This document shows, piece by piece, positions 1-64,000 of a stretch of DNA of 64,000 nt (positions are counted from its first letter, which is position 1; every line of letters starts with the position of its first letter). The notes under the pieces are model-generated. The model saw only the letters and a list, made by a program, of their open reading frames with translations, had not been told where the DNA came from and did not search any database. The DNA is from Blastocystis sp. Blastoise (taxonomy: Eukaryota > Protista > Bigyra: Opalinata). The stretch covers positions 1,240,001-1,304,000 of the forward strand of contig JBBPEB010000002.1 in assembly GCA_039096225.1 (NCBI GenBank). The letters run 5' to 3'. Both the position numbers and the translations under genes were made by a program.

Positions 1-341
1 GTTATCGTTGTATTTGGAATTGACTTAATTGGAGTTTGATGGAGATCATTTGAGTTAATCTTTGTTTTGTTGACAAGTGATGATGAAGAAGAAGGAGAAG
101 TTTGTGATTCAGAAGAATTCAGATTAATTAAGTTCTGTAAAGAAATAGAATCGTTAATACTAATTAGACTAGGCAGAGAAGATGAAGATGAAGATGAATC
201 ATCAGAATTGTCAGATAATGTATATTTAATTTGATTGGCTGATAATAGTGACGCATCCATTGTTGTAACAGCTTGTTCTTTTGATTGAAGAGTCACAGGG
301 GATGTAGAATATATTTGAGATAATGTTTCTTCATCAATCTA

Positions 342-381
<40 letters not shown>

Positions 382-441
382 CATCTTCAATATTATTAGG
401 AGTAACAGGTGTAGCAGGAGTTAAAGGAGATAAATAGGGAG

Positions 442-491
<50 letters not shown>

Positions 492-845
492 GTCTTGAAT
501 TTTATGAACTGTTTTTAAATGACGTCGTCGATATCTATCTTCTTTAAAGGTTACATTACAACCTTGAATCGGACATATATATAGTACTTCTATATATATA
601 TATTTTATATACATCTATATATATATATATATATATACCTTGAAAATGTTTCATTTTCATATGTTTGTTATAGTATACATATAAAGGAATATATTAATAT
701 ATATTAATATTCATAATATATATATATATATAAATAAAGGATATCTCTTCTTTATTCGGTAGTTTTGCCTTACATATATTACACGTATATTTATGTTCTT
801 CATTTACGTGTACAATTAAGAAAAGTATATATATATAATAAAAGT

Positions 846-882
<37 letters not shown>

Positions 883-1830
883 AAAGTTATAAATATATAT
901 ATATAAATGATATATGTTGTCTAAGAAGAGATGCAGAAATAGTTTCAAATGAACAACCATCAATGTGACATTGAAAACTACCTATATAAATATATATATA
1001 TAACTATAAATTCTTATTAATGAGAATCAAACCCATATAATAAATACATTATACTATATATATATACACTATACAATAACTATATATATACCTTTATGAA
1101 TAAGTAAATGATCATTCAGTCGTTTCCGATTCATAAATCGTTTCCCACATCCCGAAATAGGACATAAAATAGGCTTGATTCCCGTGTGAATCTATAATAT
1201 AAATATATATATATATATACTATACAAGTATATTATTCATAATATACTAAATAAAAAAAAATGAATATATATAGTAATACCATATAATAGTATAATATAA
1301 TATATATAATATATACAAAGAGATGGCTTTCTAATTGGTTACGTTTATGAAATATCTCGTTACAAAAATCGCAGGTATATCCATTCATGTGAATGGATAA
1401 CGAATCAGATTCATCTTTGTGAGTTTTGATATGTCGTTGTAAGTTATATTCTGTATTAAATCTATAGCAAATAGTATTAAAGTAATTTTGAAAATAAGTA
1501 CTTTTTCTTGCAATCTTCTACAGGACATACATATTCCATGTCAGTATTATGTCTAAACATATATAAATGAAATATAAAATACATATAAACTCATGATTAT
1601 AAGTAAGAATAAAAGAAACAATAAAATACGTTTGCATGTGTCTTGTGAGATGATCTTTTCTTCCATAAGCCTTACCGCACCCTTCTACAGGACATATAAA
1701 TGATTTCTATATCATATAATAGCTATTCTAAGATTATAAAATGTACTTCATGTGTATGTTGAAGAATATGTCTGTCTAATTTTGCCTTATTCTTAAAAGA
1801 TTTAGAACAGTAACTGCATTGATAATTCAT
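1..1830 (-). CDS. GTF3A: TFIIIA-like C2H2 zinc-finger protein (multi-exon, about 8 fingers, 3' end runs off the window)
   Basis: Hand-spliced translation from ATG 1830 gives tandem C2H2 fingers, including CNEIFHKRNQLESHLFIHTGIKPILCPISGCGKRFMNRKRLNDHLLIHKGSFQCHIDGCSFETISASLLRQHVNEEH, which follows the pattern of TFIIIA fingers 4-6. A Ser-rich tail follows. Confidence 0.75.
673..744 (-). other. U12-type AT-AC intron (72 nt)
   Basis: Donor ATATCCTTT, branch-like TTCCTTTAT, ends TAC. Removal gives an in-frame finger CNICKAKLPNKEE|YNKHMKMKH. No GT-AG solution seen. Confidence 0.9.
808..913 (-). other. U12-type AT-AC intron (106 nt)
   Basis: Donor ATATCATTT (1 mismatch to consensus), branch-like TTTCTTAAT, ends CAC. 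Removal gives LLRQH|VNEEH, restoring the His pair. Confidence 0.85.
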
Positions 1831-2361
1831 TTCTGAAGTATTTCATTCAAAAACAAAAAATATTTGAATTTTTTATTTATTTTATTTTTTTTTTATTTTT
1901 ATATTGTTAATCCCAACTACCTAAATCTAAAATTAAAAAAAAATATTTTTTAGGTTCCTTTGAGTAATATACACAACATTTATACTATCTTATAAGTCTT
2001 TTTTATAAAGATAGATCACAAAATGAGTATCCATGACTCTGATGTTTCTATTTAAAGGATATAAAATATCTGAAATGACTCTGAGAAACAAGTTACATGA
2101 TAATTCATTATTCTTATGTATAAAAATAAATTAATAAAATCTGATTGTATTTATTTATGCATTTCCATATACATTCAAAAGACTTATGAGTTCTTGAGAT
2201 ACAGAATACATTACTAATTACTTATAGAATACTCTTCATGATATTTCTTCAGTAAAAAATACAATAAAAAAACGAAATTCTTGGCGAATGAATCTCACTT
2301 TCCTTTTTGGCCATTAGTTGAGTTTTATTGATTATAACGATCGAGAAATTCTTTAAAAACG

Positions 2362-3278
2362 ATGGCTGGATTCCTTTACTCTGCATTTTTGATTTCCTCA
2401 TCTATAGCTTCTTACTCATTGTATGGCATTTACACTAAAGTAAGTTTGTTTCAAAGAATTTCAGTGATTTATTTAGTTATCAAAAGAGAATGAGAATGGA
2501 TATGAGCATTCTACATTTATGAGTTCATTTGTGACCGAAGTAATTACATATTCTTTTTTACTTTAAAGATATATATCATAAATTTTATATTATATAGCTT
2601 ATAAAATGTATTATATCCTTCATATCCTTCAAATGGGAGTGTTTTCAAGATAAAAATGTTCGAAAACAGTTTGAAGTAAAGGAAATTTTTCTTTGGGTTG
2701 TTCCTTCTCTATTATATTGTGTTGCTAATAATCTATACAGTTTAATTATCACAATATCAGATCCAATTACTGCTCAAGTCTATGGTAGTTTGGAAATTGT
2801 CACTGTAGGTTTATTTTCTGTGTTAATCTTAAAGAAAAAGTATTTATGATTTTATTAAAAATCTGATTAATATGATATTTATTATTTTATAGAATAAATG
2901 GAACTCAATGGGCAGCATTAGTTTTGGTTTGCACATCTGTAGCTGAAATTGAATTAGGAAAAAGTTCTGAATCTATTGATGACTTTAATATTTTAGCACT
3001 TTTTTATAGTATTATTAGTTCTTCTTTCGCTGCTTGTGCTGGTGTCGTCATTGAAAAATTGATGAAAAACCATAAAGATATGTCATTTTTCCAACAGAGT
3101 ATCTGGCTTTATTTGTATGTTTATATATATATATATATTTATATATATATTTATATGTTTATATATATATTTATTTTTAATTTGATATGGAATATCTGAA
3201 GAGATTCATGGTTATTGTAATAAAAATATTCATAATATTAATGATAATAATAATTATTATAACTGTTATATTTATAAA

Positions 3279-3310
<32 letters not shown>

Positions 3311-3725
3311 TATATATAGTTGGGGATGTATCACAAATATGACGTTATTAGTAATAAATAATGGAAAAAATAGCGTTTATTGGATAACACTGCAAAACTT
3401 TAATAAATATACTTATTTAGCTATTATGGTGTATATATAATATTTTCTCTATTAATTATTTATGTATTTCTAATTATTTTAAAATATTTAATTTTATGAT
3501 TCTTATATAAAAATAATAGCATACATAATTGTTTTTTACTATAATTTTTTTTTAGAAATATATAAATATATATATTAATTTCTATAGATCTGTTTATCGT
3601 GGTTTAATTACTGGATTAATCTTAAAGCATCTGAATTCAATTATTAAGTCCTTTGCTTCCTCGTTTTCTCTCGTATTTACAGCCGTTGGCAGTATGATTA
3701 TTCTGGGTGACGAACTCTCATATCC

Positions 3726-3786
<61 letters not shown>

Positions 3787-3789
3787 CAA

Positions 3790-3831
<42 letters not shown>

Positions 3832-4357
3832 CAAATTATTATTATTATTATTTTTATTAACCAATTATTATTAACCAAATTATTATTATTATTTTACTAT
3901 AATTAATAGAATAACAATTAATATATTCTATATTTTCTAACTATACTCGTATTATTTCTATTACTATAATATGTCGCTATATATACGTCTTTAATTATGA
4001 TTTACGATTATATTTGATTTATCTGTCATCAATCTCTGTATTGCTTTATATTTATATAAAGTAGCTGCTCATCCGGAACGAAAAAATACTAAAACAAAAG
4101 GGAAAAAAACTTATGTATCTTTCCGTACTGCAAATATATCTACGGATGTTCCTGAAGAAGAACAACTTAATTCCGTTACAGTTCAGGGAAATACTATTTC
4201 ATCTAAACCAACTACTCTTCAATTAACAGAAAACCCAGTTTCCAATCCTTCTGAGAATTCCCGTGGAAATACAAGTGATCATGAGGAGGATGAGGAAGAA
4301 GAAGAAGAAATTGAATATACATTACGTCCTACTATTCGTTTACAACAACAACAATAA
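2362..4357 (+). CDS. Nucleotide-sugar transporter (SLC35A / UDP-Gal / CMP-Sia type), multi-exon
   Basis: Hydrophobic exons with family-like segments VPSLLYCVANNL, SSFAACAGVVIEKLMK and GLILKHLNSIIKSFA. Acidic C-terminal tail, TAA at 4355-4357. Confidence 0.85.
3720..4005 (+). other. U12-type AT-AC intron (286 nt, ATT-repeat filled)
   Basis: Donor ATATCCTTTT at 3720, branch-like TCTTTAAT 3988-3995, ends TTAC at 4005. Removal joins GDELS to IIFDLSVINLCIALYLY in frame. Confidence 0.9.
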
Positions 4358-4820
4358 CTATAATATATATATGTTATCATTTAATTTATTATTATTTTTT
4401 TTCACTTTTTTTTTGTGTTTATTTTTCAGAGTTTACTTTATTTTTTGTTGTATTACAATAACTATAGATTAATTCTTGTTTGGTATGTTAAACTCAATTG
4501 AATATTAGATATATAAAAAAAATCTGTATATATAGCAAATAAATATTATATTAAAAAACAAAACAAAACACGATTTCATTTCAGCTAATAATAAGGAATT
4601 TAGCAAAAGATATAAAACTATACATAAAGCGTTAATCAATAAAAAGAATAAAAGATAAAGAAAACGATATACAGCAACAATAACAACAATAGAGAAAAAA
4701 AGTTACGTTTCTTACATATACAAAAGATATAAAAAACCCCACACCTCTACAACAATAGATAATACTAACGACTTGAAGATATTCAAATAAATATAGAATA
4801 TTTATATGTATCCTTTATAT

Positions 4821-5799
4821 TTAGTTCTTCACTAAACGTCCACCATAGAAGAATTTTTGGTAGGAAGGAATAATAGCTTCGTTGGTTAATAAGATAATCA
4901 TAGCATGAGGAGCACAACGGAAGTAGTAAGTCCAGAATCCTTTCCAAAGAGAGAAAATACCTTCACTCTTCACAGTCTTTAAGAAAGCATCAGTTAAACC
5001 TTTATAAGGCATTTTACCTTCAGCATCAGGTTTCATAGACATTAAACGAGTTTTCATCATATCAAAAGGAAGAGAAGTGAGAGCACAACAGAAACCAGAA
5101 ATAGCAGAACAAAGAAGGTTAGCAGCAATACCAGGATTCATAAATTTAAGAGTTAATTGTTTAGCTTGATCATAAGAAGCTAACATACCAACGTTCATAG
5201 CCATAGCACGACAAATCATAGGAAGACAACCTCTCCAAAGAGTGAAAAGACCTTCATCTCTAACAATTCTGTAAAGAGCATGGAAAACATTTTTGTAACC
5301 ACGACGAAGTTCCGGAGGTTGAAGACCATCAGCTTGCATTCTAACCATGGAAATATCAAAAGGATTACCGATCATACCAGCAATAGCACCAGAAGCTAAA
5401 CCAGAAAAAGTAGATTGCCAAAAAGTCATCTTTCCACCATTTCTTTCCTTTAAATAATCAGAAAAGACTCTATGAAGACCAAGACGACAAGTACCATAAA
5501 TAGCTTGTCTCAATAAGGAAGCAGAAAGACCAGCATATAACTTGAAGAAACCTTCTTGTTGAATGACTTGTTTGGTTAAGAAGATAGGAGAAGCATTAGC
5601 ACCTTTACCAAGAACTTGAATTCTAGTTTTGACAAGATCAATAGGTTGAACACAGAAAGATGCAAAACAGGCAGAGAAACCTCCAGTAAGAAAAGGTTCC
5701 GCTTTTCTCCATCTCTTTTGACCAGCTATATATTTTATAGATGTAAACGATAGAGTATTCGAAGTATATACCAGTTAAACTCTTAGGATCGATGCTCAT
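4821..5799 (-). CDS. Mitochondrial carrier, 2-oxoglutarate/malate (OGC/DTC-like); 2 exons, intron 5726-5771
   Basis: Three PxDxxK/RxR signatures (PIDLVKTR, PFDISMVR, PFDMMKTR), plus RQAIYGTCRLG and RMQADG. Confidence 0.92.
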
Positions 5800-6829
5800 T
5801 GCAAGTGAACGATAATTAAAATATAAAATAAAATGTGAATGAGCATTGAAACAAATGTTCATCATAAAGAAAGAGATGCCGTAATGATGCGTTATTTAAG
5901 GGAATTCATCATTATTATCCATGTTCTCCATAAATAATTAGTGGAATCGATCATATCTTTTTGGTGATAAACAATGTCAGCGAGTTTCCCTCTTTAAAAA
6001 TGTATTTTTTCATATATTCAACTTATTGGGTTATTTTCATGTTCAATGAAATTAACAAATAATATTGTTTGATCAGTTTCATTATTCTGCGTCATCTCTA
6101 ATGACGCATTGATAGAGAGAAACTGAAAGAAGACACCACATATTTTCTATTAAGAACCTCAAGATGCGAAAATTGTATTAGAGATGAAAGGTTATTATTC
6201 TTTGATATCGGAATTATATTTATTTGTATGTTTTCTCATATAATATTATTTTAATATTCTATTAAAGTTTAGTTATTTATTATTTGAATCTTGAGACTCA
6301 GTTGAAATAAATAGTTGGCAATTGCTGTCAATTTTTTATGTCGTGTATTTAATTTTTTTCAAAGCGAATATATTCAAATTTATTTTAGTGGAGTTTTATA
6401 GATACAAGAACAAACTTGTTTTTCAAAGTTCTCTGTTCTTCGGTTTTTCTTTCTTTATAAGTGATTTAAATAGTCTCTATTACAAATAGTACCTAAAAAA
6501 GAATTTCTTTTGTATTCAAATCGATTCTAATATTATGTCATTTTTCATTTATCTATTTATAATTCAGATTTGGTTGTATTTGATATCAAGAAGCTTCTAT
6601 ATGATTAGAATTGATATTTTAAATGGTATAACTACATATTTGATAAAATTATTTGATTTGTCCTTTATAAGAAAGACTCTGCATTCATTTGATTGAAGAG
6701 AGATATATATGCATTTGAAATGCACGTAGTGAATAGCTATATAAATCCTTTGCTAACGCTGATACAGTAATCTGTTTTATTATAAAAAATATATACTGTC
6801 AAATAGATAAAGAAATAACAAATAAATGT

Positions 6830-6903
6830 GCTTCTGTGGCGCAATTGGATAGCGCACCAGACTTCTAATCTGGGGGTTCTGAGTTCAAGTCTCAGCTGGA
6901 GCT
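6830..6903 (+). tRNA. tRNA-Arg(UCU)
   Basis: Cloverleaf: acceptor GCTTCTG/CTGGAGC, D-arm GCGC..GCGC, anticodon stem CCAGA/TCTGG with loop CTTCTAA, T-arm CTGAG-TTCAAGT-CTCAG. Confidence 0.95.
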
Positions 6904-7424
6904 TCTCTTTTTATCTTTTTCTGTTATGAATGTTGAACATATAAATATGCTTTTAAAAGTGTAATGAATTATTTATATGTTTCATAAGTTTTTTTAAATG
7001 CAAATTCATTTGCAAAACAATAAAATACCTGAAGAATGAAAAAAACCTATTAATTAATTTGCTGTTCAGTTAATTAGTACATTCATTAGGCATAAAATTA
7101 AATATAATAGATGTATATACATAAGAAATGCTGTTTACAAAGAAATAATTGTTGATTACTCATTGAAAAACTCCTTTTAGCTTCCATAACATGTTCATAT
7201 AGTCATCTACATATTTTTTTATAAATAAATATGATATTTCTAATAATATAATCATTTTTCATCCTATAAATGAAAGAATAAAGTAAAAGAACTGGATTCA
7301 AAAAGGATTATAAATAATAATGATTATTTCTCTTGATTGAACTAAATTTTTCTTATTTTCTGTTTAGAAAAAGTGTTTTTTTTTTAAAGTAAAGTTAATT
7401 TTTCTTACTAATAATAAAGTTAAT

Positions 7425-8776
7425 ATGAGTGATAACGATCATTCTGAAGTTGACATTGTTAGCTCAGAAGGAAATGAAATCAATATTTCAAATGATACAA
7501 GAGATTCTTTTGCCTCCTCTACAAATAGCAATTCAGATTCAAAGCAATATAAGAATATGATAGATGAAGATGATGAGAATGAGAAAACTCAACGTTCTGT
7601 ATATATATAATTTGAATTCATTAATAATTTTTGATAATTTAGAGAACATCAAGTTTCAGTTCTGATTTCGGTATTATTTTATTAATATTATATTTATCTG
7701 CTTATAACCGTATTTCATATATAGATCAAGATGAAGAAAACATTCGTTTCCAAAATCAAATTTCTAGAATGTATATACTATTCTTATATTAATTATATAT
7801 TATAAAAGACTATATTATTCATATTGTATATATAAAGAAATGAAGAATACGAGCAAGCTATTTGTCGTGCTAAAACTTATGCTGATGAAAAATTATTTAA
7901 TGAAATGGATAAAGTATTTGATTCGATATTAAATGGCGAATTAATGGATTATGCCATTCATTCTGTTAATTTCTGGCTTGTTTGGGCTGAATTAGAAGCA
8001 GTATATATTAAGAGAATATTGTAGTTTTCAATTCTATTTTTATGATATATATACTATATATGTTATTATTTTTTTAGTTTTTTAAAAATTTATTTGTATA
8101 TATACTATAAGACTATTATATATAGTTAAAGAATAACCCAGATAATGTTATCAATATATATTCACGGGGATGCGAATTATTAAAATATCGACCCATCGAT
8201 CATAATACTTTAGGAACAGTATATATAATAATTATAATATATATGTATATATGATTATTATAGTTATTCTACTTAATATATATATATGATTATTATAGTT
8301 ATTCTACTTAATATATATATAGAGTATGCGTAATTATGTGGATAAAATGATTCATATTCAGGATATAAATGATTTATTATCTAAGAAGGCTATACCTAAA
8401 CAAAGATCAAGGTATATATATATATAGACTAATAAGAATAGTTATACTATTATATAATAAACAGAATAATAATAATAGTTTTTAGAGTATTTTTTTGTAA
8501 GTATTACTATATTATTATTGATTATAACGGGATATTGAAAATAACCTATCTATGCTATACATTTATATATTATTAATATGATTATATATATATATAGTTT
8601 ATGTAATACAGTGATGTCTATTGTGAAGAAAAGAAGTTTAAGTCTGTTAAGCAGACGTTTATCCACTGGATCACAATTAGGTTCTCCACAACGTGTCGAA
8701 TCTCCAGCGAAGTATATAATAATAATAAAGATTTGTTAATAATAATACAGATTTGGTTAATAATAATAAAGATTTG

Positions 8777-8828
<52 letters not shown>

Positions 8829-8877
8829 TTAATAATAATAATAATAATAATAAGAATAATAATAATAATAATAATAA

Positions 8878-8924
<47 letters not shown>

Positions 8925-9000
8925 TATATATAGGAGAAGAAGGACAACAACAGACCAATCTTATTTCACGACGAATGCAACTACAAATAATATACAATAA
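7425..9000 (+). CDS. Hypothetical protein (8 exons) with a HAT/TPR-like helical pair
   Basis: GT-AG exons splice in frame from ATG 7425 to TAA 8998-9000. Contains FWLVWAELEA..NPDNVINIYSRG. Confidence 0.65.
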
Positions 9001-10897
9001 TATATGTATATTATTATTATCCTATAAGTCTTTTTTTTATTATCTATTATTTATATGTTTGTTATTCATTTATTATTCATTTTGTTTTTGTTTCATGTAT
9101 ATATATAAAGCGAAATATATATATATTTTAAATATATAACACTGGTGGGCAGCTTTTTAAAATCGTGAAAATTCTGGTATGCACCCTAGCTGTTTTTTGG
9201 TATAAAAAAAGTGATTTTCTGGTATATACAGGACTTTTCCTGGTATAAACTTATGGTGGGTTTTGTATTCCTATAGTGACGGGCCATGTATCTTTTTATG
9301 ACTACGACTTATTTTTAATGTTTTTTTTTGGTATTCCATAATGACAGTGGTTGTATTTACTGTTGATATATATAAGATAAAAATGTCCATAACAACATCT
9401 ATTTTACATTTTAGACTTTCATTAGGATTATTTTAGACTGTTTTAAACACATTATTTCTTTGTCTTCTTTTAATACATATTTTAGTTGTTTAAGCATAAA
9501 AAACAATAAAAATAACAAAATACAAAAAAATAAAAGAATAAACAATTAAATAAAGTAAAATATAAAAAACTATTATTTAATTTTGACCGAGGGACTTTGT
9601 TTTCTACTCATATAAGGAACCTATAAAAATATAATTATAGAAATGTAATAAATAAAAGGATAAATAAATACATACAGTTTAAGAGCTCATGGAGAATCGC
9701 ATTTCCTTGAAGCAGAACAACAAGAGAGGTTACCTTTGAAATCAAGTTATTTCTGGTCAGCTGATCGTTATAGAAGAAGCTATATTTATAATCACGAAGA
9801 GAATCTGTGCTTATTTTTGAATAATTTGAGTTATATATACAAGCTATAGAATAATAGATATATAGGGAATGAAAAAAAATACCATTTTAAAGAAAACAAC
9901 CAACTTTATAAATATTAATAAATATAAAGATTTTTGTAAGTGTTTTCTTGAAAAAAGAATAAGCATGGCCCTGAATATGAATTTGTATGAATTTTTTTAT
10001 ATATAAGAAAAGTACTAAAATCCAGGGGTTATTTCGACTCTGTAATATTTTTAGTAAAACTTCACTTTGAAGTTAAGAAAAATGTATATATTAATGCTTG
10101 TGTAATATGGTTGTTTATAAATATATAAATTGTACTCTGACAATGGTTTTAAGGTTACTGGTGTAAAAAACTTCCATTCTTGAAGGCAATTACTTTCATA
10201 TTTGTTTTACTTATGAGCTTTATTGACGTTGTAGTGTTGATTGATTGTCAGTGAGTCGTTTTGAGTCAAAATATATACAAATAACGAACTTTTATCAAAC
10301 TGATTAACAAATACTGAGATAAAATATTTTATTATATTTATGTTTTCTTTTAATAGCAATACACTTGTAGAGATGAATAAGTGTAAAATTAGCTTTTAAA
10401 AAGCTTAATTAAATGGTTTTAAGGTTATTTTCAATAAATAAAAATATTTTCTAAAAATATTATAAATATATATATACAAGCTTTATTTTCAATTATTTTC
10501 ATTTAAAAAAGATTATAAAAACTAAAAGATTATTAACTATTATATATTATACAAAGAGAATAAATAAAATAATTTATTAATATTATAATAATAAAAAGAT
10601 ATATATATAATAAAAAGTAAATATAAAAACAACAATATAATATAATTACTTATAATAAGAATGAGTTAATAAATACTAGTTGATTATTTTAATTTAGGAT
10701 AGATTTATATATATATATAACATTTATTATATAACCTATATATATATAATCCATGTATATAACCTATATGTACATATACGTATATATTGTTCATTCTCCA
10801 TTGTATATATTATCTTTTTAAAACAGGCTACTGATTAAGAGAAAGAGTAATAGTAGTAGAGAAAAGAATTACAATAATTATATATCTATTTAATCTA

Positions 10898-11200
10898 TAT
10901 AAATATATTTAAATAGATATAAATAAATATAAATAGATATAAATAAATATAAATAGATATAAATAGATATAAATAAATATAAATAGATATATAAATAAAT
11001 ATAAATAAATATAAACATATATATAAATATAAACAGATATAAATAAATATAAATAAATATAAATAAATATAAATAAATATAAATAAATATAAATAAATAT
11101 AAATAAATATAAATAAATATAAATAAATATAAATAGATATAAATAGACATAAATAAATATAAATATATTTAAATAGATATAAATAGATATAAATAAAGAT
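10898..11200. repeat. 10-bp minisatellite (AAATA(A/G)ATAT)n
   Basis: Direct reading. Produces the spurious IYIYLYLF ORFs. Confidence 0.9.
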
Positions 11201-11289
11201 TAATAAATGAATATATATATACTGAAACATTCAACACATTCCTCGATATAAATAAAACTCTCTCATTTCATTAGTCTTCATTTCTATCT

Positions 11290-11719
11290 ATTCTTTTTAT
11301 TATATATGTATATATTAATTAGTTGAAGAATACAATAATTAAGAGTAATTAATCTCATTTTAAGGCATTTATTTTCTACTTAAGTATATTAATTCTAAAG
11401 GTGAAAGTATAAGAAGAATCACGGGAAAAATGATCTATTTATAAATAGATATAATAGATATAGTATTCTAAATTGTTTGTTAAACGTATATAATAACATA
11501 TATGTATATATATATATAGTTTTATGTATAATAATATATACATATAAATATAAAAAATGATATAATAATAATAACATTATATACTATAGGAGAGATAGTA
11601 GTACCAGAAACAAATAACATAAATTTCATTGAGTACTCAAGAAAGAATAATGTATTCTTACACTATATATGTTTATATAAAAATAAATATAGACAAATAC
11701 ATATAGAATAGTAGCTAAA

Positions 11720-11761
<42 letters not shown>

Positions 11762-13950
11762 TATTGTATATACATAATATATACTTTATGTAAACTGTGA
11801 TTCTCTACTAAAGAAGAATCATAAATATATTTAACTATATATATATTATAATATAAATTAATAAATACATAGTAATTTTAATATATATACTTATATGAAT
11901 AATCTCGAATTCTTATTTTATATTTTATTCACATCATAAGAAGCACAATATTCAAAACATATATATAATATCTCCTTGTTGATTTAATACATATATAACT
12001 ATAGATAGAGAAAGCTAAAATGAATTTATAATATATAGTAATATATAATGTTATATATAAAGTGTAATAACAGTAATATATATTTAATAATATACATAAT
12101 AGTATGTTAAACCATATAAAACAGATTAACCAAAAGAAAAGACATTTTTGAGGGTTCATAGTAACTTCTCTACCACTTTCTTTTCATGATACTAAACTAT
12201 ATATAATAGATACATATAATAATATATTTATTTGGAAATATTATAATTAAATATATACTTTTATAATAATATGTTTAACTTGATATAATTCCAAATAAAC
12301 TGAACTCGCAATAAATAGTGAGACTCTCTTGACACTAACCCATTCTTATTACAATCGAGAGAAGTCTATCTATATCTATATTCATATATATCTATGAAAT
12401 AAAAATAGTAATAATAAAGATAATAATAATATAATTATATATAATAATATAATAATATATATATAACTATTTTTTTACAATAATAACATTAAAATGCATA
12501 TAAATAAAGATATATATATAAATATATAATCGAGATTAATCCATATAAACAAAATTATTAATATACTAATTTTCCAAATCCTTTTATTAAAAGGAATAAA
12601 CTTTTCTATATTTTTCCCTATAAGAATTTATTCAATTGTCTAGTTTCTATTATACTGAAAAACTATATATATATATATATAATAAACAATATAATAATAA
12701 TATATGTATATAGAAAACATTATATATAATAATATATATAATAATATATATATACATAATTATATATATAAATCATTTAAGATTCGTCATAATCAATATA
12801 ATAATAACTGTTTTCTTTAATTCTAAATATTTTATTCTGCTATAGACATAGATATATAATAAATACTACAATATATAATATATATATACCATATTATAAT
12901 GAAAGCAAGTAGTAATAACCTATGTTCTATCTTTATGCTGATTAATTCTCAGTATTCAAATAGTATTAGATGCCTATATATATAATACAAAATCATTTTA
13001 ATAATTTAAAAATATATTGAAAAAATTGAGAAATATTCTTAATAATATATATATATATAATAATATATATATATATAATAATATATATATATATATATAA
13101 TAATATATAATAATATATATATATATATATATACAATAATTTTCTATAATGAACTTTGATATAATTGTTCAATTAATCAAATGATACTATATAAATAATA
13201 AATAGAATGAATATATAAAAAATATATATATAATAATGATAATAAATAATTTATAAATATATAGAGTAATAAATAATATAAATTTTAATACATTCAATTC
13301 TATATAAAAAAGTGAATAAATAAATCTAAAATAAAATAAATATATAAAACAATATTCTCCAATATATTTTAATTCAATCTACATCTAAAATAAGAAAATA
13401 GAATATTATAAAAATACAAAACTAATAATAATAAAAAAATTTATAAATACCTAATAATAAATACGAAAAACAATTCTTTCAATTAAATCACTTTTTCAAG
13501 ATTCGATAACTACCCTAGAGTAATATAGATAGTGAATAAAGTAAAAATAAATAAAAAAATAAATAATAATAAATATATACGGAAATGAATGTCTCCCATT
13601 CTCTCCTTTTTAATTTATTTTGAAATTTTTTTGATTTGAAACCATCCATTACTACCATTAAAGCAAATTGAATGATCTCATTCAATTACAACCTAAATAA
13701 ATAAAATAGAAATTAGACAAAATTATTATATTTTATATTTATATACTTTTGAAGAGACCTGCGTGACTAAAGAGAAGGCTTGAAACTGTTGGTGACATCT
13801 ATAAGTTCTAAAAATAAATAAACGATAACATAATTACTGATTAAGTATTTGTATATAAAATAATTATAAAATATTTACTAATTTAAAGGTTCACAGACTT
13901 CTTGAGATAGTTGATGCTCGAAAATAAATGAAAAGCAATCAACAAAGCTT
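11290..13950 (-). pseudogene. Decayed multi-exon gene fragment inside the CACTG element
   Basis: Exon-like blocks bounded by TATAG/GTATAT on the minus strand (e.g. 13581-13692, L*LNEIIQFALMVVMDGFKSKKF) with in-frame stops and frameshifts. Product not recognised, boundaries approximate. Confidence 0.55.
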
Positions 13951-14075
13951 GATAAGCTTAAAAATAAATTTTTGATTTTTTAAAAAAATAATTTTTTTTA
14001 TACAATTTTTTCTTTTGTTAGTTAAAGACTTTTTTTCGACCGATTTTTTTCTTTTTTTTGTCTTAAACTGAACTC

Positions 14076-14094
14076 AAACCCTAACCCTAACCCT
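14076..14094. repeat. Short telomere-type repeat (CCCTAA) x about 3
   Basis: AAACCCTAACCCTAACCCT read directly. Confidence 0.7.
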
Positions 14095-15030
14095 GGACAA
14101 GAAAATGGTCCGCCAGTGACAATTTTCTGACATTCATAAGAATGGCAACTTTATCATAATTCATATTCAATTCTATGTTCTTTCGAGTCTGTGAATTCGT
14201 TAGTATACGTGAATAATTCAATTAAGCAAATTGCCGAACAAAATTAAAAATGATTGTCCTAGATATTGTGGATAATTTCTTGAATATGTTATAGAAAGTC
14301 TTAAATTATCAGTTAATATACAAATAAAACATCTTACTATCAATTTCTTAGATATAAATATATAAATATAAAACAACGAATTTATATGAGTGTCTACACA
14401 ACATTATACCAAGTTTATTTTTATTTTTGTGGTATAAATTACTTTCGTCGGTATAAAAAAAATTAAAGACCGATTTTTTCGTAATTTTGGTATAAATTTA
14501 TGGGGAACCTGGTATAAAAGGGAAAAAGCTGCCCACCAGTGTAATACATTTCAAAATAAAATAATTATATTAAACATTCAAATACGATTTCTAACTGAAT
14601 TGTTTCACATTTTATTAGTTTTAGAATATCAATAAAAATATATCAAAACTTATAGGATGTATATTAGTTTATAAAATATACTATTTTTTAGCATTGTTGT
14701 AGAATAATTATATACAAAATATAGATAAGAAGATGATAATAAATATATATAAACTAAACAATTGAGAATTGCAAGGACTTACAAAAAGATTTTTGCAAGT
14801 ATTGAGTTTATAAATGTAAATATAGAGAATAAGAAAACTATTGGCAACAGAAAGAAATGAGTGAAGCAAAATATAAAGACAATGTATATAGTATAATGAA
14901 AATTATTTAAAAATATTAAAAATAAATAGTAAAAATAAAAATTAAATTATAAAAGATACATAGAGTATATTAACAATAAAGTCATAAGAATAAGGAAAAA
15001 GAATATAGGGTTAGTTAGAATATTATTATT

Positions 15031-16523
<1,493 letters not shown>

Positions 16524-17153
16524 GATAAAAGTTATTCAAGTATTTATATAAGTAACAACAAATAGATTCTTTGCTTAAATAAGTTATTCACAAAGTTCTA
16601 TCGTTGATAAAACGTTGTTAAATAAAAAATTTACATACAACTTTCAAGGAAACTGAAAAAACTGGAATCCCCAGGATTATCTCACGAATTTTGACGAAAT
16701 TTGAAAGTTTTCGACTTTGTATGATTATTATCCTAATATGTTGGTCATTTAAAGCTGGATTATTATTAGTCGTAAAGCTAATTGAGTGATGTTATAATTC
16801 CGTAATATAAAACCTAATGAAATGATAGTAAAAGGGTATACTGTTCAATTAGTTTTATTCGAACTTACTAATTGCTGTTATTATTGCTAGATATTATGAG
16901 CTATTGTAACAAGATATTTAAATAAATGATCAGGAAGATCAAAAAATTAAGATTATGAACATAGTTGTTGCTAATTTGCTTATTAAACGATATAAAAAAA
17001 TTAGATACATTGAGTATAGACTGTTTTTTTTTTGAAAATATAAAAATATAGTAAAAAAAGAGAACAAAACAAGATAAAATAACATGAAACTGAATAAAAC
17101 AAGAAATATATAATTATGAATAACTAAAATAAACACAATAGTATTATTATAAA

Positions 17154-17954
17154 TTAATTTGACTCCTCTTTTTCTTCAGATATAATCGTCCAACCCTATA
17201 ATAATAATAATAATAAACATATATATATAATATACTTTTCGTGTATATCCTTTTTGTCCCCATAATTCTAAGAACTTCCCTCTATTTGTAATTTCACTGA
17301 AATTACCTTCGGGTAATAACGTCTCAATTAACCCATATATAAATTCTATACCATTACTATCTATATATATATATATAATATATAATATAAGGAAATAAAA
17401 TGTATATTATTGTTTTAAATATTATACTATAAAATGATTACATATATATATATATATATATACATTGTTTATATTGTTCTTGAGGTTTACTACCTATATA
17501 TACATCTGTTGTACGTTGATGACGTAGTTGTAACGGTAAGAACTCAACAGCTGAAGAGAAATTACGTCTTTTCCCACGTCTGAAGAGAAGCATAGTGCGT
17601 TTCCCCGATCGAAATAATGTTGAAGAATCAGAGGAATGGAATACATTATTTGGTTCTTTATCCATCCAATTGACATTCTCAACGTAATAAAAATTCTTTT
17701 TTTCCATAATAAGAAGAATATCATGTATATATTTTTTATCTACCCAAATAAAGATCATTCCCGTGGGAATCACTGAAGAAGGAAAAGAAAGATTCGCGAT
17801 ATCTTGAGGAGTCACGTGATCCCATGGGGGATTAATTAAAATACCCTATATATAGTAATATAAATATAAATATATATAAATATAATAGATATAATAGATA
17901 TATACTTCAAATGTTTGTTTTAAAGAAGAAAATGAATAGGAACATATATCTTCA

Positions 17955-18008
<54 letters not shown>

Positions 18009-18251
18009 ATTATTATTATTATTATTATCTAATAATAATACTATATAATAAGAAACATATAAAATATTAATAAATAGAATATACTATAATACACTATAAT
18101 ATATATACAGTAATATGTGTAGATAAAGGAGGTAATAATGGTTCATGCGAAGTATAAGGACGAATAGGAGTACACCATGTCTGAGGAATATCTCTATATA
18201 TATAGGAATATATATATATATATATATAGTTATACACAGAATAATAAATAG

Positions 18252-18283
<32 letters not shown>

Positions 18284-18765
18284 TAATAATAATAACAATA
18301 TATATATATATATACTTTGGTACTTTGATGACTTCAATATCGTTAGGAAATGGATTATTACTATACTTTGTCATATTATTATTATCATCTATTTCATAAC
18401 AAATACTATATAGTATATAGTGTATTTAACACAAATACGTATAAAGGTATAAAAGTAACACCATATGCTTTTAGATATAATAATAATAATATATATATAT
18501 ATATACACATTCAAAGCTTGTGCCGTTATATCACGAATCTTGTCTTTCCACGTGCCATCACGTGACTGGTTCATAAATGAAGTTGAAACATGTGAATAAG
18601 AATGAGGAATATAATTATCATTCACACAACTATATATAGATAATAATAATAATAATAATAAATATATATATATATATATACGAGGGTTCAAATGCATATG
18701 ATTCGTCCCATTCGTCATCCGTACTATTATAACTCTCATCATCAATCATACTAAGGAAGAATAGA

Positions 18766-18803
<38 letters not shown>

Positions 18804-19260
18804 CACATTTAGAACATAAAATAATAATGTATTTAAAAAAAAAATACTTTTCTAAATAATAAGAGTCATCTAAAACGGCTTCAACAGAAAAAGAAGATGT
18901 TTTTTTAAATACTTCTTCTAAATCTTTCTCATTCAAGGGAGTATTATCTGATTTTCTATTTAAAAAGTCATATAAAAAATATAATTTGTATAAATGAACT
19001 TACTTATCACTCTCATCATCCTATATAATATAGAAAAAATAGAACAGATTCATATCAATTGAATTAATTACAATAAACAAATAAATATTTCATACATTGG
19101 TAGTAGTTTTCTCTTTTTGAATTTGTTCAAGAACTTCAAATTTCTTCATAATATCCTCAATACTCTCCTGATCATCGACATAACCAATATATAAGGAACT
19201 GTTTGGTCTAGGGTTTGATCCATCCTTTGTCTTTCGCTTCTTGGTTTTTGGAGGAGCCAT
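17154..19260 (-). CDS. MT-A70 family N6-adenine methyltransferase-like protein (possibly AMT6/7 = MTA9-type), about 11 exons
   Basis: GILINPPW motif IV, GMIFIWV, YVENVNW, LQLRHQRTTDV, LIETLLP..FLELW..RKGW. Subfamily is inferred. Confidence 0.8.
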
Positions 19261-20452
19261 CTCTCTTTTCTCAATCACTTAATAGGCTTGCAAATGAACT
19301 AAGGAAACATTTTAAATACCCACCTTTTTTTTAAACTGCAGATATTCATGTTTTTGAAGGCAATATGTTGCCTGAATTATAATTTTCCCGTGTTCATACG
19401 AGTGACATGCAATTAACTTGGTATTCATTTTTTTTTATAATTTTTTTTTTCAATTTTTCTAGAAAATCATTTATTTTTGTTAATAGATATCAGGTTCATT
19501 CAAAATTATGAAATAAAAGTGTTGAATGAAAAGGATAAAGAAATATTAAAAAGAATCAATTTATTGTAATTCTGCTTTATTTTGCTTTTCCTGCTACAGG
19601 ATTTTATTGAAAAATGCACGTATATATGTCAATGAATAATAAATGTCTTAATTTATAGATATTAGCAAATTTATTGATTATTTGAAGTAAGTTTCACTAA
19701 ATCTCTATAGTTGTCAAATAAATTGAAATTCATGCATCGTATATCTGCTATTATGTATTCATGAAGTTAATATTTGACAATAACGATGAAATTGATATGA
19801 AATTTATATAAAAGACAAAGAAAATAAAGTAATGGATGCATTTAATGTGTACCGGAAATTATAGATGTGTATAAAAATGAATTTTCATTTTTGTCTAGAA
19901 TTTTGAAAAGATATAATTGAAACAGTCTTATGAATTTATTATGAAGAGTCTATTTATAAGAATTATGAGATACTAATGCTAATAAGAGTGCTAATTTTAT
20001 TTTTGATGAATAAAAAAAGAATTAGTACTATATCTATTAATAATAAAGATTAAACTAGAATATTTATATCAATTTATTATATATTTAATAGCTGTTGTAT
20101 GTTTATATATATATAATTAAACTATATATTTTAGCAGTTTTTCATTATCAATAAAATAGAATACATTGAAACATAATGAAATCTAATTATTATTCTAATT
20201 ACTTTATAAAGCAAAAGGGTTTCATTAACAAAGAATAGAACAAAGCAATAGAAAAATGTTGCTATTTAATAGATACTCATACTAGTAGAATAATAGCTTA
20301 ATTAGAATAAACGTATATATATGTATATAATAAGATATTCATTGGAGAAAAGAAAACAAGAAATAAAAAAAAAAGTAAGAGATATATTGTAATGACAAGA
20401 CATACAATAATGCTATATATATATATATATAATAATAGTATTATTATTATAA

Positions 20453-21627
20453 TTATAATATTTGATCATTAAAAATGGTTTCAAAATTCATAATTGTATT
20501 CACTCTATTTAATTTGGTCATACCGTCTATATAATATAATAATAACAATAACAATAATAATATAAATAATACCTTTAGTAAGAATACGTTTATCTTCGAA
20601 ATTACTATATAATAATGGACCATATTTTTCAATAATAACTGATAATAAATTCTGAATCTTTTGACGGCGATCATATATTTTCTTACCTCGTTGAATATTT
20701 GTTGCTCTCCACATATAAACACTTAATTTCTTATAATAAACAACATAATACTCTATATATATAAATGGTATATATAAGTATATATATATAATAATATATA
20801 TATAATAATATATATATACCCCCAACAAGGACGCCTGCATAGAATATCCATGGAAGCATACAAACAAGGGAGAAGTACTCAATATAGGTCATACGTATAT
20901 GCTTATATGTATATAGATATACTGCATAGAGGAATGGATAGAAGAATAACAAAACAATAAATAATAATAACGAACATATTATTTTATTAGTAGCTAGAAT
21001 ATCTTTAGCTTCAATCTTTACATAGGATTTAGCAAGTGCTTTTTGTTGCTTCTTGGATGTATATATAGGGACAATAATATACATAGGCAAAGCTAATATA
21101 GTTCCTGGGAGACATATAATTCCCGTGATTATGGACATAATGAATGAAATAAATAAATTTCGTTTATATAATTGTTTTGTAGGATTACAACCTTGTTCAA
21201 CAACCTATATAAGTAAATAATAATCACGAGAATATAAATATAGTAGTTAAACAAAAAAACAAGTGATTTATATATATATATAATTATACTTGCTTATCAC
21301 TGAATCCAGTAATATCTAAATAATCGCGGTAAATATCAATTTCATTCACAACTTCCTTAACATCTTCTTCCTCACCATATTCTTTTAAACTATATATATA
21401 TAGATTTATAATAATAATAATAATAATAATAATATATATATATATATACCCTTCTAAGAAATGTCGTTGTATTTTTACTTTTTGTTCAGTCGATAGTTTT
21501 ACTTTCGTTTGTGTATATATACGTCTTGCTGTTTCAACAATAGTGTTCTCTTCCCAATCACATGCCGTAGTTGTAACAGTATTTAACGATCTACGAACAT
21601 CGTTTAAAAATTCTCCAACAACCTAAG

Positions 21628-21670
<43 letters not shown>

Positions 21671-21963
21671 TATATATATATATATATACTTCTTTCTTTT
21701 CTTCTCCTCCAAGATTATATGCTTCTGTATATTGAGTAAAAGGAATAGGATCACCGATATCCATTAATAATGTAGCTCTATATATATAGATATAAAATGT
21801 TAACAATAATAATAATAATAATAATAATAATGTTTAATAATAATAATAATGTCAATAATAAATGAATAATAGTTGAGAACATAATATATATATATACTTT
21901 CTAAATATATGTCCATGATAATAATTCATACCCACGGGAATAACAGTCAATTCTTGATCAGGA

Positions 21964-22027
<64 letters not shown>

Positions 22028-23398
22028 TAATATATATATATACTAAGGAATGAAATCCGAGTGTAAGAAGAGAAACACCCACTTTTAAGGGTAATAACTA
22101 TATAATAATAATAATAATAATTATATATATATATATATACATCGGGTCTATCATGTGACCCACCCTCAGGAAAGATCGCGACACAATTATTATCCAATAA
22201 TTTACTGTATGTATCACTAAACATTTTATGATTATCCAAATGAGGAATATACTATATATATATATTATAAATAAACTATAATATATAATAAATATCTATT
22301 TAAAACACACTTATATATTAATAATAATATACTTTACATTTATATATTCCTTGTTCTTCTTTTAATTCTTCTTCTGTTTTCACTTTCTTTTCAGTTGTTA
22401 ACTCGAGAGGAGTGAAAGGAGATTTCTTGGGTTCATCCATTCCCACGGGAATTGTCTGTGTTAATAAGATATGGGTATCATCAATAATTTTATCTATAGC
22501 TACTTTATGCTTTCCTAACTATATATATATAACACAAAACAATATATATATTTAAAACAAAAATTAATAGATAGAATCAAATAACTAATAGAAACAAAAA
22601 TATAAAATAAATAAACTACTATCTATATATATACAAGAAGACAAGCTTTAGTAGCAGTGAACTCTGTAAAATGAGTATTTGTACCCTATAAAATAATCGT
22701 GGGAATAGTTCATTTATTAAATAAATATATATATATACAATGACTTCTTTTTCATTGACTACGACTTCTCCCACGGGAATTGCAAGATCTTCAGGACGAT
22801 TTACAGGAATAATACTGTTCATTAATTTCATAAATGAACCCACAACTGGAATTTTAAAACTGGAAGCAGCACCAATAAAATAAACCTATGAATATATATA
22901 TATGTATATATATAAATATAAATATATATATAATAATAATTAAGTTAAAAAATGATACTATGATAAAAAAAAAAAGAAAATACTTTTCTTGGCATTTGAC
23001 TGGAAAGAATCATAGCATCAACAAATTGATTCGCATGAGGAGCACAAACAAGAATGACTGGACCAGTTTTAGGAATCTTTTCTTTTCCATTAATAGTAAT
23101 ATCTAAATAAAGAGAATAGAATCAGAATTTGTTTCAAAATGGAAAATAAAGTATATGTATACCTTTAAAGAAGAATTTAGTTGTCATTGTATAGATGACT
23201 TCAACAATTCTTTCAATAAGAGTTTGCCCTTTTTTGGGCCAGAGACGGTAGAACATCACAGCATAGCAGAAAAAGACTGAAATCATAAAACTATGAGATA
23301 ATTGAATATTTACTGATATAGTAGGCCGTTTCTTTGATTGAGAACAAAGAAGTTACTCTTTCCGTCTCGTCAATTACTTCTTCAACAAGAGTATTCAT
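20453..23398 (-). CDS. Glycerol-3-phosphate O-acyltransferase (Sct1/Gpt2-like), multi-exon
   Basis: APHANQFVD (HxxxxD), IPVNRPED, IFPEGGSHDRPD, VIPVGMNY and C-terminal TM helices. Confidence 0.9.
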
Positions 23399-23614
23399 TA
23401 ATTATGTATTATATATAAATAATATTTGAATAAAAAAATTACCTAACAAAAAAAAAGTTTTAGTATCTGAATTAGGAGGAGTTTTTGTGAGTGTTTTCCC
23501 TCGGAAACGGAAGAATAAATGACTGAATCTGTTTCAGCCATATTCAAGAGAACAGAGAATAATCATGGAAATGTCTGATTAAAAATTTGTTACTCTTTTT
23601 GTGTCGTTGTGAAC

Positions 23615-24320
23615 ATGTCTGTCTCTCCTATACCAGAGGTTTGTGACTACAAGAGGTCTGTCTTGGTAGATGTTGTTTTCTCAAGAGAGGCTTATTATCC
23701 TGGAAACATTATGTCGTGTATGTTAACGTTAAAGAAACCTGCTACGGCTCAGAACGATATCTATTTTGAGTGGCTAGCTGTTCAAGTAAGAAATCTATAT
23801 AATATTATTATTTTTATATACTTATTTTAAATGTGCCTTATGTTTTGTTGAATTTTATAGATTCATGGACATGTTGCAGTTGATCCTCATTTTGCATTAC
23901 TTCCTGCTACTCAATCGAAATCCAAGAAGACTCCTATGTCTACATTACCAAACATTAAAAATTTAGAGACAGATGATTGCATGTGTTTATATCAAAGTAC
24001 TCCTTTTGTCTTAGAAAGTGATTGCTATTTAGATGATCATGTCAAAAAATGTACATACATTGCTTAATATATTTTTTTAATTTTTTTAAAATTTTTTGTT
24101 GTTGTTGTTTTATTATATTCTATATATATAGATATGTTTCAGATTCAGATTCCTGAGGATGTACCTCCATCCTTAAAGTGCTCTTCTGTTAAATATTTGT
24201 ATGATTTTATATATATATATAAATGTTTATTTTATATATTTATTTTTTTTAAATTTTTTTTTATTCTATTCAAATAATAATATTTTTATTATTTTCATTC
24301 AAATAATATATATATCTATT

Positions 24321-24363
<43 letters not shown>

Positions 24364-24798
24364 ATTTATTTTCAATTATATTATCATTCCCCAATTCTCC
24401 ACCAAGAACGTATATAACAGAATTTAAAGTTCATCTGTATATATATATATATAATGATTATTTTGATTATTATGATTATTATGATATAGTAATAGTATAT
24501 ATCTATCTATCTCCATTCTTATATATATCTCTCTCTCTTAGTCCTCCTACGTATCAAGATCCTACGCATCTTTATGATTACCCCTCCTTCTTCACTCCTA
24601 TTAATACATATAAAATGGTCGATGTCTCAGATACTGATGCATATATATATTATTATTATTATTATATATTTATTTAACTATATAATGATTTAACTATTTA
24701 ACTATATTATTATTATAACTATATGACTATATATATATAGTTAAGTTTACGTGTGTCTCCTTTGTCAATTTCAATGAGTGAAACGAATCAACAAGAAC

Positions 24799-24830
<32 letters not shown>

Positions 24831-25422
24831 ACTACTATTATTCTTATTATCTTTATTATATATAGAAGATGACATATATATTAATAATGATGTTTCTATA
24901 TATAATGATAATATTCAACAAACTAAAAATATGCTTCAATCAAATGATATTATTCGTAATAATACTATTCCATCTGTGTTCTCCATCACTTGTCAAGATA
25001 AGTTAATAGGTAAGATCAAGATTAGTACGGATAACGTACATTTGGGAGAAAGTATCTTTATCAATTTTGATACTAGTGACTCTGAATTCAAATGCTTACG
25101 TGTATATATAGAATAATAATAATATATATACTATTATTATTAGTATCTTATAATTTATAATTATATATATATAAATATCTAATTAAATTTATTTTTATTA
25201 TATATTATTTTTCTTTTTATATTTCTATTATATCTCCACGGTTATTTTAAATGTAGATTTTGGTTTCCCTCCGTTTATCTCAATATTTACCCGCTATGAA
25301 TTATGTATTCTTTAAAGAAAAGACAGTTACACATATAAATATGAATACTCTTTCTAGTGGTAGATGTCCTATATATATAAGTGTTCCTTCTTTCTCTCCT
25401 CCTTCTATTACTACTCAACAAA

Positions 25423-25498
<76 letters not shown>

Positions 25499-25848
25499 TA
25501 TATGTATATATATCATTCTATTTATTTATATATATATATAATTCTATTTATATATAAAAATTTATATCATTCTATATAAATATATAAATAGTTCAATTAC
25601 GATGGTCTTTATTCTTTGTTTTTACTGTTCAACATGAATATACACAAACTCCAAATCCTGAAGATATATATACATTTGATCCTTCAACTATACCTACGTC
25701 TACTATTGAAAATATTGAATGGACTATTCCTATTACTGTTTATTCACCTGAAGAATCTGGAATTATAGAGAAAATTGGAGATATTCCCATGTTTTTAGGT
25801 GATGAAAATATATTCACTTTAAGTCCTATTAAACCTAGTATTGTCTAA
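23615..25848 (+). CDS. RGP1: RGP1-like (Ric1-Rgp1 RAB6 GEF subunit), multi-exon
   Basis: YYPGNIMSC, EWLAVQIHGH, IPEDVPPSLK..VKY, SPPSITT..QLRWSLFFVF and IEWTIPITV match the Rgp1 motif order. Confidence 0.75.
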
Positions 25849-26024
25849 TTCTATATATATCTAAATTTCTCTATTTATTTTCTTTATTATATATATATAT
25901 ATATATATATATATTTTAATATTATTTGTTATCTATATCTATTATTTCTTCAAATGTAAATTCTACTTGTATATATATACCTATTTTAAAAATTATTTAT
26001 CATAGTATATCTTCTTAATTAATA

Positions 26025-29000
26025 TCCTTAATTTAGTTCATGTAGCGTACGGTGTCTCACACACTTTCACTATTATTGACTTTGTTATTAACTTTTATTA
26101 AATAAAAATAACATCATAAAATACGGAACACAATTCTGAAAATGACTGTTAAAGAAATTTTTCGAAAACTCTAAATTTCTGGCTAAAAAACGCAAAAAAC
26201 CATTTTCGCACAAAATTTTAACCAAAATTATTGGATTATTTTTATTTTATCCAATATTCTTCATTTTTATAAAAACACACATTTTTCTATTTTCATTTTT
26301 TATTGTTTTCTTATTTTTCCTATATCTACTCACATACTCTATATTTATTTTTATAAAATTGACTTTTATTGACGGGTTAGTCTTATAAATAGTTTTGACG
26401 GGTGAATTAGTTTATATTTACAACTTGACAACATATCAATACACACATCACTAACTATAAACTCTAAAATGGTTTCAGTTGTTATGATACTGACCTCAAC
26501 TACTCTGAAACCACAATAATTCCTTTAAATAACAACAAAAGTCAAACTGATATCCGACACATTCCTTCTTTATAAACTTATTTGAGCTTTAATGTATTTA
26601 TTTAACTCTGTATCCGTCATAAATATGTTTTATATTTTAATAATATGTTTTAATAAGAAAATATTTGATAATAGAAATTTTGATGTTTTGATAGTATAGT
26701 TTGTTATTCGTCTTTCTCCTTGAGTTTTGGGTATTTTTTAAAAATAAAAGTATAATTATAATTAAGATAAGCTATTGCAGATACATATTTTTTATTTTAT
26801 CTAAATATTTAATATTGACTGAGAAACATTCATTTATATGAAACACATAAAAATGAAAATTTTCTAAAAAGGGTATAGTTTGTTATTGAGATTTCTCAGT
26901 CAATTCTTAATAAAATAAAAAGGTTAAAACATATTTAGAAACTAGACATGTCATAGCAGATACATTTTTTTTATTTTTTTAATTAATAAAAAACTCAGGT
27001 CACAAGAGTCAATAGTTGAACTCAATAAAAAAATGACTTTTGAAATTTTTCTCAAAAATTTTTCATTTGTTTTTTGTTAATATTCTCATCAATAATTAAT
27101 ATATTTGACATTTGACACTATATTGAATCACTACATATCAAAATAAACATATTTTACAATTTTATTTTGTTTTTAAAAGACTTTGACAACAGATCACCAG
27201 ACAATGTTAACTTAATAAACTCTTAAAACGTTTTAATTAGTGCTGAGAATCACGCATGGACACTATATGTCACTTTTTTACAAAAGTTAAGACAACATGT
27301 TAGACTGATACTGACAATGTTTGTCTTAAGAAGTCAGTTATGAGTCATTATGAGTTGTAAATGTTATAAATAGTGTTTTAATAAATAAATATGCTCTTAT
27401 TAGTCTTTAATTAGTGAAATAAATCGTTTAAAAAAAGAAAACATTTTTGATACTATAGTTTATTTTGACAATTTCTCCATCAATATCAATTTTTAAAAAA
27501 TAAATAAAACTTATTTACAAACTAGACAACCTATAGTTTATAAATTTATAAAAATATTATCAAAATATAAAATAACTTTTGAGATAAAAAATTATATATG
27601 CAAAACATAAAATAATTAATTTTTGAAAAAAGGGTATACTTTATAACATTAATTTCTCAGTCAATATTTAATTATTTTATATAATTTTAACAAATAAATA
27701 TAGAGAATAACACATATTAATAATATTATTTTTAATATTTGAAATTAATAAAAGAATGAATTCAATAGAGTCAATAGTATAACATGTTAAAAAACTGAAA
27801 ATTGAAAAATCATTTTTCTAAAAATTTTCCGAAAGTTGACAAATCAAATTCATATTTGACAATTAATTTTTACATATTTGATAACTAGACCTTATATGTA
27901 TTGCATATCTCAAAAAAATAGTCAAAATTGGGTTAGACGAGTGTATATATATATGCACATGTTGACTCATAATTTTGTAAAAAGTAGTTAAATGTGTCCT
28001 AAATCACATGTTAGGACAATTCTGAAAATATTATCACTCTATAATGAATTTAAAGGGTAAAATAATTTTGAATTGTCTGTTTGACTGTCTTAAGTGAAGA
28101 GATTCAATACACTTTTTATAAAAATGAGTATTAGAGTGTTTAATGTTTATAATAATAAAAGAATTGTTTGAAATAAAGGTGGTTGTGTGTTTGACCAAAA
28201 TGTTAAAATGAGTCTATTTTTCTAAAATGGTTACAATAAGTATATATTGAGTGTTTTTAGAGTGTTTCATATTAAAATCTACAATAAATAAATATTTTAA
28301 GTTGTTCAAAAAATTATTTTTTTAGAATTACAATAGTTAAGTCAAGAGATTCAAGTCACTTTTTATAATAATAATAAATAGACTTATTATAGAATATAAA
28401 ATATTAAAAATTAGTTTAATTAAACATGGTTGACTGTTTGATAGGAGTGTTAAAATGGGTAAAAAGATTTTAATTGTTTCTAAAACTGTATAATACGTTT
28501 TTATGTCACTAAATACAAAATTATTATTGTTTAAAGAATGTTTTTTGTCTTTCAAAAGAACTCATTTTTTGTAATTGTGACTTTAAACAAATGAAATTCA
28601 AGTTATTTTTTATAAATTAAAATAACAAATTAAATATATGTGTATATGAATATAAAATTAGTTAAAATAAAAGTGAGTATATGTATTTAAAAACGTTTAA
28701 ATCTTTTAGAGTTTTTTTATAATAACTTATTTGTTTTATAAACTATATTTTATGTATAATAGGTAAAGTTTCCAAAGTATTTAAATCTATTTAGTTATGA
28801 AATGAAATGTAATTTTTGTTTTATATTTTAGTTTTTATTTCTTATTTCTAGAATGATTTTGATAACACTATAAAAATTGAATTAAATTTGAATTAATTAA
28901 TTTTAAATAATGAAAAGATAATTTCTCTATAAATATTCTCTTTTACTTAAAACGAATAGATTCTATTAATGATAAATATTAAAATAAGACTCTAATTTTT

Positions 29001-30174
29001 TTGTTTATTATATAAAGTAATAAATATCTTTTAATTATTAAGAGTACTTTTGTATTAATAATTCAAACTAAAATAAGTATAATAAAAGAAAAATTATAAT
29101 ATTTATCAAATAATATCAAGATATGATTACTATTTATATAATTAAACATTTATTAATTGAGAAAAGCTGTATAATAAAATTTCTAAAATATTTATATAAT
29201 AGTATATATAAAAGGAAAGGATAAAATATAAAAAAACAAATAGATATCAAAATTATAATATTTTAAAAATAAAACAAAACAATATATGAAAAGAATAAAA
29301 AAGAATATATAATATTTTTTTAGACAAGAGAATAAGCTATTTCTCACAATAATAATTATATAGACTAATTCAAATAAAACATAAATATTTAAAGGTAGGG
29401 TATAAGTGATAATAATATGTTTTAAAAGAAAAAGTATTTTATAATCATATTGATATTATTTAAAATACTAAATATTTATAAAACTAAATGAATTGATAAA
29501 ATACATAGAAAGTTATAAATGAAATAACAAAGAAAAGTGAATTAATATTGAAAACTAAAAACTAAATAGAAATAGAAATAGAAATAGAAATAGAAATAGA
29601 AATAGAAATAGAAATAGAAATAGAAATAGAAATAGAAATAGAAATAGAAATAGAAATAGAAATAGAAATAGAAATAGAAATAGAAATAGAAATAGAAATA
29701 GAAATAGAAATAGAAATAGAAATAGAAATAGAAATAGAAATAGAAATAGAAATAGAAATAGAAATAGAAATAAGATCAAAAATAAAACGCAAGAGTTAAT
29801 TAATTATCATTGATAAACAATAAATATATATAATCAATAATAAAAATGGCTAAAAAGAATATTAAAAAAAAAAGGAAATAATACTCAAAAACATATAGAA
29901 TGTTAAGTAAGAATTATCAATATGTATGAATTAAATTATTTAAAATACTAAATTGAAAATTAAGATTAGAAGATAACAATTAAAAGCAATTGAAATAATA
30001 TTTTATAAAATATGAAATAGTTTTAATCCTAAAAAAAAATAAAAACAGAAATGAATAACAAAAACATAAGAATAAATATTCATTTTTTAAAATTCAATGT
30101 AAGATATAACAATTGAGAGATAATAATTATCTAAACTCAAGCGTAGGCTGGCGTAGCCAGTCGTGAAACGCTTG
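26025..30174 (+). mobile_element. Helitron A, non-autonomous relative of Helitron B
   Basis: Starts A|TCCTTAATTTAG, ends hairpin GGCTGGC-GTA-GCCAGTC ... CTTG|T, no TSD. The first about 2.2 kb and the last about 43 bp align with Helitron B. Confidence 0.85.
29564..29772. repeat. (AAATAG)n microsatellite inside Helitron A
   Basis: About 35 perfect units. Confidence 0.95.
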
Positions 30175-32489
30175 TTATACATAAATATCTAGAATTATTT
30201 CATTTATTTATTTTTCACTTATTTTTCATTTTGCATTATTTTATTGTCGTGTTTTTCATATTTATTTTTTGTTATTAGTTTTATTCTTTCATTTATCTTC
30301 ATTCAAAATACCTGATGATTTATCCATATTCTCGACAAACATAATATATTAAATGCTACATAATTAATCAAATCATTGAACTGTTTTTTCATATTTTATA
30401 AAAATGTCACTTTTCTTTGAAAATTACTATAAAATATATACTAAACCTTATTTTAAAACAAACCTAGCAAAACATTTCAATCAAACATTTCAGAAATAAA
30501 CAAATTTCTAAACAATTTTTGCAAAATAGTTCCTTACTGACTCTGCTTTTTATCTCTATGAATGACAAAAACATCACTATTACCTTTGCCTATCAATTAT
30601 ACATACATACATCTATTCTTAATATGAAAACGAATTGATTTCTTTTTCATTTCTAGAGATGATAAATCCGTAATCTTTGGTAATTACCGATGGAAATTTC
30701 GTCGTAATTTTATATTTTTTCATGTGGAAATTACCACACAAGAATGATAAACCCATGATTATTTCTTTTTTAAAGGGGAAAATTTATAAGTGAATATAGG
30801 TAAATATTCTTCTATTTGACCTTCATCATTTTAAACAGTTCAAACAAGTGGTTGATCAATATGGAGGTGAAAAAGCATATAATGTTGGCATCCCTACATA
30901 GTTATATTGAGAAATTGAATTGTTTAGATCCAGATACACAAGAATACAAATGCCCAATTTGTTTAAGAACAAATATGAAAAATATTACTCGTTTCGTGAA
31001 TCACCTTTCAGATGAATACGTATTCAATAAATCAATCATGACAGATCAACAACTGATACTATGCGAAACTGCTAATTCAATATGTACACATCGTAACCAT
31101 AAAGTGCTTGAAGATAGAAGTAATACAGGTGATACCAATGCAATCTCTTCAAAACAATCTTTTGTAAATACCGAAAAATTTTATCATGATTTAATATGTT
31201 TCTTTTTAACAGCAAGTATATTATATTATATTATATTATATTATATTATATTATATTATATTATATTATATTATATTATATTATATTATATTATATTATA
31301 TTATATTATATATGATTAGATATTTCATTTTCAGAAATCAGTAATAAATATTTTGCAAAAATGTTACAAGACTTGGGTACAGAATGTAAACTACCAGATA
31401 GGCAAAAATTAAGTGGCAAATATTTAGAATCGGTTTTCACTCAAACGTTAAAAAGCCTCGGAGATATTTTAAAGAATGCCAAGCGTGTTTATTTATCTTT
31501 TGATGGTACATCAAATGTTAATCAGGAAAAATATATTAATGTAGTGGCAATCATTGAACATAAACCATATCTCTACAGTATGTATAATGTAACAGACTGT
31601 GGAGAAACGAGTGATACCATTGCTTATATTATTTATGATTGTATATCTCGAATCGGTTTCAATAAAGTAAAAGGAATTATATCAGATAACTGTAGTGTCA
31701 ATATTTCTAGTCGAGAAAAAGTAATCCAGAAAATTCATGATTCTCAGAATAGTATAAGATATAACTAGGGTCACGCCGCAGGTCCGGGGCCTAACGGCAC
31801 CGGACCGCGGCTGCATAAAATAATAACAGTTTGGCTTTTATTTTCTTTTTTTCATTATTATATATTACCTATTATATATTATTATTTATTATTTATTATC
31901 TATTATATATTATATATTATATATTATATATTATATATTATATATTATATATTACTTTAATAACACTTCTTATACTCTATATGGAGAGTTACAATCATTT
32001 ATTGATTGTAATCAGGTTCAATTCCTGATATAAGAATTAAATAAATTCTTTAAATGATATCAAAAAAACTAAAAACAATACTTGAAAGAAAATTAAAAAA
32101 CTATTTTGAATCATTATACATATTATTTATTATTTTTAAAATATATTTTGTATTTAGTAATAATTAAACAACTGTTTAAAACATTCTTTGAGTTTTTAAA
32201 GTCAATAACTTTAGAAATGAGTACCAATGTGAAGTAGTGTAAAGTATTTGTAATTCATAAAATTCATTTAAATAAACGTAATAAAATAATTTTAACTCAT
32301 TTTAATACTTCTTAAAAGAATTTTGAAGTTTTTAGTATAACAAAGTCAGCATTCATTCTAACTTTGACTAATAAAACATGGTTTAAAAAGTTAATATTTC
32401 TTCAGTTGTCTCAAATACTTATTTTAATCATAAATGACTCGAAAAAGTGACTTTTAAATAGACTTTACCCATTCAAGATCCACTGTATC

Positions 32490-33850
32490 AAAACAGTTTC
32501 CGTCAGTCTTTTGATATAGTATAGAGTTTATCATACTATTTATTAAATAAAAGTAAATGTTTTGAATCTCTTTCTTAAAGACCCTTTTTGACACATTATG
32601 AAAAGTTGACACACTTAAATTCATTTTTATAAGCTAATATTTACACACTATACTTAATAATACCATAGCTACACATTGGTCATCACTTTAAGACATTTCG
32701 TAAACCTTTTGCATTTGCTCATTTACTTTGACCAAAATATTTTCGTCCCTCCTTTTGATATAATATAGAGTGTGTGGTCTAGTTATATGAAAGTGAGAGG
32801 GAATTTTGAATCTCGTCCTCTAAGTCAAACATTTTCACATTTTTCAAAATTAAGACCCTTAGAGTTGATTTTTGAAGTTAATTTTTCTACAGTGTTCCAA
32901 AAACACGATTTTGCACAAACTGAAGTAAAAATATTTTTTCAATAACTCTCACAACCCTTTACACATCCACTCTCTAAAAATAGTTTTTGCTATATTTTTG
33001 ATATGTTGTAGAGTGTCTCTTAGTGTATACTGAACAATATCTCGTTTCTTAAAACTCTCATTTTATGACTCTCTTTGAACATATTTTTACTAATTGAAAG
33101 ACTTAAACACATTTTTAAAAGCTAATATTTACATAGTAGACTTTATATGACTCTATAATCACATTAGTCAACACTTTAGACTTATTAAGAAGACTTTACC
33201 ATTTGGTCATACACTTCGACCAAAATATTTTTGTCCCTCCTTTTAACATAATATAGATCATACACTCTAGTTTAATGAATAAAAGCTCTTATTTTGAATC
33301 TCGTTCTCTAAGTCACTCATTTTTACATTTTTCAAAATTTAAGACCCTTAGAGTTGTTTTTTTGACTCAATTTTTCTACAGTGCACGAAATTCACGATTT
33401 TATATAAACTGAAGTAAAAATAAATTTTAAATAATAGTCACAACCCTTCACACATCCACTCTCTAAAAATTATTTTCTTTGTACTTTTGATATGTTGTAG
33501 AGCTACTATAGCTGTACACTAATTAAAATCTATAAATTTTTTATTCATAGTTTAAGACTATGTTTTACACATTCTTTTGAATTTGACAACCTTAAACTAT
33601 TTATTTAAAGCTCTTATTCATAAAATAGACTTAATACATGATTCTAAACACATATGCAAACCCTTTTACTTTTTAAGACACATTTTGTCATTTGGTCATA
33701 CACTTTGACCTTCATAATTTTGACTCTTCTTTTGACATAGAATAGAGTATTATCTCTAGTTTACTAAATAAAAGTCATTATATTGAATCTCTCACTCTAA
33801 GACCACTTAATTCACATTTTTCAAAATTGTGACACTCAAACTCATTATTT
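32490..33850. repeat. Diverged tandem array, about 244-bp monomers in about 488-bp dimers, inside Helitron C
   Basis: Anchor TTTT(G/A)A(T/C)AT..TAGA recurs at about 32509, 32753, 32997, 33241, 33485 and 33730. Alternate monomers are far more similar to each other. Confidence 0.8.
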
Positions 33851-34265
33851 TAAAACTTTGTTTTAACTATAGTAGTTTGAGGACCTATTGATTACAATGC
33901 TGTAATATTAGTCCACTATAAGAAGATCGAAGAAAATATCGATCACTCAAAAATCGTCCTCAGGAGCTCAAAATTGGTACACCTAGGTTTTTTGACCTCC
34001 TGAATCAGAATATGCTGCCAAAATAAGAATCTAAATTTGACCGTTAAGGCCTCACGTGTTCAATATGAAAAAGTATTAAAAAATAGATAAATATAAAGAA
34101 TAAACACGGATAACGTATATTGTGGGATTGAGAAAAAATCAAGTTTACCCCATGTTTATTTTTCAATTGTCTGGTCAACAATTTTTATCGGGATGATCCC
34201 AAAGAGCCAATCAAAAACGACTCAAAAATCATGTTTTCTGTTTTTCTATTAATTACTTTTTAATA

Positions 34266-37200
34266 TCCTTAATTTAGCAGCCCAAAAGTACGGTGTCTCA
34301 CACATTTTTCGTATTATTGACTTTGTTATTAACTTTTATAAAATAAAAATAACATCAAAAAATCCGGAACACAATTCTAAAAATGACTGTTAAAGAAATT
34401 TTTCGAAAACTCTAAGTTTCTGGCTAAAAAACGCAAAAAACCATTTTCGCACAAAATTTTAACCAAAATTATTGGATTATTTTTATTTTATCCAATATTT
34501 TTCATTTTTATGAAAACACACATTTTTCGTTTTTCATTTTTTATTGTTTTCTTATTTTTCCTATATCTATTCACATACTTTATATTTATTTTTATAAAAT
34601 TAACTTTTATTGACGGGTTGGTCTTATATATAGTTTTGACGGGTAGATTCGTTTATATTTATGACTTGACAACATATCAATACACACATTACTAACTTTA
34701 AACTCTAAAACCATTTCATATGTAATGAATATGACCTCAACTACTCTGAAACAACAATAATTCCTTTAAATAACGACAAAAGACAAACTGATATCCAACA
34801 CATTCCTTTTATATAAACTTATTTGAGCTGTTTTATATTTATTTAACTCTATATCCATCATAAATGTGTTTTATATTTGTCATATACTTTTTAATAAAGA
34901 AGTATTAGCTTTTAAAATTTTTTCTTCTTTGATACCCAATTTTGTGATCTTGATATTTCTGTCAATATTCAAAATATAAAAAAAGTAAAAACATATCTTG
35001 AAACTAGATAACATAAATATGATGCATTTTTAATATTTTATCTAAATATTCAATATTGACTAAAATATCTACGTTTATATTAAAAACATAAAAATGAAAA
35101 TTTTCTAAAAAGGGTATATTTTGTGATTGTGATTTCTCAGTCAATATTTTATAAAATAATAAAGTTAAAACATATTTAGATATAAGACAACCAAAACATG
35201 ATGCGTTTTTGTCACTTTTTTAAATAATTAAAAAATGATGTTACAGGAGACAATAGTTGAACTCAATAAAAAAATAAGGTTCGAAATTTTTCTCAAAACT
35301 TTTTTATTTGTTTTTTGTCAATATTCTCATCAATAATAAATATTTTTGACATTTGACTTCATATTGAATCACTAAATACCAAAATAAACATATTTTACAA
35401 TTTTATTTTGTTTTTAAAAGACTTTGACAACAGATCACCAGACAATGTTAACTCAATAAACTCTTAAAACGTTTCAATTCGTGTTTAGAATCATATATGG
35501 ACACTTTGTGTGACTTATTTGAAAATTTTAAGACAACATGTTGAACTGATACAGACAATGTTTGTTCTAAAAAGTTAGTTATGAGTCATTATGAGTTGTA
35601 AATGTCATAAATAAGCTTTAAATAAATAAATATGTTTTTATAAGTCTTTAATTAGTGAAATAAATCGTTTAAAAAAAGAAAATGTTTTTGATACTATAAT
35701 TTATTTTGACAATTTCTCCATCAATATTAATTTTTAAAAAATAAATAAAACTTATTTATAAAATAGATAACCTATAGTTTTAATATTTATAAAAATTTTA
35801 TCTAAATATATAATAACTTTTGAGATAAAAAATTATATATGCAAAACATAAAAAAATTAATTTTTGAAAAAAGGGTATACTTTATAACATTAATTTCTCA
35901 GTCAATATTTAATTATTTTAAATAATTTTAACAAATAAATATAGAGAATAAAACATATTAATAATATAAGTTTTAATATTTAAAATTAATTAAGAAATGA
36001 GTTTAGTAGAGTCAATAGTATAACATGTTAAAAAACTGAAAATTGAAAAATCATTTTTCTAAAAATTTTCCGAAAGTTGACAAATCAAATTCATATTTGA
36101 CAATTAATTTTTATATATTTGAAAACTAGAGTATATGTGTATTGCATTTCTAAAAGAAATAGTCAAAAGTGGAGTTGAGGAGTGAATGACAAACTGGACA
36201 TGTTGGCTCTAAAGTTGTTAAAAAGTAGTCAAATATGTCTTGAAGGATACATATAGTCTAATGTGTAAATATTACGTCTAAATATCAAATTTTAAGGTTA
36301 AAACAGTTTTGAATTGTGTGTTTACGTGCCTTAAAACAAGAGATTCAATTCACTGTTTGTAAAATTAATTATTAGAGTGTTTAATACTGTTATTAGTCAA
36401 AACATTATTGGAAATAAACGTGGTTGTTTTTTTACCTATGTGTCAAAATGTGTATACTTTTGATTAATAAAGATTAAAACTACTAGGCTGTAGTTATAGC
36501 GTTTATTACATAAATGGTTTTGCTTATCTAATATTATAGATACCCCAAATATATATATATTTTTACAATTTATTATTTATTAAAAGTGATTCCATATATG
36601 AGAATCATAAGTGAATAACAAACTATTACCAGCAGTACTTTATAGCATATTTAATATCAATGACCATGTTTGAGTCAGTCTTAAAAATAAGAATGCATTC
36701 TATAACATGTGTCAACATCATGTTTGTTCAGTTTAGTAAACTACAATGGCTGTAAACGATTACTATGACGTAGGAAGTCCTTTTTATTTTATGATACTGA
36801 CAATTCTTTACTCATTTACGTGTTTTTATTTATCTATTTAAAAAAGCAATACTTTTCAAAATCTGGCTAAATACGGTTTTAGTAATTATAACTAAATTTA
36901 GACTTCACCACAATCAGGATTTACACACACTACATGCTTCCATTTGAAGCTATAAAGTTATTTGATATGATACAAACAAATTGGCGGATTTTGTTCATAA
37001 TTTCTACTACTATGCCTTTATATTTGCTTCTGTTGACTTCATGAATCAAACCAGTGTTAGATTTATAAAATGGATATATTCTTTTTAAATATTTATTTAA
37101 GAAAAGACATTTTAAAACTGATCTTCCAGCTGAAAGTTTGTTTTTTGAAGGTCATCTACTAAAACAAAAACATGGGGAAAAAGATTTTTTCACTCTATTA

Positions 37201-38079
37201 TTTATTATTAACAAGAATATAAGAACTATTATCTTATAAATAATATCTTCTGTCAAAGAAAAACATATATATTAATAAGCTATCATGACATTTGGCAAAG
37301 AGTATTCAAAGAAAAAGCAACACAAAGAAGATATGCAACAACGCAGATCTCAAAGCTGTATGTTTTTCTTATATATCTTACCATTCTGTCACATATTTTA
37401 TTATATATATCAATATATTCATGTTTTATCTTTACATGTATATAGCTCAGCAAGAAATAGATGTATCTCAGGTTTCAACAACAACTGAAGGTATATTCTT
37501 ATACTCCATTATTCTAAATATATAATGTATCTTTAGAATCAGCAGAATCAGTTAATATTGATAAACAGAGGGACAATAAGAAGTCAGAAGATTTAGAGTC
37601 TCAAGACAATGCAGCTCAAAATCCAACTGGGAGTGAAGCTAAACGTAACAATAGCAATATTGCAACAATTGCATCAGGTATATATATTTTATTTCTTTAT
37701 TATAATTTTTTTAACAACACGAATGTTTTAAATATTTTTATTTTTTATATTATATAGTAATGGATTCAATGATTCTATCTATAAGTCAATCGTCAACTCA
37801 AGAAAACAGTCATGTTATAGAGAGTATATATATATCATAATAATTATTAATATTGCATTCATTATTGTCAATTATAATTAACATTATTATTCATATAAAG
37901 ATAATAACAATGTTTTATATATTATTTTTATTTTATTTATATATATATATATATTTTCAATATTTTATTTTATTATTATCTTTGTTATTACTTTATATAT
38001 ATAATTACTATTCTTATACTTATTACTTAGAACAAATAAGTAAGACAACAGATGATTTAATGGCTACAAATAAAGATGG

Positions 38080-38155
<76 letters not shown>

Positions 38156-39228
38156 TATAGCAACAAATAAAGTAGAAAACGTGGGAATAGAAAGTATTTA
38201 CCATTATTAATCATAAATATATCTAAACTATATATAATAATAATATAATCATAATTTTTTAAATATTATATTAAATGAATACTGTATATATATATATATA
38301 TATTTAGAAAAAAAAAGCAGACCAAAATAAATTATTATCTTCTTCAAAAGAATCTATTGATGAATCGTCACTTATTCTTCCATTACCATTATCAAAAATG
38401 AAACATTATAAACCTATATCACTTCCTGATCTTTCACCTGTGCGAGAATGTATATATAATTTACTGTGATTACTTTCTTTTAGAAATTCTTACTATTTCA
38501 TTAATTATCCGCTATTATAATATAAGTATAATTTCAAATCTCGCTACTCTTATTATTATTTAGGTAATAAAAATAATTCTGTAAGTAAAAAGATTTCGGA
38601 TTTGAATAAGCCTTCAAAAGATATTGGTATAACATTTATTATTAATAAATTAATTACTCTCCATAGGTATTAAATCAAAATCAAATAACAATGATTTATT
38701 AAATAACAAGAAATGTACCAATAGTACAGTTAGTATATAATTATTACTTATTTTTTATAATACTTATTTTTGTATAGGTGATAAAAATATTCAGGAAAAT
38801 AAGGAGTTACTTGGCAATAATAAACCTTCAAATACTCCCAGTAGTATGTACAATAGAATATATGTTTATTAATTCTCATATTATTATTTCTATTATTGTT
38901 ACTAAAGTATTCTATTGTTATTTATTTTCATTATATCTACTATTGTTCCTATCATAATATTCTATTATTATAATTTATTTCTTTATTAGTATTATTTCTC
39001 GATACATTATAAGCAAATATCTATTAATATAAAAATGATTACATTAAATATTTAACTCAATATATAACTATATTATTATTCATTTATTATTTTTTTTTAT
39101 TATATCTTATATTAATTATTTATTTTATATTCTAATACTGATATATCTATTACTGTAATATATAGGTATTAAAAATAAAAACAGCATTGTAGAAGCACCT
39201 AAAACCAATAACATTTCATCATTGAATA

Positions 39229-39279
<51 letters not shown>

Positions 39280-42200
39280 AAAAACAATTCATTTTAGATA
39301 TACAAAAAAGTAATACGAATATGGTTTCTTCTCAAATATTAAATTCATCTCAACGTATACATTTTTATTTATTTCTACTATTATTATATATTTATGTTTA
39401 TGTGATAATTATTTTGTAATAATTATTCTTTATTTCTTAAATAGTATTATTACAATTTTTCTATATTATTATTATATTTTTATTTATCAAAATATGTACA
39501 ATTATTAGTATATTCAAATAAAAATAATCATCATGAAACATTTATATTTATATTATATTAATACTAATGAATATATTATTTCTTTTTTCTTTATACATTT
39601 ATAGGTATTCATGATAAAAGTTATAATAATAGATATAAAGAAGATAAAACTCCTAGCGGTATTGATTCAAATGAAAGGAATAAAGAAAAAATAAATAGTG
39701 ATAAAGATTATTTAGGTATATTATTTAAATATATATATATAAGATAATATCTATAGTTCATTCTAAATTTATAGATATAGATCAATCAGACTGTGGTAAT
39801 TTTTATATTTGATAATAATTTTTATTACTTTTCTTATAAATATATAGATGAATATCCAGTTCTTCACAGTTTTTCTTCTGCTCCTCCTCTTGAATCATCT
39901 AAACAAATAGGTATGAATATATATATATATATATATATATTTTCTATATTGTAAATTTTATATTGAAATTATTTTTTTATTTTTTTTATATGAATTATAG
40001 GTATAAATAATGACGATAAAAATGATAATCCAATTGAATTTAAAAAGATATTAAGTTTATCAGATTATGTCTCTTTTAAACAAAAAGAAAGGAAAGAAGC
40101 TATTGATGTAACTAATACTACTACTAATAATTCAAAAGATATATATAATTCTTCTAATATTACTTCTGCTTCTGATAATAAACTTAATGAAAATTCAGCG
40201 AAAGATGGATCGGCGGAAAAGAAAAATAAGAAACATAAAAAAGCAAAGAAACACAAATATGGAAATATATCAAACCAAAATTGTAATACTAATCTGAATA
40301 CGAAGAATTTCTCAAAATATGGTGTTAGTATATCTAACAAAGGTATATATATATATTTTTTATATGAATTATTTATTTTTTATAGGCTATAAAAATGCAA
40401 CAAATAGAATAGAATTCGATAGAAGTACTATGCTGAGCGTTAGTGGGATGCATTATTGTATATATATATAAATATGTATATTATGTATTCATTATTATTG
40501 TTATCATTTTTTATTATTCTAGCTAAAGAAATACTTAATGATTTAATTCCACAAACTCTAGAAGTTTTATCGAAGGTTTTTGGCTTTACAAATTCAGGTA
40601 AGTAATTATATTAATTTCATATAGTAATATATATATAATGTTTCATGAATATGTTGGTTTATTATTATTATTTCTATGACTATTATGACTATTATGACTA
40701 TTATAATTATTTTTATGACTATTCTTATGGATATTTTTATGACTATTTTAATGATTATTTTTATGACTTTTTTCATTATTATTTCCATGATTATTATGAT
40801 TATGACTATTTGAATGATTATTTTAATGATGATTTTAATGATTATTTTTATGATTATATATTTCTTTAGATTCTCTTAATGAGAATAATCATGGGAATGT
40901 CACAAATGAAATAATACTTAGAAATCAAAGCTCTTTATTCAGTTTTAGATCAAATGATGATTCCACTTTGGAATCAAAGATCGATAGTATATATATATAT
41001 ATATTATTTTGATATAATTTAATATTTTTATTATATTTCTTAATATTCTTTTTTTTTAGATAATAAAACAATAAAAAGAACAGCAAGAAATGATATGAAA
41101 GCAAAACTTTTGAAAACATTTTTGGAGAATAGTGACTCTGATAGTATGTACTAATTAAATATATATTTCATATTATAATTTTATTTATTTAATTGTTAAT
41201 TAATTATTTTCTATATTTATTTTTATTAACCTTTTTTTTTTTGAATGTTTTCAAATTAAATGATTGTTTTTTAAATTAATGAATAAAATTTTAGTTTTTA
41301 AAACATTAAAAATATATTACAACATAAGAAATGTTTATATAATAATTTCCATAGTCAGTTTTTAACATGTTTTACTTTTTTTTTCTTTTATTAGGATTTT
41401 TCTTTCATTTAACAATATTTTTAGACTATTCAATAATATATATAGGTGAAAAAAATAAAAACAAAAAAATATCAATTAATGATACTGAAAAACATGTTTT
41501 ATCGACACAGTTGTTCCCTGATTTAATGAGTAATAAAGAGATATTGCAAAGAAGTTTAACACATTATGAACCTAGCTTAACTAATAGAGATTCAAATGAA
41601 TATAATAATAATAGAAATGATAAAAAATATTTTATAGTATCTAATCTCAATAAAACAGATGACAATGAATGTATTTGTTCTGATTATCAATCGGTAATCG
41701 AAAACAATGATGACACTGAATTTAACAAAAATGTTACTGATAACTTTGAGTTCCAAATTAATAATGGTATACACGATTTAATTGATGATGACTTTCATGA
41801 TGAAAAAAATGTTGAAGATTTAAATCAGGATAAAGAAACTATTAATAGTAACAACTCACAAAATAATACTTTTCCAACTTATAACAACATTATTGATTCC
41901 AATGACTTAAATTTGACAGTACATTTGGAAGATATAAATATCACAAACAATAATATAATTGAAAATAGAGAAAAATCATCATCTGAATCAATAATCAATG
42001 ACGAAGCACTTGCTTTATATAATAACATGGATATTATTGATATGAATAATAGTATCTCTAGGAACTTAAATGACATAACGACATCTAATGTTAATGATCA
42101 TTCTGAAGTAACTATTAATGATGAAAATATGATAGAAATGAATGACGTTGAAAATAGGATAATAATAGTACCTCATAGTGTAAATAACTTAATAGAATTG

Positions 42201-45200
42201 GATAATAATAATATAAACGAAGAAAATGTTGCTAACAGCATAAATTTACTAAGTGAACAAAACGATGATTACATAATAAATAATCATGATATTAGTGATC
42301 AATTAACTAATGATGAGAATAATCAAAATCTATCAAGTAATTACAACTTTAATTATATTTTTTTGTTTTTATAACAGTTTTTTTTAATATAAATATATAT
42401 TATATGTTTGATATAATTATGAATTATAAATAATAATATATAGATATACTTCTAGACAATAACGATGAATTAAATAATTTAATTTTTACAAGAAGAGACA
42501 TTTTGGCTTTTTCTCCAATAAGTATGAATAATAGTAATATATTGTTTTTAAATATGAATCTTGAAAAATATTAAACAATTCTTTTATATATAGGAAGCTC
42601 ATATCAAATAATTGATGAAAATGATAATAAGTATGACTATTATGACTTGGGTAAAATGATATTTAAATGTTCATGTTGTAATGCTTTACATTTTGAACAT
42701 GAAAGAAACAACTTTAAGTTTTCAACTAATTATGATACAACATTTTTTGAAGAACCATCAAATTCATATAATGATACAATAAATAATACAATAATATATA
42801 CAAAAAGAAGAAGACAATGGACACTTGACACAGAAGGAAATATTATATTAAAGAATAGTCAATATAGTGGTTGTTGTCGTAGTGGAAAAGTACGTTTAGG
42901 TTCATTATCAGAGCCAGATATATCAATACAAAACTTATTGAATGATAATACAGATTCTTCAAAACAATTTAAGAAAGATATTCGTAGGTATAATAATTCA
43001 ATAGCTTTTGCTTCTATGTCATGTACTGATACACAAACAAGATTAGATAATAATGGAATATATTTCTATAAAGTACATGGAAATATATATCATTCTATGG
43101 CAGATTTATATCCTCCTGAAGGTATTACTCCTAATTATAATCAAATATATATTTATGATCAAGAAGAAGCTTTTCAACTTCGATCAAATAATCAATATTA
43201 TGATAATTTAAATACAGAAATAATGAGAGTATTACATAATTCATTATTAAATAATGAATTAATGAATGCTTTTAAGACATTACATGAAGAAGTAACTACT
43301 GCTACAAATAATAATAATAATCTTCATATATCACAAGTAGATGTTTCATTAAAATTCAAAACATTACATTCAGATGATCAAAGAAGATATAATACTCCTT
43401 CTGCTTCTCATGAAATAGCACTTATAGTTCCTATTAATTCTATGGAAACATTTCCTCATACAGAATTTAGATGCTATCCAAGAATTCATCTTAATAATAA
43501 TAATAATACAAATCATATGAATATGAATGAAGAAATAAGACAACATTTCACAAGAATGAAATATGATAATCCATTTTGTGATCCTATGGTTTATCCTATA
43601 TTTTATCCCACAGGAATTCCATTATTTATTCTTGCATCTAAAAGTGAGTTAAGAAGAAATCCTAATTATATTCCAAGAAGAAATAATAATATAGAAATAC
43701 ATTCTCAAATCAATTCAAATACAATAGAAAATACTAACATTCAAGTAGAACAAATAGAAAGAGAATCAAATAGAAATAGTAGATATAATAATAGAAATCA
43801 ATTATTAGATAATGAAGAAGATGAAATAGATAATGATGATAGAGAGTCTTCAAGACAAACTCATGATGATTTTTCAAAATCAATTACTTTATTAGCTAAT
43901 TATCAACAATTTAATAATGAAGGATATCCTATAGATTTAATAGGAAATCCTGTATATGAGAAATCATCTTTTACTTTAAAAGATTTTTATTCTTTTCTTT
44001 GTTTTCCAAGATCATTTCCTAATAAGAATTATTTCTTATCAGGAGGAAAATTATTCTTACAATATATTGTAGATGCTTATTCTAAAATAGAAGAACAACG
44101 ATTATCATTTATAGAAATGAATCAATCAAAATTAAGAGCAGAATCTTATAATGTGTTACGACAATATAATCAGAGAAGAAGAGAACAAGTAACAGATGAA
44201 GAAGTAACAAATGGAATAGGAAAACCTATTATATTAAATAGTGGTTTTGTAGGAGGACCTAGATATATGAAAGGAGCTTATTTAGATGCAATGACAATAG
44301 TAAGATATTATGGTAAACCAGATTATTTTATTACTTTTACATGTAATCCAAAATGGAAAGAAATAGTAGATAATTTATATCCTAATCAAGAAGCATGGGA
44401 AAGACCTGATTTAGTTTGTAGAGTATTTGCAATTAAATTGAAATATTTATATCATTTATTAAAAGATGAGAATGTATTTGGTAAAGCACAAGCTATTACT
44501 TATACTGTTGAATTTCAAAAGAGAGGATTACCTCATGCTCATATCTTATTGAATGTTGAACAACAAGATAAAATACATGATACTAATGAACTTGATTCTA
44601 TTATATGTGCTTATCTTCCTGATGAAGAAAAGAATCCTAGATTATTTAAAATAGTAAGTACAATGAATATACATGGTCCTCATGTATCTAATTCTCCATG
44701 TTTAGATTCTCATGGAATATGTAAGAAAGGATTTCCTAAACCATTTCAAGAATGTACTACAATTCCTAATGATTCTTATCCTTTATATTTTAGACCAAAT
44801 GATGGAAGAAAAGTAGTATTTCATCGTACTAATGGTGATTTAGAAGCTACTAATGAATATGTTGTTCCATATAATCCATATTTATCACTCAAATTAGAAG
44901 CACATATTAATGTTGAAGCAGTTTATAGTTTACATACAGTAAAATATCTATATAAATATACAACAAAAGGTCATGATTCAATGAGAGCTGAATTATCAGC
45001 TTCTTCAAATGAAACAAATAATAATGAAGTTAAACAATATTTAGATGCAAGATATATATCATCAACTGAAGCAGTTTGGAGAATATTAGGATTTCCTATA
45101 GTACAATCAAATATAGCTGTTCAAATATTATTGATTCATGATGAGAATGATAAGAATATAGTATATACAGATGGTTCAGAAGAACAAGCAGAAGAAATAC

Positions 45201-47703
45201 AAGGAAATAAATTATCTATGTTAGAAGCATATTTCAAAGCAAATGATGATTTAAATAATCATTTATATGTTCCTACTTTAGAAGAACCAGAGTTTATGAC
45301 ATATGATATGTTTCCTCAATATTATACATGGTGTAAAGGAGAACATATATGGAAACCAAGACAAAAGAATTCGAAGACACTTGGAAGAATACCTTATATA
45401 AATCCAACTAATAAAGAAGCATTTTGTTTAAAATTATTATTAACTCATGTAAATAGACCAACAAGTTTTGAATCATTAAGAATGTATGATGGAGAATTAC
45501 CTTATCCAACTTATGAAGGAGTATGTATAGCAAGAGGATTATTAGATGATACTAATGAATATAGACATATATTAGATGAAGTAATGCATGATTGTCATCC
45601 TTCTCAATTACGATTAGTATTTGCTTTATTATTTGTATATTATAATATTACTGATAAAGCAATGGATTTATGGAATGAATTTAAATATGAAATGATTTCT
45701 GATATATATTATCAATATACAATAGATCATTTTACTATAAATGAACGTATTAATCATTCTCTTTCAACTGATCCTGATATTATTGATCAAGATCCTATTG
45801 TAATCAATTATTGTTATCCAAGAGCTTTATATAATATCAAAACATTAATAGAATCAAATGGAGGTAAATATACTAATATGCCTACTATTCAATATACTTC
45901 ACATTTTAATCCTAATAGTGGTGTTTCTACATTAGAATTTTATGATTTTGATGTTGCACATAGAGAAGCAGAAAGAAATTATCAAATGTTAAATAGAGAA
46001 CAAAAAGAAATATTTGATAGAATTATGGTATCTGTTAATAATACTCAACCTCATAATAATAATATGTTCTTTATTGATGGTCCTGGTGGAACTGGAAAAA
46101 CATTCTTATATAATACTTTGATCAAGATGATTCGTACAAGAGAAAAACCTGTATTAGCTGTTGCATTCACAGGAATAGCAGCTACTTTATTATCAGGAGG
46201 AAGTACTTCTCATTCTGTATTTGGATTACCACTTGATCTAAATGAAATGTCTATTTCACATATAACAAGAAGTAGTGCAAAAGCAAATGATTTAAGAAAA
46301 TGTGCTATTATTATTTGGGATGAAGCACCTATGGCTTCTATTTATGCTTTAGAAGTTCTTGATAATTTATTACATGATTTATTTAGTTCAATAGATTCTG
46401 AAGATCCATGTCTTCAATATCCTTTTGTTGGTAAAACTATTGTTTTAGGTGGAGATTTTAGACAATGTTTACCAGTAGTTAAAAATGGAAATGAATCATC
46501 TACTGTTGGTGTATGTTTGAAAAGATTTAAATATTGGAATAATTTTATACAATGTCATTTAGTTCAGAATATGAGAGCAGATAGAGATGCTTTAGATTTT
46601 AAAGAATGGTTAATGAAAGTAGGAAATGGTGAACGATTAAATAATGAATCTGATTTGAATGATAATATTGTAGAAATACCTTCACAATGTATAAGTACAG
46701 AAAATTTATATAAAGAGATATGGGAGAATATACTTCATAATAGAAATATTTTATCAGAACAACATAGAAAAGATTTATCTGAGAATTGTATTTTATGTTG
46801 TACGAATGAAGATACTTTTGATATAAATGAGAAAGTATTAGATTTAATACCTTCTTCAGAATCAGAAAAAATATATTATAGTTTTGATACTTTAGAAGAT
46901 GAAATAGTTAATGATTCTGAAAGAGCTGCTTATTCTCCTGAATTTCTTAATACTCTTCTTCCTCAAGGATTTCCTCCTCATAAATTAAGATTAAGAAAAG
47001 GCTGTATTATTATGTTATTGAGAAATCTTAATATAAAGAAGGGTTTATGTAATGGAACAAGATTAGTTGTTCTTGAAACATTAAATAATGTTATTCGTGC
47101 TCAATTATTAAATAAGCCAGATAATTTATTACCTGGTGAAGATATTGTATTTATTCCAAGAATCAGTTTAATTACTTCAGATGATTCACTTCCTACTAAG
47201 ATGAGAAGAAAACAATTTCCTGTTCGATTAGCTTTTGCTATGACTATTAATAAATCACAAGGTCAAACATTTAAAAATGTTGGATTATATTTAAAGAGAC
47301 CTGTATTTAGTCATGGTCAATTATATGTTGCTTTTAGTAGAGTTCGTTCTTTTAATGGTTTACATATTTATGCTGAAAATTGTAATAACAATAATCAAGG
47401 ACATCTTAGTAAAGACTATCCTAATAAGGTATTTACGACTAATTGCATTTTTGATGGAGTTTTAAATTAGTTATTGTTTTATTTGTTTTATTTGTTTTTT
47501 GATTTCTTTTATATTTGTTATTGTCTGTTAATATATTTGTTTTTATTTATTATTTTTCTCTTTTCAATTTTTATTTGTTGTCTTAAAAGTTAAATATAGA
47601 ATATTCTATTGTTTTGTTAAAACTTAAAAACCAAAAACTAAAAATAGATATTTTAAAATAAAACTCAAGCGTAGGCCTGCGTAGGCAGGCCGTGAAACGC
47701 TTG
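34266..47703 (+). mobile_element. Helitron B, apparently autonomous (13.4 kb)
   Basis: Starts A|TCCTTAATTTAG, ends hairpin GGCCTGC-GTAG-GCAGGCC ... CTTG|T. Encodes an uninterrupted RepHel. Confidence 0.93.
37285..47470 (+). CDS. Helitron Rep/Helicase, about 23 exons, about 2500 aa (core in the single last exon 42594-47470)
   Basis: Zn motif CSCC..HF..CC..GKV; Rep motifs FITFTCNPKW, VEFQKRGLPHAHIL (HUH), YLYKY; PIF1-type helicase GPGGTGKT, DEAPM, GDFRQ, TINKSQGQT, HGQLYVAFSR. The core is certain; the upstream exons are a hand-built in-frame model. Confidence 0.9.
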
Positions 47704-47946
47704 TTAAATATAAATAATATCGCTTAACCAAATATATGGTGCACAACTACATGTTATATCCTATTGAACTGTGTTTCAACGAAAAGTTAACTCCCCGTAA
47801 GTTTAGAGGAGTTGTGGGTACAAACTCTAGTATATAGTAGCCAATCAAATGAATTTTCCAAAAACTGACCAATGGGAATTTTTTTGCCTATTCTCATATA
47901 TATAGTAATGATAGTATACAGCCACCTGAATATGAGCCAAAAGGTA

Positions 47947-48086
<140 letters not shown>

Positions 48087-48088
48087 CT

Positions 48089-48285
<197 letters not shown>

Positions 48286-49972
48286 GAATTAAACATAGAA
48301 AATAACGGAAGTATTCTATTTTCTGATATTGACTGTAGCCAAACTATATTAAGTAATTGCGATGATGAATTATACTTCTTTGGCTGTTCTTCACATATTT
48401 GCGAACTCTTATTAGGTGACTTCTTTGAATCTATAGACTCTCCTAGAAACTATTTATCACCAAAAGATGTCATTGCTGCTGTAAATAATATAGCTTTCTT
48501 CTTTAAATATCATACGTCTGAAAGGCTTGAGCTGGCAATAGAAAGTTATCATGATTATCGTAATAATACTCCAAAACTATCGTGTCCTACAAGATGGTGG
48601 TCAGAATATTCGTCATTAAAATGGTTGTTAGATCATAAAGAGAAGCTTCAACAATATGCATATCAACATGCAAATGAAAAAAATAATGATATTGTTTCTA
48701 ATCTAAACAATAATAAATTTTGGGTTTCGTGTATGTCTATCTTGGATATTCTAGATATTTTGAAAACGGCTGTTCAAGAACTTGAATCTAATAATGCTTC
48801 TGTATCAGATGTATACTATTATTATAAACAATTTTTAAGAATAAGTAATAATTCGCCTTATCAAAATCTGTTTAATAGCTGTTTAAAGAAACGAGAATAT
48901 TTTTTTCTTCATCCTCTATATTTATTGGCTTATTATCTTAATATTAAGAATAAAAACGAAGTTGAAAATAATGATCATGATATGGAAATTATCGTAAAGT
49001 ATTTACAAGAAGCTGACAACAAAAATTTATTTCCCGTATTTCTTAATTATATTCATAATGCTGAGATTTTTACAGAGATTACTGTTTTAAATAGTCTTAA
49101 CATGGGAAATAATAAAACTTACTGGCAAACAGTGAATTTATATGAAAAAAATCTGTCCTCTCTTGCATTACTTCTTGATGATGCTCCTCCGTCCAGTGGC
49201 TTTTCTGAAAGGGTTTGGTCACAGATGAAAATAGTTCAGAATAAGTTAAGAAATCGTTTATCTTTTTATAGAATCGCGAGAATCCTATTTATTAGATGTA
49301 ATCTACCATATATAAATTCATATGAGTCTACATTCTTTGATTCTGATGATATTGACATAGAAGAACTTATTAATCGCCAGGATCTAAAATCGAAATAAAA
49401 TATTGATGATTATTACACATGATCATTCTTATTTTTCTTCTTATTATAAAACTTTGTTAACTCTATACTGTAATACATATCTCTTAAACCATTATTAGCT
49501 TATCAATATTAATTTATTTCCTATTTAATATCTTTTTGAATATAATTAGTTTGTACTTTTGTTTATGCAATAATAATCACTATTCACTTTAACTCTAGAT
49601 TAAAAACAACATTACTCTTGATGAAATTATTACTTTTTGTTTAAAAAAAATATAAATATTTTTTCCTTGTAATACCAAGAAATTATTTTTTTTTACAGAA
49701 AAAATAGGAAATTACATCATCTCTATTCATTTCACAATAAATAAGCATGGTTATCTTATGACTTTTCACTTATTTTTCATATTTTTCGTTTTTCATTGGC
49801 ATTTTTCTCGTTTTTCTCCTTCTTTGTGTTCATATCATTTCAATATTGATTTCTTTATAATAGAATCATTAAGATTCTTCAGAATCTTTTTTAAATTGAT
49901 TTATTATTCTGACTAAATTATATTCTTCAGTATCTCTTTCTTATTTTTGTTCTTATAATTTTTTTTTTTCAA

Positions 49973-51922
49973 ATGTCCACTCCTAATAATGGTTCGTATA
50001 ACTACAGTTCTGGTATGATTCCTCTACCTCAAGATGATAACGCTATTAATCCATATGACGATATGAATAAATCTACCATCCAACCACCTCCAGGCGTTAT
50101 TCCTATTCCTACAGTATCTGCTGCTCCTTCAGTCCCTTTATATAACAATCCAATGAATTCAAATTATGGAGCTCCTTATGCTGCTCCAAGTCAACCTTCA
50201 AGTCCATATGTATCAAATGAACAGAATCCTCTGACTTCATCATCAACTCCTATTTCTCAACAATATCCATCTTATAATCCTCCTATTCCTACAGCTCCTA
50301 TTCCTGTAGCTCCTGTTCAAACGATGAACAATTCTGCTGCTGAAAATGTTTATCAACCTCCTTCAAATATTTTCCCTTCAACTAATATTCCTGTTGCTCA
50401 ACCTGGATATTATCCCAATAATCCACAAGTCATTCCTAATGTGCAACCCTCACCTGTAGCTCCAACTGTGTCTCCTATTCAAAACAATCCTTCTGCTGCT
50501 ATTCCAATGGTTATTCCTTCAAACCAACCATCTTATAGTAATCCTGTGAATCAATATCCTTGTGATAATAGTATTCCACAAGCTAGTATTTATTTATTTA
50601 TTTATTATTTATAGTAAAATATTGATATTTTAATGGTATTCATATTTATTTATTATATTATTCAAAGAATTATTTAAATTATTTTCTATGTTTATATAAC
50701 TATTACTATATATAGTTTATGTGAATCTTGGTAAGCCTTCTGATTATCCAATTACTCACGAACAAATCAGAAACGCATTATGCGATTTTGTTTCTAAGAA
50801 GTTTATGTGGAGTAAAAGTACAGCTAAAAACTGTATTCTTCAAAATGTATATATAAGATATTATTATTATTATGTTTATTATTATTATTATTATTATTAT
50901 TATTGTTTATTGTGAATCTATATATACTATTATTGATTATCACTACTATCTATATCTATATATATAGATAGATACAACTATATCCTATAGGATTCACTTT
51001 GAGACCTTTTTAGACTCACGAAGTGTGAAATGGGAATATGAACCCTGCTCTCATACTGTATATATATAATAATAATAATACTATAATAATAATACTATAA
51101 TAATACTAATAATAAGAATAAGAATAATATATATATAAATATATACTATCTTATTAACTATCTATATTCCCGTGATTATTCTAGGTTGATGGTCCAGAGA
51201 ATGGTGTTCCTCAACCTCCCTTCGATATTAATGTTATTGTTCCTACCATGTTTAATGATACTACCGTTAAACATCATATTGAACATACTGATTTCTCACG
51301 TGATTGTCTTACTTGTAAATGTATGCTATATATATATATATATTTATTTATTATACTATAGTTATTCTATATTTATCTTTATAATTATGATTCTATAGGT
51401 AAAGGCTCTGTCACGTGCTCTATTTGTGACGGAAAGGGGTTTATGCCTTGTACGATTTGTAACAGTACAGGGAGGGATGATGAGGGACGTAAATGTACGA
51501 TTTGCAAGGGATCCGGTCGTAAAGGATGTCTCACGTGCAGCTCACGTGGTAGCGTTAAATGTAGTAAGTGTGAAGGTAAACGCATGCTCATTGTCTATGC
51601 TGAAGTATGTCTATATATATATTATTATTATTAGATTATATTTATATATTTTTATTCATATATTTTATTCATATCAATAGTATTGACATATATATATATA
51701 TATAGTTAACAACTCGTTTTCATACAGATAATGCTTATAATTATATTGATAAAACAGGTATACCTCAGGAACAACTCAAAGAAGGAAGTGGAGATATTGT
51801 CTATGAGGATTGTGGTTATATGATTAATCCTCCATTATTAAATGCCCCTGAAATAGATACTATTATACATACACTTAAAACTAATTCTGATGATTTATAT
51901 ATATATATATATATATTATATA

Positions 51923-51972
<50 letters not shown>

Positions 51973-52153
51973 GTTAATTAATCATGAACCGTGTAGAATA
52001 ATACAACAACGTATTACGGTGACGCGTCTTCCTGTCACGTGCGTTACAGCTTCAATTAAAGATCAAACATTTATGTTTTGGGTTTATGGAAAGAATAATA
52101 AATGTTTTTGTTCCGATTACGTTAAGAAATTTGGAAATTGTTCTATTTTTTAA
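49973..52153 (+). CDS. SSUH2: SSUH2-like protein (Pro-rich N-terminus, DnaJ-type CxxCxGxG repeats, C-terminal CaaX-like CSIF)
   Basis: IRNALCDFV, FETFLDSR, VDGPENG..PPFDI, CxxCxGxG repeats, QQRITV..PVT, FWVYG..DY..CSIF*. Confidence 0.8.
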
Positions 52154-52669
52154 CTCTATATCTATAACTATATATATACATATATTTAGTATATATGTTT
52201 ATAATATATATATACATATCTTTTATTTATATATTTATTTCATTCCTCTTTCTCTATGTATTTATTCTATATTTATTTTATCATTATTTATATATATATA
52301 TATCTTCATTATTATTAGTGATATATCTATATATTTCAGAATTCGTGTTTCTATAAAATACTATATGAATTAGTTTATATCTATGAAATTGTTTCGTTTA
52401 TTTGTCTAATAAACTTATAATACAATATTGTATTATATCAATGCGTTTTCATTACTGTAAATAGAAAAAATAAATATATGTATTATATTTTTATTAAAAT
52501 AAAAAAACTGTGTATATAAAATGATTTCTTATATATATAAAGTTTATGATTCAATTTATCATGCTTTTAATTATCATTTAAAAACAAAATAAAACTGAGA
52601 AAAAAAATCATTGTAATTTTAATCTAAAATATAAAATATAAATTAACTATTATTATATATATATATAAT

Positions 52670-53032
52670 TTATATTTGTTTGAAATGAATTGAATCTAAT
52701 ACATCTCCAGCAAGATATAAAGATCCAGTAACATAGATTTCCACGGGAATATCATGATTTATAGAGGGAATAGAACTAGTATAAGTATTTAAATAAGGGA
52801 GAACATCTTGGACCGTTTTACTTAATATATATTTTTGTGTATTTTTAGTTTGCATAGAAGTAAATAATTTAAATAAATATAATTGATGAGTATATTCATT
52901 TATAATATCTGTACTATTATTAATCTCATTGGCTGAACCATTTTTCATAATAACGACAGAAGGAGATTCGATTGGTTGAACCAAATTATGAGCTTTTAAT
53001 TGTTCATCAATAGATAATAAATGAACAGGACT

Positions 53033-53063
<31 letters not shown>

Positions 53064-54976
53064 TATAATGAATAATAAATAATATAAAATAAATAATAAA
53101 AATATATTATATAATAATAAATAAATAAATAATGATAATAACTAATGAGTATTTCATACCTATATTCCACTTTAGCAAATGTAACTGATGTAAATATAAT
53201 GATATCAAATGATAAATTAACTAACGGTGAAAGAAGATGAAAAATATCTTTGTCTCTACCACAATAAAATATTAAAACCTATAATACATAAATATATATA
53301 TAATGATTCATATAGAATATAACATATTATATATATACTTTAATAGAGGGTATATCTTTATGTTTCTGAAAGCATTGATTAAACCATTCAGCAGTTTTCA
53401 GCATACTTTTAATTGTATGTGCGCCATCAATATAGAATCGACGGTTATTCGCGGGATCCTCGATCGTTTGTCCACGAGCTGCCAAAGGTACTGTTTGAAT
53501 AGTTTTATAGCATATCTATATATAATTGTATTGATTATAAATATAAAATATATAAGTTATGGATTATTAATAAAAGCATTATTATTATATTATATATACA
53601 TTATTATCAATAGAGATATTAAAATAGTTCAAAGTTTCTTTCGAAAGAGAATAAGCAAGTGACATATTTTCAAATAAATAGGAGGGAATATTTAAATGTT
53701 GGCGGGCTTCATTATAAAATGGTAATTCAGAAGTAGATATAAAAGATAAAGAGCAATCTATATATATATATTTATATAGTATTGAGTACATATATATTGA
53801 GATAATTACAAATAATAGCAATTAGTTAAGTCATTATATATATAGAAATATAAATATATTAAAAAATAATAAAAATATATAAAAGAAATTAAAAATAAAT
53901 TATATATACTTATAGTTTTTGCACAATCATTTAATACGGTTACTGCATTAGGTTCTTGAATAACAGAATACGCGGGAACATGAGGTTTAAAAATACCCGC
54001 TTTTTCATAAGCTATTTCTTGAATAGTATTTCCAAGAATATTTGTATGTTCTAAGTCTAAAAGTGTAATTCCCGTGACTATAGGTGTATTAATAATATTA
54101 GTAGCATCTAAACGACCACCCAAACCAACTTCTAATATAACAACATCTATATCTTGAGACTTAAATATACTATATATAAGATATACTATATATAAGATAT
54201 TAAAAATATAGGGTATAGTATATAATGTGATAATATATGATATAAAGTATCCTATTATTATTATTATTATTTTTAGAATATATTTTATAAAATAAACTAT
54301 ATATATATACCTAAAGCACATAATTGTAAGAAATCGAAAGAATCCAGGCCAGTTTGGAACCCATTCAGGCTTATTCTATACATATAATTTTATTTAAAAA
54401 TAAATAAAAAATAAATTAAAAAAAAATAGCAATATAAGTCAAAGAGTACATAAAATTATCTTTAAAATAATCATATATCAAATGTATACTGAACAATTCA
54501 AGAATATAAAAAAATACAGGGTTTTTTCGAATTTCCATCATTTTATTCCAGATAGGATAGAAATGTTCTACGAAGAGTTCTTCACTGATCATCTTACCAT
54601 TAATTCGGAAACGTTCACATATATTCTGAAGGTGAGGAGATGTATACAATCCTATTAGAAGAAAAATATATATTTTTCTTGTATTCTAAAATACCTGTTT
54701 TAAGTCCATGAGCTCTTAGAATTGATTCTGTGTAAGCAGAAGTTGTTCCTTTACCTTTAGAACCAGCAATGTGGACAAAGTGCATATTGGATATATCTAA
54801 TTTTAATTCATCTAAGTAATACTGCATCACCTTGTTAACATCCGCACGAGATAAAGTCGCATTAGCTACCTCAGAGTATTCATTTCTTAACAGTTCGTTC
54901 GCTTTTTCAAATTCACTTCTATATATACATTTATAAATATTTTATGTATATCTTTTATGTAAATGAAATACTCCAT
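52670..54976 (-). CDS. FPGS: Folylpolyglutamate synthase, multi-exon (first coding exon only 5 nt)
   Basis: HIAGSKGKGTT, YTSPHL..ERFRING, LEVGLGGRLDATN, EKAGIFK, IDGAHT, VTGSLYLAG. Confidence 0.93.
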
Positions 54977-55318
54977 AATTCTTTATAACTTCCAAATCAG
55001 CGATTGAAAAACAAAATGGTTAAAAATGAGTAAACCATTTTTTAAAAGACACAATTATTTTCTCTATTGCTGAAATATTCTGAATGAAGCAGAAAATATT
55101 ATTTTAATAATAGAATTCGTTTCTGTTTTCAGAAGTGACGAATAGAAGTGTCTTTCTCTTTTCGTTTTATTTTGTTTTTTCAGGCAATTCTTACTGTAGC
55201 TGTTTGAATCTTCGTCTGTTTTTTATGTACGTTGCTTCTCCTCATTGAATTTCGAATTTTTAATTTAATTATTGATAAAAACTATAATTGATTTATCTAG
55301 ATTTGCAATAGTTGTTCA

Positions 55319-56293
55319 ATGTCTACAAACAATTCTATGGATGCTATGTCTAATGCTGTTGAGATGATAAAGAAAGCTCGAGCAATCGTCTTCGATATTG
55401 ATTTCACTTCTTTATCTTATGATGGCTTGGATTATTTAGCAGAGATTACAAAGAAAACTGAAGAAGTTCGTAAATGTGTAAAAGAGTTATATATAGATAA
55501 ACACATTCTTCGTGAGTGTTTGGATGAGATAATGAAGATTATGTCTCCAAATTTAAATACGATTGAACAATTTAAGAATGAAATTCCTGTTGACATGCCT
55601 CCCCACTATGAAGAATTAGTTGATTTATTAAGAAGTATGAATAAGGATATTTATCTTGTTTCTGCTGGTATAAAACAGGTATAAATAATTTTTTTTTTAT
55701 AAATTTATATCTGTTTTTATACTATTTTTATAATGTTTTTATAGTATTATAAATATTATTTGATTTTTAATAGTATTATTATATTATTATATATATAGTT
55801 ACAAGAACCATTATGTAAGAAATTACATATAACAGATGAGTATTTATTTGATAACGTTGCTGTATTTGATTCTAATGGTAATTTTACACATTTAATAGCT
55901 GAACAATTAACTATGGAAAATGATGGTAAAGCTAAAGTTATTGAAGTGTATATATATATGTTTTTTGTTTATTTGTTTTTTTGTTTTATAGAGAATATTC
56001 TTTTCTTTATATTTATATAATTCCTTATATAGATTTTGTTTATTCACTTATTCTATTGATTGTATTAAAAATATTATATATATAGTATAAAGAAGAGATA
56101 TCCTGACAATGATAATATTGTCGTTAATTTTGGTGATGGCTATATAGATAGTGAAGCTTGTCCTCCTTCCGATTGTTTTATACGTTATACTAAATATAAT
56201 AATACTTTTTTTGAAAATGATCATTCTACTATATCTATTGATGATTATTCTATAATTATTGATTTATTAAAAAATAATAATACTAATAATTAA
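55319..56293 (+). CDS. Phosphoserine phosphatase-like HAD hydrolase (3 exons)
   Basis: FDIDFT (motif I), LVSAG (II), GKAKVI (III), FGDGYID.EACPP.D.FI (IV). Confidence 0.8.
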
Positions 56294-57103
56294 TATATAC
56301 TGAAGAATTCTTCTATTTATTTATTAAAAATAATAATAATATGTAAATTGGTTTGAATGTTGTTTTATTTGTGAGAAATAAGCTAATTAAAAGTTATTTG
56401 AATTTTATCATTGTTTCATTTTTATTCTTTATATATTTTTTATTAAAATAAATAAAAAAAAAAGTAATTATAGCTAAATGTACATTTATAAATGAAAAAT
56501 TATTTTCATGAAATAATTTTTACATGTTCAGAGAGTTCAGCTTCGTTTTAGAATATTTAAAAGTGATATTTTCAAAAATAAACTAGTTATTCGTTGATTT
56601 CAATTCAAATAATGCATAATATTTTCATTACATCATTGAATTTCTATTATTATGTGTCAAAAAAAGTATACAAATATATATTAAAAACGCATAGCATTTT
56701 TTAATGCCTAATTGTATAGAAATGACATATTTGTAAATAAACAAGCATCCTTATTTTATCATACATAGTATTACTATAATGAAATCGTAGTTAAAATCAT
56801 CAAATCAATCCTATAAACACACAATAACTAAAAAGAAGAAAAGAAAATGTATGAATTTTTCCTGAAATAGATGAAGAGAAACTGAAAAATTATAAGAAAA
56901 AATTGGGTGTAAAAATGTAAATAAACTGAATTATTGCTGAGTTTATTTAACCATTCACTTCAACCGATTTCATACTAATTAAGATGTGGCGTTTTGTTTT
57001 TTAAGATAAAACAATTCAATTTTCGAATTATTTAGTTATTAGTTGTTGATAGAAAGTAAGATATTAATAATTAAGTTAAGATTCTTTGTAGATAAGGGTA
57101 AAG

Positions 57104-57653
57104 ATGTCAGAAAATGAAAAACAAATAGCTGTAGAACCTGCTTTGAATCAAGAAATGACCGATTCTGAAGCAAGTAGTGATGATATGATTATGCCAGATG
57201 ATTCAAGAATTGTAGAACCATCCCATGGAATGAAAAGTTTTAGTTGTTTGATTAATAGTACATTGCTGATTAAACTTGGGTTGAATGCTTTATCTAAAGC
57301 TCAAGATCAAATTTTACATTTTGCTAGAAGTAATAATTTGAATCTTTCCTTCCCTAATGAGTGGGGTATATATATTTATTATTGTTTTTTTTTCTAATTA
57401 TATATATTTTTTTTTCTAAAAAATATAAAATTATAGAAAATATTATTGATCCTCAAGAATATTTAAAGAATAAACCAGATTCATCAACTCCTTATAAGAT
57501 GGATACATTTGATGAAGTTATTGAAAATGGTTTAAAAACAATTAAAAATAAACATCATGTCAAAGCTCCCTTTACTGGCAATTCTAGAACTTTTATTTGT
57601 GTATTTTTTATTAATTTTTTCAAATTTATTATTTATAGGTTTATTTTTTTTAA

Positions 57654-57697
<44 letters not shown>

Positions 57698-58313
57698 GGA
57701 GACAATTCGTAGAACAAAAGATACATTAAAGAAACGTTTTACAAGTGAACAATTATTATTATTATCTAAAGATTATAAACCTTATGTTAAACCTGATTCT
57801 GAAGATTCTAGAATATATAAAGAAACAGTTGAAGAATTATATCAAACTTTCTTAACACAAGGTATTACCACATTAAATCCAAAAAGTATTAATTTAAAAC
57901 TTAAAAAGAGTATTAGTAATCAAGAAACTTATAAAAGACTGTATGTATTACTTTATTTATTTTATATTATTTTTATTATATTTATTCTATTTATTATATT
58001 TATTATATTTATTAATTTATTATATTTATTCTATGAATTATATTAAAATAATATATATATATGTATATATTTAGTAATAGTAATAAAGAGAATAAGAAGG
58101 AGGAGGAGGGAGGAGATCATTATATTGATTTTATTATGGAGTATATATATACGTTTTATACTCATATTATTATTATTATTATTATTCTATTTTTACAGGA
58201 ATATATATATTTTTTAATTTTTTAATAATATTTTTATTTTATATAAATAATAATATACATATTTATATTCCTCCTCCTCCTTCTCTGTTTCTCAATATAT
58301 ATATATATAATTA

Positions 58314-58350
<37 letters not shown>

Positions 58351-58871
58351 AGGATACAAAATCTGTAGATGGAAAACCTCAAGTATATATATATATTGAT
58401 TATTATTATTTTTATTATATATATAGAATTCTGAAGAAAGTAAAATGTCGTTAAATGATTCTACGTTATCAACAGAAATTAAAACTGAACAAAACATATC
58501 TATGACTTCTACACCATCTCTAAATCAATCACATTCTAATAATACTACTCTTGGTATATATATATATATAATCATTTTTTTATTATTCTAAATTTTTATT
58601 TATGTCTTTTATATTATTATAAAACTATATACTACTAATTCATATTCCTTTTTAAAATATAATGTTTATTATTTCTATTGATTATATATATATATAAATA
58701 GTTCATTCTACATCAAATGAAACAAATAATAATAATATTCAAACACGTGGTATTCCAGTTTCAAATATAAATATATCCAATCAACAACATAAACCTGCGT
58801 CACCCGTACGAGATCCCTCTGTTCTAGAAGATTCTATGAACCACATGGGAGAAACATCAAGTAGTGTTTAA
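57104..58871 (+). CDS. Hypothetical protein, multi-exon
   Basis: Consecutive GT-AG exons from ATG 57104 to TAA 58869-58871. No family recognised. Confidence 0.6.
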
Positions 58872-60929
58872 ATAATATATATTATTTTATATATACATTC
58901 ATTTTTTTAAATAAGAATATTGTATTTTGTTTATTATGTATTTATTATTTTACAGATACATCTATTTTTCATTTCTCAACTATATATATATATATTTAAC
59001 TTTATCTTCGTAGCGGTTTGTATATATTCAATTATATTTTTAAAGTTTATGCATTGTATTTATGTGTTCTTATATACATTTTATGATATAGCTATTATTA
59101 TATATATATTTATTTGTTTGTCTCCTTTATACTATTATCATATATTATCCACTTTCTTGTGCATATAACCTTTTTTTTGATTTCTGTGTTTTGTTTCTCA
59201 TTACTCAACAGTCTACTATTTATCATTTAAAGCCATAATTGTTGCAGATTTAATAAAAAACACATTTAATATAGATAATCTTCAGTATTCTTATAAATCG
59301 ATATCCACATATTCCATTAAGAATGTATAAACTACTATTTATTATGTGAAATTTGAAATATTCAGCAACATAATCAAGAATGAATAGTGTGAAAATAGTG
59401 TAAATAGTCAAAACTACCCAATTATGTTTTGCTTACTCTTTTTGCAAATCACTCAAATCAATATACATATTAAAACAGCCTTATAGTGCTTCTAAACGTT
59501 GATTCAAAAAAGGCATAAAGTGATACTTTCAGCTTTAAATAGGGAAGAAGACACTATAGAAAACAAAAACATAAAAAATATTAAAAATAAACGTATATAA
59601 GTAAAAGTAATCGCGGTAAAATAAAAAGAATAAGATTTTCTTTGTTTCGTAGAAGTTCAAGACAGGGTGTGCCAAAACTGCGCTTTAAGCGCAAAGTGCG
59701 CTTTTCGATGTTGTTTTTGCGCTTAAATCTTTTATTTCATTTTTCTTTTAATTTTTATAAATCTACATAGAATAAAACGTTTAATAATTTTTAGAGGATC
59801 GAGATAAGCTCAATAATGATGTTTTTGACATTTTACACGAGGTTTGTGTTTGTTGATGTAATTTGATTTGTTGTTGAATAAATAATAACCTTACACATAT
59901 TATAATTAGAGAGCAAATTGAATTTTTTAGCATTTTTAGAATGTTAATCATGTAGTTATAATGATTGATTGTCTTTAAGTATTTAACAATTAGGAAAAAA
60001 GCGTGATTATGTGTAGATCTTAATAATATAGTAGTAGTAGAATCATAATAGCAATACATGCTTCAAATTTTTACAAAACTTTGAATTCTTTTAAATTGGC
60101 TAAATACTGATTATTAGTGGTCAAAAAATTTTCAAACTCAGCTCATCAAGACGCATTAATTTACACACTTTTCATGAAAAAAAGACCGGGTGACATAAAA
60201 AAGTAATTCATTCCATTGACTATTATACTATGACATGACAGTTTTTAACTTAAAACATATTATTTTGATATATAATGTATAAATGTTTTGAAATAAGTCA
60301 TCTAAGAAGATTTTTGTGACACATGTTGTGACAGATACATGACTTAAAAGTTCATAAGTCATCAAATAACAACAAGTATGATTCCTATATTTGACTATTT
60401 GTGTTAATTTGGGTGACAAATAAAAATTATTTTGTGACAAAAGTCAATTGCTTAAGATATTCTTTTGTATATTATTTTAAAGACTTTTATTTATGTTTAT
60501 AATGAAAAATAATGTCAATAAATACTAAAAAATATTATAAAAAATAATAATGTAATTAAAAAGTTTTTATTTTTATAAAATATCATGAAGTAGTCTTGTA
60601 GGGACTGTACAGATACATCCTGACAAGTAATAAAAATTAAATAAACGAAAAGCATATTAAAATATTATTTTTCAAAAATCAAACAAAAAACAATACAATG
60701 AACAAAAGCTGGATTTGAAAAAACAATACGTCCAACAAAATGATTTTTAATAGCCTTATAAAATGGTTTTAAAATGTATTTTATATGTAGAATAAGTCAC
60801 ACAACACATTTATAATATTTATATTATAAAATATATTGTTTTTATGTTTAAAAATAAAAAAATAAAAAAACGGTTAGTAGTCACTAGCTTTGCAATTATT
60901 ATATGACTTGATGAAAAATATTATAAGGG

Positions 60930-61001
60930 AGTTGTTTGGTCAAATGGTCAGTGCGTATAAAATTTTTACATAGTGGACGGATCGAATCTTACGAGGAACT
61001 A
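60930..61001 (+). pseudogene. Degenerate tRNA-like sequence
   Basis: A-box TGGTCAAATGG, B-box GGATCGAATC, partial acceptor stem AGTTGTT/AGGAACT, T-run after. Anticodon and T stems do not pair. Confidence 0.5.
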
Positions 61002-61293
61002 TTTTTTTAAACTTTTTCTTTTGACTGCTATTTACAATGATTTTATTTAAAATCAACTTTGTTTCATTTTTATTATCTGTAAACATTATTTACATCATTG
61101 ATATCTGCTTTTTAGTTTAGAATCAACATATCAACAAACTTTTTTTTTCAAAAAATAGTAATTATTGTTTAAAAACAATTCTAAGTATTTCTAGAATGTT
61201 ATAAATGTAATAAAAGAGCATAAATATAATATTTGAAGATATCAAATAATTTTAAACTTATTATATAGAACACATGAAAAAATAAAATTGAGA

Positions 61294-61366
61294 AATCGGT
61301 TGGTATAGTTGACCAGCGCTGTAGCTATTATGGTAATTGTCGCTGGATCGAATCTCGCAAGAGGCA
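61294..61366 (+). pseudogene. Second degenerate tRNA-like sequence
   Basis: A-box TGGTATAGTTG, B-box GGATCGAATC, T-run after. Stems decayed. Confidence 0.45.
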
Positions 61367-61549
61367 TTTTTATTTTTATTTCTTGGAAAAACATCTTTTT
61401 ATGAAACTTGTTCTTTTATATATTTATTTTGATTATCTCTTGATACGATCATTTATTTTGGTTTAATTTAATTAACTTAGTTTATCAAGAGTATTCGCCT
61501 TGAGTATTTATTTTAATTTTTATAATCTGCTTTACTTAATTACTTTCTT

Positions 61550-62954
61550 TCTTTAGGTATCAAGGCTTTTAGCTTTTAAACAACTCTTTATACTGTGAAA
61601 TCAGGATCTATAGCATTCCAGATGGTTCAAATGGATCAACAAATATTTTTTGTATATAATTCGTTTCTTCATTTGTAATATTTATTTGATTTATCTTTAT
61701 TTTATAGTGCAGGATGATCAGTATTTTTCAAGAGTATTTATTGTGCGTTATCTATAAGGTTTATTTAGTATTTATATTAATTATATTATAATTGCTTTTT
61801 ATCATTATTATTTCATTGATTTATTTGTATATTAGTTTATTATAGTGATCGTTATTTTCTTATTTATATTTAAAAGGAATATTATTTCATTTTTGATAAC
61901 AAATTATATATATAGATATACGAGGTCAATACTTTAATTAAGTGTGGCATTCTTTCTATGTTTAGAATTATTTTATGGTCCTTTAATGTATAAAAATATT
62001 GATGAGTATATATTTATTATTATATTTATTAGTATATTTATTATAGTATTTATGATATTTATGATTATGAAAATAATATATATATAGTTCAACTATAGAA
62101 TTATTTCCAGTTGTTATCATTTATTATTTTATATATATATATATCAACAATTAGTGAACAATAGATAAGGAAGCTATTCAATTATTAAGCCAATTAAATG
62201 ATAAACGAGATTGTATATATATATTATTATTATATTTATTATATTATATATACTTATTATTATATATATATATAGGTTTATATATGGAGAATGAAGTTTA
62301 TTGGTCAAAAATTATTCATTATATATATATAAATATTTTTGAAAGAGATACTATTACGGATTCCTTACAACAACAAGAATAAGTATATATATATATTATT
62401 ATTATTATTATTATATAGTTATTTTCAATATTATCTGAATTGATTCCTATAAATTAAAATAATTCTATGATTTTAGCTACTTTTGCATGTATATATATAT
62501 ATATTTGATTATTATACTTTATTTATATTATCTATATATTAATACTATTTATATATATATGTATAGATATATATACATCATTATCTTCTGAGAGTCCTTA
62601 CCTTTCATCCTCTCGCCTTCAGGCCCTTATCCCTACCCTCGCACCACTTCTCGCCTCCCCTTTACATACACATCGTCTCCATGCACTTCGTATTCTAAAG
62701 AGCTTCCAACAACTTGATGTATATATATTATTTTATATAATAATAATATTAATAATAATAATAAATATATATATATATATAGTCGTCTTCAACCTATTGA
62801 AAGATCTACCTGTATATATATATCTTCATAATCATCATTATATATATATACATTCTTATAGTTACTTCTTATAAGTCCCTCACTGACGCACTCCTCCATC
62901 CCTCAAAGAACATTAAAGCACGTTATAATTCCTATACTATTAATTGTATATCAA

Positions 62955-62998
<44 letters not shown>

Positions 62999-64000
62999 GC
63001 TGATTTATTAATTGTTATGTATTCACGGGAATATGGTCATGTATCTAATTTTTTTTTCTTATTTATTACCTCGTATCCCTCTAAATGAGTATAAAACAGT
63101 AGCTATCTATGGACAATATATATGTATATAATAGTATATATAAGTATATATAATAGTATATATAATACATGAATAATATATATTCTGTGTATTTTCTGCT
63201 AATCTTCTTATTATATATGATCTATATATATATATATATGTATATAGAAATACTGGTTTATTGACTGTGAAATTGGCGGGAAGTCTTGCTTTGATTCAAT
63301 TCATCAATATTAAGCCACTTTTCAACAATATATATGCTCAATCAACTCTACAGAATATGTCCGATATACATAATATATATATATATGTAGTTCTTATGTA
63401 ACTAAAAATACATTAAATAAACTATATCAAAATGGAATAAAGACGAATTCTTATATATATAATCAGATACTAACAATGGACATGATATTAAGTTTAATTG
63501 AACAATCTAAAGTCAGATGGTATATATATATATATATATATTCTTTTTTAATCTATTTATCAATATATATATATTAGGACTCTATCTGAAGACTTATATG
63601 CTTCTTTTCCCTGTCTTTATATACATATATACAATTACCCCCTATCTATACACTTATTGATACTATGCATCAATTATACACAGATCCCCGCGGGGATCTG
63701 ATGAGCAAAGAAAGTCAAGGCCGACTTCTTCTAGACAATCTTGATAAGTATATTATATGTTATATACTATTATATATTATTATATCTTATTATTATTTAT
63801 TATTATATACTATTATATTATAGGTATAAGAATAACAAAGATTACACTCAATTCTTTAACGATATTATAAGAATAGTATATAACTATATATAACTATATA
63901 TAACTATATTTATAACTATATATAACTATATATATAGGTGAGTGATGGTATTGCTCTTTATTCTCTACTCCGATTGGGTCTCAATTCTACATATATACCT
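61550..64000 (+). pseudogene. Decayed multi-exon gene (helical-repeat protein, weakly UTP20-like)
   Basis: Many GT-AG exon blocks, some open (LAPLLASPLHTHRLHALRILKSF), others with TAA stops or frameshifts. Confidence 0.5.

Follow-up and report, generated by a model that had tools for sequence, protein, structure and literature searches.

A Helitron of Blastocystis with an arm of short exons bounded by phase-1 introns upstream of an intronless RepHel exon

Canonical Helitrons (Helraiser and the plant and fungal families) carry Rep (Helitron_like_N) and a Pif1 helicase in one protein, with a Cys-rich stretch after an internal ATG, a 5′ TC, a 3′ hairpin, insertion between A and T, and many copies with differing flanks. 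The element described here shares these features; it differs in its 3′ end, which is CTTG and not CTRR, and in an orphan arm of ~900 aa, encoded by ~21 short exons with all-phase-1 introns before the intronless catalytic exon. Genes for disordered proteins are known to contain symmetric exons (Schad, Kalmar and Tompa 2013; PMC3632108). As in those genes and in Patthy-type 1-1 shuffling, the low-complexity region here consists solely of phase-symmetric exons, any of which can be left out or replaced with the frame kept; however, the gene belongs to a DNA transposon in a protist and not to a metazoan host. Reverse-transcript-mediated intron loss is similar in its scarless GT..AG deletions, in the confinement of introns to the 5′ half of the gene, and in the presence of a LINE reverse transcriptase encoded in the same genome. 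The differences here lie between near-identical paralogous copies of one active transposon, for which this mechanism is a candidate. The preliminary description had regarded the layout as undescribed for Helitrons, and it was indeed absent from the literature found, although GenBank already lists RepHel proteins with the exon arm as hypothetical proteins of 2485–2510 aa.

The host, Blastocystis sp. 'Blastoise', is a tortoise-gut isolate with a 33.3-Mb genome of ~22% GC. A 64-kb stretch of it was analysed (the window), and all coordinates below refer to its forward strand. Positions 34266–47703 hold one copy of an autonomous, multi-copy Helitron (Helitron B), which begins with TC, preceded by a flanking A, and ends with CTTG before a T; sister copies share ~34260–47704. 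Copy comparison delimited a 5′ non-coding arm (34266–37284), and the 3′ terminal hairpin with the CTTG end (47666–47703) is common to all copies. TC after A, the hairpin, and T after the CTTG end were found in 10 of 10 copies. At least 10 full RepHel copies of 98–100% identity were identified, and the 3′ flanks of ten copies all differed, indicating independent insertions; one Helitron copy is nested in intron 4 of another. The element is an active rolling-circle transposon. A segment of 64 bp after 36836 is present in sister copies and missing from the window copy; it was considered as an intron and rejected.

The catalytic part is a single intronless exon of 4.9 kb (exon 23, 42594–47470) with a phase-1 acceptor. 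Helitron_like_N (PF14214) was matched at residues 448–635 of the RepHel exon (E = 4.9e-56), followed towards the C-terminus by PIF1 (PF05970, E = 4.5e-61) and the 2B domain (PF21530), which identify the Rep/HUH and SF1 helicase parts. An internal ATG at 42656, with the Cys-rich stretch directly downstream, opens an ORF of 1604 aa. Coding conservation spans from the acceptor at 42594 through this ATG. Upstream of it the open frame extends for 27 codons only, with which a start at 42656 is still compatible. Substitutions in RepHel by codon position were 0.47, 0.60 and 1.87% among the compared copies.

From the ATG at 37285, 21–22 short exons with GTA...TAG introns join the RepHel exon without a stop codon. 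The chain encodes 2526 aa; it and the phase of its introns (22 of 22 in phase 1) stood as proposed in the preliminary description, except that the starts of exons 21 and 22 each moved by one base. Exon 1 (37285–37357) supplies the ATG and ends in phase 1, and exon 2 (37446–37490) is symmetric 1-1. The preliminary and public models agree on both of these and on exons 4 (37758–37823), 5 (38031–38078), 8 (38564–38626), 9 (38667–38732), 10 (38778–38843), 12 (39298–39354), 13 (39605–39715), 15 (39848–39910), 16 (40001–40342, 342 nt) and 21 (41446–42336, 891 nt, N/D-rich). Exon 3 occupies 37537–37677. Exon 6 (38161–38193) is followed by the family's usual donor GTATTT at 38194. Exon 7 in the preliminary version (38321–38449) uses a CAG acceptor and keeps phase 1, and its public start is 38308. 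Exon 11 (39166–39228) behaves as a cassette: it is omitted from public models P0017 and P0018 with its DNA intact, and copies of identical DNA thus differ by whole exons in their public models. Exon 14 ends at 39795 and starts at 39757 (public) or 39775 (preliminary), in phase 1 either way. Copy and family comparison placed a conserved core in exons 17 (40386–40457, where it begins), 18 (40523–40597), 19 (40870–40986) and 20 (41060–41143, with a basic patch); exon 20 is fused to the following exon in a family with ~50% RepHel identity (family 2). Intron 18 contains a minisatellite (40659–40862) with relatives among ~200-bp arrays dispersed through the genome. Exon 22 (42444–42521) is open and symmetric with good splice sites; it occurs in none of the six public models, and a small exon related to it is used by a diverged version of the arm (variant 3).

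The window translation is identical to the public GenBank protein P0015 (2503 aa, RNA-seq-guided), whose annotation pipeline retained only introns with RNA-seq support (PMC12129017). The proposed 22-exon layout is backed by this model apart from exons 6 (38161–38171), 7 (from 38308) and 14 (from 39757) and the omission of exon 22. A single intron of P0015 is in phase 0, its donor at the exon 6 end of 38171 being a weak GTAGAA. A run of nine A residues after the TAG acceptor (38308–38316) shifts the frame across the usual junction of 38193 to 38308 in the window copy, and the run has eight A in sisters L014 and L016. The window copy may be defective, or the extra A may be a nanopore homopolymer error. 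Exon 6 ends at 38171 or 38180 in the public models of 9-A copies, cuts with which the gene predictor seems to have rescued the frame. In public models P0019, P0018 and P0001, all introns are in phase 1. Junction use and the continuity from exon 1 to RepHel rest on public models built from multi-mapping reads with one transcript per locus; we infer the splicing of the arm from these RNA-seq-guided models together with the precise intron losses described below.

The uniform phase is a property of the sequence. The phase-1 frame is the sole open frame in 18 of the 21 internal exons, and the phases are therefore not a choice of the modeller. A frame-blind exon-chaining script retrieved the same phase-1 run and mixed phases elsewhere; as it over-predicts in repeats and merges adjacent genes, it served solely to show the absence of a phase-1 bias. 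Each internal exon has a length divisible by 3 and the same phase on both sides, the one exception being due to the weak donor in the public model of the 9-A copies. GC content was 26.4% in exons, equal to that of RepHel, versus 12.2% in introns, and intron density changed from ~22 introns in the 5.3 kb of the arm to 0 in the adjoining 4.9 kb. Host genes mixed phases as the preliminary description had stated (14, 11 and 10 introns in phases 0, 1 and 2; strict sample, n = 35), a control that for host low-complexity regions, too, covers the 64-kb window, and the chance of 22 of 22 phase-1 introns at p = 0.31 is about 7e-12. Splice signals of host introns were the same whatever their phase, and arm introns resembled them. 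A G at exon position −1 was rejected as the cause of phase 1, as host introns with the same signal have mixed phases.

Near-identical sister copies differed in the precise presence or absence of GT..AG introns at three sites, all in phase 1. An extra intron of 40 nt follows 37605 in exon 3 of L015, L016 and L023, an extra intron of 43 nt follows 38398 in exon 7 of L014, L016 and L017, and the 40-nt intron 8 (38627–38666) is precisely missing in L018 and L021. These indels are about the sole differences among five copies across 4.7 kb, a near-zero substitution level that repeat polishing possibly inflated. They are best read as precise losses of single introns in individual copies, the three sites having no outgroup for the direction of change. 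At a further site, between exons 17 and 18, the C5 variant L026 has no intron, and as one is present there in B, variant 3 and family 2, its absence in L026 points to loss. Intronisation of coding sequence was rejected, as none of the polymorphic introns (40, 43 and 40 nt) has a length divisible by 3 and their sequence is entirely missing from the alleles without them. For introner-like gain, no full-length match of the three polymorphic introns was found in ~150 kb of the genome, where one of them resembled TA microsatellites alone. It is possible, but rather unlikely, that loss is unusually fast because rolling-circle ssDNA copies meet spliced mRNA of the same element, which would be abundant; introns of 40–43 nt would then be deleted by repair or replication templated on the RNA, with no conventional retroposition step.

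Comparison with other RepHel copies extended the pattern, as two diverged versions of the arm retain the all-phase-1 layout. In variant 3 (P0003), 20 of 20 introns are in phase 1, leaving aside a work-around by which the annotation avoids one in-frame stop. B and variant 3 have unrelated N-terminal halves, whereas their RepHel parts are 95–99% identical; the switch between the differing arms falls inside the last intron, where the high identity starts. In family 2, the last intron lies at the same site in the same phase, and conservation of the coding sequence extends upstream beyond the internal ATG.

The arm protein (~900 aa) is of low complexity and may be disordered, with N (16%), S (13%), K (9%), D (9%) and I prominent among its residues, in line with the composition noted earlier, and has a conserved core of ~110 aa with a basic patch. 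Substitutions were 1.86% at codon positions 1 and 2 versus 2.80% at position 3 plus introns, and the arm is under weak purifying selection. The AlphaFold model of the core was of low confidence (pLDDT 48). The basic patch looks like an NLS; nuclear import or a host partner would be candidates for the role of the core. A Pfam search of the arm protein returned no family, and an Atlas protein search gave only scores of 0.80 or lower. Word searches with the core and with exon 21 returned only proteins of the same genome. Queries for the protein searches were residues 1–425, 468–600 or 470–906 of P0001, the public protein of a sister copy, or P0003, and local BLAST of the DNA covered the parts before and after 40218–40254.

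Our preferred reading, to which we assign a probability of about 0.6, is a real spliced gene in which ~21 short exons and one optional exon are spliced onto the intronless RepHel exon, with uniform phase as the bookkeeping of an arm rebuilt exon by exon. The phase would be uniform because RepHel must stay in frame behind its phase-1 acceptor. As the RepHel exon is essential and its acceptor is the same in the 50%-identity family, exons born, inserted, swapped or skipped upstream of it would have to be 1-1 symmetric. The arm would have been assembled through accretion and through exchange between lineages of the element by recombination inside introns, with exon birth itself as a presumed step and with no insertion of introns into pre-existing exons, and adjacent exons would now be fusing through precise intron loss in individual copies; we infer this order of events. 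The proposal of a modular, frame-neutral chain agrees with public models differing by whole exons, introns lost singly, and arms swapped on RepHel genes of 95–99% identity, and exon accretion, one of the explanations offered earlier, fits the whole-exon differences, the precise intron loss and the arm mosaics. Phase might instead have been inherited, if a single ancestral 1-1 exon was repeatedly duplicated in tandem together with its intron; arrays of symmetric exons in disordered proteins usually arise in this way, a principle documented in human genes (PMC3632108). Exons 8–12 are 57–66 nt long, and several of them begin in the same manner as exons 13, 16 and 21 (G/S, then I/D/N, then K). In lineage B, short exons of the arm exceed composition-shuffled controls in mean pairwise similarity by ~2.6 sd (z = 2.6), a faint excess; the top-scoring pairs, however, do not exceed those of shuffles, variant 3 exons have no excess similarity among themselves or to B exons (z = −0.4 and −0.1), and the introns are alike only in splice signals and TA repeats. 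We consider duplication unlikely.

Equally unlikely, in our estimate, is that selection keeps the phase, either because the arm is an alternative-splicing cassette producing RepHel isoforms or because host-like splicing shields the transcript. The variable exon 11 among models of identical DNA, the intact but unused exon 22, and the arm-only model P0013 could be taken in this sense, but the isoform differences stem from one chosen transcript per locus and multi-mapping reads, and two of them are the exon 6 cuts that resemble predictor rescues. The signals of host introns are identical across phases, and nothing in the data pointed to regulation or to silencing escape. The alternative-splicing device suggested in the preliminary description is thus unsupported as a purpose-built one, as no sign of regulated isoforms was seen and the frame requirement of RepHel accounts for the phase; its other suggestion, splicing camouflage, is likewise unsupported, no sign of evasion having been seen. 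A more doubtful alternative is that arm and RepHel are two genes fused by the models, with RepHel starting at 42656 and having a typical length of 1604 aa. The ORF from this ATG does cover all known domains, and shorter public models exist (P0002 of 1677 aa; P0013 of 188 aa); against this, protein-level conservation reaches upstream of the ATG to the acceptor in three lineages, the long upstream exon of family 2 has no ATG in four of six copies and is still open and conserved, and seven public models link the arm with RepHel. Helitrons frequently capture pieces of host genes, and the arm, whose introns are host-like, could derive from the 5′ portion of a captured host gene in which phase-1 introns were already present. 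This origin is very improbable, as the 5.6 kb of arm DNA matched only Helitron copies and satellites, the core matched only loci beside Helitron RepHel genes, and neither a Pfam family nor a relative outside its own genome was found, the latter among 1.84 billion representative proteins.

Transposase genes are mostly compact; in this DNA transposon, the arm is among the stretches of the host genome that are densest in introns. As near-identical independent insertions differ by exact intron loss, they form a rare natural series for the speed and route of intron loss, for exon birth inside introns of AT-rich genomes, and for the shuffling of protein arms by intron recombination with an essential downstream domain kept in frame. 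The element also draws attention to a conserved core, specific to the lineage, within a Helitron transposase, and it shows how the arm of a gene can grow or shrink and can be swapped with the frame unbroken. If intron loss were indeed as fast as the ssDNA–mRNA encounter would allow, the all-phase-1 arm would be a natural event recorder and a platform for in-frame arm swaps between Helitron lineages.

The exon chain proposed upstream of the Helitron transposase core (RepHel, the intronless exon 42594-47470) was recovered from the ATG at 37285, and all 22 of its introns were phase 1, with a joined product of 2526 aa. An AG preceded each listed exon start and a GTA-type donor stood at each exon end; the chain held, and two starts were corrected to 41446 (exon 21) and 42444 (exon 22). 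The internal exon lengths were all multiples of three, and the phase-1 frame was the sole open frame in 18 of the 21 internal exons. The GC content of the exons (26.4%) was the same as that of RepHel, and that of the introns was 12.2%. A frame-blind exon-chaining script trained on RepHel codon use only recovered the same run of phase-1 introns and gave mixed phases for unrelated DNA. Host introns mix phases, as had been stated: 35 of them, strictly sampled from the window and sharing the GTATAT...TAG signals of the arm, comprised 14, 11, and 10 introns of phases 0, 1, and 2, and the probability of 22/22 phase-1 introns at p = 0.31 was ~7e-12. The script also predicted a phase-1 intron in the surrounding hAT-like element (31216-31319), a single case carrying no weight. 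In the second Helitron family (family 2), it misread a 5′ tandem array of ~80-110-bp units (L027:5300-7300, L028, and L030) as a run of 27-nt phase-1 exons, and thus repeats are able to mimic the pattern.

The genome (33.3 Mb, 34 contigs, ~22% GC) harbors at least 10 RepHel copies at 98-100% identity and many copies of family 2, whose RepHel is ~50% identical. Pfam Helitron_like_N (E = 4.9e-56) and PIF1 (E = 4.5e-61) were detected in the ORF at 42647-47470. At least five copies carry, together with RepHel, the 5.6 kb located 5′ of it. Flank searches limited the element to ~34260-47704, and its ends were read directly on the forward strand at 34266 (TC, preceded by A) and 47703 (CTTG, followed by T), with a terminal hairpin. 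The 3′ flanks differed in each copy compared, which indicates independent insertions. One copy of this lineage (lineage B) is nested in intron 4 of another (L006/L021, G000:C20:34435-41741; window equivalent 37837|37838), and its 3′ flank is the onward intron-4 sequence of the arm, that is, of the short exons upstream of RepHel. A 64-bp piece of the 5′ non-coding region, missing at 36836 and carried by at least six sister copies, was ruled out as an intron by its lack of GT..AG ends. A minisatellite in intron 18 (40659-40862) has matches at ~75% in dozens of ~200-bp tandem arrays spread over many contigs. Adjoining a family-2 Helitron, an ORF of 461 aa (L027:1138-2523) has motifs like those of non-LTR reverse transcriptases, which indicates that a source of reverse transcriptase exists in the genome.

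Four indirect lines of sequence evidence (public models, intron indels, exons 17/18, and the family-2 acceptor) agree that the arm is likely spliced, and onto RepHel. The GenBank protein of the window copy (P0015; 2503 aa, 22 exons) is an exact translation of the window DNA, models on sister copies span 2485-2510 aa, and the annotation pipeline retained transcripts whose introns had RNA-seq support (PMC12129017). Across 4.7 kb, the differences between the five youngest copies amounted to a single substitution, a few steps in microsatellites, a non-coding deletion of 64 bp, and three GT..AG indels with exact boundaries. These forward-strand indels are intron 8 (38627-38666), present or absent among copies, and two phase-1 introns that are extra in some copies, namely 40 nt after 37605 and 43 nt after 38398, the latter unambiguously aligned and annotated as an intron in the sister-copy protein P0001. 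Exons 17 and 18 are contiguous and in frame in the diverged C5 variant (L026); as the intron between them is kept in lineage B, variant 3 (a diverged arm on a near-identical RepHel), and the 50% family, the direction of the change is resolved, and the contiguity is read from these alignments as a precise intron loss. The last intron of family 2 has the same site and phase as in lineage B, the peptide between the RepHel acceptor and the internal ATG is conserved there, and the long exon upstream of RepHel lacks an ATG in four of six copies and is still open. Substitutions in the arm (1.86% at codon positions 1 and 2 vs. 2.80% at position 3 plus introns; z ~3.4) suggest that it behaves as coding; those in RepHel were 0.47, 0.60, and 1.87% at positions 1, 2, and 3.

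The public models modify the chain in places. Exon 22 (42444-42521) is used in none of the six models, though it is intact in the P0001 copy; variant 3 uses a small related exon. The exon 14 acceptor in the public models is 39757. In copies with eight A, the exon 7 acceptor is the TAG ahead of the A run, and their models are all phase 1. The window copy has nine A at 38308-38316, so the usual exon 6/7 junction would shift the frame; P0015 restores it through a weak phase-0 GTAGAA donor, as does the CAG acceptor chosen originally (38320/38321). This ninth A may reflect a genuine defect of the copy or an error of nanopore sequencing in the homopolymer.

By comparison of RepHel copies, the all-phase-1 pattern is a property of the lineage. 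In variant 3 (P0003, mapped on L033), 20 of 21 introns were phase 1; the odd one (192 nt, GTT...GAG ends) merely hides one in-frame stop in the long exon. The RepHel exons of lineage B and variant 3 were 95-99% identical, with high identity beginning inside the last intron, and no similarity was found between their N-terminal halves. Exons 17-20 form a core of ~110 aa that ends in a basic patch, is 40% identical between the two, and is recognizable in family 2. Searches with the core found no Pfam family, no relative beyond this genome in a set of 1.84 billion representative proteins, and, within the genome, no match away from Helitron copies; it had no confident predicted fold. A public 188-aa model (P0013; WA158_003266, contig C14) contains nothing but the variant-3 core, pointing to either a truncated copy or transcripts of the arm only. 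In family 2, a well-conserved exon-like block between the exon 19 and exon 20 homologues (L027:8364-8491) runs into an in-frame TAA and lacks a GT donor, and could be an alternative terminal exon yielding an arm-only protein.

Splice signals were rejected as the cause of the uniform phase, as host introns bearing these signals occur in all three phases. Tandem exon duplication as its source was only faintly supported, and the polymorphic introns were not found to be copies of a repeat. The simplest account is a constraint from the essential RepHel exon: its acceptor is phase 1, so any upstream exon that is added, exchanged, skipped, or fused would have to be 1-1. The public models differ in the inclusion of exon 11, which shows at least a tolerance of frame-neutral skipping; a dedicated alternative-splicing device and splicing camouflage for the transposon transcript, both proposed in the preliminary description, were without support.

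The gene models are already public as hypothetical proteins, and Helitrons go unmentioned in the genome paper (PMC12129017). In human genes, disordered regions encoded by symmetric exons are already documented (PMC3632108). Among the Helitron papers located, none reports such an arm. Random intron insertion into existing exons is expected to yield phase 0 and 2 introns, and none were seen in the arm. This absence fits an arm that would have been built by exon accretion and recombination within introns, with precise intron loss then ongoing; the accretion originally suggested is compatible with both the phase-1-only arm and the exon-wise differences.
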